NCBI GenBank assembly: GCA_038227875.1
Contig: JBBRPR010000008.1
Span: 64,001-128,000 of the forward strand
Source: Planctomycetota bacterium
GTDB taxonomy: Bacteria > Planctomycetota > SZUA-567 > H5-PLA8
DNA: 64,000 nucleotides
Direction: 5' to 3'
Shown here piece by piece: positions 1 to 64,000 of this stretch; the stretch's first letter is position 1, and each line of letters starts with the position of its first letter. The notes beneath the pieces were generated by a model. That model did not search any database. It had not been told where the DNA came from and worked only from the letters and a program-made list of their open reading frames with translations. The position numbers and the translations under genes were made by a program.

Positions 1-142
1 GACGTATCGAATTTCTATCGAAAAAAATCGACGAAAGTGACAATGTCCGTCATTTAATTTGCAACGCGCTATAACAAGCAGCGGCAGCCCGTTGATGCAC
101 TTTGGGCTTACGCCGTGACTTTGCTGCGACCGGTGGGCTGTT

Positions 143-1927
143 ATGTGGCGTCAGAATAGTATTAGATTTCAAGCAGCAGCGGTGCGCGTTCTGCACCGCG
201 TGGGGACGCCACAGCGAGTCGGGCGTGGACTGGCCGTCGGTTTGTTCGCCGCAATGGCGCCGATTCCCGGACTGCGCGTGGTGCTCAGCCTGCTCATTGC
301 GACCCTTGTCCGCGGCAGCCGGACGGTGGCGCTTACCACTCAATTCCTGAATCTGCTCATTGGCATCGTCCCGCTGGTCGCCGCGGAATTCTGGATCGGC
401 CGGCTCTTCTATCGCGGCGCCATCGCCACTCAGGCCGACGCGCTGGCGCTGGTCCACACGATCGAAGAGCAGTGGCGTTGGATGCATCCGATCAACTCGT
501 CGATGGAGGCGTGGCTTAATTGCCAGAATGCCGGCCCCGCGGTGATCGGTCCGCTGTTGATTGGCGTGCTGGCGCTCGGCGGAGTGGCCGCGGCGATTGG
601 ATATCCCGTCGGCGTGATTTGCGCGGTGAAATTCTACGTCTACCGACTGCGCCGGAACGTGCGGCGTGGATTGTCACTCCACGCGCCCCGCGGGTTGCTC
701 GTATTGCCATCGCCCACCACCGATGAAGCGCAGATATCGGAAAGCGCCGCGCTGAGGCGCTATGCGCTCCGTCCGCAGACGTACACCCGCGCGGATCGCA
801 TCACGCTTCTACTCGACGGCTGCCAGGCGTATCCGGAGATGCTCCGCGCGATTGCAGAAGCGAAGGAAAGCGTGGCGCTGGAAACATATATATTGCGCGC
901 GGACAAAACAGGCGAAAGTTTCGGTCGGGAACTCGCGAAGGCCGCGCGTCGCGGTGTAAAGGTGCGGTTACTGTACGACTTCGTCGGTGCGCTGGGGTTG
1001 CCGGAGAAGTTCATTCACGAATTGCTCGCCGCGAACGTACGCGTCAGTACGTATCGCCCGCTGACGACAGCGCTGGGGCGCTCGTTGTTTACGTTCCATC
1101 GGCGCGACCATCGGAAAATTCTGGTCGTGGATGATCGCGTCAGCTTCACCGGTGGAATCAACATCAGCCATGACAATGCCGCCGCATGCGACGGCGGAAT
1201 GGCCTGGCGCGACATGCATGTGCGCATCGAAGGTGCGGCTGTCGCGGCGCAATTGAAATCGCTGATCGATGAAACTTGGAAGACCGCCGACGCATTTCCG
1301 CCCATTTCAAAAGTTGATGCGCCGTCGGACGAGCAGCCGGATGAGAAATTTCCCCCGCTGCTGCCGGCAACAAGCAGCGACGTCCTCGTTCAGGTGATCA
1401 ACAACAAGGAATTTCTGCAGCGCTATCGTCTGCGACGGGCGTACCTGCACGCGATCCGTCATGCCCGGCGGTACATTCTGATCGAGAATGCATACTTCGT
1501 TCCCGACCGTGGCGTCCGCCGGGCGCTTTACCGCGCGGTCAAACGTGGCGTCACGGTCTCCGCGGGCGTGGCGATGTACAGCGACGTGAAGATTGTGGCG
1601 ATGGCCTCGCGGGCGCTGTACTCGGAGATGCTCAGCCACGGCGTGCGCCTCTTTGAATACCCGAGAAGCATGCTGCACAGCAAGGTGGCCGTGATCGATG
1701 ACGCGTGGGCGATTGTCAGTTCGTACAATCTCGATCACCGCAGTCTGCGTCACAATCTGGAAGCCGGCGTGCTGATCGTCAACAAACCCTTCGCGGTGGC
1801 GATGCGCGACCAGATTCTCAAGGACATCACGGAGAGCCGGGAAGTCACCCCCGAATTTCACGGCGCGCGGCCCTGGGACGAAGTGCTGATGGAATCGCTG
1901 GCGTACCAGGGGCGGTATTGGCTATAG
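143..1927 (+). CDS. Cardiolipin synthase/phospholipase D family protein with N-terminal DUF2062-like membrane domain
   Basis: Two HKD motifs (DHRKILVVDD, LHSKVAVIDD) and WRDMH. Hydrophobic N-terminus (TPQRVGRGLAVGLFAAMAPIPG) resembles DUF2062. Confidence 0.85.
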   Translation: MWRQNSIRFQAAAVRVLHRVGTPQRVGRGLAVGLFAAMAPIPGLRVVLSLLIATLVRGSRTVALTTQFLNLLIGIVPLVAAEFWIGRLFYRGAIATQADALALVHTIEEQWRWMHPINSSMEAWLNCQNAGPAVIGPLLIGVLALGGVAAAIGYPVGVICAVKFYVYRLRRNVRRGLSLHAPRGLLVLPSPTTDEAQISESAALRRYALRPQTYTRADRITLLLDGCQAYPEMLRAIAEAKESVALETYILRADKTGESFGRELAKAARRGVKVRLLYDFVGALGLPEKFIHELLAANVRVSTYRPLTTALGRSLFTFHRRDHRKILVVDDRVSFTGGINISHDNAAACDGGMAWRDMHVRIEGAAVAAQLKSLIDETWKTADAFPPISKVDAPSDEQPDEKFPPLLPATSSDVLVQVINNKEFLQRYRLRRAYLHAIRHARRYILIENAYFVPDRGVRRALYRAVKRGVTVSAGVAMYSDVKIVAMASRALYSEMLSHGVRLFEYPRSMLHSKVAVIDDAWAIVSSYNLDHRSLRHNLEAGVLIVNKPFAVAMRDQILKDITESREVTPEFHGARPWDEVLMESLAYQGRYWL

Positions 1928-1974
1928 TTCTTCGTAGAATTCATGAGCACTTCAATTGCAGAGGGAATTTTGAA

Positions 1975-2916
1975 ATGACAAACATGCCGCTTCGCGTTCG
2001 TACGCTGGTGCTGGCTGCGCTCGTTGTTGTGGGCCGCTTTGCTTTCGCGGAAGCTCCTGCGGAAGAGCATCCAATGTCTCCGACGGTCGAGGCGGGCGCC
2101 AAGATGGTCGAGCTGTTTACGGAGAAGAATTGGTACGAAGGCCCGTCGTGGGACCCGGCGACCAAGAAGCTCTACTTCACCAAGTACACGAAGCAGAATC
2201 AACAGATCCTCCGCGTCGATGAGCCGGGTAAGACGACGGTGTGGATGGATCACACCGAGGACATTAACGGCACGTACGTCACCCATGAAGGACGGATGCT
2301 GGGCGCGCAGACGAACAAGCATTCCATCGTCAGCATGAAAATCGGCGCGACGGGCCCGGAGGACGTGAAGGTCCTCTTTCATGACGACACTCTGAATCAG
2401 CCCAACGACGTTCGCGAAGCTCCGAACGGCGACGTTTATTTCTCCGATCCCGACTTCGCCAAAAAGAAGAACAGCGCCGTGTATCTGGTCAAGCCCGACG
2501 GCAAAGGCACGAAGATCATCACCGACATGACGCTGCCCAACGGCCTGGTCGTGTCGCTCGACGGCAAGACGCTCTTCGTCAGTGACAGCGCCGAGAAGAC
2601 CTGGCGGGCCTACCCAATCAAGGCGGATGGCACGGTGGGTGAGGGAAAAGTATTCTTCGAACCGAAGACCGCCGACAAGCGCGATCCCGACGGCATGACC
2701 ATCGACGAAAAGGGCAATCTTTACTGCACGGGCCGAGGTGGGGTGTGGGTGGTGTCACCGGAAGGCAAGGAACTCGGCTTGATCCCGTTTAAGGAGCAGA
2801 GTTCCAACGTCTGCTTCGGCGGCGAGGATGGCAAGACGCTGTTTGTCACCAACGGCAATCGCGTGGTATCGCTACAGATGAATGTGTGCGGCGGGCAGTA
2901 CAAGAAGGGCAATTAG
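1975..2916 (+). CDS. Secreted SMP-30/gluconolactonase family beta-propeller protein
   Basis: EGPSW, PND, PNG and PDGMTID motifs. Signal-peptide-like N-terminus. ATG 1975 chosen over the longer ORF start. Confidence 0.85.
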   Translation: MTNMPLRVRTLVLAALVVVGRFAFAEAPAEEHPMSPTVEAGAKMVELFTEKNWYEGPSWDPATKKLYFTKYTKQNQQILRVDEPGKTTVWMDHTEDINGTYVTHEGRMLGAQTNKHSIVSMKIGATGPEDVKVLFHDDTLNQPNDVREAPNGDVYFSDPDFAKKKNSAVYLVKPDGKGTKIITDMTLPNGLVVSLDGKTLFVSDSAEKTWRAYPIKADGTVGEGKVFFEPKTADKRDPDGMTIDEKGNLYCTGRGGVWVVSPEGKELGLIPFKEQSSNVCFGGEDGKTLFVTNGNRVVSLQMNVCGGQYKKGN

Positions 2917-2925
2917 AAATTCAAA

Positions 2926-3135
2926 ATTAAAAATTCAAATACGCACGCGGAAGACAATGGTGCCACGGATGCGCGGACGCTTGAGCGTAGCAAAAACGTC
3001 CGCTCATCCGTGCGTTGCGCGACCTCTTATTCGGAACGCGTAACACACGGATGAATAAGTTTCTTCGCTACGCTCAGAAACTTATGCATCCATGGCACCA
3101 TTTCCTCCGCATACGTATTTTTCTTAATTTTTAAT
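2926..3135. repeat. Long nested imperfect palindrome (REPIN-like) between convergent genes
   Basis: 2937-2972 is an imperfect reverse complement of 3086-3120, and each arm contains its own hairpin. Confidence 0.8.
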
Positions 3136-3141
3136 CGCCCC

Positions 3142-4149
3142 TCACAGATCCTTGAACGCAAACGCCTTGTCGACCGGGATGCTCTTGCCGTCGGCTTCGG
3201 CGTAGGGGTAGATGAAAAAGTTCAGCGGGTCGCCGCTCTGCTTGGGCGCCAGATTCACATCGCGGCCGTTGGTGAAGTGGATTCGGTTGGCGTCGATGTT
3301 GCCGAAGAAGTAGTCCTTCTTCTCCGGATGCTTCTGCGCTTCCGACGCGTCCAGCGGCACCCAGCCAATGCCGCTGAGGTACGTCTTGGCCCAGCAATGG
3401 TAGCCACCGATCGGGCCGGTTTTGGTTTCGGGCTTGTCGGCGACGACATCGGGCAGCGGGAAACCCATCTCAAATTTCACCGGCACACCTTTGGTGCGGC
3501 CGATGGACATGACCAGCGCATGAAAATCCGTGCAGTTTCCAAACTTGGAATCGCACGCCCACTGCGTGCTGCCCGTGCCCCAACCTGGCTTGTCCTTGGG
3601 CTTGTCGTACTTCATGGAGCCCACGGCGTAGTCGTAAGCGGCCTTGGCGATCGCGGGCGGCGTTTTGGCACCATTAATTGCGGCGTCCGCGGTCTCCGTG
3701 AACTTTCCGCCGACCAGCACGAGCTTGTTGGCCTTCAGGTATTCGGCGTACTTCGTCTTTTCGTCGTCGCTGAGTTCACGCGCCTTGTCGATGTCCTTTG
3801 CGCTGATTTCGTGGCGATTGCATTCGACGGACATCGTCACGGTGAAGCCTTTGGCCTTGGCCGCATCGAGTTTCCAATGCGCCATCAGATTGTTCTGCAC
3901 GGGATCGGCGGCAACTTCGGGATGATCCGGACCGGAAAACTGGATGTTGCCGATTTCCTGATAGGTGTCCGTCTGCGGGACCGGGATCCACAGGTCGACG
4001 CTCTTCACGCCTTCCGGGACATCCTTAATTGTAGCTGTATACATGAACTGAAACTTGCGCGAATGAGCGCCGACGGGGACGTTTTCATCGGCAGCCTGAA
4101 CCAGGAGAGCGCCGCACATATATACGGGAACCAGTAGAGCGAGTCGCAC
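3142..4149 (-). CDS. Secreted transglutaminase-like domain protein
   Basis: Catalytic triad motifs GNCTDFH, YHCWA and WVPLD. GTG start at 4149 with a GGAGG RBS. Confidence 0.85.
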   Translation of the reverse strand: MRLALLVPVYMCGALLVQAADENVPVGAHSRKFQFMYTATIKDVPEGVKSVDLWIPVPQTDTYQEIGNIQFSGPDHPEVAADPVQNNLMAHWKLDAAKAKGFTVTMSVECNRHEISAKDIDKARELSDDEKTKYAEYLKANKLVLVGGKFTETADAAINGAKTPPAIAKAAYDYAVGSMKYDKPKDKPGWGTGSTQWACDSKFGNCTDFHALVMSIGRTKGVPVKFEMGFPLPDVVADKPETKTGPIGGYHCWAKTYLSGIGWVPLDASEAQKHPEKKDYFFGNIDANRIHFTNGRDVNLAPKQSGDPLNFFIYPYAEADGKSIPVDKAFAFKDL

Positions 4150-4339
4150 AGTAGAAACCTCCAAAAAAGGATTATGAGCTACGCATAACCTATGCAGGCA
4201 GGGCGATATTCCAAGTAGGTTTGTCAAAACGACACATTGAAATTTCCCAGGACAAATTGATCCTGGCGAAACGTCGTGAGTCAACGGCTTCCGCTAATTT
4301 AAGTTCAAGGTCTTCAAGCAATTACGCAGTTGAGTCGCT

Positions 4340-4355
4340 TGGCACGGCTGATGCT
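4340..4355 (+). promoter_or_regulatory. Putative sigma54 (-24/-12) promoter of the Hsp20 pair
   Basis: TGGCACGGCTGATGCT, GG-N10-GC, about 60 bp upstream of the ATG. Confidence 0.6.
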
Positions 4356-4412
4356 TTCCTGTTTCACGTGTTGAACGTCAAACACAGTCGAAAAATCAGG
4401 GAGGACAAAACG

Positions 4413-4826
4413 ATGGTTACATGGGACCCCATTCGAGAACTTGAACGCTTCCAGCATGAACTGGATCACCTCTTCACCGGGCCAAGCGGCACGGTACATC
4501 AATATCCGTCCGTCAATGTATGGACCACCGAAAATGAAGCGTATCTGACCGCGGAATTGCCGGGCATGGAAGCCAGCGATCTCGACATTTCCGTGCTGGG
4601 TCAGAAGGTCACGCTCAGCGGCAAGCGCCAGCCTCGCGAGATGAACGAAAACGAACGACTTCACCGGCGCGAAAGACTGTCGGGAACCTTTACCCGCACG
4701 TTGCAGATGCCCTTTCGAGTGGATGCAGAGAAGGTCGCGGCTCAATTGGAAAATGGTGTGCTGACCGTAACGCTGCCGCGCGCCGAAGACGATAAGCCGA
4801 AGAAGATTTCCATCCAAATCGCCTGA
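4413..4826 (+). CDS. Hsp20/alpha-crystallin small heat shock protein
   Basis: AELPGM, RRER..G.F.R and ENGVLTVTLP motifs. GGAGG RBS. Confidence 0.95.
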   Translation: MVTWDPIRELERFQHELDHLFTGPSGTVHQYPSVNVWTTENEAYLTAELPGMEASDLDISVLGQKVTLSGKRQPREMNENERLHRRERLSGTFTRTLQMPFRVDAEKVAAQLENGVLTVTLPRAEDDKPKKISIQIA

Positions 4827-4861
4827 TAAAATCATCAACCAGAGTCACTTTTTGAAGGAGC

Positions 4862-5284
4862 ATGACCATGACCGAAGCAACACCGACCACACCCGCGAAC
4901 ACGGAACTGAAAACGCCGGAGGTTCAGTCCGCCGAATCGCCGCGCGCGCGCCGGGTTTTCATGCCCCGCGCGGATATCTATGAGACGCCGGAAGCCATCG
5001 TGGTTCTGGCTGAAATGCCCGGAGTAGACGAGAAGCGCGTCGACATCACAGTGGAGAAGAACATCCTGACGCTCAGCGGCCGGGTCGATCCAGGTCCGTT
5101 GCCGCACGGCGCGCGTCTCGCCTATGAAGAGTACGAAATCGGCGACTATCGCCGCTCCTTTACGCTCACCGATCAGGTCGACAAGGAACGTATCGAAGCG
5201 TCGTTGAAGCAGGGCGTGCTGAAAGTTACGCTGTCGAAGATCGCCCCGGCCCAGCCGAAGAAGATCAGCGTAAAAGTGAACTAA
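4862..5284 (+). CDS. Hsp20/alpha-crystallin small heat shock protein (second of tandem pair)
   Basis: P.ADIYET, AEMPGV, YRRSFTL and QGVLKVTL motifs. AAGGAG RBS. Confidence 0.95.
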   Translation: MTMTEATPTTPANTELKTPEVQSAESPRARRVFMPRADIYETPEAIVVLAEMPGVDEKRVDITVEKNILTLSGRVDPGPLPHGARLAYEEYEIGDYRRSFTLTDQVDKERIEASLKQGVLKVTLSKIAPAQPKKISVKVN

Positions 5285-5295
5285 TTACTTCGTGC

Positions 5296-5325
5296 GTTGC
5301 GTGAGCCGCGAAAGGCTCACGCAAC
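5296..5325. terminator. Hairpin between convergent genes, probable terminator
   Basis: 12-bp stem GTTGCGTGAGCC/GGCTCACGCAAC. Confidence 0.65.
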
Positions 5326-5338
5326 ACCGAGGTATTGT

Positions 5339-6343
5339 TCAGGTGACCCAGCGCCGCTGACGCAGGGTGGCGATCAGGACTTTTTCGATCGACGTATCGC
5401 AACGCTCAAACAGACACGCGCCGCCGCGCCGCTTGAAGGCTTCTTCGACGGTCTGGCGGTGGGCTTCCAGTTCGTGCGTGTAGCGCAACCCGAGATCGCC
5501 GGACGCGGAGAGCGTGACCTCGCCGTCTTCTTCCACGGAGCGGGCGAGCAGTTCCCCTTCGACGTCCGGCTGTAGCTCCTCCGGCGCGAGCACGTGAATG
5601 CCGGAGATGTCGTACCCCGCCGCGGAGAGCCGGGCGAGAGCCGCCACGACTTCTTCTTCTGCTTGCCAGAAGTCGCTGATGACGATCGTCCGCCCGCGCG
5701 CGGAGCTGTGCTTTAGAAAATTGGAGACGGCTTTCGCGAGAAATTGTTCCGGCGCCGCGGATGCTCCCACTTCACGCCCAGGAACGACTGGCGCGACCGG
5801 GAGCGCCGCGTCCACTTCGGCCTTCTCCAGAAAATCCATGCAGACGCGAATTCCGCCCTTGGTGCCGCGCTTGGGAAATTGCTCCAACGTGCCATCGCCG
5901 CGGAAGACGTAGAAGTACACGCTGTCCTTGCTCGCATACGCCACGTGCGCGAACAACGCCGCGACACGCCGCGCGAACGTCCACTTCGACGGTGTCCCGA
6001 GACTCATCGACGGCGTCGCATCGAGCAGGATGTGGAGCACGCCTGCCTCTTCGCGCGCGAATTCTTTCACGTACGGTTTGCCCAGACGCGCGTACGTATT
6101 CCAGTCGACGTAGCGCAGCTCATCGCCAGGCGAGTAACTGCGGTGCCCGTGAAATTCCAACTGCCCGCCCTTGTACGCGCCGAGCCGATGCCCTTCGCGC
6201 AACCCGCCGCCCATGGCCTTGAGCGCGACGAGCCGCAATCTTTCCAGCGACGCCAGAAAATCCGGCGGAAAGACAAGGTCGCTGTGCGCGGCGGACTTCT
6301 GCGCGCGCGGGGAGAGTGAGAGGAGGCGGTCGAACCAGCTCAT
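5339..6343 (-). CDS. DUF58 family (VWA-like, MoxR-associated) protein
   Basis: EF..HRSYSPGDELRYVDWN, LLDATPSM and ISDF motifs. Confidence 0.9.
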   Translation of the reverse strand: MSWFDRLLSLSPRAQKSAAHSDLVFPPDFLASLERLRLVALKAMGGGLREGHRLGAYKGGQLEFHGHRSYSPGDELRYVDWNTYARLGKPYVKEFAREEAGVLHILLDATPSMSLGTPSKWTFARRVAALFAHVAYASKDSVYFYVFRGDGTLEQFPKRGTKGGIRVCMDFLEKAEVDAALPVAPVVPGREVGASAAPEQFLAKAVSNFLKHSSARGRTIVISDFWQAEEEVVAALARLSAAGYDISGIHVLAPEELQPDVEGELLARSVEEDGEVTLSASGDLGLRYTHELEAHRQTVEEAFKRRGGACLFERCDTSIEKVLIATLRQRRWVT

Positions 6344-6358
6344 CGAAAGCCCTCTTAA

Positions 6359-6510
6359 ATCTCACGCAAAGCCGCAAAGACGCCAAGAACTGCAAAAGAA
6401 CTGATGGGACTTTTACTTTCAGTTCCCTAGCCCCGATCCACGGCCCCAGACCCATTAATTTAGCAGTTGTTCTTTCCTGTTCTTTGCGTCTTAGCGGCTT
6501 TGCGTGAGAT
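6359..6510. repeat. Intergenic inverted repeat built from CGCAAAGNC-type 9-mers
   Basis: ATCTCACGCAAAGCCGCAAAGACGCCAAGAAC pairs with GTTCTTTGCGTCTTAGCGGCTTTGCGTGAGAT. Confidence 0.8.
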
Positions 6511-6520
6511 CAAAAACACT

Positions 6521-7495
6521 TCACAACAACCCGCACGCCCGCTTCGCCTCGTCCAGGGTCTGTCTTGCCAGCGCCCGCGCTTTGGTGGCGCCGTCGCGCA
6601 GGACTTGTTCGACGACTTCCGGCTTGGCGATCAGTTCCGCGCGCTTCTTGCGGTAGTCGGCGAAGTAAGAGAGCACTTTTTCCAGGAGCAGTTTCTTGGC
6701 GTCGCCATAACCCATGCCGCCGGCGCGGTAGCGGTCGGCGAGCGCTTTCTTCTCGTCGTCGCTCGCGAAGAGTGAGTACAGCGCGTAGACGTTGTCCGTG
6801 TCGGGATTCTTGGGCTGGTCGACGGGCGTGCTATCGGTCTTCACGGACATGACGACCTTCTTTAATTCTTTCTCTTCGGCCTGCAGGTCGATCGTGTTGC
6901 CGTACGACTTGCTCATTTTTTCGCCGTCAATGCCGGGAACCTTGGGCGTCGAACTGAGCTTGGTCTCGGGACGGACAAAAACTTTCGTCTTGTACGTCTC
7001 GTTAAAATACGTCGCCATGTCCTGCGTCATTTCGACGTGCTGAACCTGATCCTGCCCCACGGGCACGAGGTCCGACTTGTAGATCAGAATGTCCGCGGCC
7101 ATCAAGACGGGATAGTAGAACAAACCGACGCTGGGCTTGATGCCCTTCTGCAATTTGTCCTTATAGCTGTGGGCGCGTTCCAGCAATCCCATGCCGGTGA
7201 CCGTCGAGAGCAGCCACGCCAGTTCGGTTACTTCGGGCACGTCGCTCTGGCGGAAGAACGTCGACTTCTGCGGATCGAGTCCCAGCGCGAGATAATCGAG
7301 CGCGACGCCGTGGACGAATTCGCGGAGCTTTGCGGCGTCCTGGACGGTCGTTAGCGAATGGAAATCGGCGATGAAGTAGAAGCGCTCGGCATCGGGGATT
7401 TCCTGCAGAGCGATGTGCTGCTTCACGGCGCCGAAGTAGTTGCCGAGATGAAGTTTTCCGGACGGCTGGACGCCGGAAAGAATGCGTTTACCCAT
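6521..7495 (-). CDS. trpS: Tryptophan--tRNA ligase
   Basis: SGVQPSGKLHLGNY (HIGH), VPVGQDQ and KMSKS motifs. Confidence 0.97.
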   Translation of the reverse strand: MGKRILSGVQPSGKLHLGNYFGAVKQHIALQEIPDAERFYFIADFHSLTTVQDAAKLREFVHGVALDYLALGLDPQKSTFFRQSDVPEVTELAWLLSTVTGMGLLERAHSYKDKLQKGIKPSVGLFYYPVLMAADILIYKSDLVPVGQDQVQHVEMTQDMATYFNETYKTKVFVRPETKLSSTPKVPGIDGEKMSKSYGNTIDLQAEEKELKKVVMSVKTDSTPVDQPKNPDTDNVYALYSLFASDDEKKALADRYRAGGMGYGDAKKLLLEKVLSYFADYRKKRAELIAKPEVVEQVLRDGATKARALARQTLDEAKRACGLL

Positions 7496-7536
7496 GGAGC
7501 GTTGTGACCCTTCGAAAACAGGTGTATCGTTAACAA

Positions 7537-7562
7537 CAGCGCCCGGACCTATCCGGGCGCTG
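7537..7562 (-). terminator. Probable intrinsic terminator hairpin
   Basis: CAGCGCCCGGA-CCTA-TCCGGGCGCTG, followed on the minus strand by TTGTT. Confidence 0.55.
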
Positions 7563-7593
7563 CTGCAGTATACCTCATGAATGGTCCTTCGCG

Positions 7594-8967
7594 CTACTGA
7601 TCGTCTTTGGTGTTGTCGCGCGTGGGGAAGCTGACGAATTCGTCGCTGCGGAAAGGGGAGGCGGGGAGACCTTCCTTATTGGTGAGATTGCAGACCGGGT
7701 TGTTCTCGAACGCGTAACGCACGGCGACCGGCGAGGCCACCGAAGCGCTGGTAACGATGACCTTGTCGCCTTCGATTTTTGCCTCAGCGCGGACGAACTT
7801 CTTGTCAGCGCCGCAAATCACGAAACCCATGACTTTCTCGCCGCCTTTGGCGACGAGACCACCGCCGACGTGCTTAAAGGCAACGACGGCTTTGTTTCCT
7901 TCGAATTTGACCGTGTCGAAAATCGGGCCGGAATATTCGATCTTCTCACCGTAGGCCAGACCGCGAGCGGCGATCGCGAGGCGCTCCCCGACGGGCTTCT
8001 TGTTGGGGTAGTGAACGTCGGCGACGATGCCCAGGTCGATGGTGACGACCAGGCCCGTGTTGGGAATCGCCGTAAGCGCTTTGAACTGTGCTTCGCGGAG
8101 CGTGCAATCTTTACCCACGCTGGGTTCTGGCGTCTGTGCGTGCCAATTGGCGAGCTGGACGACGATGAACGGGAAATCGCCCTGTCCCCAGCGGCCTCGC
8201 CAATCGGCGACCAGCGCCGAGAGGAGCTTGCGATACGTGATCGGGAAATCGCGGTTGCCTTCGCCCTGGTACCAGAGCGCGCCCTTGATGCCGTAACCAA
8301 TCAAGCCAGCGATCTTTTCGTCGTAGACATCGTGGCGTGGTACGTCGTGAAGCTTGATCGCTTCGGCGATGTCCGGCTTCGCCAGCTCTTCGGGACTCAT
8401 GAATTGTTCGATGCACGCGCCGCTGAGGGAATTTTCGATGATGCCGACCGGCACTTTCAAATGTTCCTGCAAATCCGCGGCGAAGTAGTACGCAGCCGCC
8501 GAGAAGTTGCCGCCAACATTTGGAGCAACGATGCGCCAGCTTCCTGTGTCCTGCAGATAGCGAATCTTTGGGTTGTTCATTTTGGCGACTTCAGCTGCGC
8601 CGTCGGTGGCGCGGCTGAGCGGGAAGCGCATGTTCGACTGGCCCGATGCGACCCAGACTTCGCCGACAAGCACGTCCTTGATCGTGATCGTATTCTTGCC
8701 CGTGATTTTCAATTCGAACGGGCCGCCGGCTTTCATCGCGTCGAGTTTCGCGAGCCACTTGCCGTCCTTGGCGGCGGTCGCGGTCTTCTTCTGGCCGTTG
8801 ATTTCAACCGTGACCTGTTCGCCCGCCGCTGCCGTCCCGAAAACAGGCGCGGCCATATCGGCCTGCAGAACCATGTGATCGGAGAACATGAACGGTACTT
8901 TCACATCGGCATGAACACACGTGGTGAAAATGAGCAGGGCACAGCACGCGAGAAGCTTGACGGTCAT
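7594..8967 (-). CDS. Secreted sialate O-acetylesterase (SASA) family protein
   Basis: FSDHMVLQ, GEVWVASGQSNM, WYQGE, DVHYPNK and VAVRYA motifs. Confidence 0.9.
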   Translation of the reverse strand: MTVKLLACCALLIFTTCVHADVKVPFMFSDHMVLQADMAAPVFGTAAAGEQVTVEINGQKKTATAAKDGKWLAKLDAMKAGGPFELKITGKNTITIKDVLVGEVWVASGQSNMRFPLSRATDGAAEVAKMNNPKIRYLQDTGSWRIVAPNVGGNFSAAAYYFAADLQEHLKVPVGIIENSLSGACIEQFMSPEELAKPDIAEAIKLHDVPRHDVYDEKIAGLIGYGIKGALWYQGEGNRDFPITYRKLLSALVADWRGRWGQGDFPFIVVQLANWHAQTPEPSVGKDCTLREAQFKALTAIPNTGLVVTIDLGIVADVHYPNKKPVGERLAIAARGLAYGEKIEYSGPIFDTVKFEGNKAVVAFKHVGGGLVAKGGEKVMGFVICGADKKFVRAEAKIEGDKVIVTSASVASPVAVRYAFENNPVCNLTNKEGLPASPFRSDEFVSFPTRDNTKDDQ

Positions 8968-9073
8968 TGATGATCTCCAGGATTTTCGAACGCCGTACTG
9001 CTTACCCCGTGGCGCGGCGTTTGTTCAGGATTTTATGACGGACATCTACCAGTGGTAAATTTTGAACGTGAAG

Positions 9074-10123
9074 TTAATTGCCGTTCTTGGGCGGCGCGGG
9101 TTTCATGGCCGGCGCGAGCGCGGCGCGGACATTTACCGTGGGCAGTGTAGTATTTTTTACGCCACGAACTTGGATCCGCGGCGGCGCGACCCATTGCAGT
9201 TTCACCGGGTGCGGACCAACCGTGACGTTCGGATCCTTCGGCCGGTCCAGCGTGCTCGGCCATTCCACATACAGCAAAATCTTGGACTGAATATCGGGCA
9301 CCGACAGTTCCTGATCGTCGCCGACGAGCTCGACTTCAACGGTCTTCGGATCGGCTTGCAGCGCAATCCCGTCGGGCGCGAATGTACGGATGTCGACGGA
9401 GAGCACGCGCGTCGCTTCCGGCGGTCGGATGGGAATGGTGACGCGCACGCGCTGGTTGCAACGGAATGGAATCACCCGCCCAAAGATTTCCACCGACTGG
9501 ACGACGCCGACTTCGCGGACGAGATCCTGATCGAGATCGGTGACGTCGAGTTCTTCGGTGTAGACGTTCTGAATGTGATCGACCTCATCGCTGGACGCTT
9601 CGATGTTCACCTTCTCCGGTTCGCAGCGCCATTTGCCGATCAGAAAACCCGCGCGTGGTTCGCCGCGGTGTTTGACCAGCACGCTCTTGGATTTCGAGAC
9701 GATTTCCACCAACTCGACGGCAGCATCGGGACTGTCCTTGGGCGAAATGCTGATGATGTCGAAATTCGCTTCGGCATCGGCGTCCGTCGGCGTGAAGTTG
9801 ATCACGTTGCGGCCGGGCTGCGGATTTTCGAGCTGCTTTTTCTTGAACGAGATGTTCTCTGGACTGACCAGCGGCAGCCGGCTGCGCGGTCCGCGCACGA
9901 TCACGCGGAGTTTGGGCAGCGGCGAATCTGGAGCCAGTTCCAGATTGGAGGGCAGCACCAGGTCCGTGGGACGCAGCGAGACGACCAGGTCGATCTGCCC
10001 ACTGAGTTCGCCGTCGATGTAGAACCACATCAGAATGGCAAACGCCAGGCAGATGAATTTCAGCACCCAATCTTCAAAAAGCGCCGCGCGCAGAAAGCGG
10101 GTGAGCAACGGAAATCGGACCAT
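9074..10123 (-). CDS. CdaR/YbbR-like membrane-anchored protein
   Basis: N-terminal TM (WVLKFICLAFAILMWFYI), beta-rich repeats, directly downstream of cdaA. Confidence 0.7.
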   Translation of the reverse strand: MVRFPLLTRFLRAALFEDWVLKFICLAFAILMWFYIDGELSGQIDLVVSLRPTDLVLPSNLELAPDSPLPKLRVIVRGPRSRLPLVSPENISFKKKQLENPQPGRNVINFTPTDADAEANFDIISISPKDSPDAAVELVEIVSKSKSVLVKHRGEPRAGFLIGKWRCEPEKVNIEASSDEVDHIQNVYTEELDVTDLDQDLVREVGVVQSVEIFGRVIPFRCNQRVRVTIPIRPPEATRVLSVDIRTFAPDGIALQADPKTVEVELVGDDQELSVPDIQSKILLYVEWPSTLDRPKDPNVTVGPHPVKLQWVAPPRIQVRGVKNTTLPTVNVRAALAPAMKPAPPKNGN

Positions 10124-10226
10124 GATTCTTTCGAAGTTAAACGCCGCACGGGTCGAGAGATTTTACAATTCAGAGCGGCGCTGTTTACTCGACATTCGAC
10201 ATTCGCCACTCGACATTCCTTCATTC

Positions 10227-11060
10227 CTAGGTTCCCGCCAGCTCGCCCCCCTGGTTCTGGCCTTCGACGGAGACGAGACACAGTTCGGTTAAGCGCTGCT
10301 GGAGCTCCTCAGGTGTAAGGCCGTGAATCAGCTTGCCTTCCACGCCCAGGGAAATGCGGCCGGTTTCCTCGCTGACCACAACGGTGACGGTGTCGCTTTC
10401 TTCCGTCAACCCCAGCGCGGCGCGGTGGCGCGTCCCGAGGGCCTTGGAGAGCTCCGGGTTTTCCGAGAGTGGAAACAGGCAGCCGGCCGCCGCGACGCGG
10501 TTTCCGACGATGATCACGCCGGCGTCGTGCAGGATCGTGCCGTCGCCGGACTTCCCTTTAAAGAAGATTGTTTCGAGCAGCTCGCGCGTGACTTCCGCGT
10601 TCAGCACCGTGCCGCGTTCGATGTAATCGTTCAGCGGCACCTGGCGCTGGATGGCGATCAACGCGCCGATCGATCGATTGCTCATGTTGGAACACGCTTC
10701 GACAATTTCTGCGATCGATGGCGAGTCGGCCCGGACGAATCGCCCCATTAAAGGGTGGATCCCCAGGCGGAGCAGTCCGCGCCGCAATTCCGGCTGGAAG
10801 ATGATCATCGCTGCGACGATGGAGAGGGCCGCAAGTTTTTCGAAGACCCAGACGATGTGCTCCATCTGGAACAAGTAGCGCGCCGCGACGAAAACGACGC
10901 CGATGGAGACGAAGATCACAACCAGCATGCCGCGCAGCACGCCCGCGCCGCGCGAGCCTTGGAGGAACCGCAAAACGACGTAAAACACCGCCGCGAGAAT
11001 CAGGATCTCGACGATCGCGTTGGCGCCGACGCCTTGCAGCCGCTTGATTAAGTTTGCCAT
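10227..11060 (-). CDS. cdaA: Diadenylate cyclase CdaA
   Basis: Three TM helices, IIFQPELRRGL, GALI, GTRHRAALG and VSEETG. The DGA motif reads DAG. Confidence 0.93.
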   Translation of the reverse strand: MANLIKRLQGVGANAIVEILILAAVFYVVLRFLQGSRGAGVLRGMLVVIFVSIGVVFVAARYLFQMEHIVWVFEKLAALSIVAAMIIFQPELRRGLLRLGIHPLMGRFVRADSPSIAEIVEACSNMSNRSIGALIAIQRQVPLNDYIERGTVLNAEVTRELLETIFFKGKSGDGTILHDAGVIIVGNRVAAAGCLFPLSENPELSKALGTRHRAALGLTEESDTVTVVVSEETGRISLGVEGKLIHGLTPEELQQRLTELCLVSVEGQNQGGELAGT

Positions 11061-11121
11061 TTACACCTCTGTGAATTCATTAAACCGATGATGGGCGCAA
11101 ATGGAAAGGGGAAAACCTTGA

Positions 11122-11973
11122 TCACGACGACCGCGACGGCTTCCGGGGAACGTCGCCGCGGTCCTGCAGGCGGTTCATCAAGACGACGCACGCGACAGTT
11201 TCTTTGACATCGTGAACGCGCAGGATGTCGGCGCCGTTGTTCACCGCGTAAAGTCCGGCGACGATCGATGCCGTGACACGGCCTTCCGGCTTGGCTTCGT
11301 TGGTCAGCGTGCCGAGAAACTGTTTACGCGAGAGTCCCAGTAGCACCGGCAGACCGAATACTCTCAGTTCGCCCACGTGGCGGATGATCTCGAAATTGTG
11401 ATCCGCGGTTTTGCCGAATCCCACGCCGGGATCGATGATCAGCCGCTTGGCGTCGATCCCGGCGTCGAGGCACGCCGCGATGCGCTCATTGAAAAATCGA
11501 TTCAGCGTGGCCATCACGTTCGTGTAGTGGGCGCGCTTCTGCATTGTCTTCGGCGTGCCGGGCATGTGCATGAGCACAATGTCGCACGTGGATTTCCTGA
11601 GCACCGCCATCATTCGCTTGTCGCCGCGCACCGCCGTGATGTCGTTGATCGTTGTCGCACCTTCGGACAGACACGCTTCAGCCACGTCGGCCGACCACGT
11701 GTCGATGCTCACCGGCGCATTGCTCTTCTTCCGGAACAACTTGAGCACCGGCAGCAAGCGGCGCAGCTGCTCCTTCGGCGGCACGGGTTCGCTGCCGGGG
11801 CGCGAGGATTCCGCTCCCATGTCGATAATGTGCGCGCCGTGCATCAGCATCGCGCGAGCGTGCTCGACTGCTGCGTCAGTATCCAGATAACGGCCGCCGT
11901 CTGAAAAACTATCGGGCGTCACATTCAGGATGCCCATGATCAACGGGTAGTTGATGCGCAGTGCCCAGGGCAT
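11122..11973 (-). CDS. folP: Dihydropteroate synthase
   Basis: MGILNVTPDSFSDGG, DPGVGFGK, SRK and RVHDV motifs. Confidence 0.97.
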   Translation of the reverse strand: MPWALRINYPLIMGILNVTPDSFSDGGRYLDTDAAVEHARAMLMHGAHIIDMGAESSRPGSEPVPPKEQLRRLLPVLKLFRKKSNAPVSIDTWSADVAEACLSEGATTINDITAVRGDKRMMAVLRKSTCDIVLMHMPGTPKTMQKRAHYTNVMATLNRFFNERIAACLDAGIDAKRLIIDPGVGFGKTADHNFEIIRHVGELRVFGLPVLLGLSRKQFLGTLTNEAKPEGRVTASIVAGLYAVNNGADILRVHDVKETVACVVLMNRLQDRGDVPRKPSRSS

Positions 11974-12758
11974 CAGTTCTTCGCTCCATGCTGGTTCATA
12001 AACGCGAGTGCCGCAGTGAGGTCCTCCGGCAGCGGCGCTTCGAAACTCAGTGCGGCTTCGGTTTCCGTCGCGGGAAGCTGCAGCGTCGCCGCGTGCAGCG
12101 GCATGCGCGCGAGCAGCACCCGGGGCGTGCCGTTGCGAATTACGTCAGATTCTTTCAGCTCCGCACGGTTTCCGTAAAGTGGATCCACCGCGAGCGGACA
12201 TTGAATGTAGTGAAGATGCACGCGGATCTGGTGCATGCGTCCCTGCTCCGGCCGGACTTCCAGCCACGACCACTCGCGCTTGGCGATCGTGAATTTCGCG
12301 AGCACATCGTAATGCGTCAGCGATTCCCGACCGGCAATGTGGACCCCGCTGGTCTTGGGTTCCGGCGGCGGCGGCACGGGCAGATTCGGATGCGTTTTTT
12401 TGAAGTAAGCGAGCGCGCGTTTCAAGCGTTCGGGCTTGCCGGTCTGATTTTCGAGAATCGGCGCATCGATTTTGCCGCCTTCGCCCACTTCCTGATGCGG
12501 CGCGCCTTCGCACAGCGCCCGATACGTTTTCACCGCGCTGGGCCAGCGCGCCGTGAGCTTCGCCGCCGTCTCCGTATTGCGCGCAAAGACAAGCACACCC
12601 GAGGCATCCTTATCCAACCGATGCACCGGCGTCAGATCCGCAAACCCGCACTCCCGCAACGTCCGCAACAACGACCCACCTGGCCCCGGCGCATCATGAA
12701 CCGCGACGCCGGGAGGCTTGTTGATGACTAAGAGGTCAGTCGACTCAAAGAGGATCAT
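11973..12758 (-). CDS. RluA family RNA pseudouridine synthase
   Basis: INKPPG, VHRLDKDASG, GRMHQIRVH and LHA motifs. Confidence 0.93.
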   Translation of the reverse strand: MILFESTDLLVINKPPGVAVHDAPGPGGSLLRTLRECGFADLTPVHRLDKDASGVLVFARNTETAAKLTARWPSAVKTYRALCEGAPHQEVGEGGKIDAPILENQTGKPERLKRALAYFKKTHPNLPVPPPPEPKTSGVHIAGRESLTHYDVLAKFTIAKREWSWLEVRPEQGRMHQIRVHLHYIQCPLAVDPLYGNRAELKESDVIRNGTPRVLLARMPLHAATLQLPATETEAALSFEAPLPEDLTAALAFMNQHGAKN

Positions 12759-12765
12759 CAGCGGC

Positions 12766-12997
12766 GCGGCCTGAAGGCCGAGGGGTCAGGGGTCAGGGGC
12801 CAGGGGTCAGAGTAGAGTCCGATGTGAGGCTGAAGTTTGCTCACGACATTTTGGCGCGCGGACGGCGCTTTCGCGTTTCGACATTCGACGTTCGACATTC
12901 AAAAATTCCCGCTCGCATAGCGCACCCGCTTCCCGCGTGCTCGTTCCCAACTCTGGCCCCTGACCCCTGTCCCCTGACCCCTCGGCCGCAAGGCCGC
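12766..12997. repeat. 47-bp imperfect inverted repeat made of GGGGTCA heptamers
   Basis: 12766-12812 versus 12951-12997. Internal CGACATT heptamers. Partial copy at 27941-27981. Confidence 0.85.
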
Positions 12998-14223
12998 TAA
13001 GGCAGCGGCATGACGCGGCTGTACACGGCCTTCAAATACCGGCCTTCCGGCACGCGCACGACCCACGGATGATCTGCGGGTGCGCCAAATATGCCGAGGA
13101 TCTGCAGTTCCATGTTCGCTTCCGCCGCAGCGGCGCGCAGAGCCATCACGAAATCGTCTTCGCTGACCAGACCCGTGCACGAGCAACTCAGCAGCACGCC
13201 GCCGGGTTCGATGCACTGCATCCCCAAGCGGTTCATGTCGGCGTAGGCGCTCAGCGCTCGGTTCACTTCGAGCTTATTGATGGCCAGCTTGGCCGGGTCG
13301 AGAATCATGCGGCTGAACTTCGCGCCGGCTGCGCGGCGGTCGCGCAGGACGTCAAAGACGTTGCCGTGCGTGAATTTCAGGTTGTCGCCGATGTTGTTGA
13401 GCGTCTTGTTTTTCTCGGCGACGGCGATGGCGTCCTCGTCGAGATCGCAGGATTCCACCGACGTGGCGCCATTCATCGCCGCGGAAAGTCCGAATCCGCC
13501 GGTGTAGCAGAAGCCGTCGAACACGGTCTGGCCCGCGCAGTATTCGGCCATTCGCCGCCGGTTTTCGCGCTGGTCGAGGAAGTAGCCGGTCTTGTGTCCG
13601 CGGCGCAGGTCGACGTTGAGCTTCAGATTATGCTCGGTGATCACGACCTCGCGGGTCTTCGGCGCGGGGCCGTCCATTTTCAGGCCTTCGAGCTTCTCGG
13701 TGCGGAAATCGGAGCGGACGACGATTTCGCATTCCGGAAAATGTTCGGCGAAGCCCTGGCGGATCCAGTCGAGATGGCGGTGCATGCCCGCGCTGAAGAG
13801 TTGCACGACAATCGCGTTGGCGTAGCGGTCAGCGACCAGCCCCGAGAGTCCGTCGCCTTCTGAATGAACCAGGCGGTAGGCGTCGCAGGTCTTGTTGAGG
13901 TGGAGGACGTCGTGGCGGAGCTTCACCGCGCGCGTGATCGCGCCCATGAACCAGCGGCGATCGGGGTACGACTGGCGGCTGGTGGTGAGCAGACGGATCG
14001 CAATTTCGCTGTGCGGATTGTAGATGCCGCGGCCGACGAACTGGCCGGACTTGTCGTGGACTTCGACCAGTGTGCCGGGATCGATGTCGAGATTGTCCTC
14101 GCCGGCCATGCGCCGGAAGATCCACGGATGGCCGGAATTGTGATGCGTCTTCATGTCGACGATCGGGAGCACATCGCCGGCTTCGGGAAGAATGGGAGTA
14201 TCGTCGTGTTTGCGTTTTCTCAT
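12997..14223 (-). CDS. RlmI-like class I SAM-dependent rRNA methyltransferase
   Basis: HPWIF (PUA), SEGDGLSGLVAD, GHKTGYFLDQRENR, FCYTGGF and EGRYLK motifs. Confidence 0.9.
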   Translation of the reverse strand: MRKRKHDDTPILPEAGDVLPIVDMKTHHNSGHPWIFRRMAGEDNLDIDPGTLVEVHDKSGQFVGRGIYNPHSEIAIRLLTTSRQSYPDRRWFMGAITRAVKLRHDVLHLNKTCDAYRLVHSEGDGLSGLVADRYANAIVVQLFSAGMHRHLDWIRQGFAEHFPECEIVVRSDFRTEKLEGLKMDGPAPKTREVVITEHNLKLNVDLRRGHKTGYFLDQRENRRRMAEYCAGQTVFDGFCYTGGFGLSAAMNGATSVESCDLDEDAIAVAEKNKTLNNIGDNLKFTHGNVFDVLRDRRAAGAKFSRMILDPAKLAINKLEVNRALSAYADMNRLGMQCIEPGGVLLSCSCTGLVSEDDFVMALRAAAAEANMELQILGIFGAPADHPWVVRVPEGRYLKAVYSRVMPLP

Positions 14224-14329
14224 GGGCTGCTAAGGATCGCTTGAAAAAGTTCTAAACGCCGAAAGACATTCGGAATTGGAATGCGGGAGAGTCTAAGGGA
14301 AGCGCGGGCATTGTGCCAATGGAACGGCT

Positions 14330-15061
14330 CTACGGCTGGCTGGAGGGAATCTCGGCGGCGGGAGGTTCCGCCGCGAGACGGTCCTCGGCTGCCTGGGCCA
14401 GTTCGGCTGCGCGGCCGTAGCATAGCCGGGTTGCAACCAGAGTGGAGATGACCAGAAAGATCGAGATATAGAATTGAGGTGGAATATTGACAAATCGTGC
14501 CACCAGGAAAAATACGACATACAGAGGGATTGAAGCTGTCGCCAGCGCCGCATACGGAGTTAATGCCAACGCCGCCGATCGCGCGGCTCCGCGGGGAACG
14601 TTGTGGAAATCCAATCGGTATAGGGCGCAGATAAAACACGCGGGAAATAGCGCCAGCGACACAACGAGGATGATGATCGACATATCCTTGTCGTCCTCCC
14701 ACGTCAGCGCCTGGAAAATCAGTGGCGCGACGCCGGTGCTGAAGACCATTAGAATCAATTCTGAAAGAGTGAAGCGTGGAATGATGCGGCTGTAATCCGC
14801 ATGCTGCGCGCCGGAATTGCGTGTTTGCAGGCGGAGATGCCGCACGAATCCAACGAGATATACGACACCGAGCACGACGGCGCCGTAGATCGACATCGCG
14901 AGGGCGAAGAAGATGACATACGCAAGTGATCGTTCGCGTTTGAACTCCACGCTCGCCGACCTGGGAATGGCCAAGGGATTGAGAATGAAACGGAAGAATA
15001 ACCCACTGACCAGTGCAACAACGCCGGCAAAGACCACATAAGCGAGGAGACCGAAGATCAT
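14330..15061 (-). CDS. Hypothetical multi-pass membrane protein (paralog of upstream gene)
   Basis: About 6 TM segments. Shares IRHLR/VRHLR, IPRFT, FPACF and LYR motifs with 15064-15762. Confidence 0.75.
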   Translation of the reverse strand: MIFGLLAYVVFAGVVALVSGLFFRFILNPLAIPRSASVEFKRERSLAYVIFFALAMSIYGAVVLGVVYLVGFVRHLRLQTRNSGAQHADYSRIIPRFTLSELILMVFSTGVAPLIFQALTWEDDKDMSIIILVVSLALFPACFICALYRLDFHNVPRGAARSAALALTPYAALATASIPLYVVFFLVARFVNIPPQFYISIFLVISTLVATRLCYGRAAELAQAAEDRLAAEPPAAEIPSSQP

Positions 15062-15063
15062 CG

Positions 15064-15762
15064 TTAGATCACTTCCGGCGGGGCGTTCGCGGCCGCCTGT
15101 TCCATCGCTTTCGCGGCCAGGAAACGTCCAATCACCAGGATCAGCACGCAGACGATCGCCACCACGACCGCCATGGCCTTGGCGTCGTTCTTGTCCAGAA
15201 TCAGCGCGAAGAAAACGTAGGGAATCACGGCCGCCGAGGCGATGGCGACAAACGGCGAGAACGCCAGCAGCGCCATGCGCACTTTGCCGCCGGGAACATC
15301 GTGAATCTGCATGCGGTAAAGCACCGCCAGGAAACACGCGGGAAAGGTCAGAATCGCGCAGAGGAAGACAAACACCGTCTCCTCGCGGTCGAAGACTTTC
15401 ATCGACTGAAACAGTACCGGAGTGCAGCTGATGCTGAAGACCATCGCCAGCATGTCGGCCATGGTGAAGCGCGGAATCAGCGGCATTTTATCGCCGGTGG
15501 TGGGGCCGTGTGCCTGGGATTGCCGGCGCAGATGCCGGATCAGTCCGATCGCGTAGTAAAGGATTAGCAGAGGGACGCCGAGGATGAAAATCGTCATGTA
15601 CGCGATGATCATCAACCGCCGTTCGCGCGCGGCGAGTTTGGGGTAGACGTCGGGAATCTCCAGCGGCTTGAGCACGACCCGAAAAACCCACGCAAAGACC
15701 CACGAGGGCAGGTAGAGAAACAACCCCATGAGCGCCAGCCAGAAACCGATGCCGATAAACAT
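15064..15762 (-). CDS. Hypothetical multi-pass membrane protein
   Basis: About 6 TM segments, tandem paralog of the downstream gene. Confidence 0.75.
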   Translation of the reverse strand: MFIGIGFWLALMGLFLYLPSWVFAWVFRVVLKPLEIPDVYPKLAARERRLMIIAYMTIFILGVPLLILYYAIGLIRHLRRQSQAHGPTTGDKMPLIPRFTMADMLAMVFSISCTPVLFQSMKVFDREETVFVFLCAILTFPACFLAVLYRMQIHDVPGGKVRMALLAFSPFVAIASAAVIPYVFFALILDKNDAKAMAVVVAIVCVLILVIGRFLAAKAMEQAAANAPPEVI

Positions 15763-15872
15763 GCCCGGCAGGATAACGCGTTTGGCGCGGCAGTAAAAGG
15801 GGAGAGGTGCTCCGGCACTTCACGCGCGCCTATGTTTGTGTAAACTGGATCTTCAACCAGGAGTTGGTACGG

Positions 15873-16985
15873 ATGGCATTGGGACAAGACGATTCGGCGC
15901 CGTTGCGGGAACAGATCGGCGACGTGTTGCGGCAGCACATTCTCGACGGCAAGTTTGCCGACGGCCGCCTGCCGTCCGTGCGCAAGCTGGCGCAGGAATA
16001 CAAGCTCAGCAAGAGCACGGTCGCCAACGCCATCACCGAACTGAAGCAGCAGGGCCTTCTGCGCACGACGCTGAAGCAGGGCGTCTACATTGCCAGCGGC
16101 GATGCGCAAAAGCGGCCGGAGAAAAAGCGCACCGGCCGCATCGGCGTGTTTGCGCACGGCAGCGACGACATTTTGCGTGACCGCATCTATTTCGACGCGT
16201 TCAATGGCGTGCGGCGAGCCGCCAGCGCCCGCGGCTTCAACGTGCTCTACATGGGCAGCGAAGTCTCTGACGAAGATCATGAAACCGTGCCGATGGGCAT
16301 TCGCGACATCGACGGGCTGATTTACGTGGTCTCGCGGCTGCCCTCCGAAAAGTTTCTGCGCGAAATTGTCCGGCGCAACATACCGCTGGTCATGTTCGAC
16401 AGCCGCGACGCCAAGCAGAGTCTCGATTGCGTCCTGGTCGACAATGTCGAAGGCGCGAAAACGGTCACCCGGCATCTCATCGGCCTGGGGCATCGCCGCA
16501 TCGCGTTTTTGAATTCGGCCGGCGGGCAGAGCGCTCCCGAGCGCCTCGAGGGATATCGCCATACGCTCGAAGAGGCCGGAATTGAATTTGATCCCAATTT
16601 GGTCGCCGGCATTACGCCGCTGGTTTCCAACGGGCGTTCCCACCTGCGCGCGATGCTGCCGCTGAAACCCACCGCGGTTTTCGCCTTCAGCGATTTTCTG
16701 GGCATGGGCGCGATTCTCGCCGCCGAAGACGCGGGGCTTTCCGTGCCGAAAGACCTGAGCATCGCGAGCTTCGGTAACGAAGCCGCGGCAACTTACAAAG
16801 AATGCACCGGCCGTGAATTGACGACGGTGGATGTCGACATGGCTGGTATGGGCGCAGAAGCCGTTAAATTGCTGCTCAAGCGGCTGGAAGGCTCGACCGA
16901 ACCGCCGCAAGTGGTACGGCAGCCGGCGCGCCTGATTATCGGTAACACCACTATAAAATACCGCGCGCCCAAGGCTTCACGCTGA
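15873..16985 (+). CDS. GntR-HTH/LacI-type effector domain transcriptional regulator (AraR-like architecture)
   Basis: RLPSVRKLAQEYKLSKSTV wHTH, then HLIGLGHRRIAF and VPKDLSI. AGGAG RBS. Confidence 0.9.
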   Translation: MALGQDDSAPLREQIGDVLRQHILDGKFADGRLPSVRKLAQEYKLSKSTVANAITELKQQGLLRTTLKQGVYIASGDAQKRPEKKRTGRIGVFAHGSDDILRDRIYFDAFNGVRRAASARGFNVLYMGSEVSDEDHETVPMGIRDIDGLIYVVSRLPSEKFLREIVRRNIPLVMFDSRDAKQSLDCVLVDNVEGAKTVTRHLIGLGHRRIAFLNSAGGQSAPERLEGYRHTLEEAGIEFDPNLVAGITPLVSNGRSHLRAMLPLKPTAVFAFSDFLGMGAILAAEDAGLSVPKDLSIASFGNEAAATYKECTGRELTTVDVDMAGMGAEAVKLLLKRLEGSTEPPQVVRQPARLIIGNTTIKYRAPKASR

Positions 16986-17084
16986 CGCGATCGTGTGGAT
17001 TCCACAAAGGTTGATGTGGATCGCACAGATGGCGGGCGGATCGCCATGTTGTACTGTGAGTGTCTCAATCCCCGGAGACACTGA

Positions 17085-19232
17085 ATGAGCCACGAAGGCC
17101 CGCTGCTCGTCCATACGCCGCAAAAAGATTCCAGCAAAGCCAGCCTCACTGTGGATTTGAATAAGGTCAGTCCGCACACTGTGAACCCGTTTATGTACGG
17201 GAAGTTCTGCGAACATCTCGGGCAGAATATCTACCACGGCATGGACGCCCAAATCCTGCGGAACCCCACGTTTGGCAAGTGGCAATTCGGGGCGGGGGAG
17301 AGCTCCATCCACGGCGGGTCGATGGCCGAGATCGATCAGAAAAAGATCGAGCCTCAGGCGGAACGCTGGTCAAAAGGCCTCGGTCTTCCGCCATCCGCTC
17401 AACTTTATGCCGCGTACCGGGACACGCTGGCCTTCTTCTGGTCGCGGCTGGGCACGAAGGACGAAGTCCGCACCAGCGCCGATGTCGGCCCTAACGGTGA
17501 CCGCGCGCAGCGCGTTGAAATTCAGACCGGCGCGTCCCCCGAACGCGGCATCGCGCAGTGGACCGCCCTGCCGACGCACCGCACCCGGTCCTATCAATAC
17601 CGCGTCATCGCGCGAGCGCAGCGGCCCGTCGCAGTGAAGTTTACGCTCAGCGCATCCGCAGATGGCGGCCAGACGCTCAGCACATTGGCGGCGACGCAAC
17701 TTTCAGTCGGCGAAGACTGGCAGACGTTGACCGGCACATTCGAGATCGACGCGAATGAGAAACTTCCCGAAGGATCGAACTTCCGAGTTGCGCTCACGAC
17801 CGATGGCCCGGCGAATCTCGTCTTCGGTCGCGTGCTGCTCTATCCCAGCGATCACGTGCAGGGCTTCGATCCGGATGTCATCGCCGCGCTGAAAGCCGCG
17901 AAGTTGCCGCTGCTGCGCTGGCCGGGCGGAAACTTTGTCTCCGGGTACCGTTGGCGCGACGGCGTCGGCCCGATCGACGCGCGCCCGACGCGGACCAATC
18001 CCGCGTGGGACGGGCTGGAATACAATTTCATGGGCACCGATGAGTTTGTGGCCTACTGTAAAATCGTCGGCTGCGAGCCGTTCATCTGCGTCAACGGCGG
18101 TGACGGCACGCCCGAAGAGGCTGCCGCCTGGGTCGAATATTGCAACGGCTCGGTCAAGACGCCGATGGGCCGCTTGCGCGCGGAAAATGGCCATCCGGAA
18201 CCGTACAACATCCGCAATTGGGAAGTTGGCAACGAAATTTCCGGTTCGTGGCAGGTGGCGTGGACGTACTCCGGCGGCTACGCCGACCGTTACATGCGCT
18301 TCACCGCGGCGATGCTGAAGGCCGATCCCAGCATCCAGCTTCAGGCCTGCGGCGCGTGCGGCGAAATTACTGGCGAGTGGACCAGCCGCCTGATCTCCGA
18401 TTGCACGCCGCGACTGCGCTCGATCACCTACCACATTCTAAACGGCTGCGGCGTCAACTCGGAGACCGATCCGACGGAACTCTACCACGCGTACATGGGC
18501 CACTCGGTGGAACTCTCGAAGCAATTTGAAGAAGTTCGCCGCACGATGCTCGATGCGGGCATCAAGCAGCCACGCGTCTCAGTGACCGAATGCCAGCTCT
18601 TCCCGCGCTTCCGCGATGAAGTCAAACCCGGCGCAAAACTGACGCCCGCGACAACCATACGCCCCTCAACGATCTCCGAGGCGCTCTACATGACCCTGCT
18701 GGTCAACGCCTGCATCCGCATGGGCGATTTTGTTGAGATGTTTACGCATTCGGCCACGGTTAATCACGGTGGTGGGCTGCGCAAAATCAAGGAGCGCGTT
18801 TTTGGCGAACCGGTCCATCACGCGCACGTCATGAGCGTTCCGCTGATGAAGGGCCGGACCGTCGCGGTGGATCTGGCCTGCGCGACGTACGACACAGACA
18901 CGTCCTTCAGCCAGATACCAAAGCTCGCTGGCGTCCCCAACCTCGATGCGCTGGCGGTGCTGAGCGAAAAGAAGGACGCGCTGATCCTGATGCTCGTTCA
19001 CCGCAGCGCGACCGCCGGACCCGTGCAGTTGAGCTTGGACGTCAAGAATTTCGCTGCCGGTCCTCACGCCGAGGTTGTGACGCTGGCCGACGAAGTTCCG
19101 TACGGCGAAAACACCGCCCAGGAGCCGACGCGCATTCAGCCGCGACTATCGAGTGCCAAGGTCACCGACGGCCGCGTGGCGCTGACGCTCGCGCCATACT
19201 CGTTGACGCGCGTGACGCTGAAAAAGAGCTGA
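17085..19232 (+). CDS. GH51 alpha-L-arabinofuranosidase-like glycoside hydrolase
   Basis: YGKFCEH, RWPGGNF, YRWRDGVGP, GTDEF and WEVGNE motifs. Confidence 0.9.
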   Translation: MSHEGPLLVHTPQKDSSKASLTVDLNKVSPHTVNPFMYGKFCEHLGQNIYHGMDAQILRNPTFGKWQFGAGESSIHGGSMAEIDQKKIEPQAERWSKGLGLPPSAQLYAAYRDTLAFFWSRLGTKDEVRTSADVGPNGDRAQRVEIQTGASPERGIAQWTALPTHRTRSYQYRVIARAQRPVAVKFTLSASADGGQTLSTLAATQLSVGEDWQTLTGTFEIDANEKLPEGSNFRVALTTDGPANLVFGRVLLYPSDHVQGFDPDVIAALKAAKLPLLRWPGGNFVSGYRWRDGVGPIDARPTRTNPAWDGLEYNFMGTDEFVAYCKIVGCEPFICVNGGDGTPEEAAAWVEYCNGSVKTPMGRLRAENGHPEPYNIRNWEVGNEISGSWQVAWTYSGGYADRYMRFTAAMLKADPSIQLQACGACGEITGEWTSRLISDCTPRLRSITYHILNGCGVNSETDPTELYHAYMGHSVELSKQFEEVRRTMLDAGIKQPRVSVTECQLFPRFRDEVKPGAKLTPATTIRPSTISEALYMTLLVNACIRMGDFVEMFTHSATVNHGGGLRKIKERVFGEPVHHAHVMSVPLMKGRTVAVDLACATYDTDTSFSQIPKLAGVPNLDALAVLSEKKDALILMLVHRSATAGPVQLSLDVKNFAAGPHAEVVTLADEVPYGENTAQEPTRIQPRLSSAKVTDGRVALTLAPYSLTRVTLKKS

Positions 19233-19234
19233 CG

Positions 19235-21016
19235 TCAGTAACCTGTTAACTCTCCGGACGCCGCGCTGAATTTTAGCGCGTGTCCGTCGATGGTGATCGC
19301 GAGATCGCTGCCGTTGCGACGCACGTCCACTTTCGGATCACCAAAGGTCAATAGCATCGGATGAATGTCGTGGTGACGGTCGTAGATGTGCCGCCACGTC
19401 AGCGTGGTGAGCGGGCCGTCCCAGTCCCAGTCTTTTGACTCCAGAAATCCCACGTCGCTCAGCAGCATCACCTTCATGCGCGCGTCGCGGCCTTGCACGG
19501 TCAGGCTGCTCTCGTTCCCGGACCAAGGTAGCCGGGTCTGCAGATACCACTTGGCGCTGGTGCGCAGCTCGGCGCTCTGCGGGCGCGGGCCGCGGCCGAG
19601 AATATCGTCGAGCACCAGCAGATGCTGATCGTCGAGCAGCAGCAGATGCCGCCGGAAATGCTGAAGCGCGTGCGGAAACCCTTCGGTCAGCTCGCACTTC
19701 AGATAGAAGCCGTTGGGCAGTGGCTTCATCGTCGTGATTTTCGCCGTCGCCGCGTCGGTCTGCTGCTGACCGCGTACGGTGACGGCGTTGTGTTGCTCGG
19801 TCATCCACGCGCCGTAGCCCGGGTCGATGAGAAAGCGCTCGGTGCCGTAGCCGAGAATGAAACTGCCGAGGTCCTTGTTGTTGTGGTTGCCGCCGTTGAA
19901 TCCGGACCGGAAACCAAGCCACGACTTGGCGCCTTTCCACGTCAGCCAGTCGATGCCCTGAAAGTGTTTCACGCCGGCAGTCACCGGCGGCGTCACCGGC
20001 TGAAACGGCTGGCGAAAGAAGAACGCTTCGACGTCGTAGTTGCAGGCATGCGTGTCGCGCCAGTCGCGCAGCGTCTGTTCTTGGAAGTGCGACCAGTCGG
20101 GCCGCTTCAACTTGTCCGCCCACCAGAATACCTGCGTGATGCCCCATTCGTTGGTTCCGGCGTCGACGTTCGAAAAATTGTACGGCCGCTCGTCGCCTCC
20201 CTTTAAGTACTGCCACGTGGTGATCGTGTCGTGGAAATCCTTGTTTTCGAGCAGGCCCAGAGTATCGCCTTCAAGCCGGTGCAGCGCGATAATGAAATCC
20301 GACATCCAGCCGATGCAGCCGCCCTGGTACATCACGCCTTCGGTGTATCCGCCGCCCGGGTAAAAGCTGTTGATGACCGTGCGCAGCCGCGTTTTGACTT
20401 CCTTCAGCACGCGCGCGCTGAGCTCCGGCGCTTCGTCGCGGATCGCCAGCGCTGCCAGCCCCGCGTTGCCGTGAATCGCGGCGCCCCAGTTGAAATCGCA
20501 ATTCTCCCACCAGTCGTGGAGCTCCAGCGCCTTAAGATACTGCGGCAGTCCCACGTCGCGGAGCGTGCTGACGCAGCGTTCGCGCTGCGCGGCGGTAAGG
20601 TGCGGTTTCAGCGCGTCGTAGCCAAACGCCACGGTGTAAAACAATTCGCACGCCGAGAGCTGCATCCCGCGCAGCCCGTTCGACGGCTTCGGCCGCCACT
20701 CCGGCGACGCGCACGTCCGCTCGATGGCGTCCCACGCGATGGTCAGGTACTCCGGTTTTTGCGTGAGGTAAAACGCGATCGTGCCGCGGATCATCCGGTT
20801 CTTCAGCACGCGTTCGTGGATCTTCGTGCGCTTGGGCTGCCCCAGTCCCAGCCGGATCGGCACGTCGGTGACGTCGTCGCCGTTCTTCTCGGCTTCGAGC
20901 AGTCGCAGCGCTTCGAGGTTGTGTTCATGAATCTTCGCGAAGAACGGGTCGGCCAGTTTGGCCTTCAAATTCAGCCATTCGTCGTGCGAGAAGAACAGTT
21001 CAGGGGTGTTGGACAT
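19235..21016 (-). CDS. Heparinase II/III-like (alpha-toroid plus beta-sandwich) protein
   Basis: NW..., GGYTEGVMY, NHNNKDLGSFIL, DPGY and HNAVTV motifs. Confidence 0.8.
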   Translation of the reverse strand: MSNTPELFFSHDEWLNLKAKLADPFFAKIHEHNLEALRLLEAEKNGDDVTDVPIRLGLGQPKRTKIHERVLKNRMIRGTIAFYLTQKPEYLTIAWDAIERTCASPEWRPKPSNGLRGMQLSACELFYTVAFGYDALKPHLTAAQRERCVSTLRDVGLPQYLKALELHDWWENCDFNWGAAIHGNAGLAALAIRDEAPELSARVLKEVKTRLRTVINSFYPGGGYTEGVMYQGGCIGWMSDFIIALHRLEGDTLGLLENKDFHDTITTWQYLKGGDERPYNFSNVDAGTNEWGITQVFWWADKLKRPDWSHFQEQTLRDWRDTHACNYDVEAFFFRQPFQPVTPPVTAGVKHFQGIDWLTWKGAKSWLGFRSGFNGGNHNNKDLGSFILGYGTERFLIDPGYGAWMTEQHNAVTVRGQQQTDAATAKITTMKPLPNGFYLKCELTEGFPHALQHFRRHLLLLDDQHLLVLDDILGRGPRPQSAELRTSAKWYLQTRLPWSGNESSLTVQGRDARMKVMLLSDVGFLESKDWDWDGPLTTLTWRHIYDRHHDIHPMLLTFGDPKVDVRRNGSDLAITIDGHALKFSAASGELTGY

Positions 21017-21253
21017 GGAAGCTCCAAAATTGTGCGCTTGGAGCTTACTGACCCCATGGCCAATTGGCCATAGGGTTACCTCATCGTAAATTTACCACAA
21101 GGTTACGTCGATAGGCTTGCTGGGGAAACCGTTGAACCTTCGGCCACGAACGTTTTTGAGATTTAATCTATGTATAGTGGTGTGGGTCGAAGAGGGTTCC
21201 TAGCGATTGTGGATAAGGAAAATTTTCCATACGGTACTTGGAAGGGCTCCAGA

Positions 21254-21279
21254 ACCACCCGGTAAATTTACCGGGTGGT
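21254..21279. repeat. Perfect 26-bp palindrome (terminator or REP-like)
   Basis: ACCACCCGGTAAATTTACCGGGTGGT just downstream of the ECF gene stop. Confidence 0.7.
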
Positions 21280-21295
21280 CGAAAGGTCCTTTCGT

Positions 21296-23404
21296 TCACT
21301 TCGGCTTGGGGATCCGGTAGTACGACTCCAGGCTCAGCGTGGCCAAGGCGGTCGAGCCAACCGTGCCCACGTAGGCAAACTTCTGGTACGGAACACTTCC
21401 TTTTTCGTCGCCCGCGTGAATCTGCTGGGCTGGCAAAACTTCATTCAGCGCGGCGCGCCAGCGTTCCCACTCAGGGCCGCTTTCATTCGCCAGACTTGCG
21501 GCCTTGAAGTACGTCGCGTACAGCTTGAAATTCGAACCCTGAACGTTCTCTTCCGCGTTCGCGGGCATGCGCTCCAGCAGCCATGCGGCAGCGCCATTGG
21601 AATGCGTGTTCGTACCGCACAACAAGCGAAGTCCGTAAGCACCCATGGCCGTGCAGCACTCTGCGGTGTTTCCACTACCCGGCGTGTAGTGGAATCCATG
21701 GTCGTTGCTTTCGCAACCGGCCAGGTAATTTGCGGCTTTTTCGAGCATTGCGTCATTGGCGTTGAGCTCACTGCCGCGCGCCAGGTACAGAAACTGCGCA
21801 TACCACGAGGTGATCGACAAGTCGCCAGTAGACTGTGTGTCGCTGACCGTCAGCGGTGTGTAGCGCCACGCGCCGTCGTGGCATTGGTCCAGCGAGGCCT
21901 GAGTGAGCGCACGTCGCGCCGCCTCCACCGTTGCGGGATGGTGGCTCATGATCGCTGCTTCGGCGACCGCGGTCGCGGCCATGGGCTGTTCGTAGCCGTA
22001 ACATCCGGTCTTGGGAGTCAGGAACGCGCCCGTCGTGGACTGATGTTCGATCAGCCACGAGACGCCACGGTGGACATTCTCCGCGTACGGCCCGCTGTCT
22101 TCGCTGTTGCCGCTTCCCAGCAGCGCCAGCAACGCCAGTGATGTCGACGCCACCGCATATTTCGATTCCGCTTCCGCGGCCGCGCCGGGACTCCAGTGGC
22201 CGTCGGCGTCCTGATGCGCCGACAACCAGGCCAGCGCTTCGGAGACCGCCTGCTCGGTTTTCGCCGAGCCGCCGTTGGCCAGCGCAATCTCGGTGTGATG
22301 CGCGCGCTGCTCGACCATCGTCTTCAATTCCTGATCCGCGTCGATTTTGCGCAGCACGCGGGCGAGCGTCCGTGAGGGCGCTTTCTTCTGAGCTGCCTGC
22401 ACCGCCGGCCGGGCCGCCAGACCCAGCGACGCGAGTGTCGCTTCGCTCGCTTCGACATCGCTCGCGTTGGAGCTGTTCAGATTTTCGATCAGGCGCTGAA
22501 TTTTATCCTGAAGCGCCAGGTCGTCCTGCGGAGCCGCTTTGGGCTGCAGCGGAACCGGAGCCGTTTCCATGCGCGCCTGCGGAACTGTTTGCTGAACCGG
22601 CGCGGAAACAGGAGCGGCATGGGCCAGGAACAACGTCAACGCAACCAGCGCAACCGCGCCGGCCAGCGCCACGGCATGGACGGGCTGGAAACTCAAGCCA
22701 GTCTCGCGCGGTTCCGGCAGCGAAACGCGAGGACTCTGCAACAGCGCGTTCCACTGCGCCAGATTGCCAGGCGCAACAGTTGAAGTTCCCGGCGGAGTCG
22801 ACGCCAGTCCGCGCTCGATCATCGCCGCGGAAATGGGAATGCCGGCCAGCACCACCTGCTTGCGCAACCGTTCGACGGCGCGCGTGACCCGGTTCTTCAC
22901 CGCCGATTCCGTCAGCCGCAGTTCCGTTGCGATTTCGCTCAGCGACAGGCCCGCGAAATAGCGCAGTACGACTGGGCGGCGCAGCGATTCGGGGAGCGTT
23001 ACAATTTCGCGCTGCAGCACTTCGGACCATTCGTAGTGTTCGGACGCGTCCATGGTCGGAGTCCTCTCTGCCGGAATGCGATCGCGCTGCTCGCGGCGTT
23101 TGCCGGTGCGCAGCAGGCTGATGGCGAGATTGCAGGCCACGCGCGCAATCCAGGCGCGTGCCGCGGCATCGCTGGAACCTTCAAACTGCCCGGCGTGATC
23201 GCGGATGTGAAGCAGCACCTCCTGAACAATATCTTCTGCAAACGCATCGTCGCGGGTAAAGCGCCGCGCGATGCCCAGCAGCCACGGTCCGTGATCTTCC
23301 AGCAGAATGCCCCACGCTTCGGGATCGCGCGAAACAGCCAGCCGCCGCAGGGCCTCCACAGTACTGAGTCGTTGCAATGTCTCGTGCATAAATAGCGCTC
23401 CCAT
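21296..23404 (-). CDS. ECF sigma factor with TM segment and C-terminal prenyltransferase/squalene-oxidase-repeat domain
   Basis: Sigma2 AEDIVQEV, sigma4 LRYFAGLSLSEIA, TM helix, then ALAWLSAHQDADGHW and WLIEHQ..G repeats. Start could be 23389. Confidence 0.8.
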   Translation of the reverse strand: MGALFMHETLQRLSTVEALRRLAVSRDPEAWGILLEDHGPWLLGIARRFTRDDAFAEDIVQEVLLHIRDHAGQFEGSSDAAARAWIARVACNLAISLLRTGKRREQRDRIPAERTPTMDASEHYEWSEVLQREIVTLPESLRRPVVLRYFAGLSLSEIATELRLTESAVKNRVTRAVERLRKQVVLAGIPISAAMIERGLASTPPGTSTVAPGNLAQWNALLQSPRVSLPEPRETGLSFQPVHAVALAGAVALVALTLFLAHAAPVSAPVQQTVPQARMETAPVPLQPKAAPQDDLALQDKIQRLIENLNSSNASDVEASEATLASLGLAARPAVQAAQKKAPSRTLARVLRKIDADQELKTMVEQRAHHTEIALANGGSAKTEQAVSEALAWLSAHQDADGHWSPGAAAEAESKYAVASTSLALLALLGSGNSEDSGPYAENVHRGVSWLIEHQSTTGAFLTPKTGCYGYEQPMAATAVAEAAIMSHHPATVEAARRALTQASLDQCHDGAWRYTPLTVSDTQSTGDLSITSWYAQFLYLARGSELNANDAMLEKAANYLAGCESNDHGFHYTPGSGNTAECCTAMGAYGLRLLCGTNTHSNGAAAWLLERMPANAEENVQGSNFKLYATYFKAASLANESGPEWERWRAALNEVLPAQQIHAGDEKGSVPYQKFAYVGTVGSTALATLSLESYYRIPKPK

Positions 23405-23554
23405 GCCTCATTTAGTGTCTACAACTGGGAAACGCCGCCGCCACGGACTTCGACTCATTAAAAATGAAAGATTTTCAAAATTGCGCCTGACCCAAACCTT
23501 GCACCTCGTCCGATACCGGAGTACCGTAAATGTGACGGAAGTGAGGGGCGCACC

Positions 23555-23917
23555 ATGAAGCTGGTTATCGTCGACGAAAGCGCAGATACGTGCGAGATGC
23601 TGACGTTTATTCTCAAAGGCCTGGGCCACGCCGTATGGTCCGTCGATAATTTCAGCGACGGCGTCCCGCTGGTCCACGAACACTCGCCCGACATGGTGAT
23701 GATCGACCTGAACACCAAAGGTCTGCCGGTCGATCAGTTCATCAAGGCCGTCCAGACGCATTGCCCGTCGGTGGAATTCGTGGCGATGTCCGGCGCGCGC
23801 ACCGTGATGGTCCGCGGCCATGCGCTCCACCTCCGCCGCTACTTGCAAAAGCCATTTGAACCAGGCGACGTGCAGAAAGCGATCGGGCCAAAACCGCCAA
23901 AAGTTGCGCAGAAATAA
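23555..23917 (+). CDS. Single-domain response regulator (receiver)
   Basis: IVDE, MIDL, MSG and QKPF motifs. Confidence 0.85.
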   Translation: MKLVIVDESADTCEMLTFILKGLGHAVWSVDNFSDGVPLVHEHSPDMVMIDLNTKGLPVDQFIKAVQTHCPSVEFVAMSGARTVMVRGHALHLRRYLQKPFEPGDVQKAIGPKPPKVAQK

Positions 23918-24103
23918 CCACGCCTGTCGCAGACGTTCCCACACCTCTTGCTGGCTTAAACCCGAATGGTCTCCGACGAAGTCATCATCGCCGTACTGGG
24001 TTTTGCAGCATGGACAGATGTCTCCTAGTTGTACGCCAGTCGTGCAGCGAAATTTCTTTCAAGATTATTCTCCAACGCGCCCGCCCACCGTACACTCCCA
24101 CAC

Positions 24104-27100
24104 ATGAACGCCGTAACCGCACCCCATTCGCCCGACGAGGCGCTGCTCGACGACTTTGTCCAGCGGGGCTCTGAGGACGCGTTTCGCCAGCTCGCCGAAC
24201 GCCATGCCGGGCTGGTGCACGGGACGGCGCTGCGGCTGCTCAAGGGCGATGCTGCCGCCGCTGAAGATGCGGCGCAGGCCGTGTTCATCGTCCTTGCGCA
24301 GAAGGCCCGCTCGATCTCCAATCGCGCGGCGCTTCCGGCGTGGCTCTACCGCACCACGCTGCTGGTGGTGGAGAACATCCGCCGGGTCGACGCGCGGCGG
24401 CGAAAGCATGAAGCGGAGGCGGCAAAAATGGCGGAGCTCCATTCACACGCGTCGAATTCAGATCCCGTTGAGACACTGCCGCCCGAAGTCGATGTGGCCA
24501 TCTCGAAACTCAATCCAAAATTGCAGGACGCGCTGGTGCTCCATTATTTGAAAGGCCTGCCGCGGGAAGATGTCGCACACGCGCTGGGCTGTTCGCTGGA
24601 CGCCGTCCACAAGCGGCTCAGCGGCGCGGTCGAAAAATTACGCGCGACGCTCGCCGGCCAGGGCGTCTCGCTCTCCGCGCCCGGTCTGGTGGCGGCGTTG
24701 TCCGCTCAGGCCTTGCACGCAGCTCCGGCCGGCTGTGCCGCAAGCTGCCACGCGGCCGCGCTGGGCGCCGCGAAACTTGCCGCGGCCTCCACCGTTCCCG
24801 CTGGCTTGGCCAAAGGAGCAATCAAGATGCTGTGGTGGTCCCAGGTGAAAACCGTCGCCGTAGTGACCTGCGCCGCGCTCGCGCTGCTGGCGAGTGGGTT
24901 CAGCGTTCAGAAGTATCTTCGCGCCGACGACGCGCCCCTTCCCGAACGTCCGCCCGCGGGCGATGCCAAGCCCGTCGTTGCCGCGCCGCTGCCTTTTCCG
25001 GTCACCAAAGTGATCGGCATTGTGCTGAACAACAAAACCCATCAGCCGATCGCCGGCGTACAAGTGGGCCTCTACTGCCGGGGACCGGAACGCGCGCCGG
25101 AATTCCAATCCGATCATAAGCCGGCGGTGGAACTGAAAGCGAACGGCAGCAACCTGCTGCTGGTTCCTGGAACCGCGTCGCAGAACGGCATTCCTGTCGC
25201 AGTAACCGGCGCGGACGGCAGCTTCGAAATTTCCTTCATGTCGCCACTCCGCCAGCGGCTGCACTGCGATCTGGCGTTGATGGAAACGTCAGCGGTGCCC
25301 TGTCAGTTCACCGCCTACCAGGGCGAAACTGTGCGGCTCGATCCGGTGCAGTTGGAGCCCCGGCAGACCTTTCGCGTCAAAATCGTGGACGATAAAGGCA
25401 ATCCGGTCGCCAATTCCAAGCTCAAAATTTCCGGCAGTGACTACTCCACCGATCAGAAGGGATCTTTCGTGGCCAGTGTGGTGCCGCAAAATGGAATCAA
25501 CTGGGACATCACCGCTCCCGGTTTCGAACTCAAGCGCCAGACGATTAAACGCGCCGACGAAAAGCAGGACGTGGAAATCCGCCTGACGCCTTGCAAACCC
25601 GTGACGGGAAAAGTCGTCGACGCGCAAGGCAGGCCGGTCCCCAACGTCCGAATTTACGCGGGCACCGAATCGATGGGACATCTCCCCAACTGGTATACGG
25701 AAAGCGATGCGAAAGGCGATTTCGTCCTCGCCACGATGCCCGAAAACGGCGCGCCCACGCCGCTCTATCCCACACGCGGCTACGACACCATTGGTGCGAT
25801 TCAGCACGCGAGTCCCGGACAGACCGGCGTCGTACTGCAGCTTTACCCGGCCGGCAGCATCGAAATTTTAGTCGTCGACGAGAAGGGCGCGCCCATGGCG
25901 CATGCGCGGCCTCGATTGATGAGCGACGACATGTCCAAAACCCGCTGGACGCAGACCGACGAGAACGGCGTCGCCGTGATCGAAGGCATGGCGGCCGGCA
26001 GCTTCAAATTGGATCTTCCCAACGTCACCCGGGACGAAAAAGTTCCCCCGCCGCAGCCGGTGACGATCCAGGAAAACCAGACCACGAAAGCCCGCCTGGT
26101 CTGCGAACATCCGGCCGACGCGCGCCCCGTCATCGTCTCTGGATCGCTCGTCGACCGGCAGGGCCAGCCCGTCCTCCACGCCATGGTCATGGCCTGCGTG
26201 CGCAGCGGCGGCGCTTTTCTGGAGTCCGCGCCGCATGGCAATTCCTTTGTCGATGCCGACGGCAAATTCGAACTCGCGCTCTGGCCGGATTCCGAGCCGC
26301 TCAACCGCAGACGCACGCCCATGTGGTCGCCACTGGAACCGGAGGGCGACAACAAGCTCCGCCTCTCAGCCGTTTTCACGGACGGGCAGGGCCGTGAGTA
26401 CTTCGTCGATTCGACCGTTCCCTGGACGGCCGGCACGAAAAACTTCGATGCCGGAAAACTCACCGCCGCGCTCGATCCCGAACGCACCGTCGCCATCGAC
26501 AGCGAGCCGCGCGTCTGGCTGGAGAGAGTACAGGATGCTCAAGGCAGAGACATTCACTGCCGCGCCCTCGCGCCGGCCAACCCCGAAGCCCGCGGCTTGC
26601 GGTTCGTGGTGCGGAACTCGGGTGAGCTAAAAGCGCAGCTGCGGAATTCCACGGGAGAGGTCGTCAGCGTCACCGTTCCCTCAATCAAGTCAGGAGAAAC
26701 TCAGGCGCCTGTCGTGGCCCAATTTGCGTCCCCGCGGAAAGTAACGTTCACGATCCAGGACGAGGACGGCAAGCCGCTGGCGGGTGCGAGATTCTTCAGC
26801 CTTTCGGAGGACGTCAATGCGTTCTCGCAAGGCGTAAATCAAAAGAGCAGCGCGACTGGCGAACTGACGTTCGACTGTGCGTCCAAGTCGGCCGGGAGAT
26901 GTTTGATCTACAGCGGACTGAGCCGTGAACTTTATTTTGTAAACATTCCCGCTGCTGAAACGCCGTTCGTTCAGACGGTTAAAATTGAAAAGGCCAGCGC
27001 CGTACTCTCGGGCCGCGTGACCGACAGCAGCGGCAAGGTCATCGCGATACACCGGCTAAACCTGCAGCTCAATTGCGAGGGTCGCCAGTCCGCCTTGGAA

Positions 27101-27355
27101 TATTGCGAGGTGCCGGTGAAGAACGACGGCACCTACTCCACACCGTTGCCGGGTGGCGTGCAGGTAATGCTCTCCGCGCGAGCTGACGTCCGACCTCAAC
27201 AGTTGGATGGGCGAAGCGACTGGAAAAAAGTCGGCGCCAACCAGAATGTGACGGAGGACCTGACGCTGCTGACGCCCACCGAACAAATGACGCCGAAGCC
27301 TCCCGGACCACCGAAGCCCGCGGCACGCCCGAAAGATTCGAATTCCGATTTCTGA
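24104..27355 (+). CDS. ECF sigma factor with TM segment and multiple carboxypeptidase-regulatory-like (beta-sandwich) repeats
   Basis: AEDAAQAVFIVLAQKA, WLYRT, LHYLKGL..VAHALGCS, TM helix, and repeated G.VVD..G.PV..A motifs. Confidence 0.85.
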   Translation: MNAVTAPHSPDEALLDDFVQRGSEDAFRQLAERHAGLVHGTALRLLKGDAAAAEDAAQAVFIVLAQKARSISNRAALPAWLYRTTLLVVENIRRVDARRRKHEAEAAKMAELHSHASNSDPVETLPPEVDVAISKLNPKLQDALVLHYLKGLPREDVAHALGCSLDAVHKRLSGAVEKLRATLAGQGVSLSAPGLVAALSAQALHAAPAGCAASCHAAALGAAKLAAASTVPAGLAKGAIKMLWWSQVKTVAVVTCAALALLASGFSVQKYLRADDAPLPERPPAGDAKPVVAAPLPFPVTKVIGIVLNNKTHQPIAGVQVGLYCRGPERAPEFQSDHKPAVELKANGSNLLLVPGTASQNGIPVAVTGADGSFEISFMSPLRQRLHCDLALMETSAVPCQFTAYQGETVRLDPVQLEPRQTFRVKIVDDKGNPVANSKLKISGSDYSTDQKGSFVASVVPQNGINWDITAPGFELKRQTIKRADEKQDVEIRLTPCKPVTGKVVDAQGRPVPNVRIYAGTESMGHLPNWYTESDAKGDFVLATMPENGAPTPLYPTRGYDTIGAIQHASPGQTGVVLQLYPAGSIEILVVDEKGAPMAHARPRLMSDDMSKTRWTQTDENGVAVIEGMAAGSFKLDLPNVTRDEKVPPPQPVTIQENQTTKARLVCEHPADARPVIVSGSLVDRQGQPVLHAMVMACVRSGGAFLESAPHGNSFVDADGKFELALWPDSEPLNRRRTPMWSPLEPEGDNKLRLSAVFTDGQGREYFVDSTVPWTAGTKNFDAGKLTAALDPERTVAIDSEPRVWLERVQDAQGRDIHCRALAPANPEARGLRFVVRNSGELKAQLRNSTGEVVSVTVPSIKSGETQAPVVAQFASPRKVTFTIQDEDGKPLAGARFFSLSEDVNAFSQGVNQKSSATGELTFDCASKSAGRCLIYSGLSRELYFVNIPAAETPFVQTVKIEKASAVLSGRVTDSSGKVIAIHRLNLQLNCEGRQSALEYCEVPVKNDGTYSTPLPGGVQVMLSARADVRPQQLDGRSDWKKVGANQNVTEDLTLLTPTEQMTPKPPGPPKPAARPKDSNSDF

Positions 27356-27362
27356 CGCTCCA

Positions 27363-27494
27363 CTACTTCGCCGCTTTCTTGCAGCGATACGCCCACGTCT
27401 CGTGGTTGTTGTAGATCACCGTCACGTTCCGTTCCGGGTCGTAGTAGCCGGCGACGTTGCCGATTTTCGGCTGCTCGCCCGGTGATACCCGCAA
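27363..27494 (-). pseudogene. Probable 3' remnant of a beta-propeller protein gene (or a 43-aa small ORF)
   Basis: Manual translation gives LRVSPGEQPKIGNVAGYYDPERNVTVIYNNHETWAYRCKKAAK* with strong GC3 codon bias. Confidence 0.45.
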
Positions 27495-27525
27495 TGCCGT
27501 TCCTCGCCCATCTAACACAAAAGCT

Positions 27526-27645
27526 GCTCATTCACGCTCATTTACGCTCAAACACGCTCAAACACGCTCATTCCTGCTCATTCGCGCTCATTCCTGCTCA
27601 TTTCAAACCATTTGCTATCAAACACGCTCATTTTAGCTCATTCGC
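27526..27645. repeat. Degenerate 10-bp tandem repeat (GCTCA+5 nt), about 12 units
   Basis: GCTCATTCAC GCTCATTTAC GCTCAAACAC GCTCAAACAC GCTCATTCCT..., phase kept throughout. Confidence 0.9.
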
Positions 27646-27724
27646 AAGATTTCACTTGATTTTCGGGTTTCTCGACCGCTTATATATAGAGAGAGAATTC
27701 AATGTATTGAGGGCACTACCCACT

Positions 27725-27858
27725 GCACCCCTGAGGGGTGCTAGAAAAAACGCGATCTTTATTTGGAGCACCGCATGCCATCCACATATCTCAGGCGCAC
27801 CACAGTACGGAATTTTTCGCGACTAACGAACTCGACGTCTAGCACCCTTCCGGGGTGC
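27725..27858 (+). mobile_element. Probable internally deleted IS200/RAYT-type element flanked by inverted REP-like palindromes
   Basis: 21-bp inverted palindromic ends (19/21). Inside: GGAG RBS, MPSTYL, and in another frame HHSTEFFATNELDV*. Confidence 0.45.
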
Positions 27859-27940
27859 CGCCGCGATTTCGAGAGCTCTGAAAGAGCGAAATCGTCCCAC
27901 GCACGCGCCGTGCCCTACCGCCAACTTGCTGAAAGCGCGT

Positions 27941-28816
27941 CTACTCTGAGCCCTGGCCCCTGACCCCTGGCCGCTCGCGGCTTGCCGCGCCCCTTCGCCG
28001 TCGTCGAATTCTCCATTCAGAAAGGATTCCAACCAAAATAAGAATGAAAAGTGCCGTCAGCACATTGAGTACGATGCGGGAAGGAAAGTAAGTCGTTGCC
28101 TCCACGTCTGGACACGCAGCAAGCATCGATTGGTCTATCGTTGAGCCATGGTTCAGCTGTTCAGTCCAGTGATGCGTGGAAATCCGCGCCTCAAACGGCC
28201 ATCCGTAACTATCAAATGCCGAGGGATCAGATGACATGCCCTGTCGGCGCACATTTGCAAATAGGAACGCGCTCGACAGCAACATGAGCAGCATTGCCGT
28301 GCCGAGGTGAATATGAAAAATGCTCCGCTTGATCGGCAGGGATGTCGCCCCGGGCGTGCCCAATCTGCGAACGACCAGGGTCATGAACGCAAGCAGGAGC
28401 AGCCAGATCAAAATGTCGTATAAAAAATTGTCGTACCCATCCTCGGATCCCGGAGCAACGAAAAAGAGCGTCGATGGCGGAGACGATTCTGGATTCCAGC
28501 CGCTCGGAGTCGGTTTGACGCAAGTGGAACGCAACGAAAATGGAAACGGCCAGCCGAACCTGCTGTCGCAGCGGCAACAGTAGTCCGCTGGAATCTGGCC
28601 GTGCTCCAATGGATTTTGTTCGTTCCAGAATTGGATATTCTTTTGTGATTCGACTGCATTCTCAAGAGTTATGGGATGAAGTGTACTGTTGAAGAAATTG
28701 GGTTCGAGATAATCAACAGATCGCGGAATAAGATTCAGTCCAACGACAATAAAAATTGCGAGGAGGGACACTGCGCAACGCAAAACCCTTAGAGACCGGT
28801 CAGTCATGGTGAACAT
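27941..28816 (-). CDS. Hypothetical membrane protein with internal duplication (GWPF repeats)
   Basis: Two TM-loop-TM units with RFGWPF and SYGWPF. Lower GC than neighbours. Start uncertain. Confidence 0.65.
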   Translation of the reverse strand: MFTMTDRSLRVLRCAVSLLAIFIVVGLNLIPRSVDYLEPNFFNSTLHPITLENAVESQKNIQFWNEQNPLEHGQIPADYCCRCDSRFGWPFPFSLRSTCVKPTPSGWNPESSPPSTLFFVAPGSEDGYDNFLYDILIWLLLLAFMTLVVRRLGTPGATSLPIKRSIFHIHLGTAMLLMLLSSAFLFANVRRQGMSSDPSAFDSYGWPFEARISTHHWTEQLNHGSTIDQSMLAACPDVEATTYFPSRIVLNVLTALFILILVGILSEWRIRRRRRGAASRERPGVRGQGSE

Positions 28817-29077
28817 CCTAATGCCACCATTTAGCAAATGAGCGCGCATTATCGGCACCTCGTGCGCCGCGTGCACCAAAGAACCGCCCCCAACCGATGT
28901 AACATTCAGTAACATTATGTCGCATCCAAGACACAGGAACGAACATGCCCCGACCCCCGCCAACCTCGATTCCCCACGCGCCCGCGCCCATCCAATCCAC
29001 AATCCGCAATGCAGTTGTCTCCGCCCATTCATCACTCATCATTCATCACACATCGCTCAGAACCCCCGGAGGTCGGG

Positions 29078-30472
29078 ATGCGGACGAAACTTCAGGCGCC
29101 GTGGCGGTACGCGATCGTTGCGTTCACCGTGCTCGCCGCCTTTGCCCTCACCTGGTACGTGCCGTGGCTTAAATTCCACGGCTCGTTCCTGCTTTTCTTC
29201 GGCGCGGTCACCTTCAGCGCCTGGTTCGGCGGGCGAGGCCCAGGCTTGCTCGCCTGCCTGTTGGCGGGGCTGCTGTGGGACTACTACATCTTCGATCCGC
29301 CGGGCGAATTCTCCACCAGCGCCGAGGCCATCGTCCCGTTGATCATGTTCATCGTCGTCGCGATGCTCACCGGCTCACTGACCACGGGGCTCTCCGAAGC
29401 CGAAGCCGCCGCGCGTAAGCAGCAGCAATGGCTGCAGGTGACGCTCTCCAGCATCGGCGACGGCGTGATCGCCACAGACGCCGCCGGCAAGGTCACGTTC
29501 ATGAACGATGTCGCCGAATCGCTCACTGGCTGGCGGCGGGCGCAGATGAATGGCCAGGCGCTTGAAAACGTCTTGAACATCCAGAACGGCGCGTCAGCGG
29601 CGGACGGCAACCCGCTCAAGCGCGTCTTCCTCGAGCGTACGAAAGTCGACGCGCCGGCCGGCGCGCTGCTCTCCGCGGCCAATGGAACGCGCCTGCCGAT
29701 CGAAGGACACGCGGCGCCGATCAAGGACGCCGATGACACGATGCTCGGCGCGGTCGTCGTCTTCCGCGACATCCACGAACGCGAGGAAGCACGCGGCAAA
29801 ATCCTGGAGTACCAGGAGCGCCTGCGCTCGATGGCTTCCGATCTGCTCCTGACCGAAGAGCGCGAACGCCGCGCGATCGCCGATGGCCTCCACGACCGCG
29901 TCGGCCAGTCCCTGGCGCTGACGCGCATCAAGCTCGGCACGCTGCGCGGCCGGCTCAGCGACACGGACGTCATCGCGCAGATCGACGATATCGCGGGGGT
30001 GCTCAAGCAGATGATCGGCGAAATCCGCTCGCTGACTTTCGAACTCAGCCCGCCGATCCTCTACGAATTCGGGCTCGACGCGGCGCTGGAATGGCTCACC
30101 ACCCACGTCAAGAAGCAGCACGATCTGTCCTGCGAATTCAAAACCAGCGGCGTGGCGCGGCCCTTCGCGCCAAAGACCGACGTGCTGCTCTTCCAGGCCA
30201 CGCGCGAACTGCTCACCAACGTCGTCAAGCACGCGCAGGCCAAACAGGCGACCGTCACGGTGCTTAAAGAGACCGATTGCGTGAGCGTGAAAGTCGAAGA
30301 TAATGGAGTCGGCTTCGATACACCCGACGGCATGCTGGCGCCGGGCCAGACCAAGGGCTTTGGCCTGTTCAGCATCCGTGAGCGGATCGAGCATTTGGGC
30401 GGAAAGTTCGAGATTCGTTCCGGGCGCGGGCACGGAACTTGCATTTCACTCACGTTGCCGGTGCTGACATGA
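29078..30472 (+). CDS. Membrane (DUF4118-like) PAS sensor histidine kinase, HisKA_3 type (HK1)
   Basis: AWFGGRGPG TM domain, SIGDGVIATD PAS, ERRAIADGLHD, ELLTNVVKHA, DNGVGFD and GFGL. GGAGG RBS. Confidence 0.93.
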   Translation: MRTKLQAPWRYAIVAFTVLAAFALTWYVPWLKFHGSFLLFFGAVTFSAWFGGRGPGLLACLLAGLLWDYYIFDPPGEFSTSAEAIVPLIMFIVVAMLTGSLTTGLSEAEAAARKQQQWLQVTLSSIGDGVIATDAAGKVTFMNDVAESLTGWRRAQMNGQALENVLNIQNGASAADGNPLKRVFLERTKVDAPAGALLSAANGTRLPIEGHAAPIKDADDTMLGAVVVFRDIHEREEARGKILEYQERLRSMASDLLLTEERERRAIADGLHDRVGQSLALTRIKLGTLRGRLSDTDVIAQIDDIAGVLKQMIGEIRSLTFELSPPILYEFGLDAALEWLTTHVKKQHDLSCEFKTSGVARPFAPKTDVLLFQATRELLTNVVKHAQAKQATVTVLKETDCVSVKVEDNGVGFDTPDGMLAPGQTKGFGLFSIRERIEHLGGKFEIRSGRGHGTCISLTLPVLT

Positions 30473-31155
30473 GCTTACGAGCGAGTTCCAAGCGGGTTGA
30501 GAGCCAGACCATGGTGCGCGTGTTGCTGGTCGACGATCATAAAATCATGCGCGCCGGGCTGCGCTCGCTGTTGGAGAAGGAATCCGACATCGAAGTCGTC
30601 GCCGAGGCCGAGAACGGCGAGCAGGCCGTACGTCTGGCGCGCGAGAACAAGCCTGACATCGTGATCATGGACGTCGCGATGCCCGACATGAACGGCATCG
30701 AGGCCGCGACGCGCATCCGCGCCCTGCTGCCCAACGCGCGCATCATCGCGCTCACCATGCACTCCGATAAGAACTACCTGACCGGCATGCTGCGTGCCGG
30801 AACCGCCGGTTACCTGCTGAAAGACTGCGCCGCCGAGGAGTTGGTGCAGGCGATCAGACAGGTGATCGCGGGGAAGGGCTTCATCAGCCCGGAAATCGCG
30901 CCGCTGATTCTGGAAGATTATTCCGGCCAGACCCCGGCCGCGGCGAAGAGCGATTCGGTGCTTAACCCGAAAGAAATCGAAGTCCTGCAACTGCTCGCGG
31001 AAGGCATGGGCATCAAGGAGATCGCGGAGAAACTGGAGGTAAGCGGCAAAACGATCGAACGCTACAGAACGCAAGTCATGGAAAAATTGCAGCTCTTCAC
31101 CGTCGCGGAGCTGACCAAATACGCAATCCGGAAAGGCATCACAACCTTGGCGTAG
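30469..31155 (+). CDS. NarL/LuxR family response regulator (RR1)
   Basis: LVDDH, MDVAMP, LTMH, YLLK and a LuxR HTH. Start at 30469 (ATGA overlap) or 30511. Confidence 0.93.
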   Translation: MSLRASSKRVESQTMVRVLLVDDHKIMRAGLRSLLEKESDIEVVAEAENGEQAVRLARENKPDIVIMDVAMPDMNGIEAATRIRALLPNARIIALTMHSDKNYLTGMLRAGTAGYLLKDCAAEELVQAIRQVIAGKGFISPEIAPLILEDYSGQTPAAAKSDSVLNPKEIEVLQLLAEGMGIKEIAEKLEVSGKTIERYRTQVMEKLQLFTVAELTKYAIRKGITTLA

Positions 31156-31216
31156 TACTTACTTTTTTTCGCGCAAAGTGCCCAACTCTGGGCAGCATGA
31201 CTATTCAACAGCAACC

Positions 31217-32722
31217 TTACGAAGCCAAACCCAGATTCACCAAGGCTCCAGAAAGATAATTTTCGGCGGCGACCCGAGCCCGGAACTCCCGGCTGTTCGC
31301 ATCGACCGTGCTCTCCACGCCCCGCGCATACGCCGCCAACGCCGCCCGCCGCACCGCCTGAGCCCAATGACTCAGCGCCACCTGAACATTCTGTGCGCCC
31401 AGTGATTCCAGCAACTCGTTGAAAGGATTTTCCAATGTACGCCAATAGAGCTGCTGAACTGTTGCCAGCCCTTCGTGCTGTGGCAGGCCGACGAGGAGTT
31501 GCATCGCCTGGCTCAACGCCGCCCCCGTGGACTCGCAGAGCTCCAAACCGAAATGCAGTCCACTCGAGGCTTCAGAATCGTCCACGAGCCGCTGCGGAAT
31601 TGGCAGCGCCAGATCCGTCTGCGCCAGCACCTTCGCGCGCTCGTTGGCCATGCCGAGTAGCTCGCACTGGATCGCCGGCGCGACGGAGAAGCAACCGCTG
31701 CGGCAGAGTTCCTCAAACTGCCTCAACGCCGCAGGACGCTGATCGCGGTCGCTGCCGCGGCGCCAGAACAGGTAGCCGCAATCGCGCCACGGCGTCCGGT
31801 CGATGGTCTGGCGCACGCCCTGCGCCCGGCCGGCGTACAGATAGGAAAGCGTGAGCGGATCATGTGGACGCCACGAGGACGCAGACGAATGCGACGCATC
31901 GAGCAATTCGCCCTGCGCGTAATACATCAAGCGCACACCGTTGGGTTCGTGGATGAGCTGGACGCAGCGGCTCTGCCAGGTCAGCAACTCAAGGTACCCG
32001 CCACAGGCGCGTACGCCCGGCGACCGGATGTTGCTCTCGCGTTCCCACGCGGGCCGGCCGAGCGGCCGGTCGTCGCGCTGAATCAGCAGGTTGAGCATCA
32101 GCGTTTCGAAAAGCGTACGGCCCTTCAAGAAGACGGCCGTCTGCCCCACCAACGGAGCGTGCGTGAAATTGGGATGCTTGCCAAAGCGCGCGCTGCAGGT
32201 GCCCGCTCCGCCACCCAGCGCGAAAGCCTGATTGGCGATCAGCGAGCGGGCTGCCGCTGCAAACGAGAGCAGGGGAGGCGCGTCGCCGCCGCCCAGGTGT
32301 GTCGCAATTTCGACAGCGCCTTCGGGCGGCGCATCGGGCGTCAACTGCGAGGCATGTCGCGGAGTCGCCAGCTGGAAATTCGAGCACTGAAAGAAGGGCT
32401 GAGTCGGATGGAAGAGATCAAAGCGTGTGCGCCAGAGCTCGATATAGTCTTCGATCTTCTGAATGGGGAAGTGTCGCTGCTGAAAGATGGAGGACCATTC
32501 AGCGCTGGTGCGAGGTCCCTGCAGCGCACTGTGGAGCAGAGCCAGCAGCAGGCGGTATAGGCCCGTCTTCACGAGCGGCGAATCGCAGCTCAGATCGGAA
32601 ATCGCATCGGCTTCGTGAAGAATTTCACGCAGGCTGTATTCCCGCCGAGTGTGCTCGCGCGTGACACAGGATAGCCAGGGTTCGTCGATCAGATTGAAGC
32701 TGCGTGCGGTGGCGTTGACCAT
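31217..32722 (-). CDS. cse1: Solitary type I-E CRISPR large subunit Cas8e/Cse1 (CasA)-like protein
   Basis: FNLIDEPW, YRLLLALL, RFDLFHPTQPFFQ, GRTLFETLMLNL, PAWER, LTWQSR, DP..Y, WRD and YW..LE..F motifs. 501 aa. Confidence 0.88.
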   Translation of the reverse strand: MVNATARSFNLIDEPWLSCVTREHTRREYSLREILHEADAISDLSCDSPLVKTGLYRLLLALLHSALQGPRTSAEWSSIFQQRHFPIQKIEDYIELWRTRFDLFHPTQPFFQCSNFQLATPRHASQLTPDAPPEGAVEIATHLGGGDAPPLLSFAAAARSLIANQAFALGGGAGTCSARFGKHPNFTHAPLVGQTAVFLKGRTLFETLMLNLLIQRDDRPLGRPAWERESNIRSPGVRACGGYLELLTWQSRCVQLIHEPNGVRLMYYAQGELLDASHSSASSWRPHDPLTLSYLYAGRAQGVRQTIDRTPWRDCGYLFWRRGSDRDQRPAALRQFEELCRSGCFSVAPAIQCELLGMANERAKVLAQTDLALPIPQRLVDDSEASSGLHFGLELCESTGAALSQAMQLLVGLPQHEGLATVQQLYWRTLENPFNELLESLGAQNVQVALSHWAQAVRRAALAAYARGVESTVDANSREFRARVAAENYLSGALVNLGLAS

Positions 32723-33098
32723 TCAATGTCCCAAATAACCGTATGCAACGTGTAGCTAACCACATTCCACATTTATAAAAGACGTGTCACGTATTGATCT
32801 GAGAGTCCAGCGATAGACGTAAAATGTCTAAGATTAGACATCAAAAATATACAAGTGATCAGGATTGATCACGCTTTCAGGTGGTTCCTTTTCACCATGA
32901 TGACCCACTTTTACGAATGTGCTGATGGTTAAAAGCCACACGTCCCATCCGTCGTTGTGGCGACGAACGTGGTCGAAATGGGAAATCTCACATGTGAACA
33001 TAATCGTGTTGTTACATGGGCACAGGACCGACTTAGCGAGCGGTTTTAGAGACACTGCGCGCCGCGTCAGACAGCCATCGCCCGGTGTGCATGCGACC

Positions 33099-33115
33099 TT
33101 GGCACAGCATTTGGT
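33099..33115 (+). promoter_or_regulatory. Putative sigma54-like promoter of glnK-amt1 (variant -12 GG)
   Basis: TTGGCACAGCATTTGGT, 16/17 identical to the site upstream of amt2. Confidence 0.6.
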
Positions 33116-33256
33116 CTACTCCCTCTGTACTGACTCAAAAGCAGTGCGCCGAGCACAACGAAAAAACGCTGCGAAAGATCGCTGACTAGCCGGGCTGGTG
33201 TGGCCCGGTGACTGTGAACTCTTGTCTCTAAAGACGTAAAAAAAGGGAGATACCGA

Positions 33257-33601
33257 ATGAACTATGTGATCGCCGTCATCCAGCCGCCGAAGTTAGACGC
33301 AGTGCGTGAGGCGCTGACCAAGATTGGAATTTCCGGCGTCACAGTTTCAGACGCTCAAGGTTACGGCCGGCAGAAAGGCCACACGGAAGTCTACCGCGGC
33401 CACGAGTACGCCGTGAATTTTGTGCGCAAGGTCAAGCTGGAAATCGCCTGCGACGAACACCTGGTCGACAAGGTCGTCGAAGCGATCTCGACGTCAGCCA
33501 AGTCCGACGGCGGCAAGCTCGGCGACGGCAAGATTTTCGTCTTCGATCTCAAGGAAGTCGTGCGCATCCGCACCGGCGAACGCGGCGCGGGCGCCATCTA
33601 A
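33257..33601 (+). CDS. glnK: P-II family nitrogen regulator
   Basis: GYGRQKGHTEVYRGHEY T-loop, GDGKIF and RIRTGE motifs. Linked to amt. Confidence 0.95.
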   Translation: MNYVIAVIQPPKLDAVREALTKIGISGVTVSDAQGYGRQKGHTEVYRGHEYAVNFVRKVKLEIACDEHLVDKVVEAISTSAKSDGGKLGDGKIFVFDLKEVVRIRTGERGAGAI

Positions 33602-33823
33602 AAGTCCTGCAGTTCAACCACGGCCCTTTTCAAGGAGGACTCGGGTATCGACGAAATCGCTGGACGTTGAAATGCAGGGCAAGTTGGAAAATTGTGTTCG
33701 TGTGTCCGTGTGAAGTTCATTGAAGTCAGACCATAAAAAGTTTTCGTACCGGGTTGATGGTCAAGTCGCGAACAGTCTGTGTCTGATTTGCGGCGGGGAA
33801 ACTCTTTTTTAGGAGCACTGTAA

Positions 33824-35626
33824 ATGAAAGGCAATCGTTTCGAGGGGGTAAGACTTTCTTTCAAAGAAAAGTTTTCCCGTCTTGGCGTCCGGCTACGGGA
33901 TCCGCAGTGGCGCAAGTACGGTGGGCTGTTGATCGCCGGTAAGGTCTTGGGCGTTGCGGCAGTGTTGGTGGCGATGATCGGCGTGCCGGCACTCGTGTCG
34001 CACACGCAGAAGGTCGTTGCACCGAAGGCGTATGCTGAAGAAGCGAAGCCCGAAGAAGCCAAGCCGGCCACACCGGCTCCGGCCGCGGCTCCCGCTGCAC
34101 CGGCCGCTCCCGCGGCACCTGGCGCTCCTGCTGCTCCCGCGGCCGCGGCTCCTGCCGCTCCGCCGGAAGGCACTCCGCCGGCCATGGACAAGCTCGCTGC
34201 CAGCGACATCGTCAATCCGTTGAACACCGTCTGGGTGCTCGTGGCCGCCTTCCTCGTCTTCGGCATGCAGGTCGGCTTCACGATGCTCGAAGCCGGCTTC
34301 TGCCGCTCGCGTGAAACGGTCAACGTGCTCGTCGAGTGCGTGTTCGATACCTGTCTGTGCGGTATCCTCTTCTACGCGTTCGGCTTTGCGTTCATGTTCG
34401 GCCACGGCAATGGTTTCATCGGCTGGGGCGACGGTACGCCGGGCAACACCTGGTTCTTCCTGAAAAATGCGCCGGCGACGTACGAAACGACGGGCGTGGC
34501 GTTCCTGGCCATCTGGATCTTCCAGTTCGCGTTCGCCGACACCTGCTCCACGATCACCTCCGGCGCGATGATTGGCCGCACGGGCTTCGTGGGCGACATT
34601 CTGTACAGTATCTGCGTCACGGGTTTCATCTACCCGATCATTGGACATTGGGCGTGGGGTCCGGACGGCTTCCTGTACACGATGGGAACCGCCGATCATT
34701 TCCTGCCTTCACTGGGCATGAATTTCCACGACTTCGCCGGATCGACAGTGGTGCACACCATCGGCGGCATGATCTCATTGGCCGGCGCGATCGTGCTCGG
34801 ACCGCGGTTGGGCCGCAAGTTCAAGCGTGACGGTGGCGCTCCGATGTTGCCCCATGATTTGACCATCGCCGTCAGCGGCGGTCTGCTCCTCTGGTTCGGC
34901 TGGTACGGCTTCAATCCCGGCAGCACGCTCAGCGCGATGGACATGGGCGGCATCGGCCGCGTCGCCGCGAACACCACGCTGGCCGCCTGCACCGGCGGTA
35001 TGGCCGCAGTCTTCTACATGTTCCTGCAGTCGAAGAAGTGGGACGCCGGCGCGATCACCAACGGCTTCCTGGCCGGTCTCGTCGCCATCACCTGCCCCTG
35101 CTACTGGGTGAGCCCGACGGGCGCGTGCATCCTCGGCGCCATCGCCGGTGTGATCGTCATGCTCGGCATCGAAGTGCTCGAATACCTGCGCATCGACGAC
35201 CCGATCGGCGCGGTTCCGGTCCATGGCATGTGCGGAATCTGGGGCACCATCTCGCTGGGTCTGTTCGCCAGCGGTGAATACGGCCTGGCCGCTCAGACCG
35301 GCGCCGACACGACCACCAAGTTCGCGGGTCTGTTCTACGGTGGCGGTACCAGCGTGCTGTACGCGCAGTGCATCGGCAGCGCCATTGTGACGCTCGCGTC
35401 GCTGGGCTCGGCCTTCGTGGTCATGTACGCGGTGAACGCCATGGGCGTGCTGCGTCTGTCCAAGGAGCACGAACTGTACGGTATGGACTTGGCCGAACAC
35501 GGCATCTCGGCTTACCCCGAGTACGTGATCGCGCCATCCGCTGCGCCTTCGGGCATGTCGCCTGAAATGGTCAACGCCGCTTCGCCGATGACGGCGAGTG
35601 CCGTGGCGCGCACCGCGACCGTTTAA
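33824..35626 (+). CDS. amtB: Ammonium transporter (amt1) with N-terminal extension
   Basis: DFAGSTVVH, WFGWYGFNPGS, NGFLAGLVAIT and DDP...VHG motifs. Confidence 0.95.
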   Translation: MKGNRFEGVRLSFKEKFSRLGVRLRDPQWRKYGGLLIAGKVLGVAAVLVAMIGVPALVSHTQKVVAPKAYAEEAKPEEAKPATPAPAAAPAAPAAPAAPGAPAAPAAAAPAAPPEGTPPAMDKLAASDIVNPLNTVWVLVAAFLVFGMQVGFTMLEAGFCRSRETVNVLVECVFDTCLCGILFYAFGFAFMFGHGNGFIGWGDGTPGNTWFFLKNAPATYETTGVAFLAIWIFQFAFADTCSTITSGAMIGRTGFVGDILYSICVTGFIYPIIGHWAWGPDGFLYTMGTADHFLPSLGMNFHDFAGSTVVHTIGGMISLAGAIVLGPRLGRKFKRDGGAPMLPHDLTIAVSGGLLLWFGWYGFNPGSTLSAMDMGGIGRVAANTTLAACTGGMAAVFYMFLQSKKWDAGAITNGFLAGLVAITCPCYWVSPTGACILGAIAGVIVMLGIEVLEYLRIDDPIGAVPVHGMCGIWGTISLGLFASGEYGLAAQTGADTTTKFAGLFYGGGTSVLYAQCIGSAIVTLASLGSAFVVMYAVNAMGVLRLSKEHELYGMDLAEHGISAYPEYVIAPSAAPSGMSPEMVNAASPMTASAVARTATV

Positions 35627-35654
35627 GTTCGAGTCGTCTGTCTTCGGAGTACGG

Positions 35655-35688
35655 TGGGCCGGACGAAAGTCCGGCCCATCTCTTTTTT
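35655..35688 (+). terminator. Intrinsic terminator after amt1
   Basis: TGGGCCGGAC-GAAA-GTCCGGCCCA followed by TCTCTTTTTT. Confidence 0.85.
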
Positions 35689-35749
35689 CAGACCTATCGG
35701 CTATAGTGGGTGCAGTGCACAGCCGCCCCAATTCGCAGGGAATCAACCC

Positions 35750-37159
35750 ATGGACCTCAAACAAAGACCAGCATACCTCCGCTACGGGGTGGCCATTGGC
35801 GCCGTGGTGGTCACGCTGGCGGTGACGCATCTCGTACCGTGGCTGGTGCGGCGCGAATCGCTGGTGCTCTTCTTTGGCGCGGTGACCTTCAGCGCCTGGT
35901 ACGGCGGACGAGGGCCGGGGTTTCTCGCCTGCGTGCTGGCGGCGATTGTGACCAACGTGCTGATCTACGAGCCGGCGTTCACCATCACGTGGAGCGCCGA
36001 AGCCATCATACCGCTGATGATCTTCATGGCGGTGGCCGCGTTGATCAGTTCGCTGACGGCCAATCTGGCGCGTTCCGAACGGCAATCGCGCGAGCACGAA
36101 GAACTGCTCGACGTCACCCTCAAATGCATCGCGGAAGCCGTGATCTGCACCGACAGCGCCGGGCGCATCACGTTTGTGAATCAGGCCGCCAAGGAGTTGA
36201 TCGGCCTCGACCCCAAAGGTCGCGAGATCACCGAGCTCTTTGAAAGTGAGCAGACAAAAAAGGAAGCGCTCCAGGCGCTGTTCCTGCGGCCGCTGCGTGA
36301 AGGCGCGGTCGGCGAAATTGGCGGACAGACGCGGCTGATCATCAGCCCCGCGCGACCGCTGGTGGAAGGCGCAGTCGCGCCAATCAAGGACGCCAACAAT
36401 CAGCTCAAAGGTTCGGTCATCGTCGTCCGCGACGTCACCGATCGCGAAAACGCCAAGTCGAAGATTCTCGACTACCAGGAACGTCTTCGTTCGATGGCCA
36501 CGCAACTGTCGCTGACGGAAGAACGCGGCCGTCGCGCCATCGCCACGGGACTTCATGATCGCGTCGGGCAGTCGCTGGCGCTCACGCGCATCAAGTTGTC
36601 GACCTTGCGCGACGACATCGGCGATCCCAAGCTGGCCGGGCAACTCGACGACGTCGTGCGTCTCATGCGCGATGTCCTGACCGAAATCAAAACGCTGACG
36701 TTCGAATTGAGCCCGCCGATTCTGTACGAGCTGGGACTGGACGCGGCCGTCGAATGGCTGATCGGCAATTTTCAAGGGCAGTACAAGCTGGAGTGCAGCT
36801 TCGAGCGCGAAGGCCCCGCCGAACGCCATTCGCAGGAAATGGAGATCGTGCTTTTTCAAACCGCGCGCGAACTGTTGACCAACATCGTCAAACACGCGCC
36901 CGCGGCGCATGCGACGCTGAAGCTGGTCAACGCGCACGATCGTGTCCGGCTCGTGGTCTCCGACGATGGCCCGCCAGTCCATCCGCCGCGCGCTCCGCTG
37001 GCGATCAATGCGGGGGGCGGATTTGGGTTGTTCAGCATCCGCGAGCGCATCTGCCACATGGGCGGTTCGTTCGAGCTGGGCGCGCCGCAGGGCCGCGGCA
37101 CTTGCGTCTCCGTCAGTCTGCCCGTTATAGTAAATCAAACCGCCCTGGGTTCTGCATAA
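35750..37159 (+). CDS. Membrane PAS sensor histidine kinase (HK2), paralog of HK1
   Basis: Same architecture as HK1. Identical LHDRVGQSLALTRIKL and FELSPPILYE segments. Confidence 0.92.
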   Translation: MDLKQRPAYLRYGVAIGAVVVTLAVTHLVPWLVRRESLVLFFGAVTFSAWYGGRGPGFLACVLAAIVTNVLIYEPAFTITWSAEAIIPLMIFMAVAALISSLTANLARSERQSREHEELLDVTLKCIAEAVICTDSAGRITFVNQAAKELIGLDPKGREITELFESEQTKKEALQALFLRPLREGAVGEIGGQTRLIISPARPLVEGAVAPIKDANNQLKGSVIVVRDVTDRENAKSKILDYQERLRSMATQLSLTEERGRRAIATGLHDRVGQSLALTRIKLSTLRDDIGDPKLAGQLDDVVRLMRDVLTEIKTLTFELSPPILYELGLDAAVEWLIGNFQGQYKLECSFEREGPAERHSQEMEIVLFQTARELLTNIVKHAPAAHATLKLVNAHDRVRLVVSDDGPPVHPPRAPLAINAGGGFGLFSIRERICHMGGSFELGAPQGRGTCVSVSLPVIVNQTALGSA

Positions 37160-37810
37160 ATGGCCATCCGCGTTCTGCTTGTTGAAGATCATAAAATCAT
37201 GCGCGAAGGTCTGCGCGCGCTGCTGGAACGCCAGAGCGATATTCAAATCGCCGCGGAAGTGGAGCGGGGGGGCGACGCGCTTCAGGCCGTTCGCGACAAC
37301 AAGCCCGACGTCGTGATCATGGATGTCGGCCTGCCCGATCTCAACGGCATCCAGGCGACGGAGCAGATTCTCGCGGAACTGCCGGGCACAAAAATCCTGG
37401 CGCTGACCATGCATGCCGAACGCGGGTACGTCAACGGGATGCTCCGCGCCGGCGCGATGGGATATCTGTTGAAAGACTGCGCCGCCGACGAACTCGTGCG
37501 CGCCGTGCGCGAAATTGTGGCGGGGAAGGGCTACATCAGTCCGGAAGTGACGCGCGATATTTTGAAAGACTTCTCCAAGCCCAATGCCGCGCCAGCGTCG
37601 ATAGAAGATCCGACGTTGAATGAAAAGGAAACGTCGGTGCTGCGCGGCATTGCCGAAGGCCAGAGCATGCACGATATCGCCAAGGGATTGGACCTGAGCG
37701 TCAAAACTGTCGAGCGTTACCGCGCGCAGATCATGGACAAGCTGCAGATTTTCTCCGTCGCCGAACTGACCAAGTACGCGATCCGCAGCGGGCTGTCCAA
37801 ACTCACGTAA
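37160..37810 (+). CDS. NarL/LuxR family response regulator (RR2), paralog of RR1
   Basis: Receiver plus LuxR HTH. Shares YLLKDCAA and VAELTKYAIR with RR1. Confidence 0.93.
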   Translation: MAIRVLLVEDHKIMREGLRALLERQSDIQIAAEVERGGDALQAVRDNKPDVVIMDVGLPDLNGIQATEQILAELPGTKILALTMHAERGYVNGMLRAGAMGYLLKDCAADELVRAVREIVAGKGYISPEVTRDILKDFSKPNAAPASIEDPTLNEKETSVLRGIAEGQSMHDIAKGLDLSVKTVERYRAQIMDKLQIFSVAELTKYAIRSGLSKLT

Positions 37811-37819
37811 GAAAAGTTT

Positions 37820-37851
37820 GGCCCGGGTGATTTGAGCAAACCACCCGGGCC
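37820..37851. terminator. Hairpin after RR2
   Basis: 10-bp stem GGCCCGGGTG/CACCCGGGCC. Confidence 0.5.
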
Positions 37852-38371
37852 GGCCAGCGTTTTGTCCCATGAAAGGCAATGCGCTTCCCGGGTTGGAAAA
37901 GCGTGAGCGGCTCCAGGGCTCGGGCGCCACGGCTGGCTGGGCGTATCCTCTTAAGAGCCACAATTGCGTATTACACTTTTGCAAATATAGATCCAAATGA
38001 GACAGTATCTAATCCATTTGCGACATTGTCTCGCAAAGTAATTCACATCGAGCTTGGAATGATTCCATAACATTCATCGTTTGAACAACTTGTCTAAAAA
38101 TTCAGACCACTCAAAATGATTCCGCTCAACTGCATTCGTTACTGTATCGAGTACGAAATGTCTGCTTTGGAGCAGAATAGAGCGTGAGTTCAGTGCTGAA
38201 ATTTGCGCTAAAGTGATCCAATATAGACAACTCGATGCGCGAAAGACACACCTATCGAGCGCTTGATATGTCCTACTTGAGTCAAAATTTAGAGATTGTT
38301 TTACTCCAACTCATCCGTAGCGAGGCGTATCGCGCGCTGTATAGCCTCGCGTGATGTCGCGGATGGAACTT

Positions 38372-38388
38372 TTGGCACACCATTTGGT
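38372..38388 (+). promoter_or_regulatory. Putative sigma54-like promoter of amt2 (variant -12 GG)
   Basis: TTGGCACACCATTTGGT. Confidence 0.6.
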
Positions 38389-38398
38389 TCTCTTGGAT

Positions 38399-38529
38399 TC
38401 CGTTCGCACACGTGAACCACTGATGGTGCAACCGTTTGTCGACGAACAGCGGCACCGCTTCCTGACCACCTGAGAAGCATCAGGCTCAGGCGGTTCACGG
38501 AAGTACTCGGCGCAATGAATTCTAACGGA
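38399..38529 (+). ncRNA. Candidate structured 5' leader RNA of amt2
   Basis: Nested stems found by eye. Begins at the predicted +1 of the sigma54-like site. Confidence 0.35.
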
Positions 38530-38575
38530 CTGTTGGGGCGACACGGGACTCTTTCATCACAAGGAGAATGTTCGA

Positions 38576-40384
38576 ATGGGACGCACTGTTCAGGCGGGAA
38601 TAAAATTAACCTTCCGGGAGAAGCTTTCCCGGCTACGCGGACGCATGAACGATCCGCAATGGCGACGCTTCGGCGCGCTGGTTGTCGGTGGGAAGTTGCT
38701 GGGCATCGCGGCCGTCTTTGCGCTGGCCCTCGGTGTTCCTGCATTGTTGAGAGAAGCGCCGAAGGTGGTCTCGGCCGCTCGCGTCAACGCGGAAGAGGCC
38801 AAGCCGGCTGCGCCAGCTACTCCGGCGGCGCCCACAGCCCCGGCGGCCCCGGCTGCGCCCGGGGCGCCTGCCGCTCCGGCGGCGGATGCAGCGGCTCCGG
38901 CCGCGGCCGACCCGTACGCGTCGATCAAGCCTGTCGATCAGATCAACGCCATGAACACCCTCTGGGTGCTCCTCGGCGCGTTCCTGGTGTTCGGCATGCA
39001 AGCGGGATTCACGATGCTGGAAGCCGGCTTCTGCCGCAGCCGTGAAACCGTCAACGTGCTGGTCGAGTGCGTCTTCGACACATGCGTTTGCGGACTGCTG
39101 CACTGGGGTATCGGCTTCGCCTTGATGTTCGGCGAAGGCAATGCGTTCATTGGCTGGCACATGCCCGGCGACCCCAGCAAGAGTCTCATCGGCATGGCTG
39201 GCGTCTCGCTCTTGTCCACCTACGGTGCCAGCGGCATTCCGATCGTCGCCCACTTCCTCTTCCAGTTCGCCTTCGCCGACTGCGCCTCCACGATCTGCTC
39301 CGGCGCCATGGTCGGTCGCACGTTGTTCCTCGGCGACGTCCTGTACTCGATGGGCGTCTCGGGCTTGATCTATCCCATCTTCGGCCACTGGTGCTGGGGT
39401 CCGGACGGCTTCCTGGCCACGATGGGCAGCGAAGGCCACTTCCTCTCCGGCCTGGGTATTAACTTCCACGACTTCGCCGGCTCGACGGTCGTGCACTCGA
39501 TCGGCGGCTGGGTTGCCATCGCCGGCGCCATCTGTCTGGGACCGCGGTTGGGCCGCACCTTTAAGCGTGACGGCGGCGGACCGATGCTGCCTCACGATTT
39601 GACCATCGCTGTAATCGGCGGCCTGATCCTCTGGTTCGGCTGGTACGGCTTCAATCCGTGTTCGACGCTTTCGATCATGGACAACGTCGGCGCGGGCCGC
39701 GTGGCGATGAACACCACGCTGGCCGCCTGCACCGGCGGTCTGGCCGCAGTCTTCGTGATGTACGCCATGGTCCGCAAATGGGACACGGGCGCGATCATCA
39801 ACGGGTTCCTCGCCGGACTGGTCGCAATTACCTGCCCGTGCTACTGGGTCAGCGGCCTGGGCTCGATGCTCATCGGCGTGGTGGCCGGCATCCTGGTGAT
39901 CCTGGCGATGGAAGTGCTCGAACATTTCCGCATCGACGACCCTGTCGGCGCGTGGCCGGTTCACGGCGTCTGCGGGATCTGGGGCACGTTGTCCCTGGGA
40001 CTGTTCGCCAGCGGTGAATATTCGGCCGCCGGCTCAAGCCCCACGGGCGTTCCCAACATCGTCGCAGGTTCGGCCGATGCGCTGACCGGGCTGTTCTACG
40101 GCGGCGGCTCCAAGGTCCTGATGGCCCAGTGCGTCGGCAGCGTGATCGTCTGCTCCGCCACGTTCGTCTCCGCGATGGTGATGTTCAAAGTGCTCGACGC
40201 CGTGAAGCTCCTGCGCCTCTCCAAGGAGGGCGAACTGTTGGGCATGGACCTCGACCAGCACGGGATCTCGGCGTACCCCGAGTACGTGATCTCCGGCTCG
40301 CCTGTGCACAGCAGCTCGGCCCCGAAGGAAGCGGTTTCCGCCACGGCCGTTCCCAGCGGAGTTCCGAAACAAGCACTGAACTAA
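38576..40384 (+). CDS. amtB: Ammonium transporter (amt2) with N-terminal extension
   Basis: DFAGSTVVH, WFGWYGFNPCS and DDPVGAWPVHG motifs. Confidence 0.95.
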   Translation: MGRTVQAGIKLTFREKLSRLRGRMNDPQWRRFGALVVGGKLLGIAAVFALALGVPALLREAPKVVSAARVNAEEAKPAAPATPAAPTAPAAPAAPGAPAAPAADAAAPAAADPYASIKPVDQINAMNTLWVLLGAFLVFGMQAGFTMLEAGFCRSRETVNVLVECVFDTCVCGLLHWGIGFALMFGEGNAFIGWHMPGDPSKSLIGMAGVSLLSTYGASGIPIVAHFLFQFAFADCASTICSGAMVGRTLFLGDVLYSMGVSGLIYPIFGHWCWGPDGFLATMGSEGHFLSGLGINFHDFAGSTVVHSIGGWVAIAGAICLGPRLGRTFKRDGGGPMLPHDLTIAVIGGLILWFGWYGFNPCSTLSIMDNVGAGRVAMNTTLAACTGGLAAVFVMYAMVRKWDTGAIINGFLAGLVAITCPCYWVSGLGSMLIGVVAGILVILAMEVLEHFRIDDPVGAWPVHGVCGIWGTLSLGLFASGEYSAAGSSPTGVPNIVAGSADALTGLFYGGGSKVLMAQCVGSVIVCSATFVSAMVMFKVLDAVKLLRLSKEGELLGMDLDQHGISAYPEYVISGSPVHSSSAPKEAVSATAVPSGVPKQALN

Positions 40385-40412
40385 GTCACGACCGAGGCCC
40401 TGACTTTCCGTC

Positions 40413-40446
40413 GACTGCGCCCCTCTGATGGGGCGCAGTCTATTTT
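40413..40446 (+). terminator. Intrinsic terminator after amt2
   Basis: GACTGCGCCCC-TCTGAT-GGGGCGCAGTC followed by TATTTT. Confidence 0.8.
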
Positions 40447-40606
40447 GTGAGGCTATGATTAAGAATCTTTTCGTGAAACAGAATAGCTTGCGCACTATTT
40501 CCGTCATTCCCGTCTGCGGACCCCATCTTCCTCTAAGAAATTCCCAGTTATGACGTATTAAGAAATGAAAGGCGTCCTCTAGCGCATTTCAACCGGATCT
40601 CCGCTT

Positions 40607-41548
40607 ATGGCTCACGTCGACGAAACCCAACTGACCGCCTTCGCCCTGGGCGAATTAACCGAGCATGCACGTTCGGAAGTGCAGCAGACAGTCGCGTCTC
40701 AGCCGGACGCGCAGCAGGAAGTCATCGAAATCAAAACCGTCGCCGGCGCGCTCAACAGCGCCTTGAAAACCGAACAGACTGGTCCGCTCTCGGCGCGGCG
40801 CATGCTTACCGTCGCCGCGGAAGTGCAGCGCACTTCACAGCGCCGCATGGCGACGCGCTCCCGCTGGATCAATTTCCGGATGGCCGCCATCGCCGGTTCC
40901 GTCGCGGTGATCAGCTGCGCGGTGATGGTCGCGCTGGCCTGGGCCTCGACGCCGCACTACCGTAACGTTACGGCCGCGAACAACCTGCTGCGCCGACTGG
41001 AATCGGCGCTGGCGCAGTACCAATCGGATTTTCACCAGCTTCCGCCCGACACGGGATTTGGCCTGCCCGTGGCCGATGCCGATCGCGGCGCTGGCCGCAC
41101 CTACGACGCCGGTTCGCTCTGGCGATACCTGGGGCAGGAACTGCAGGTGAACGGCAAAAGCTATGGGCCGTATATGCGCTTCCGCCATGCGGAACTCACG
41201 GCGTACGCCGATCCTGTTCATGGCAAAAGCTACTACGTCGCAGATCCGTGGGGCACGGCGATCGGATACATCGGCGACCCGCGTCGCGTGATTCACAACA
41301 CCGGCAGCTTCGATCTGTTCTCCGCCGGACCCGATCGAAAGACGGGACAGGATCTCACGCAGAGCGCCGCCCTGGCCGCCAATGCCATCAACGTCGCGTA
41401 CGATGGCAAGGATAACGATGGAGATGGCGTCATCGACAACGCCGGCGAACTCGGCGGCGCGCGCCTCAACGGCTGCCTGACGATGGCGTGCAACGATTCG
41501 CAGGTATCGAAAGACGAACTGGACGATCTGAACAACTGGGATCGGTGA
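40607..41548 (+). CDS. Anti-sigma-like N-terminus, TM helix and GspG/pseudopilin-like domain
   Basis: LTAFALGEL, TM, LESALAQYQSDFHQLP, DPWG, FDLFSAGPD and DGKDNDGDGVID. Confidence 0.65.
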   Translation: MAHVDETQLTAFALGELTEHARSEVQQTVASQPDAQQEVIEIKTVAGALNSALKTEQTGPLSARRMLTVAAEVQRTSQRRMATRSRWINFRMAAIAGSVAVISCAVMVALAWASTPHYRNVTAANNLLRRLESALAQYQSDFHQLPPDTGFGLPVADADRGAGRTYDAGSLWRYLGQELQVNGKSYGPYMRFRHAELTAYADPVHGKSYYVADPWGTAIGYIGDPRRVIHNTGSFDLFSAGPDRKTGQDLTQSAALAANAINVAYDGKDNDGDGVIDNAGELGGARLNGCLTMACNDSQVSKDELDDLNNWDR

Positions 41549-41569
41549 ACGGCTTAACCAATCAATTCC

Positions 41570-41654
41570 CATTTTCCATTTTCCATTGAACGGCTCGCGC
41601 GTCCGTGTTTTCAATCCGTACGCGTGCGCAATGGAAAATCGAAAATGGAAAATG
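41570..41654. repeat. Inverted CATTTTC heptamer repeats
   Basis: CATTTTCCATTTTCCATTG ... CAATGGAAAATCGAAAATGGAAAATG. Confidence 0.75.
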
Positions 41655-41659
41655 CGCCC

Positions 41660-42067
41660 TTACTTGTAGTTAAACGTCGTGTCGACCTGGATGTCCGGGT
41701 GCAGACTTTTGTGGACGGGGCAGGTGAGCGCGGCGGTTTCGAAGGCGTGGCGTTTGTCGACGGGAATGTTGCCGGTGATCGTGAAGACCACGGTTAGTTT
41801 ACCGATACGCCGGATCGGAGCTGTGACCATCTCTTTTTCGACGTGGTAGGTCGAACCGCGGAGATCAAGGTTGTGGCGCTGGGCGAAGATGCCCATGATC
41901 GTCATCATGCAGGACCCGAGCGCCGCGCCGACGAGATCGGTCGGAGAGAAGGCTTCGCCGCGGCCCTGGTTGTCTTTTGGTGCGTCCGTGGAGACCACAT
42001 TTTTAGACGGTCCATGCGTGGTGGTGCAGCGCAGTTGGCCTTCGTAGACGCCGTTCATCTCGACCAT
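41660..42067 (-). CDS. OsmC/Ohr family protein
   Basis: TDAPKDNQGRGEAFSPTDL, LGSCM and CPVHKSL motifs. AGGAG RBS. Confidence 0.92.
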   Translation of the reverse strand: MVEMNGVYEGQLRCTTTHGPSKNVVSTDAPKDNQGRGEAFSPTDLVGAALGSCMMTIMGIFAQRHNLDLRGSTYHVEKEMVTAPIRRIGKLTVVFTITGNIPVDKRHAFETAALTCPVHKSLHPDIQVDTTFNYK

Positions 42068-42152
42068 GGGCAAATCTCCTCTTCCATCACCATATAATAA
42101 AATGACCTTCTGAGCAATTGCTCAGAAGGTCATCGTCTTGCATTTCCGAACG

Positions 42153-43289
42153 TTACTCTCCGGCAGCGGGTGCGGCAACTGCGGCTTCGGTGGTGGCGCT
42201 GACGCCGGGGACTTTCAGCGCGATCGCGTTGGCCAGTTCTTCCTGCTTGGTCATGACCTTCTCGTGGATTTCCTTGGTGATCGCGGGATTGTCGATCAGG
42301 AACTTGCGCGCGTTTTCGCGGCCCTGACCCAGGCGGTTGCCATTGTAGCCCAGCCACGCGCCGGATTTTTCGATCACGCCGCCGAGGATGCCCATGTCGA
42401 TGATCGAGCCTTCCCAGGAAATGCCGCGGTCGAACATGATTTCGAACTCCGCCTGCTTGAAGGGCGGGGCGACTTTATTTTTGACGACCTTGGCTTTGCA
42501 CGCCGCGCCGATGGGAGTTTCGCCTTCCTTCAAGGTTCCGATGCGGCGGACGTCGATGCGCACCGACGCGTAGAATTTCAATGCGCGGCCGCCGGGCGTG
42601 GTTTCCGGCGAGCCGTACATCACGCCGATTTTTTCGCGGATCTGATTGATGAAAATCACGATCGTCTTGGAGCGCGAAATCGCGCCGGTCAGCTTGCGCA
42701 GTGCCTGGGACATCAAGCGCGCCTGCAGGCCGACGTGCGTGTCGCCCATCTCGCCTTCGATTTCCGCCTTCGGCACCAGCGCGGCCACGGAGTCGATCAC
42801 CACGACGTCAACCGCCGCGGAGCGGACCAGTTGTTCGCAGATTTCCAGGGCCTGTTCGCCGGTGTCCGGCTGGCTGACGAGGAGTTCGTCGAGCTTGACG
42901 CCGAGCTTTTTCATATAAAGGGGGTCGAGCGCGTGTTCAGCGTCGATGTACGCGGCCACGCCGCCTTCGCGTTGCGCGTTGGAGACGATGGTCAGCGCCA
43001 GCGTCGTTTTACCGCTTGATTCCGGTCCGAAAATCTCGACCACGCGTCCCTTCGGAACACCACCGACGCCCAGCGCGATATCCAGCGCGAGCGTGCCGGT
43101 GGAGATGGACGGAATGTGCCGGGACGTATCGTTGTTGAGCTTCTGAATGGAGCCCATGCCGAACTGGCGTTCGATCTGGTCCAGCGCGCGTTTAAGCGCG
43201 TCCTTTTTGCGCTGCTGCTCGATGTCAATTTCGCGATTTTTGACCGGTTTGACGACTTCTTCCTTCGGTTCCTTCGTGCCTCTTGCCAT
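42153..43289 (-). CDS. recA: Recombinase A
   Basis: [27 protein letters not shown] and GGRALKFY motifs. Confidence 0.98.
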
Positions 43290-43463
43290 TGTTTGCTCCC
43301 TGATATTATTTTGGGTCATCAGGCCGCGCGGATCAACAAAAGTCCGATAAACGCCTGAAGTACAAGCGTCAGACCCTACTCTAATATTATCCTAAGATCA
43401 ATTCGAAAATATTGAAAATGTCGAACGTCGATTGAAAAGTGGTGGGAAATTCATGGGCAAACT

Positions 43464-43673
43464 TTAGAGCTGACGCAGTTCTCCTTTTGCAGAAGCGCCG
43501 GCGCGAAAAGCTTTGCGGAACGGGTTGGGAATGCGGTCGCTGTGTCGCATGCGGTTGGGTGAACGGGGCACGCCGGCCGTGCAATCGGTGCAGAGAATGG
43601 GGTCGTTGCCTTTGGCCAGAAGCTGGTCGGCGCGGATGAACGTTCCACAGCGTTCGCAGTAACTCAGGATCAT
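43464..43673 (-). CDS. Small putative zinc-binding protein (69 aa)
   Basis: CERC...CTDC, basic tail, GAGGAG RBS before ATG 43673. Confidence 0.6.
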   Translation of the reverse strand: MILSYCERCGTFIRADQLLAKGNDPILCTDCTAGVPRSPNRMRHSDRIPNPFRKAFRAGASAKGELRQL

Positions 43674-44156
43674 CGTCGGTCTCCTCAAGGGCGTTCACGT
43701 CAGTCAATGGTGGCGCGCGACAGCGACAAACATTATCGGCAACATGTGAACGGACGATGAACAGTAGACGCTAAATTTCGGCCATGGCTGCTACAATTTC
43801 CGCATAAAATTGTAACCCGGCCAATACGCTGGAGCTAAAACGATAAGTCACATGTGCGGTGAGATTATCGGAAGAACCACAAGAGGACAGAACCATGCAA
43901 TTCGCCTGATTCTGAGCACGGTTAATTGCGATTTGCGCACGACCCAGATAGTTCACTCGCCAATGCAGTAGAGATTTTTCGTTACTACAGCCTGAACTAT
44001 CTTAGTGAAACCGAGCACGTTCGAGTCGGCGGACTTTTAGCGGACACTGCTTTTGTAATCGTTAGTTGCTGGCTGGCAGTAGTCATTCTAGAACGTCTCA
44101 TACGACACCGTTCCAGTCGCGGTTACAAAACCTAATATTTCATTCCTGGAGCCGCG

Positions 44157-45659
44157 ATGATCACATCCCCCACCTTCGACATCGGCAACCCGTCGTTGCA
44201 AACAATCTGGGTCGATCCTGTCAACGGCATTGATACCAACACCGGCGCCGAACGGGCTCACGCGTTGAAGACCATTCCCGAAGCCTGGCGGCGCGTGCCC
44301 GCTCAGCCCGACGGCCACGGCCGGCACATTCGGCTCTGTCCGGGACCGTACACCACGAATGTCGAGAATCAGATTCTGTTGACCGATCGCCAGGGCTCGC
44401 ACGCGTGTCCGATCGTGATCAGTCCCGCCGACCAGCCGCATTCCGTGGAATTGCCGCAGGTCAGCGTGCGCCGCAGCAGCAGTGTGTACTTCATCGACCT
44501 GAAATTTGCCGCGGAGACCAATTCGGTCACGATTCCGAGCGAAGATCTGGTGCTCCACTTCGCCACCTGCCGCAACATGCTCGTCCGCCGCGTCATCGCG
44601 CGCGGCATTGAGACCAACGGCAAGACGCCATTCATCGTTTTCAAAGCGAATCAATGCCACTACGTCTACGTGGAAGACTGCGACTTTTCGTGCGCGGACG
44701 GCAATGCCATTGATTACGTCTCCGTGCAGTACGGGCACATCGTCCGCAATAAACTCCATGACGTGAAGAGCGAAGGTATGTACGTGAAGGGCGGCTCCGC
44801 TTACCACCTGATCGCGCACAACGAAGTTTTTAACTCGCGCAACAACGGCATCCAGGCGGGGCAGGGGACGGGATTTCAGTACATGATTTCGCCCTGGCTG
44901 CATTACGAAGCCTACGACATCAAAGTGGTCAACAACGTCATCCACGACACCGGCGGCGGACTGGCGGTGAATGGCGGCTACAATATTCTGATGGCTTGGA
45001 ACACGTGCTACCGCGTCGGCACGTCGCGCGACACGATCATTGTGGGCCTTGGTGGTCGCGGCTGGAATGGAGCGCGTCCGCCGATCGTCGATAATTTTTT
45101 CAAGCTCGGCGGCTGGTGCCATCCGGACGGCGGCGAGCACTACGACATTCCCAATCGCAACGTGCTGATCTGCAACAACGTCATCTACAATCCCGATGGC
45201 TTCGAGTCCGCTCACGCGCAGATCGGACTCTCCGGCCCCGTTGCAACGCGCACCGAAAGTAACATGCCCAACCCCGCGCGCGCTGACGACGGCCTGCAGA
45301 TCAGCGGCAACGTGATCTGGAACGGCGGCGCCGACAAGCCGCTGCTCGACGACGTCGACAACATGTACCACCTCGCCACAAAACCCACGGCCGATGCGGC
45401 GGAGCTGCGCCGACTCAACGCAATCAACACGCTGCGACCGGAACTCAGCGACCCCGAGCACGGCGACTTCCGCCCTAAGCCGAGCGGAAATCTGCGCGAG
45501 ATCACGCCTGTCGCATTGAAAGACTTCGACTGGACCGACGCGCCAACGCGGCCGGCGGTACCGCCGGGAAATCTGGACAATCAAGTTCCCACCGACCACG
45601 CGGGGAAGCCGCGTGCGTATGGTAAGGGGAATTGTGTGGGGGCGTTTGTGTTGGAGTGA
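44157..45659 (+). CDS. Right-handed parallel beta-helix (pectin-lyase-like) protein
   Basis: WVDP..G.D, repeated N-rich coils (NKLHD, NEVFN, NNVIHD) and GDFRP. Confidence 0.75.
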   Translation: MITSPTFDIGNPSLQTIWVDPVNGIDTNTGAERAHALKTIPEAWRRVPAQPDGHGRHIRLCPGPYTTNVENQILLTDRQGSHACPIVISPADQPHSVELPQVSVRRSSSVYFIDLKFAAETNSVTIPSEDLVLHFATCRNMLVRRVIARGIETNGKTPFIVFKANQCHYVYVEDCDFSCADGNAIDYVSVQYGHIVRNKLHDVKSEGMYVKGGSAYHLIAHNEVFNSRNNGIQAGQGTGFQYMISPWLHYEAYDIKVVNNVIHDTGGGLAVNGGYNILMAWNTCYRVGTSRDTIIVGLGGRGWNGARPPIVDNFFKLGGWCHPDGGEHYDIPNRNVLICNNVIYNPDGFESAHAQIGLSGPVATRTESNMPNPARADDGLQISGNVIWNGGADKPLLDDVDNMYHLATKPTADAAELRRLNAINTLRPELSDPEHGDFRPKPSGNLREITPVALKDFDWTDAPTRPAVPPGNLDNQVPTDHAGKPRAYGKGNCVGAFVLE

Positions 45660-45661
45660 AT

Positions 45662-46111
45662 TCAGCCTTCAACCTTGCCCAGGAAAAACGACGCGAGCAG
45701 CAGTATCAGCACAGCCGTTGTGATCAGCACATACGTCCGGTCGTGTTGATACCGGAATGCAAAGATCGAGATCGCCACGCGCAGCACCGGCGTCGCAATC
45801 AAAAACGCCAGGCCCAGCATCACGACTGCCCGTCCTTGAAATTCCGTGAGGCCCGCGAACACCTCTTTTAGCGAATGCGGAAACGCTGCGCCAGGTTCCG
45901 TCAGCTTCGCGAGTTGGTCGGCGGAATTCCGGTACTCCGGATGGTGGACGAACGTCAAAATCATGCCGAGCATCACCACGCACAGGCTGACGATCACGCC
46001 CGTTCGCAGCAGATTGCTGATCAGGATTTCGACCTTGTGCACGCGCGCGATTCGGAGTTCGTGTTCAGGATCGTGGTTCGCAGCGGGAAGAGTGACAGGA
46101 TCGTTGGCCAT
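45662..46111 (-). CDS. DUF1634 family membrane protein
   Basis: ISNLLRTGV and LIATPVLRV motifs. Translationally coupled to the TauE gene. Confidence 0.85.
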   Translation of the reverse strand: MANDPVTLPAANHDPEHELRIARVHKVEILISNLLRTGVIVSLCVVMLGMILTFVHHPEYRNSADQLAKLTEPGAAFPHSLKEVFAGLTEFQGRAVVMLGLAFLIATPVLRVAISIFAFRYQHDRTYVLITTAVLILLLASFFLGKVEG

Positions 46112-46950
46112 TATCCGCGCACTCCTTTCCACAGCATCTCGCCAGAAATCCACAATAGTACGACTACAAAAAGGGAACGGATCCACACGCTATGGATTTT
46201 TCCAAGTAGTTTTGAACCGACCGTTGCGCCGATCAGCACGCCGGTCATCACTGGCGCGACAATGAAGGGATCAATGTTGCCGCGCGCAAAATAGACGCCC
46301 GCGCTGGCCGCGGCGGTAACGCCGATCATAAAGTTGCTTGTCGCTGTCGACACTTTTATCGGCAGGTGCATGCATAGATCCATCGCCGGTACCTTCAGCG
46401 CGCCTGATCCGATGCCGAGCAGACCGCTCACCACACCGGCGATGTACATCAAGACAAAACCCAGGTGAGTGCCGGTGACGCGGTAGGCCACTTCTTCACC
46501 TGTGGCTTCATCGTGAAACGAGTCGTGAAGGCGGAGTCTGTCGGCGAGCGCATCGGGTGCAACATTCACGCCTGCGACCGACATCCGCCGTCGATACATG
46601 GTCAGTGCCGAGTAGGCGAGCACGGAGCCGAAGATCAGATAGAGCCAGCGGACTGAGACGACGCCCGCCAGAAACGCTCCAGTCAGCGCGCCGGTCGTCG
46701 TCGCCAACTCCAGGAACATCGCAACGCGCATGTTGGTCATGCGCTCGCGCACGTATGCTGCCGCCGCACCGCTGGATGTCGCGATCACGGAAACAATCGA
46801 TGCGCCGACGGCATAGCGGATATCGATTTTCATCCAAAGCGTCAGAAACGGCACGATGATGATGCCACCGCCCAGGCCCAACAGCGAACCCAACACGCCG
46901 GCGATCAGCGAGACGCAAAAGGTGATGAGCGTAAAATTCAGAGGTGTCAT
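46111..46950 (-). CDS. Sulfite exporter TauE/SafE family protein
   Basis: GLGGGIIIVP, SGLLGIGSG and STATSNFMIGVT motifs. Confidence 0.92.
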   Translation of the reverse strand: MTPLNFTLITFCVSLIAGVLGSLLGLGGGIIIVPFLTLWMKIDIRYAVGASIVSVIATSSGAAAAYVRERMTNMRVAMFLELATTTGALTGAFLAGVVSVRWLYLIFGSVLAYSALTMYRRRMSVAGVNVAPDALADRLRLHDSFHDEATGEEVAYRVTGTHLGFVLMYIAGVVSGLLGIGSGALKVPAMDLCMHLPIKVSTATSNFMIGVTAAASAGVYFARGNIDPFIVAPVMTGVLIGATVGSKLLGKIHSVWIRSLFVVVLLWISGEMLWKGVRG

Positions 46951-46966
46951 GATGCTGTGACGCGAG

Positions 46967-47485
46967 CTAGTAAAGACTCAGCGCCGCAATGCTCCTTCCT
47001 TCGTCCAGGTTAACTATGTGCAAGTATTGAGCGAGAACCGCGACCGAAAGCAGGCGCTCCCTGTTTTGTAGTAATGGACCCGCAAGCACGGCTGTGTGCT
47101 GCGCGAGCAAATAGCCTGCGTGCAAAATCAGCGCCGTGCCCGCGGCATTGTAAAATTTCAACAGTTGTGGCCAGCATCCAGTACGCACGCAGTATTGGCT
47201 GCCGGAATTCAAAATCAGCCGTCCGGGATTCGCCGGGTAAAAGTGCAGCACCGGCTCGCCCCGCTGGGTAATGGCGGAAACGATTCCCTGTCGCGAACGG
47301 CTGAAGATCCACCTCCCAAATTCAGAGGTCGCATCGGCGGTGACACCATGTCGCTCGGTCGTGATACGGATGTCGATCAGTTTTTCCGAATCGTCGCGCA
47401 AGTCGAAGGCGTGGCGGAACCAGTGTGCTGATGTCCATTGAAGCGTACGAACGCATTCCCATTTCCATTCCCGCGGCGAAGCCAT
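46967..47485 (-). CDS. Hypothetical protein
   Basis: Open frame co-oriented with neighbours. No recognised motif. Confidence 0.45.
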   Translation of the reverse strand: MASPREWKWECVRTLQWTSAHWFRHAFDLRDDSEKLIDIRITTERHGVTADATSEFGRWIFSRSRQGIVSAITQRGEPVLHFYPANPGRLILNSGSQYCVRTGCWPQLLKFYNAAGTALILHAGYLLAQHTAVLAGPLLQNRERLLSVAVLAQYLHIVNLDEGRSIAALSLY

Positions 47486-47578
47486 GAGCGTCCACCTCCA
47501 GCGGTAAACGATGATGCGAGTCCGCGCCGAGCGCGCGCACTCCATATGGAATGTGATGTTTGGCAGAGTTGAAGTGAA

Positions 47579-47902
47579 TTACGCCAATGGCGGATCGCGC
47601 CCACGCAACGGGTGGTGCGCGGTGAAGAGGACAGTCCAGCGCTGAGAACTGGCCGGCGCCGCCTCCATCGATGCAGACCATTGATAGGAGAATGCACGAA
47701 TTGTAGCCGAGTAATCTGTACGGTTTTCAAACCGTCCGGTCTGTTTGTCCGACGACGATTCCGTCCGCGCAATAGACTTGGAAGTTTCCTCGATCGCGCG
47801 GAATTTCCGGACGTGATGCGGCGTCACCGTTGCCAGTTCGGACTTCTGCAGCGGAGTCGAGAGCACCAGCAGACTGAAAACGATCCAGAAACGACGCGTC
47901 AT
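47579..47902 (-). CDS. Hypothetical protein or gene remnant with signal-like N-terminus
   Basis: AAGGA RBS right after the trpB stop and a hydrophobic N-terminus. Confidence 0.35.
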   Translation of the reverse strand: MTRRFWIVFSLLVLSTPLQKSELATVTPHHVRKFRAIEETSKSIARTESSSDKQTGRFENRTDYSATIRAFSYQWSASMEAAPASSQRWTVLFTAHHPLRGRDPPLA

Positions 47903-47914
47903 GATTTTCCTTGT

Positions 47915-49141
47915 TTACTTCTTAATCAGCCGCCGCACTTCCTCACAATCCTTGTCGCCGCGCCCGCTCAGGCAGATCACCACGACCTTGCCCTTGCCGA
48001 GTTGCTTGGCGACCTTGCACGCGTTGGAGATCGCGTGGCTGCTTTCCAGCGCGGGAATGATGCCTTCCAGCCGCGCCAAACGCTGCAGCGCTTCCAGCGC
48101 TTCGCTATCGGTGCAGGATTGGTATTCGGCGCGGCCGGTGTCGCGCAACCACGCGTGTTCAGGGCCGACGCCTGGGTAGTCGAGCCCCGCCGACACCGAG
48201 TGAACTTGCGCCGTCTGTCCGTCGGCGTCCTGCAGCACGTAGGTCTTCATGCCGTGGAGGACGCCTTGCACGCCCTTGGCCAGCGTCGCCGCGTGTTGCT
48301 GCGTGTCGACGCCGTGCCCGGCCGCTTCCACGCCGATCAGGCGCACGGCTTTGTCTTCAAGGAACGGGTAGAAAATGCCCATCGCGTTACTGCCGCCGCC
48401 GACGCACGCGACGACCGCATCGGGCAGGCGGCCTTCCAGCTTCGTGATCTGCTCTTTCACTTCCTTACCGATGATGGATTGAAAATCGCGGACCATCATC
48501 GGGAACGGATGCGGTCCCATCACCGATCCGATCACGTAATGTGTGTCGCGGACCGAGGCCATCCAATCGCGCATCGCTTCGTTGCAGGCGTCCTTCAATG
48601 TCTTCTGCCCGCTCTGCACGGAGACGACTTTGCTGCCGAGCAGTTCCATGCGGAACACGTTCAGCGCCTGGCGTCGCACGTCTTCGGCGCCCATGTAGAC
48701 GCAGCATTCCATGCCGAAGAGCGCCGCGGCCGTGGCGGTCGCGACGCCATGCTGGCCGGCGCCGGTTTCGGCGATCACGCGCTTCTTGCCCATGCGTCGG
48801 GTCAGCAGCACCTGGCCGAGCGTGCTGTTAATCTTGTGCGCGCCGGTGTGATTCAAATCTTCGCGCTTGAGGTAAATTGTGGCACCGCCGACTTCCGCCG
48901 TCAGGCGTGCGGCCAGCGTGAGCGGATTGGGCCGGCCGACGTAATCGCGCAGCAGCGCATCGAGCTCCGCCTTGAACGCCGGATCGGCCTGCGCCGCGGC
49001 GTAATGCTTTTCAAGTTCCAGGCAGGCGGGCATCAGCGTTTCGGGGACGAAACGGCCGCCGAATCCGGCCTCGCCGCCGAAATATCCGCGGGCATCGGGT
49101 TGAGTCTGAATTGGGGCGGTTGCGGGCACGGCGGGCTCCAT
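47915..49141 (-). CDS. trpB: Tryptophan synthase beta subunit (no trpA nearby)
   Basis: [34 protein letters not shown] and LSGRGDKD motifs. Confidence 0.97.
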
Positions 49142-49379
49142 TCTCGTTGCTCTCGCTGGCACTGCTGCCGGCGGTACGGTTCGACTGCGACGCAAAGCTG
49201 TTGGACGCGTCACGTAGAGAGATTAAACTTCCCCACAGATTCGGCAACTGCAATGTCAGGCGCTACAGCGGGCGAAGACTGAAGTTTTCGCCGCCTCGCG
49301 CGTCTATTTTGCAGTATACGGCCCCGGTCGCCGTCAGGTTGGAATTGAATGAAATAATAATCGAGAGGAAGAGGGAGCA

Positions 49380-50372
49380 ATGAGTTCCGTCGACGTCCAG
49401 CAGATCAAAGAGCAGGTCCTCAAGCACCACGACAAACTCGAACAGGTGAAATTGGAAGTCCGCAAGGTCCTCGTCGGCCAGGACGTGATGCTTTCGCGGC
49501 TCCTCATCGCGCTGCTGACCGGCGGTCACGTGCTGCTGGAAGGCGTGCCGGGACTCGCGAAAACCACCGCGATCAAGGCGCTCTCCAAAGCGATCCACTG
49601 CAAGTTTAACCGCATCCAGTTCACGCCCGATCTGCTTCCGGCCGACTTGATCGGCACGCTGATCTACAACCCGCGCGAAGGCAGCTTCAGCACCAAGAAG
49701 GGCCCGGTCTTCGCCAACATGATCCTCGCCGACGAAATCAATCGCGCGCCATCGAAGGTCCAGTCCGCTCTGCTGGAAGCGATGCAGGAACACCAGGTCA
49801 CCATCGGCGATCAGAGCTACCCGCTGGAAGATCCGTTCCTGGTCCTTGCCACGCAGAATCCGATCGAGCAGGAAGGTACTTACCCGCTTCCCGAAGCGCA
49901 GGTCGACCGCTTCATGTTGAAAGTCGTCGTCAACTACCCGACCAAGGCCGAAGAACGCAAAGTCGTCGACACGGTGCTCGACGATATCCAGCGCGACGTA
50001 AAACCGGTGCTTGAGCCCGCGGCGCTCCTGGAGATGCGCCGCACGGTCGCCTCCATTTATATGGACGATAAAGTGAAGGACTACGTGCTCGACGTGGTCT
50101 CCGCCACGCGCGATCCGGAAGCGTACAAACTTCCGCAGCTCAAAAATCTCATCGAATACGGCGCCTCGCCGCGCGCCTCGATCAACCTCTGCGTCGCCGC
50201 GCGCGCGAACGCGTTTCTCTCCGGCCGCGGCTACGTGACGCCGCAGGACATCAAGGAAATCGCCTACGACGTGCTGCGCCACCGCGTGATCCTGACGTAC
50301 GAGGCGGAAGCGGAAGAACAGACGCCGGAAGACGTGGTGAAGAAGGTGCTGGATTCGATTCCGGTCCCTTAG
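49380..50372 (+). CDS. moxR: MoxR family AAA+ ATPase
   Basis: GVPGLAKT, RIQFTPDLLP, DEINRA and ATQNPIEQEGTY motifs. Confidence 0.95.
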   Translation: MSSVDVQQIKEQVLKHHDKLEQVKLEVRKVLVGQDVMLSRLLIALLTGGHVLLEGVPGLAKTTAIKALSKAIHCKFNRIQFTPDLLPADLIGTLIYNPREGSFSTKKGPVFANMILADEINRAPSKVQSALLEAMQEHQVTIGDQSYPLEDPFLVLATQNPIEQEGTYPLPEAQVDRFMLKVVVNYPTKAEERKVVDTVLDDIQRDVKPVLEPAALLEMRRTVASIYMDDKVKDYVLDVVSATRDPEAYKLPQLKNLIEYGASPRASINLCVAARANAFLSGRGYVTPQDIKEIAYDVLRHRVILTYEAEAEEQTPEDVVKKVLDSIPVP

Positions 50373-50474
50373 CGAATAATTTTGAATTTTGAATTGTGTT
50401 TGGCAAAAAAGTGCGGAACCGGGTGAGCGACGATTCAGTCGAACGTAATTAAGAATTAAAAATTGCAGGCACCC

Positions 50475-51356
50475 ATGCGTGATCTAACAGAAGTATTAAA
50501 AGAAGTCCGCCGCATCCAGATCGTTGCCAATCGGCAGGTCAACGACATCCTGGCCGGCGAGTATCTGAGCGTCTTCAAAGGCCGAGGGATGGAGTTCGAT
50601 TCCGTCCGCGAATACGTGCCGGGCGACGAGATCCGCAATATCGATTGGAACGTCACCGCGCGCACCGGCGCGCCGTATGTCAAAAAATTCCAGGAAGAGC
50701 GCGAGCTCACTGTCATTCTCGCGGTCGACATTTCGGCGTCGGGGTCGTTCGGATCGCTGCGTCTGTCCAAGATGGACACGGCGGCGGAAGTCGCGGCAGT
50801 GCTGATGTTCAGCGCGCTGAAAAATCACGACAAGGTCGGGCTGCTGCTCTTCGCGTCCGACGTCGTGCGCTACATGCCGCCGCGCAAGGGGCGCTCGAAC
50901 GTGCTGCGGTTGATCCGCGATCTGCTCAGCGTCGAACCCGTGCGCGAGCCGACGAGCATCGATAATGCGCTGCAGTTCCTCGGCCGCGTGCAGAAGCGCA
51001 AATGCGTCGTCTTCCTGATGAGCGATTTTCTCGGCACGGAATACTCCAAGTCGCTGGCCGTCGCCAACACGCGCCACGATGTGGTCGCGATTACGCTCAG
51101 CGACCCGCGCGAACGCGAGTTGCCGGACGTGGGTTTCATCACCTTGCAGGACGCGGAAACCGGCGAGCTGCTGGAGCTCGACACGCGCCACAAACGCGTG
51201 CGCGAACTCTTCGCGCAGAACGCGGCGAAGCGCGAGCAGAAACTGAGCGACTCGCTGCGGCGCGTCTCGGTCGACAGGCTGGACATCCGCACCGATCAGT
51301 CGTACGCGCTGAGTTTGCAGCACTTTTTCAAGATGCGCGAACGGCGGCAGCGGTAG
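50475..51356 (+). CDS. DUF58 family protein
   Basis: FKGRGMEFDSVREY.PGD and IDWNVTAR motifs. Confidence 0.93.
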   Translation: MRDLTEVLKEVRRIQIVANRQVNDILAGEYLSVFKGRGMEFDSVREYVPGDEIRNIDWNVTARTGAPYVKKFQEERELTVILAVDISASGSFGSLRLSKMDTAAEVAAVLMFSALKNHDKVGLLLFASDVVRYMPPRKGRSNVLRLIRDLLSVEPVREPTSIDNALQFLGRVQKRKCVVFLMSDFLGTEYSKSLAVANTRHDVVAITLSDPRERELPDVGFITLQDAETGELLELDTRHKRVRELFAQNAAKREQKLSDSLRRVSVDRLDIRTDQSYALSLQHFFKMRERRQR

Positions 51357-51361
51357 TGGGG

Positions 51362-51389
51362 AGGACTCAGGACTCGAGTCCTGAGTCCT
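51362..51389. repeat. Perfect 28-bp palindrome of AGGACTC heptamers
   Basis: AGGACTCAGGACTCGAGTCCTGAGTCCT. Confidence 0.85.
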
Positions 51390-51422
51390 ATTTTGAGCAT
51401 GTTCTGGTCAGGGCGTTGGACT

Positions 51423-52466
51423 ATGCAGAAGCGCAGATACATTAAAGGGAGGGCCGCACCTGCGCTGGCGGCGCTATGCCTGATCGGTCTGTTCGGCTGC
51501 GACGAGAACGCCCCTCAAAAAGACGCCGCGCCGAAAGCGCCGGACGCGTCCACAGTTTTGGAGAAGTCCGCCGAAAAAGGCCCGGTGAAGCTGACCGTTC
51601 GTATCTCGCCGAAAGCGCCGCGACTGTCGGATTTGATCGAACTCGACGTAATCGTGCAGGCGCCCGCGGACATCGAAATCAAAGCGCCGCCGTTCGGCAA
51701 ATCGGTCGGCGAATTTCTGATCAACGATTACAACGAACGAACTCCGCGCACGGAAAAAGATCTGCGCATTCAGCAATTTCATTACGTGCTCGAACCGCAG
51801 CACACCGGGCGGCATCTGATCCGCTCGATCAGCGTGGAATTCAAATCCAAAGCCGCCGACGCAAAGTCGAGCACCATCGAAACCGAGCCGCTCGATGTAA
51901 CTGTGACCTCGCCGGAAGAAGCCAACGCCGCGGATCTCGACAACCTCGCGCCCGCATCGCCGCCAGTAGAATTGCCGCGCCGCTTGCCGCCAGCGTGGGT
52001 GCTCGCGCTGATCGGCCTCGGCGCGTGCGGGCTGATTGTGTTCATCTTCTACTACGGGAGGCTTCAGAAGACTCAGGTGAGGAAGGTCATTCAGAAATCG
52101 CCGGAGCAGATCGCGAAAGAAGAACTCGCGGCGTTGCTGGCCGAAAATCTGCCCGCGCAGGGACTGTTCAAGGAATTCTATGTGCGGCTGACGGGTATCG
52201 TGCGCCGCTACATTGAGCGCACGACCGGCCTGCATGCGCCGGAGCAGACGACGGAGGAATTCCTGCGCGACATGCACTTCCGCAAAGTATTCCCGCCGGA
52301 ACGCGCCGAGCAGCTCGCCAGTTTTCTCGAAGCGGCCGACATGGTGAAGTACGCCGGTCTGGAACCGGGGCAGCGCCAGATCGAAGAAGCGATCGCGCGG
52401 GCGCAGGAGTTCGTTGGATTGTCCTCGGCCTTTGCGCCGATGCCGAGTCAGGCGACCGTTAAATGA
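51423..52466 (+). CDS. bat-operon membrane protein/lipoprotein
   Basis: Lipobox-like LFGC, TM helix, RRYIE...QTTEEFL and ADMVKYA. Confidence 0.8.
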   Translation: MQKRRYIKGRAAPALAALCLIGLFGCDENAPQKDAAPKAPDASTVLEKSAEKGPVKLTVRISPKAPRLSDLIELDVIVQAPADIEIKAPPFGKSVGEFLINDYNERTPRTEKDLRIQQFHYVLEPQHTGRHLIRSISVEFKSKAADAKSSTIETEPLDVTVTSPEEANAADLDNLAPASPPVELPRRLPPAWVLALIGLGACGLIVFIFYYGRLQKTQVRKVIQKSPEQIAKEELAALLAENLPAQGLFKEFYVRLTGIVRRYIERTTGLHAPEQTTEEFLRDMHFRKVFPPERAEQLASFLEAADMVKYAGLEPGQRQIEEAIARAQEFVGLSSAFAPMPSQATVK

Positions 52467-52488
52467 ATGGGATGTGATTTAAGAATCC

Positions 52489-53553
52489 ATGGGCAGCTTC
52501 CGCTTCTACTCACCGTTTGTGCTGATCCTCGTGCCGCTGGCGCTGTTGGCGCTGTGGCGCGCGCACCGCTCGCGGTATGCGGCGGCCGTGACCTTCTCCA
52601 GCCTTGCGGATCTGAAGTCGCTGCCCGTGACGCTGGCCCAGAAATTCAAAGGCACGCTGCCTTATATTTACGGACTGGGATTGAGCCTCATGATCGTCGC
52701 CGTCGCGCGGCCGCAGCAGGGCATCTCTTCGTCGGTCACGCACACTGACGGCATCGCCATCGAGATGCTGATCGACATTTCCGGCTCGATGAAGGCCATC
52801 GACTTTCAGCTCAACGACAAAAGCATCAGCCGCGTCGAGACAGTGAAATACGTCTTCGAACAGTTCGTGGAAGGTTCCAAAGACCGCAAACTGACCGGCC
52901 GGCCCAACGATCTAATCGGCCTCGTCGCCTTCGGCGGCTACGCCGACAGCAAATGTCCGCTGACACTCGACCACGGCGTGCTGCTGGACGTGTTGCATTC
53001 GCTCAACGTCCCGCGCGAAATCCGCAACCAGAATGGCGAGACCATCAATGGCGAGGAACTTCAGACCGCCATCGGCGACGGCCTGACGACCGCGCTGGAC
53101 CGTTTGAAATCCATCGACGCGAAAAGCAAGATTGTGATTCTGCTCACTGACGGCGACAACGATTTCGGCATCGTCGATCCCCGCGACGCCGCGCAGGCGG
53201 CCAAGGCGTTGGGCTACAAAGTTTACTGCATCGGCATCGGTCATGACGGCGTCGTGCCGGTGCCGGTGGAGGACGGGTACGGCAACACGCATCTGGTCCA
53301 GGCGCGCTTTCACATTGACGAAGATCTGCTCCGCGACATTGCCAAAATCACCGGCGGAAAATACTGGCACGCATCAGATGTAGATGCGCTGACACAAGTC
53401 TACGCCGAGATCGACAAGCTTGAAAAGTCCAAGGTCGAACAGTTAACGTACACGGAGTACCGTGAGCTCTACCCGTGGCTCGCGCTGCCGGGATTGTTCC
53501 TGGTGGTCATGGTTTCGTTGGCCGGAGCGACGCGCTTCCGGTCGTTGCCGTAA
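52489..53553 (+). CDS. batA: BatA-like VWA domain membrane protein
   Basis: ARPQ, DISGSM (MIDAS), TAIGDG and LLTDG motifs. Confidence 0.88.
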   Translation: MGSFRFYSPFVLILVPLALLALWRAHRSRYAAAVTFSSLADLKSLPVTLAQKFKGTLPYIYGLGLSLMIVAVARPQQGISSSVTHTDGIAIEMLIDISGSMKAIDFQLNDKSISRVETVKYVFEQFVEGSKDRKLTGRPNDLIGLVAFGGYADSKCPLTLDHGVLLDVLHSLNVPREIRNQNGETINGEELQTAIGDGLTTALDRLKSIDAKSKIVILLTDGDNDFGIVDPRDAAQAAKALGYKVYCIGIGHDGVVPVPVEDGYGNTHLVQARFHIDEDLLRDIAKITGGKYWHASDVDALTQVYAEIDKLEKSKVEQLTYTEYRELYPWLALPGLFLVVMVSLAGATRFRSLP

Positions 53554-53573
53554 GGAAGGGAAGGGAGCACGCA

Positions 53574-56531
53574 GTGGACTCGTCGTTCGAGTGGCTTCAT
53601 CCCGAAGCCCTGATTTTGATTCTCCCGGTCTGCGGACTCTGGCTGGCGCTGGCGCTCTTCGCGCGTTCGCGCCGCCGCCGCGCGGCGCAGTCGTTCGTCG
53701 CCGCGGCGATGCTCCCGCGCATCATCCCGGCGGAATCCAACGGCGGATTCTGGGCCAAGACGATCCTCACCGGCGCGGCGTTCGCCTTCGCGCTGATGGC
53801 GCTGGCGCAGCCGCGCTTCGGCTTCACGTTGGAAGAAGTAAAATCGCGCGGCAGCGACATCTACATCATGATCGACGTCTCGCGCTCGATGCTCGCCGAC
53901 GACGTCCCGCCCAGCCGCCTTGAGCGCGCCAAGGCCGATGTTAACGGACTCGTCAACCGTCTGCGCGGCGAACGCGTCGGCTTGATCGCATTCGCCGGCG
54001 TGGCGATGGTGAAATGCCCGCTGACCACCGACTACAATTTTTTCCGCATGGCGCTGAGCGACCTGAGTCCCAACAGCGTGCCCAAGGGCGGCACCGCCAT
54101 CGGCGACGCCATTAGCAAAGCCCTGGATGTGCTGCCTAAGGAGAACGAGCGCGAGCAGGCGATTCTGCTGATCACCGACGGCGACGATCAGAATTCTTCG
54201 CCGCTGGAAGCTGCCGCCGCGGCCGCGGAACGTTCCGTCACGATTTTCACCGTGGGGCTTGGCGACACCGCGCAGGGTGCGCGAATTCCGATGAGCGACG
54301 CGCCGAACCACGCGTTCATGGCGTATAAGGGCGAGCAGGTCTGGAGCAAGATGGACGAGAAGCTGCTCGAAGAAATTGCGCTGAAGACGCACGGCACGTA
54401 CGTTCCGGCCCGCACGCGCGCTTATGATCTCGGTGAGCTGTACGCCAGCCATCTCGCCAAAATGCGCGGCGGCGAAGGTGCCACGGAAAAACGCAAACGG
54501 CCGCTGGAGCAATTTCAGTGGTTCCTCGCCGCGTCGGTGTTGTGTCTGATCGCCGACCTGCTGATCCGCCGCCACGCGCCGAGCTCCGTTACGTTTTCTC
54601 CGGCTCCGAAACCGAAGGCAAAGTCGAAGCCGCTCGCTACAGCTGTTCGTGTTGCGCCACTGTTGCTGTTGGCATTGCTGGTTCCGTCCGCCCGCGCTGG
54701 CGAGGAGCGGGAGTTGGTGCGGCAAGGTTTGGAGCTATTCAAAAAGAGCGACTTTGAAGGCGCGAAAGAGAGATTCAGCAAGGCCGCCGACGAGGCTGGC
54801 AAGGACAAGGAGCAGACGTTCGAAGACGCCGCGCGCGTGGCCTTCGATCTTGCTTGCGCGTTTCAGAAGAAGGGTGAAGCCGATCACGCTCGCGAAAATT
54901 ACCTGAAGTCGGCGCTGGCAAAGGACAAGTCGATCGCCGCCTCGTCTAAGTTCAATCTCGGATTGCTCGCATCCGAAGCGGCGAAAATGCTGGCCGGCGA
55001 ACATCCCGATCAGGTGCCGCCGGAAAAGCGCAATGAAATTCTGGAAAAGCTAAAGGAAGCCGTGCTGAGTTTCCGCGCGTGCCTGGAGATCCAGCCCGAC
55101 CGCGCCGACGCGCGCAAGAACATCGAGCTCATCCGCCTCTGGACCAAGCTCTACACCGACAAATGGCGCGAGCTCGACAAGCGCAAAGCGCGCGAGCAGG
55201 CGAATCTGATTCAATACCTCGAATTCATCATGGAATCGGAGCGGGCGCTGCGCGAGTCGGTGCTGGCGCTCAAGCCCGAGGATAATTTCGACATCTTCGC
55301 GCTCCACAAGCAGGCGCAGCAGGAACTGCTCGACGAAATCGGACCGCTGAAAGATAAAATCAAAACGACACTCAAGCCGCCCAAACAGGCAGCGCAAAAC
55401 GGCCAGCCGCAGCAACCGCCGCCGCCGGAACTCACCGCCGAGCAGGAGAAGCAGCTCGACGAAGCGATCGCGGCGATGCAGCAGTGGGCCGGGGCCTCTG
55501 GTGTGAAAATGAAGGAGGCGGCGGAGTTCCTCGATAGCCGCTCGCCGGACAAGGCCGCGCCCTCGCAGAAAGAAGCTGTGGCGGAGCTCGAGAAGATCTG
55601 GGATGTCGTCGTGCCGTTCAATCTGCTGCTGGCGCACGATCTGGCCAGCGAGACGGCGATCGTCAACGTGCTCAAACCGGAAGGGAACCGCGAGCATGGC
55701 AGCGTCGAACCGCTGGGAAAAATTTTCGACTGGTTCGACAATCTGCAGAGCATCAAGAAGCGCGCCGAAGCACCGAAGGCCGCGCCGCCGCCGGAAAATG
55801 CTCCGCCGCTGGTTTTGAGCTCGCAGGCGACGCATGACGAAGACGCGCAGTTGGCCGAGTTGCAGGAGCGGACGTCGCGGCGCACGGAGTTGCTGAAAAC
55901 GAAGGCCGAGATGGAATTGCAGCAGCTGGAAAAGCAGCCCAAGCAGCCGGAGCCCCCGCCGCCGGATCCGAATAATCCCGCTCCCAAACCGCCGGACCCG
56001 GAGAAGGTGAAGGAGGGCCTGAAAAAAGCGATCGAACTGGCGCCGAAAGCAGTCGAACATGAAAATGGCGCGCTGAAAGCGCTGCGGAAGAACGACCGCG
56101 CCGCCGCGACTCCGGAGGCCGAAGAGGCCAAGCGGATCCTCGAAGAAATTCTAAAAGCGCAGCCGCGCGACGAACAGAAGGACAAGCAGGATCAGGAAAA
56201 GAAAGAGCAGGAGAAGAAAGAACAGGAAAAGAAGGACCAGCAGAAAAAAGATCAGGAGAAGAAGGACCAGGAAAAGAAAGATCAGGAAAAGAAGGATCAG
56301 GAGAAGAAAGAGCAGGAGAAAAAGGATCAGGAAAAGAAGGACGCCGACAAAGACAAGGAGAGGGATAAAGAGAAAAAGGACCAGCCCAAGCCCGACAAGC
56401 AGCAGATGTCGAAGGAGCAGGCCGAGGCGATTTTGCGCAAGGTTCGGGAACGGGAGCAGCAGCACCGCAAGGAAAAAGAAGAGCAGGCGCGGATTCTCGG
56501 CGGCTCGGCTACAGTAGACAAGGATTGGTAA
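53574..56531 (+). CDS. BatB/BatC-like VWA-TPR fusion with helical insert and EKKDQ repeats
   Basis: DVSRSM, LITDG, TPR-like helices, C-terminal ...VDKDW. GTG start inferred from RBS. Confidence 0.85.
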   Translation: MDSSFEWLHPEALILILPVCGLWLALALFARSRRRRAAQSFVAAAMLPRIIPAESNGGFWAKTILTGAAFAFALMALAQPRFGFTLEEVKSRGSDIYIMIDVSRSMLADDVPPSRLERAKADVNGLVNRLRGERVGLIAFAGVAMVKCPLTTDYNFFRMALSDLSPNSVPKGGTAIGDAISKALDVLPKENEREQAILLITDGDDQNSSPLEAAAAAAERSVTIFTVGLGDTAQGARIPMSDAPNHAFMAYKGEQVWSKMDEKLLEEIALKTHGTYVPARTRAYDLGELYASHLAKMRGGEGATEKRKRPLEQFQWFLAASVLCLIADLLIRRHAPSSVTFSPAPKPKAKSKPLATAVRVAPLLLLALLVPSARAGEERELVRQGLELFKKSDFEGAKERFSKAADEAGKDKEQTFEDAARVAFDLACAFQKKGEADHARENYLKSALAKDKSIAASSKFNLGLLASEAAKMLAGEHPDQVPPEKRNEILEKLKEAVLSFRACLEIQPDRADARKNIELIRLWTKLYTDKWRELDKRKAREQANLIQYLEFIMESERALRESVLALKPEDNFDIFALHKQAQQELLDEIGPLKDKIKTTLKPPKQAAQNGQPQQPPPPELTAEQEKQLDEAIAAMQQWAGASGVKMKEAAEFLDSRSPDKAAPSQKEAVAELEKIWDVVVPFNLLLAHDLASETAIVNVLKPEGNREHGSVEPLGKIFDWFDNLQSIKKRAEAPKAAPPPENAPPLVLSSQATHDEDAQLAELQERTSRRTELLKTKAEMELQQLEKQPKQPEPPPPDPNNPAPKPPDPEKVKEGLKKAIELAPKAVEHENGALKALRKNDRAAATPEAEEAKRILEEILKAQPRDEQKDKQDQEKKEQEKKEQEKKDQQKKDQEKKDQEKKDQEKKDQEKKEQEKKDQEKKDADKDKERDKEKKDQPKPDKQQMSKEQAEAILRKVREREQQHRKEKEEQARILGGSATVDKDW
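56170..56340 (+). repeat. Coding 15-bp tandem repeat (QEKKD/E)n
   Basis: CAGGAAAAGAAAGAT-type units, about 10 copies. Confidence 0.85.
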
Positions 56532-56546
56532 CGCCAACACACGAGC

Positions 56547-58493
56547 ATGCAAGCCATCAGACTCTCACGACACCGTTTCGTTCTGCTCTCCGCGCTGCTG
56601 CTGGCGTTTCAAGCGCTGGGCGGATCTTCGTTTGCCGGTGAAGCGGACGACGGGCCCGAACTGAACGTGCAGCTGGATCCCAAGGATATTTTTATGGGCG
56701 AGACGGCGACGTATCTCGTCCAGGTCCGCAATTTGAAAAACGGCGCGAAGCCCAATCTCTCCGACTTCGACAAGGACTTTTCCGTCAAGGAAGCCGGCGA
56801 CCAGTCGCAGAACTCGACCTCGGTCAACTGGGTCAACGGCAACGTCACGCAGCGCACCGTTTACGCGCACATTTATCAGTACACACTTTCTCCGAAACGC
56901 GCCGGACTGCTCACGGTGCCGGCGCCGTTCATCACCGTCGATGGCCAGAAGTTCGTGGGCGTGCCGTCGCAGTTGAACGTGCGCTCGCAGGAAAAACAGG
57001 ACATCGTCCTTGCTGAAATCGTGCCGAGCAAAACGCGCGTCTACCCGACGCAGCCGTTCGATGTGACGCTGCGCATCTTGATCCGGCCGACGCCGACGCT
57101 TGAAACGCGCGAACCGCTCTCGCTGCTGGAGCGCCCCGTGGACCTGCAGTTGGACTGGGTCGAACCGGTCGGCGGGCTGTCGACGGGCGATGCCTCCAGT
57201 TGGCTCTCACCTCTGCTTAGCCACTCTGGAAAAGGCTTTACGATCAACGGCCTGACCTCGCAGGACAACAATCCCTTCTCGATGCTCGACGGTCCGCGAG
57301 CAGCCGTGTTCAACCTGAGCGTTCCCGCGCGCGAAAAGCGCAACGGTACCGACGGCAAGCCAATCGACTACTACGTCTACGAATTGAAGCGCACGTTCAC
57401 GCCGCAGCGGATCGGCACATTCACTTTCGGCGGCGCCACCTTAAAAGGGACGTTCGCCGAGAAAGTGAATGGCCGGCAGTACACGCCGCGGCGACTGGTG
57501 ATGAATATTCCACCCGCGACGGTGGAAGTCCACGACGTCCCGGCTCCGGCGCCGCCGACGTATTGCGGCGCGCTCGGGACATATAAACTTACCGCCGCCG
57601 CCACGCCCCTGGCGCTCCGCGTCGGCGATCCGCTCACGTTGAAGCTGGAATTCGAACGCGGCAAAGACGGCGGCGCGCTGGAGCTGATCTCCGCGCCGGA
57701 CATCTCCGCCGTGCCGCAGATCGCATCCGATTTTGAAGTGATCGACAAAGCGCCCACCGGCGAAGTAAGCGGCTCGAAGAAGACTTTTTCCTACGGCCTG
57801 CGTCCGAAGAAGCCCGGCGCGACGATTCCCGCGCTGACGGTCTCCGTTTTCAGCGTGGAGAAAGAGAAGTTCTCAGAGCTGACTACGCCGCCGATCGCTT
57901 TGAACGTGACGCAGACGTCGCAGGTCGGCGCGGCGGATCTGATCTCCGGGAGCGCGACGCAGAAAGCGCTCGATATCAAAAACCGCACTGGCGGCGTGGT
58001 GCAGAATTTTCAGGACATCACCGCGCTGCAAGACCAGAGCGCCAATCCCGTGCACTATGCCCTGGCCGCCGTGTTGATGTGGATCGCGTGCGGCGCCGCG
58101 AGTTTCCTGGTTTCGCGCCGGCGCCATCTGGCCAACGACGCCGCCTGGCAGCGCCGTCAGCGCGCGCGGCCGGATGCCGAGGCGAATTTGAAGCAGGCGC
58201 GCGAAGCGCTCGGAAAATCGGACGCGGCCACCGCCGGAAAGTTCACGCGCGATGCCGTGGCGGGAATGATCGGCAATCTGCTCGACCTGCCTATCGCCGG
58301 CATGACCGCAAAAGAAGCCAATACCGCGCTGACGACCGCGAAGGCCAGCGAACCCACGCGCAAAGCCGCCGTGGAGCTGCTCGAGAGTATTGAAGCGCTG
58401 GAGTACGCGCCGGCCGCCGGCCAGAACGTCGCCGGCATGGTCGAGTCCGCCGGAAAACTGCTGCCGGAATTGCAGCGGGAGTTGAGCCGATGA
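56547..58493 (+). CDS. batD: BatD-like protein
   Basis: Signal peptide, beta-rich repeats (S...VNG, VGDPLTL), C-terminal TM, operon position. Confidence 0.8.
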   Translation: MQAIRLSRHRFVLLSALLLAFQALGGSSFAGEADDGPELNVQLDPKDIFMGETATYLVQVRNLKNGAKPNLSDFDKDFSVKEAGDQSQNSTSVNWVNGNVTQRTVYAHIYQYTLSPKRAGLLTVPAPFITVDGQKFVGVPSQLNVRSQEKQDIVLAEIVPSKTRVYPTQPFDVTLRILIRPTPTLETREPLSLLERPVDLQLDWVEPVGGLSTGDASSWLSPLLSHSGKGFTINGLTSQDNNPFSMLDGPRAAVFNLSVPAREKRNGTDGKPIDYYVYELKRTFTPQRIGTFTFGGATLKGTFAEKVNGRQYTPRRLVMNIPPATVEVHDVPAPAPPTYCGALGTYKLTAAATPLALRVGDPLTLKLEFERGKDGGALELISAPDISAVPQIASDFEVIDKAPTGEVSGSKKTFSYGLRPKKPGATIPALTVSVFSVEKEKFSELTTPPIALNVTQTSQVGAADLISGSATQKALDIKNRTGGVVQNFQDITALQDQSANPVHYALAAVLMWIACGAASFLVSRRRHLANDAAWQRRQRARPDAEANLKQAREALGKSDAATAGKFTRDAVAGMIGNLLDLPIAGMTAKEANTALTTAKASEPTRKAAVELLESIEALEYAPAAGQNVAGMVESAGKLLPELQRELSR

Positions 58494-59260
58494 TGCTGCG
58501 CCTGCTGGGAATTGTGCTCACCATGAGCCTGCTGGCGACGGGGCTTCGCGCCGCGGAGACCGGCGAGCGCGAACGGACATTCGCGCACGCGCTGGAACTG
58601 CTCGATAGCGCGAAAACGCCCGAGGCGTACCGTGCGGCCGCGCAGGAATTCGAAAAGCTCTCCTTCGACGGCTACCGCAACGGCGGCGTCTTTAAAAATA
58701 TCGGCAACGCCTACATGGGCGCACACGATTACGGCCGCGCCATCGCCGCGTACCGCAAAGCCAAACCATTCCTGCCGCGCGATCCGTACCTCGACGCGGT
58801 GCTCAAGGAAGCGATCTCGCTGTCGCCCGGCCATCTGCCCGAACCGTCCGCGCCGTGGTGGCACAGCGTGTTTTTCTGGACGACGTGGCTTTCGTATCCC
58901 GAAAAAATGCAATTCGCTTTCGCCGCGTGGAGCGCCGGCGCGCTGCTGATGGCCGGCGGAGTGATGCTGCGCAAACGCGTGCTCTTCCGCGTCAGCGGCG
59001 CGCTGGTCCTCGCCGCAATCGTGATCAGCATCGACGCGGGCCTGGCGTATCAGGCCGTCTTCCATTCCAACCACGCTGTCGTGGTGACGGAGACCGTCGC
59101 GCGAAAAGGCAACTCGCCTGAATACCAGCCCGCGTTCGATCAGGCGCTGAAAGACGGCGCCGAGTTCTCCATCATCGATCGCCGCGGCGACTGGGTGCTG
59201 GGGCATTTTGACGGGATTGGCGATGGCTGGCTGATGCAGTCGGCTGTTGAGGCCAATTAA
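58490..59260 (+). CDS. BatE-like TPR/TM/SH3-like protein
   Basis: NIGNAY...GRAIAAYRKA TPR, two TM helices and a C-terminal GW SH3-like end. Confidence 0.8.
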   Translation: MMLRLLGIVLTMSLLATGLRAAETGERERTFAHALELLDSAKTPEAYRAAAQEFEKLSFDGYRNGGVFKNIGNAYMGAHDYGRAIAAYRKAKPFLPRDPYLDAVLKEAISLSPGHLPEPSAPWWHSVFFWTTWLSYPEKMQFAFAAWSAGALLMAGGVMLRKRVLFRVSGALVLAAIVISIDAGLAYQAVFHSNHAVVVTETVARKGNSPEYQPAFDQALKDGAEFSIIDRRGDWVLGHFDGIGDGWLMQSAVEAN

Positions 59261-59431
59261 AAATTCAAAAACGCATGCGGATGACAGCGGTTTTGTTCAG
59301 ACGATTGAGCGTGTTTCAAAGTGCTATTTAACATCAGGTCAATTGGCCTGATGTTGACTTTTAACCACCGGATAAATTTATGCCGAGGTACGTCGTCTCA
59401 ACTTTCAACTCTCCCCGCTCAACTCACGTAT

Positions 59432-60808
59432 TCACGCCGCCGGCGTCGGCGGGATGATGCGTTGATCGCGGCGGAGGCTCCAGATCAGCGCGGGGATCAG
59501 CAGGATCATCACCCAGAATTCGGGTAGCGTCAGCTTGCCGTACCAGCGTTCCGAGCAGCGTAGGTTCCAGAGCTGAACGGAGCCGTCGTTGCCGGCCAGG
59601 GCGAGCGAATTGCCATCGGGCGCAAAGGCCACAGAGCGCCACGGGCCTTTTTGGGTGAGCGTGAAGAGCGCCGCGCCGTCGCGGCCGCCCCAGATGCGCA
59701 CGGAGCCATCGAGGCTGATGGTGGCGAGTCGGTCGCCTTCAGGCGAGAACTGCGACGAGAGCACGTACTGATTGTGGCCGCGCATCACCGCCACCGGCTT
59801 GGCGAACCACGTGTGCCCGCCGTTGGCGCTGGTCGGAGCGGCGTCTTTATCGAAATCGATGATCGAGCGCGAAACGTCACCGGTGTAGGCCGTCCACAAG
59901 CGGACGGTACAGTCCTTGCCGGACGTGGCGATGAATTTGCCGTCGGGCGAAAACACGGCCGAGCGGAAAAACTGTGTGTCGCCGCGCAGTGCGGCGATGG
60001 GCGTGGTGTTCTTCCGGTTCCAGACTTGGACGAGGCCGTCGGTGGTCGCCGTCACAATCTTCTTGCCGTCCTTTGAGAAAAAGGCCGAGCAGAGCGCGTC
60101 GCTGGGCACTTCGAAGCTCTCCGAATTGTAGAAGACTGAAATGGACTCGACGATGTAAACCATGCCGCCGAAGCGGGACAAATTCGATGCGGGATCGGCA
60201 GCGATGATCTTGCTGCCGTCGGCTGAAAAGTGGACGCTGGTGACGGTGTTTGTTAAGCGTTCCGCCAGGATTTCCTGACCATTATTTGCATCGAACACGG
60301 TCAGTGCGCCGCTGTCGTCTGTTACGACGACCTTCCTGCCATCCGGAGAAATTTCGCTGGCGGTGATGCGGCGTGAAATATTTTCGTCGACGGGAAGCGC
60401 TTTGGCATTGAGCACTTGCTGCAATTCGGACGAGAGGGCCGGATGCACCAGGTCGATCGTTGCCGACTCGGTGCCACTGTCGACATCCCACACGCGCGCG
60501 AAGCCGTCGCTGCCGCCGGCGAGCAGTTTTTTGCTGTCGCCGGAAAACGAGACGGAACTCACGCCGTACGCGCTGGCCTTTAACGTCAATCCCGCACGCC
60601 ACGGCGTGGAGCGCTGGTAGACCAGAACAAGGCTGCCGATGAAGAGCGCAAGAATCTGAAACGTGCAGAGCGAGACTTTCGGACGCCAGCGCCAGAACTG
60701 CCATTTCATGCGGTCGGCAGCATCCAGCCGCTCACGCCGTTCCCGGCGCGCGCTGACGGACGCCGCTACAGACGAGCGGGCCGGGGGAAGTGCCTGTTGG
60801 GCGCTCAC
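59432..60808 (-). CDS. Membrane-anchored WD40 repeat protein
   Basis: Repeated FSPDG / DG.VR.W units between N- and C-terminal TM segments. Start uncertain. Confidence 0.85.
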   Translation of the reverse strand: MSAQQALPPARSSVAASVSARRERRERLDAADRMKWQFWRWRPKVSLCTFQILALFIGSLVLVYQRSTPWRAGLTLKASAYGVSSVSFSGDSKKLLAGGSDGFARVWDVDSGTESATIDLVHPALSSELQQVLNAKALPVDENISRRITASEISPDGRKVVVTDDSGALTVFDANNGQEILAERLTNTVTSVHFSADGSKIIAADPASNLSRFGGMVYIVESISVFYNSESFEVPSDALCSAFFSKDGKKIVTATTDGLVQVWNRKNTTPIAALRGDTQFFRSAVFSPDGKFIATSGKDCTVRLWTAYTGDVSRSIIDFDKDAAPTSANGGHTWFAKPVAVMRGHNQYVLSSQFSPEGDRLATISLDGSVRIWGGRDGAALFTLTQKGPWRSVAFAPDGNSLALAGNDGSVQLWNLRCSERWYGKLTLPEFWVMILLIPALIWSLRRDQRIIPPTPAA

Positions 60809-60879
60809 GGGAGGAATACGTGGAAAAGGTAAGAAGCTTGCAGAGAAATGTGCGAAAAACAATGCACGAGTGATGATGA

Positions 60880-60973
60880 CAGTTTTGAGTTTTGAGTTCT
60901 AAGTTTTGAGTGGTGAACGGCAATTGCCACACGCCGCCCCAACTCAAAACTAAAAACTCACAACTCAAAACTG
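60880..60973. repeat. Inverted TTTTGAG heptamer repeats
   Basis: 60880-60911 versus 60942-60973. Confidence 0.85.
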
Positions 60974-60982
60974 CCGTTCAAG

Positions 60983-63900
60983 CTACTGCGTCACATCGTC
61001 AAACGGCCGCCCCCGCTCATCCGCGATGCGGCAGAAGAAGCCCAGGTGGCCTTGCGTCACGCCGGGCTTGATCAGGATTTCGTTTGGGCCGTTGGTGAGC
61101 GGGATTTCGACCGCGCCGCAGTCTTTGGCGTTGCCGGGCGCGGCTTCGTTGACCACTCGCCGGCCGTTGACCCAGATTGAGACGATATCGTTGGCGCCGA
61201 AGAGCAGCAGCGCTTTGCGCTTGGTCGGTACGGTGAAGCGCGCGTAGGCGTAGCCGAAGTACGGGCCTTTCTCCAGTTTACCGCGCGTGTCATTGTCGAG
61301 CTTCGAGAACAGCGGCGGATACAGGTCGACGAAGCCGCCGGTGTTCGGGTTGCCCTTGTCGTCTTTCGCCGCGGAGTACTTTCGCCAGCCGACGTCGATG
61401 TCGCCGGCCGCTTTTGTACGCCAAGTCAGATCGACGGCCTTTTCCGGCGCCATGAACTGGTCCTGGCCGCGCCGGTCGCTGGTGGCCTGGAACGGTCCGA
61501 GGACCTGCCACTCCATCCACGTTGGCGAGTACTGCGAGTAGAAAACGCGGCTGACGTTGCGCGGCAGCTTCAAATTGCGGATCAGATCGTCGCAGCGTTT
61601 GACGGAGAACTTATCCCCCTTCTGTGCGTACCACTGCTGCAATTCCTGGAGCATGGCGTTGGCATTGACGGTCTCGGGATGGTGCGTCAGGAAGTCTTCG
61701 ACTTCGCTGATCGCGTTCTCGAGGCGTTTTTCCTGGGGGCTCAGCTCAATCACGTGGCCGATCATGTCCTTCGCTTCGCCGGTATCGAAGACCAGGCCGG
61801 CCATTTCGCGGTAGAGCGCCTGTTCCTTGGTGTTGTCGGGCGCTTTGGGCGGCGGAGCTTTGGGATCGACTTTGACTTCAGGCTTGGGCGTCTTGAATGA
61901 GAACCAGACGTCTGGCGCATTGACGGATGAATTGAGCACGCCGCCGGTCGGATTGCCGGTCCATGATTTCTTGAGCGCGTGGTGCGGATTGTCGACGGCT
62001 ACAATCGGGTTGCCGTCCATGTGAATGTCCTTCGGCAATGCTTCGGGCAGCAGCGCCGTTTCCTTACCAAGGCACATCGCGACGCCCTGTTCCCAATGAG
62101 TCAACCCGCCAAACGAGGTCACGCCGAACGACTGGATGTCGGTTTCGTTCATTTCAAAATCGATCGCGTTCATGACCAGTTGCGTCCACTGGCCGGGCTT
62201 GGGCAGCGGACCCATGTAGAAGTGTTCGCTGGTGGCGTCGCGGCCCCATTCGAGTTCCGGCCGACGTTCGCCCCAATACGCACGTCGCGCCCAGCCCCAG
62301 CCTTTGACGTTGATCTGCAGCATGACGGTCTTGGGCGGATTCTTTTCGTCGGGCAGCACCCACACGCTTACGTATTTGCCGGTCAGCGTATCGGTGATGG
62401 ACGGCGGGCACTTTACAGACTTTGCGAACTCAACGGTCTTATTCCAATCGTTGGGACCACCCATGCGCACGTACGTGTGCCGCAACAGGCGCAGCGCCGG
62501 AATTGTGTTGGGCGTATCGGGATGCGCTTTGATGAACTCTTCCAGTTCCGTCGCGCGTTCCTTTTCCGGATTCGCGCCGCGCTTGGCGGAGAGAATCTGG
62601 TTGAGGAAACTCATGCTCTGCGGCGCGCCGGGCAGCTTGGCGATAACTTTACGGTAGCGTTCGCCTTTTTCTTTCGAGATGTCCACGAGCGAGACGCGCG
62701 CCAGCCACGCCGGCACCAGTGACGGGTTGGTCAATCCGGCGCCGAATTCCAGCGCGCCCTTCACGCCATCGCCGTCGTTGTCATTGATGACTATGCCGAG
62801 GCGCAGTTCCTTGCGGTCGCCGGGGCGGAAGCGCGGATCGTGGCGAAGGATCTGCCACGGCACCATCACTTCGTACCGCGCGCCCTTGCCGTCGGGGGCC
62901 GGCGTGATGCGGCCGGTGACTGCGCCCTGTTCTTCTTCCGATGCTTCGTGTTCGGTGTTGATCACGACGCGGCCGTCGACCAGGGCCATGGTGATCACCA
63001 CGTTTTCGGAGCGGTTGATCATGACCGGGTCGGTCAGACCGTTGAAGGCGATGCGAATGCTGTCGCCGCTCTCTAATGGATGACCGGGTTGCGGCGGAAC
63101 GAAGCGATCGTCCTTGACCTCAATGGCCAGCGCAATGCCCACGTTACTCCACGCGGAGTAAATTTTGGCGCTCAAGTCATGCGGGCCTTGCCAGCTCTGT
63201 TCGTCGGTGAACGGCACGTACTGCTCGGCGGTGTCGAGCATGACGGGATCACTGTTCTCGTTGTCCAGGCGTGTGCCTGCCGGGGCGGGGGAGAGCTGGA
63301 AGACGCTGGGTTCGATTTCATTGAGCGCGCGGCGGGCGTCGCGGCGCTGCGCGGAGGGCAGGTCCTTCTGGGACAGCGTGGCTTTCAGTTTCGCGAGGCT
63401 GTTGGGCTGCGTGTCGGCGACAGGCGAGTAGGCAAAGAAGCCTTCGCGGACGGCATAGAGCAGCATGTTGCCGCGCTGCTCGATGGAGGCGCGAACAAGC
63501 TTGTTCTCAGTGTTGCGGATGGGCGTTCCCGGCAGCAGCGTTTCGGCGACCACCAGGCCGGTCTCCCAGTCGAACGTGCGCAGGACGATGTGGTCGGGCA
63601 CGCCCCAGTTGGCGCGGACCACGAACTCGTAAAGCCTGTTGTTCGAGAGGAATACTTTGCGGACGTCGTTGGCGTCGGCGTACGGGGCAGCCAGTGTGGT
63701 CTTCCACAATTCTTTCAGCACGCCTTTGTCGTCGGTCGCCTGTCGCGCCACGATCTTGTCGCCGAACGCGACGAAATTCCCGGGCGCTCCTCCCACGGCC
63801 AGGCGCAGGCCCTCCTGCTTCGAGACCAGCTTGCCGGCGCGGTCGTAATAGAAGGAGTAAAAGTGGTTGTCGCGATGGCCGTGGTAGAAAATCAGGCCTT

Positions 63901-64000
63901 CCGGGGCGTCGACGCCCAGTGCGTTCCACGAATTGTCGGCGTGCATGAACAATGATTCGGAATCCCACAGATTCAATCCAGTGGTCATGTCCATGCCGAT
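60983..64000 (-). CDS. 3' part of a large multidomain protein (PQQ-like propeller, CBM9/DOMON-like sugar-binding, TPR-like and PA14-like domains), truncated by window edge
   Basis: DLSAK..AW....L..EVKDD...GDSI and INDND motifs, WQVLGPF and GAND...WVNG. Open to the window end. Confidence 0.7.
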   Translation of the reverse strand: MGMDMTTGLNLWDSESLFMHADNSWNALGVDAPEGLIFYHGHRDNHFYSFYYDRAGKLVSKQEGLRLAVGGAPGNFVAFGDKIVARQATDDKGVLKELWKTTLAAPYADANDVRKVFLSNNRLYEFVVRANWGVPDHIVLRTFDWETGLVVAETLLPGTPIRNTENKLVRASIEQRGNMLLYAVREGFFAYSPVADTQPNSLAKLKATLSQKDLPSAQRRDARRALNEIEPSVFQLSPAPAGTRLDNENSDPVMLDTAEQYVPFTDEQSWQGPHDLSAKIYSAWSNVGIALAIEVKDDRFVPPQPGHPLESGDSIRIAFNGLTDPVMINRSENVVITMALVDGRVVINTEHEASEEEQGAVTGRITPAPDGKGARYEVMVPWQILRHDPRFRPGDRKELRLGIVINDNDGDGVKGALEFGAGLTNPSLVPAWLARVSLVDISKEKGERYRKVIAKLPGAPQSMSFLNQILSAKRGANPEKERATELEEFIKAHPDTPNTIPALRLLRHTYVRMGGPNDWNKTVEFAKSVKCPPSITDTLTGKYVSVWVLPDEKNPPKTVMLQINVKGWGWARRAYWGERRPELEWGRDATSEHFYMGPLPKPGQWTQLVMNAIDFEMNETDIQSFGVTSFGGLTHWEQGVAMCLGKETALLPEALPKDIHMDGNPIVAVDNPHHALKKSWTGNPTGGVLNSSVNAPDVWFSFKTPKPEVKVDPKAPPPKAPDNTKEQALYREMAGLVFDTGEAKDMIGHVIELSPQEKRLENAISEVEDFLTHHPETVNANAMLQELQQWYAQKGDKFSVKRCDDLIRNLKLPRNVSRVFYSQYSPTWMEWQVLGPFQATSDRRGQDQFMAPEKAVDLTWRTKAAGDIDVGWRKYSAAKDDKGNPNTGGFVDLYPPLFSKLDNDTRGKLEKGPYFGYAYARFTVPTKRKALLLFGANDIVSIWVNGRRVVNEAAPGNAKDCGAVEIPLTNGPNEILIKPGVTQGHLGFFCRIADERGRPFDDVTQ

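Follow-up and report, generated by a model that had tools for sequence, protein, structure and literature searches.

A solitary cas8e (cse1) gene with a degenerate L1 loop, head-to-head with glnK in a Planctomycetota genome: a possible Cascade-independent derivative

In the 64,000-nucleotide stretch of Planctomycetota DNA considered here (the window), a cse1 (cas8e) gene occupies positions 31217..32722 of the minus strand; it begins with ATG and encodes a 501-aa protein (P0001), identified by profile, structure and PDB sequence matches. Two plus-strand genes converge on it, HK1 (DUF4118-PAS-HisKA_3-HATPase; 29009-30472) and RR1 (REC-LuxR, LuxR-type; 30439-31155). The spacer between the stops of RR1 and cse1 (31156-31216) is 61 bp long and contains a short hairpin, TGCCCA...TGGGCA, leaving no space in which a cas operon could follow cse1. 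On the other side, glnK (P-II; 33257-33601) and the ammonium transporter gene amt (33824-35626), both on the plus strand, are divergent from cse1 and are followed by HK2, RR2 and amt2, so that cse1 is placed between two paralogous HK-RR pairs (48% identity between HK1 and HK2). Further neighbours include ECF sigma factors and recA. The initial annotation had described the same gene order and the same lack of space. The setting is one of chromosomal housekeeping genes: around cse1 we observed no flanking repeats indicating insertion, no cas fragments, and no phage or anti-defence genes nearby, and no Rfam family reached the threshold in 31000-33400.

The claim that the frame is an intact Cse1 is fully borne out. 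P0001 scores 275.2 bits against the Pfam profile CRISPR_Cse1 (PF09481; E 1.7e-81, curated cut-off 24.7), its residues 10-463 corresponding to profile positions 1-449 of 450, and 152.5 bits against TIGR02547 casA_cse1 (cut-off 70.05); four Cas8e models of PADLOC also match it. In the PDB sequence search, residues 7-488 match Thermus thermophilus CasA (E 2e-39). The structural comparison with Cas8e that had been suggested gave a concordant result, as the AF2 model (pLDDT 91.5, pTM 0.92) superposes on Thermus CasA with TM 0.80/0.85, and the top 23 Foldseek matches are without exception Cse1/Cas8e chains (best 4an8_A, E 3.5e-29). Both the N-terminal globular domain and the C-terminal four-helix bundle of the family are present according to the model and Foldseek. 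Hence, P0001 is a genuine full-length Cas8e, similar to Cas8e of the type I-E Cascade (T. thermophilus CasA, PDB 4AN8/4F3E) in its full-length profile match, two-domain fold and glycine-rich loop. Its net charge and pI are unremarkable.

The codon usage and coding periodicity of cse1 are native to the genome: GC3 equals 0.745 (genome mean 0.75), and the codon index of 0.64 is similar to that of low-expression neighbour genes. In another assembly, an allele of equal length (501 aa) departs from P0001 by three conservative residues, and the 1.5-kb frame is intact in both alleles. In an independent study, small contigs match parts of cse1 and its start at 97-99% identity. RNA library X8 contains two contigs of 151 nt that align to the 3' end of cse1 (31211-31494), one with a single difference and the other with none; we do not count them as expression of cse1, since they could stem from either strand or from carried-over DNA.

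The spacer between the starts of cse1 and glnK (32723-33256, 534 bp) is AT-rich (48% GC) and must harbour the cse1 promoter; a search for a sigma-70-type promoter in 31000-33400 yielded none. Within it lie a palindrome at 32855-32872 and, on the plus strand at 33100-33114, a sigma-54-like element. This promoter element, TTGGCACA(G/C)CATTTGGT, is aimed at glnK and is found again before amt2, in both cases on the glnK/amt2 strand only. The initial annotation had suggested a possible tie of cse1 to nitrogen status, in which case the protein would act as a regulator with PII/GlnK, the ammonium transporters or the two LuxR-type two-component systems. It is the position that speaks for such a role, head-to-head with glnK-amt over 534 bp and between the paralogous HK-RR pairs. 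However, the sigma-54-like element serves glnK and amt2, and no conserved linkage was seen, as none of the relatives compared shares the cse1/glnK/two-component neighbourhood. Among the 16 genomes of the family, HK1 has one good match, in G015 (56% identity), adjoining a Ser/Thr kinase gene with neither glnK nor cse1 nearby, and none of the 16 encodes a close Cse1. We consider a nitrogen-status regulator very unlikely, and nitrogen regulation forms no part of the explanation that we prefer for cse1.

The initial annotation had noted no other cas genes and no repeat-spacer array in the 64 kb. We extended this observation to the assembly of 9.34 Mb (176 contigs, 88.1% complete), in which the absence of type I-E parts falls short of proof. 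Pfam searches of the assembly for Cas7e, Cse2, Cas1, Cas6e, Cas5 and Cas2 gave no matches. When the same searches were run on 14 control genomes (Cse1, Cas7e, Cse2, Cas6e and I-E Cas2), Thermus alone matched; because the profiles missed the E. coli control, the search was redone with six HMMs built from the nearest operon-encoded relatives. None of them had a match below E 0.1 among the 127,874 six-frame pieces of the assembly. The only Cas3_HD match, on C7, is an HDOD protein, and the Cas3-like_C_2 match on C72 is RecG, this Pfam family also matching all 14 control genomes; both were rejected as Cas3.

No repeat-spacer array was found across the 9.34 Mb either, bearing in mind that arrays can fail to assemble. 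As a positive control, the detector was run on 162 related loci and reported arrays at 73 of them. Every CRISPR-like repeat candidate in the assembly turned out to be a tandem repeat within coding sequence, with a period between 15 and 168 bp. The I-E repeat motif has six scattered matches with two mismatches each, on six contigs, versus 10-90 per array in the control loci. In sum, the cse2, cas7e, cas5e and cas6e genes that accompany cse1 in I-E systems, usually along with cas3, cas1 and cas2, and an I-E array were all missing from the 88%-complete assembly, and cse1 is solitary in it, in contrast to canonical Cas8e with its cse2-cas7-cas5-cas6-cas3 neighbours.

Such solitude is exceptional among related loci. 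Wherever a related locus extends 2.5 kb or more downstream, which is so for 114 of them, cas7e adjoins cse1 without exception. Cse1 matches occur in four of the 16 family genomes, in operons wherever the flanks allow a check, and those in family and phylum relatives adjoin cas3, cse2 or cas7. The genus is represented among the searched genomes by the source genome only. Scans of metagenomes and genomes for cse1 loci yielded relatives with at most 41% identity, the contigs of the closest relatives described below not being among them.

There are several ways to account for a cse1 gene of this kind. It could supply a subunit in trans to a Cascade that lies on an unbinned plasmid or in a part of the genome missing from the assembly. 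Action in trans with a Cascade encoded elsewhere had been proposed initially too, together with a dominant-negative variant of the same idea. The incompleteness of the assembly (88.1%, 176 contigs) and the presence of I-E systems in the family (the four genomes of 16) leave room for it. On the other hand, both variants presuppose a Cascade, which our searches of the assembly did not reveal; the setting of cse1 is neither that of a mobile element nor of anti-defence genes; Cascade operons bring their own cse1, as the 114 loci demonstrate; cas1, cas2 and cas3 were not found, nor was a single good copy of the I-E repeat in 9.34 Mb; and P0001 has lost the L1 anchor (see below). We therefore regard action in trans as improbable. 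Alternatively, the type I-E locus may have been lost, with cse1 left alone by chance, its frame still open and the product functionless. The lack of partner genes and of an array in the assembly is what one would expect of such a relic, and isolated cas genes or loci are reported to be commonly taken as remnants (PMC5294841). Finally, the gene may have been retained for work outside Cascade. The pattern of conservation within the protein bears on the last two.

P0001 deviates from other Cse1 proteins in the L1 loop (codons 131-142, 32297..32332, minus strand), which reads PPEGAVEIATH instead of the canonical ASGNNATLFDH. Among 133 cas7-linked homologues, the L1 phenylalanine is present in 130 and the histidine in 131; P0001 has I-A-T-H at the motif, departing from the L1 pattern of the Cas8e/Cse1 family. 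In the hhalign alignment, E. coli F129-Q132 fall on this motif; at 134-142, the P0001 model shows a short helix of low confidence. L1 is described as a short helix through which Cas8e is anchored in the pore of Cas5 and at the 5' handle of the crRNA, needed for PAM sensing and PAM-dependent DNA binding (PMC5965380); non-specific DNA binding by E. coli Cse1 is reported to depend on it as well (PMC3727216).

If the whole protein had been drifting freely, the remainder should have decayed along with L1. Instead, three of the four conserved L1 columns are lost, versus 11 of 80 elsewhere (69 kept): the loss is targeted, L1 having gone specifically while the rest of the fold was conserved. This pattern cuts both ways for the relic explanation. 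The confinement of decay to L1 argues against it, as does the frame preserved in two alleles with three conservative differences; at the same time, the decayed motif is the one most tied to Cascade function, and the count of conserved positions kept by P0001, 70 of 84, falls slightly short of the canonical range of 71-84.

Outside L1, the glycine-rich loop FALGGGAGT (codons 167-175, 32198..32224, minus strand) is retained and aligns with the GFGGG stretch of E. coli. By the E. coli residue numbers, this stretch would correspond to the named PAM-reading glycine loop. The glycine loop of Cas8e belongs to the N-terminal domain and reads the PAM from the minor groove; its role in PAM reading is described in PMC6546366. 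The C-terminal four-helix bundle (codons 383-496, 31235..31576, minus strand) is also retained in P0001, with modelled helices at 383-411, 417-443, 446-472 and 477-496 and the conserved W427, L430, F434, W453, A461, A482 and L494 in place. The ratio of C-terminal to N-terminal domain identity for P0001 is 0.71, within the canonical 0.58-0.94, so its bundle has not diverged beyond what canonical proteins show.

P0001 belongs to a small L1-less branch, represented among the 5.8 billion searched by four 90%-identity protein clusters. Its nearest relatives, P0002-P0004 (49-53% identity), are unnamed metagenomic Cse1-like proteins of 384-393 aa that carry a nine-residue deletion at L1, where P0001 has a substitution, and end before the four-helix bundle; their N-terminal core is conserved. 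The glycine-rich loop shows little or no variation among the four proteins and their sister group. Thus, P0001 shares with P0002-P0004 the clade, the loss of L1, the glycine loop and the N-terminal core, and differs from them in keeping the bundle and in having L1 substituted. The possibility that P0002-P0004 are products of split genes was discarded, as no short protein matching residues 380-501 was found in a search limited to proteins with shared 5-residue words. The four form one clade (SH-aLRT 100, stem 0.57), and, measured from the shared node, P0001-P0004 have accumulated 1.07-1.17 changes per column versus 0.48-0.79 for operon-encoded sisters, which points to fast evolution. The placement of P0001, on this long branch unlike canonical Cas8e, in a four-member, fast-evolving group with L1 overwritten or deleted is new in this analysis.

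Conservation inside the clade tracks that of canonical Cse1 (rho 0.30, p 2e-8): where canonical Cse1 is highly conserved, the four L1-less proteins agree in 46 of 67 columns, versus 16 of 65 variable ones, at a within-clade tree length of about 1.7 changes per column. From this conservation pattern we infer that the fold outside L1 has probably been kept under purifying selection. That structural constraint is followed over so much divergence weakens the relic explanation, as do the absence of flanking cas fragments and the native codon usage and coding periodicity; the faster rate of the L1-less branch and the C-terminal truncation of its three other members count in its favour. Taken together, a decaying relic seems rather unlikely to us, while clearly deserving to be weighed. 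If it were correct, cse1 would still neatly illustrate how selective the decay of a cas gene can be, and would caution that one cas match should not be read as immunity.

The most likely reading of cse1 in our opinion is that of a retained, Cascade-independent derivative of Cas8e, with a probability of roughly 0.45. The exaptation suggested in the initial annotation is supported, indirectly, by the L1-specific loss, the four-member L1-less clade and the native codon usage, while its proposed nitrogen and Cascade-linked roles are not supported. Under the Cascade-independent reading, overwriting of L1 in P0001, or its deletion in P0002-P0004, would have uncoupled Cas8e from Cas5 and the crRNA handle; cse1 would be transcribed from its own promoter in the 534-bp spacer, head-to-head with glnK; and the guide-less protein would keep the Cas8e scaffold for another binding task, with DNA or a protein as the partner. 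As non-specific DNA binding by Cse1 needs L1 in E. coli, the DNA-binding part of this mechanism may have been lost too. Both a present-day function of P0001 and its work without Cascade are what we infer.

A broader version, which we put forward slightly more tentatively, is that the entire P0001-P0004 lineage left Cascade altogether, as single genes under purifying selection that shed L1 and, in three cases of four, the bundle, and would comprise the first domesticated I-E large subunit with a guide-independent role. Alternatively, P0002-P0004 might belong to a variant Cascade operon, cse1 then being a leftover of such a system; the divergence of the bundle within the canonical range would also fit a fairly recent exit of P0001 from Cascade. 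Should the L1-less clade indeed consist of stand-alone genes, it would provide a natural experiment on the Cas8e scaffold in the absence of crRNA and Cas5/Cas7, and the loss of the L1 Phe/His motif could serve as a simple sequence signature for further cases.

Exaptation of Cas proteins is documented: Cas1 in casposons, transposon-carried Cascades, and viral Cas homologues acting as anti-CRISPRs. In our literature search for a large Cascade subunit surviving alone as a conserved chromosomal gene, no report was found. Another member of the Cas8 family, DevT (Cas8c) of Myxococcus xanthus, with DevR/DevS, is reported to play a regulatory part in the physiology of its host (PMC3983513); it is of a different subtype and, unlike the solitary cse1, belongs to a type I cas operon that also holds cas7 and cas5 and is accompanied by an array. 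The orphan cas loci of Zhang and Ye 2017 resemble cse1 in having cas genes without a companion CRISPR, but a locus as defined there comprises at least three cas genes, leaving a single Cas8e gene outside that scope (PMC5294841).

A further parallel comes from viruses, in which 358 orphan cas genes are predicted and, as reported, AcrIB3 (a Cas5 homologue) and AcrIB4 (a homologue of the Cas8b C-terminal domain) join Cascade and disable it (bioRxiv 10.1101/2023.06.24.545427). Like P0001, these are described as homologues of Cascade subunits outside any CRISPR-Cas locus, in a clade of their own. By analogy, P0001 might interfere with type I-E systems of foreign origin as a decoy or poison subunit. 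We regard this as the least plausible of all the explanations: AcrIB3 and AcrIB4 are phage- or prophage-borne and act on a resident Cascade, whereas cse1 is chromosomal, outside phage, prophage, plasmid and anti-defence clusters, with no Cascade found for it to act on; no relatives were found in the viral contig collection; and entry into Cascade would be less likely without the L1 anchor, given its described role (PMC5965380). The two also differ in extent, as AcrIB4 corresponds to the C-terminal 90 residues, while P0001 is full length.

The open reading frame at 31217..32722 of the window (minus strand, ATG start) encodes a protein of 501 aa, P0001, that matches Pfam CRISPR_Cse1 over profile positions 1-449 of 450 (E 1.7e-81, 275 bits), scores 152.5 bits with NCBIfam TIGR02547 casA_cse1 (cut-off 70) and is matched by four Cas8e models of PADLOC. 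In a phmmer search of PDB sequences, T. thermophilus CasA aligned to residues 7-488 (E 2e-39). The AlphaFold2 model, based on a 66-sequence alignment, has a mean pLDDT of 91.5 and a pTM of 0.92, with four long helices forming the C-terminal bundle, and the first 23 places of a Foldseek search with this model were all occupied by Cse1/Cas8e chains (top, 4an8_A, TM 0.80/0.85). As the three profile libraries, the PDB match, the model and Foldseek agree, P0001 is a real, whole Cas8e rather than a chance frame, a member of the family by both sequence and fold. The initial annotation, which had proposed an intact full-length Cas8e/Cse1, is thus confirmed by profile and PDB-sequence matches and by the modelled structure.

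The gene had been described as solitary within 64 kb, and we could extend this to the whole assembly (9,338,466 bases, 176 contigs, 88.1% complete, 4% contamination; the window is G000:C8:64001-128000) by Pfam searches, HMMs from closer relatives and repeat scans. The only Cse1 match in the 9,338,466-base assembly is the cse1 gene of the window, and genome-wide Pfam searches of this 88.1%-complete assembly yielded no Cas7e, Cse2, Cas1, Cas6e, Cas5 or I-E Cas2. Since most of these searches matched Thermus alone among 14 control genomes, a second test used HMMs for Cas3, Cse2, Cas7, Cas5, Cas6 and Cas1 built from L010, L011, L013 and L089, the loci of four of the nearest full-length relatives, all confirmed alongside Cascade genes. 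In the first three the order is cas3 upstream, cse1, cse2, cas7 (cse2 of L013 being missed by Pfam), and in L089 it is cse1-cse2-cas7-cas5-cas6 with cas3 absent upstream. Run against the whole genome in six-frame translation (127,874 pieces, minimum length 40 aa), these HMMs gave best E-values of 0.32 (Cas3) and 0.14 (Cse2), with nothing at E up to 10 for Cas7, Cas5, Cas6 or Cas1; a six-frame HMM search likewise found no cas fragments beside cse1. Two Cas3 leads were false: the lone Cas3_HD match (25 bits) is an HDOD-domain protein (158 bits), and the Cas3-like_C_2 match is RecG. Two repeat scans of the genome picked up coding tandem repeats only and no CRISPR array; a detector of this type recovered arrays from 73 of 162 related loci. 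A degenerate motif for the I-E repeat, which occurs 10-90 times per array across six control loci, matched the genome at only 6 sites, scattered over six contigs and each with two mismatches. As far as an 88%-complete assembly can show, the P0001 gene thus has no Cascade, Cas3, adaptation genes or array to go with it.

In L089 (5738-14566), a large surface-repeat protein occupies the usual place of cas3, and this locus may encode a Cascade without an adjacent Cas3.

We fetched 160 related loci, at least 4 pairs of which are apparently one contig filed twice, and cas7e was present in all 114 that have 2.5 kb or more of sequence downstream of their cse1 homologue. Weak Cse1 matches (24-36% identity) occur in 5 of 60 genomes related to the organism, and matches at E 1e-20 or better (29-33% identity) in 5 of 400 genomes sampled across the phylum. 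Wherever the flanks permitted checking, these adjoin cas3, cse2 or cas7, as in L191 (cse1-cse2-cas7-cas5-cas6-cas1 plus an array) and L192 (cse1-cse2-cas7). Therefore, a solitary Cas8e is an outlier among everything retrieved. Two Cse1-Cse2 fusions were also observed: a 653-aa frame matching both HMMs and followed by cas7 (L003, G008:C52), and a 647-aa database protein with both Pfam domains (P0127).

A search of 5.8 billion protein clusters gave P0002-4 (384-393 aa; 49-53% identity to P0001, 62-70% among themselves) as the closest relatives of P0001, and using P0002 as the query brought no new sequence into this near group. The next tier, P0005-13, is full-length (34-39% identity) and operon-encoded in the members with retrieved contigs. 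In a maximum-likelihood tree of 66 sequences, P0001-4 form a single clade (SH-aLRT 100, stem 0.57 changes per column) nested within the group containing P0005-13, with path lengths from the shared node of 1.07-1.17 to P0001-4 vs 0.48-0.79 to the sisters. In the alignment P0001 keeps the four-helix bundle, before which P0002-4 end.

The clade has lost L1, the Cas8e loop plugging into Cas5 and the crRNA handle: canonical ASGNNATLFDH aligns with PPEGAVEIATH in P0001, and in P0002-4 a 9-residue deletion takes the motif out. By profile alignment, E. coli CasA F129-V130-N131-Q132 falls on the LFDH part. According to the accessible part of a review (PMC5965380), the E. coli loop (residues 130-143) is a short helix entering the Cas5 pore and affects PAM recognition, while F129-Q132 touch the 5' handle of the crRNA; in a second review, L1 is also described as required for non-specific DNA binding (PMC3727216, in part). 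Of 133 homologues with cas7e in the same locus, 130 have the L1 Phe and 131 the His, the three exceptions having W or a shifted F-containing variant. Two operon-encoded homologues (L078 and L156) carry SMTFTDTL(T/A)NHQ in place of GNNxxLFDH, so some L1 variation is tolerated within Cascade operons.

P0001 could be a decaying relic of a lost I-E locus or a retained protein. In the 62 canonical sequences, 84 columns reach a conservation of 85% or more; 70 of them are kept in P0001, 71-84 in canonical proteins and 54-55 in P0002-4. The losses in P0001 affect 3 of 4 conserved L1 columns vs 11 of 80 others, several of the 11 being conservative; the less conserved G-N-N preceding the L1 motif is lost too. 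Free drift while L1 was rewritten would have left the remainder similarly decayed, which it is not; the losses are uneven. Columns identical in all of P0001-4 comprise 46 of 67 highly conserved in canonical Cse1 vs 16 of 65 poorly conserved ones, conservation within the clade tracking the canonical one (Spearman 0.30, p 2e-8) over branch lengths totalling about 1.7 changes per column. Further points against a relic are native composition (GC3 0.745, the genome averaging 0.75 with s.d. 0.07; codon index 0.64, like other modestly expressed neighbours), normal coding periodicity, the absence of adjacent cas fragments, and the allele P0122 of another assembly, likewise 501 aa long, with three conservative differences (I34V, I139V and L143M). 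Small contigs of X2, a sequencing run from a different study, also match the gene and its start, covering 32090-32265 (2 differences) and 32626-32882 (7 differences, spanning the start codon). We thus favour a protein still useful after L1 ceased to matter over a relic. As to the duration of solitary life, divergence of the C-terminal bundle is within the canonical range (ratio 0.71 vs 0.58-0.94), which counts against a long one, as do the 88% completeness of the assembly and the fact that the solitude is that of P0001, one of four clade members.

The Gly-rich loop FALGGGAGT, aligned with the E. coli GFGGG stretch, is retained in all four of P0001-4, and we take it to be the named glycine loop of Cas8e. 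The glycine loop is listed as one of three PAM-reading elements in the accessible part of PMC6546366. Its retention hints at DNA as a putative ligand, although non-specific binding in E. coli needs L1 (PMC3727216, in part). Our main reading, held at slightly under even odds (roughly 0.45), is that P0001 is a Cascade-independent, guide-less Cas8e derivative, whose scaffold would have been retained for another, presumed binding task. Unlike a working type I-E large subunit, it has neither the L1 motif nor the operon and array context, and so we do not file it under a type I-E system.

The alternative of a trans-acting or dominant-negative Cascade subunit has a precedent in viral Cas5/Cas8b homologues that poison Cascade (bioRxiv 10.1101/2023.06.24.545427, accessible part). 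However, the 88.1%-complete genome offers no Cascade to act on, the context is not that of a mobile element, and relatives are absent from the viral contigs searched; this proposal of the initial annotation is not supported. Our literature searches turned up no description of a conserved Cas8e lineage that stands alone. Judging from the accessible parts of the sources, three concepts come nearest: the viral orphan cas genes of the same preprint; isolated cas loci, defined as having at least three genes (PMC5294841), whereas P0001 is a single one; and Myxococcus DevT/Cas8c, which has a regulatory role but is operon-encoded (PMC3983513), in contrast to this solitary Cas8e.

The neighbourhood is as originally annotated. 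The histidine kinase HK1 (DUF4118-PAS-HisKA_3-HATPase, 29009-30472, plus strand) and the REC-LuxR response regulator RR1 (30439-31155, plus) converge on cse1, with 61 bp between stops, and glnK (33257-33601, plus), 534 bp away, is divergent from it, followed on the same side by an ammonium transporter gene (33824-35626, plus), a second kinase-regulator pair and a second amt gene. The two pairs (29009-31155 and 35654-37810, plus) are paralogous, of the same DUF4118-PAS-HisKA_3/REC-LuxR type, with kinases 48% identical, and lie together with the two transporter genes in a 12-kb stretch, in what looks like a duplicated ammonium-sensing module with cse1 placed between the two copies. This position is what speaks for the proposed regulator tied to nitrogen status. 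No conservation of the cse1/glnK/amt/two-component neighbourhood was seen in genomes of the family: the best HK1 orthologue (G015, 56% identity) adjoins a Ser/Thr kinase with neither glnK nor cse1 nearby, and no genome of the family has a close Cse1.

The only recognisable regulatory element in the cse1-glnK spacer is a 17-nt one on the plus strand, TTGGCACAGCATTTGGT at 33099-33115, with a near-identical variant at 38372-38388 before amt2. The element, of the form TTGGCACA(G/C)CATTTGGT, precedes glnK by about 140 bp and amt2 by about 190 bp in otherwise unrelated upstream sequences, and is compatible with a sigma-54 -24/-12 promoter with GG for GC at -12; window-wide one-mismatch matches of this kind are not above chance (4 found vs 6 expected). 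Given its strand and its repetition before amt2, the element fits a candidate sigma-54-type promoter that would serve glnK and amt2 rather than cse1.

The shared spacer also contains a palindrome with perfect arms, GTGATCA-N4-TGATCAC (32855-32872), located 133 bp before cse1 begins. A scan marked it as terminator-like (minus strand), and it may serve as an operator. A 364-aa frame at 27941-29035 (minus), with no Pfam match and an atypical composition (GC 0.53, GC3 0.58; genome, about 0.75), could be of foreign origin or not be a gene at all. The gap between it and an ECF-sigma fusion gene holds, at 27494-27643, a tandem run of about 15 copies of the 10-bp unit ACGCTCATTC / ACGCTCAAAC. Two ECF-type sigma factors, at 21296-23404 (minus) and 24029-27355 (plus), are each fused to a large C-terminal part, one with prenyltransferase/squalene-hopene-cyclase-like repeats and the other with CarboxypepD_reg and Big_1.
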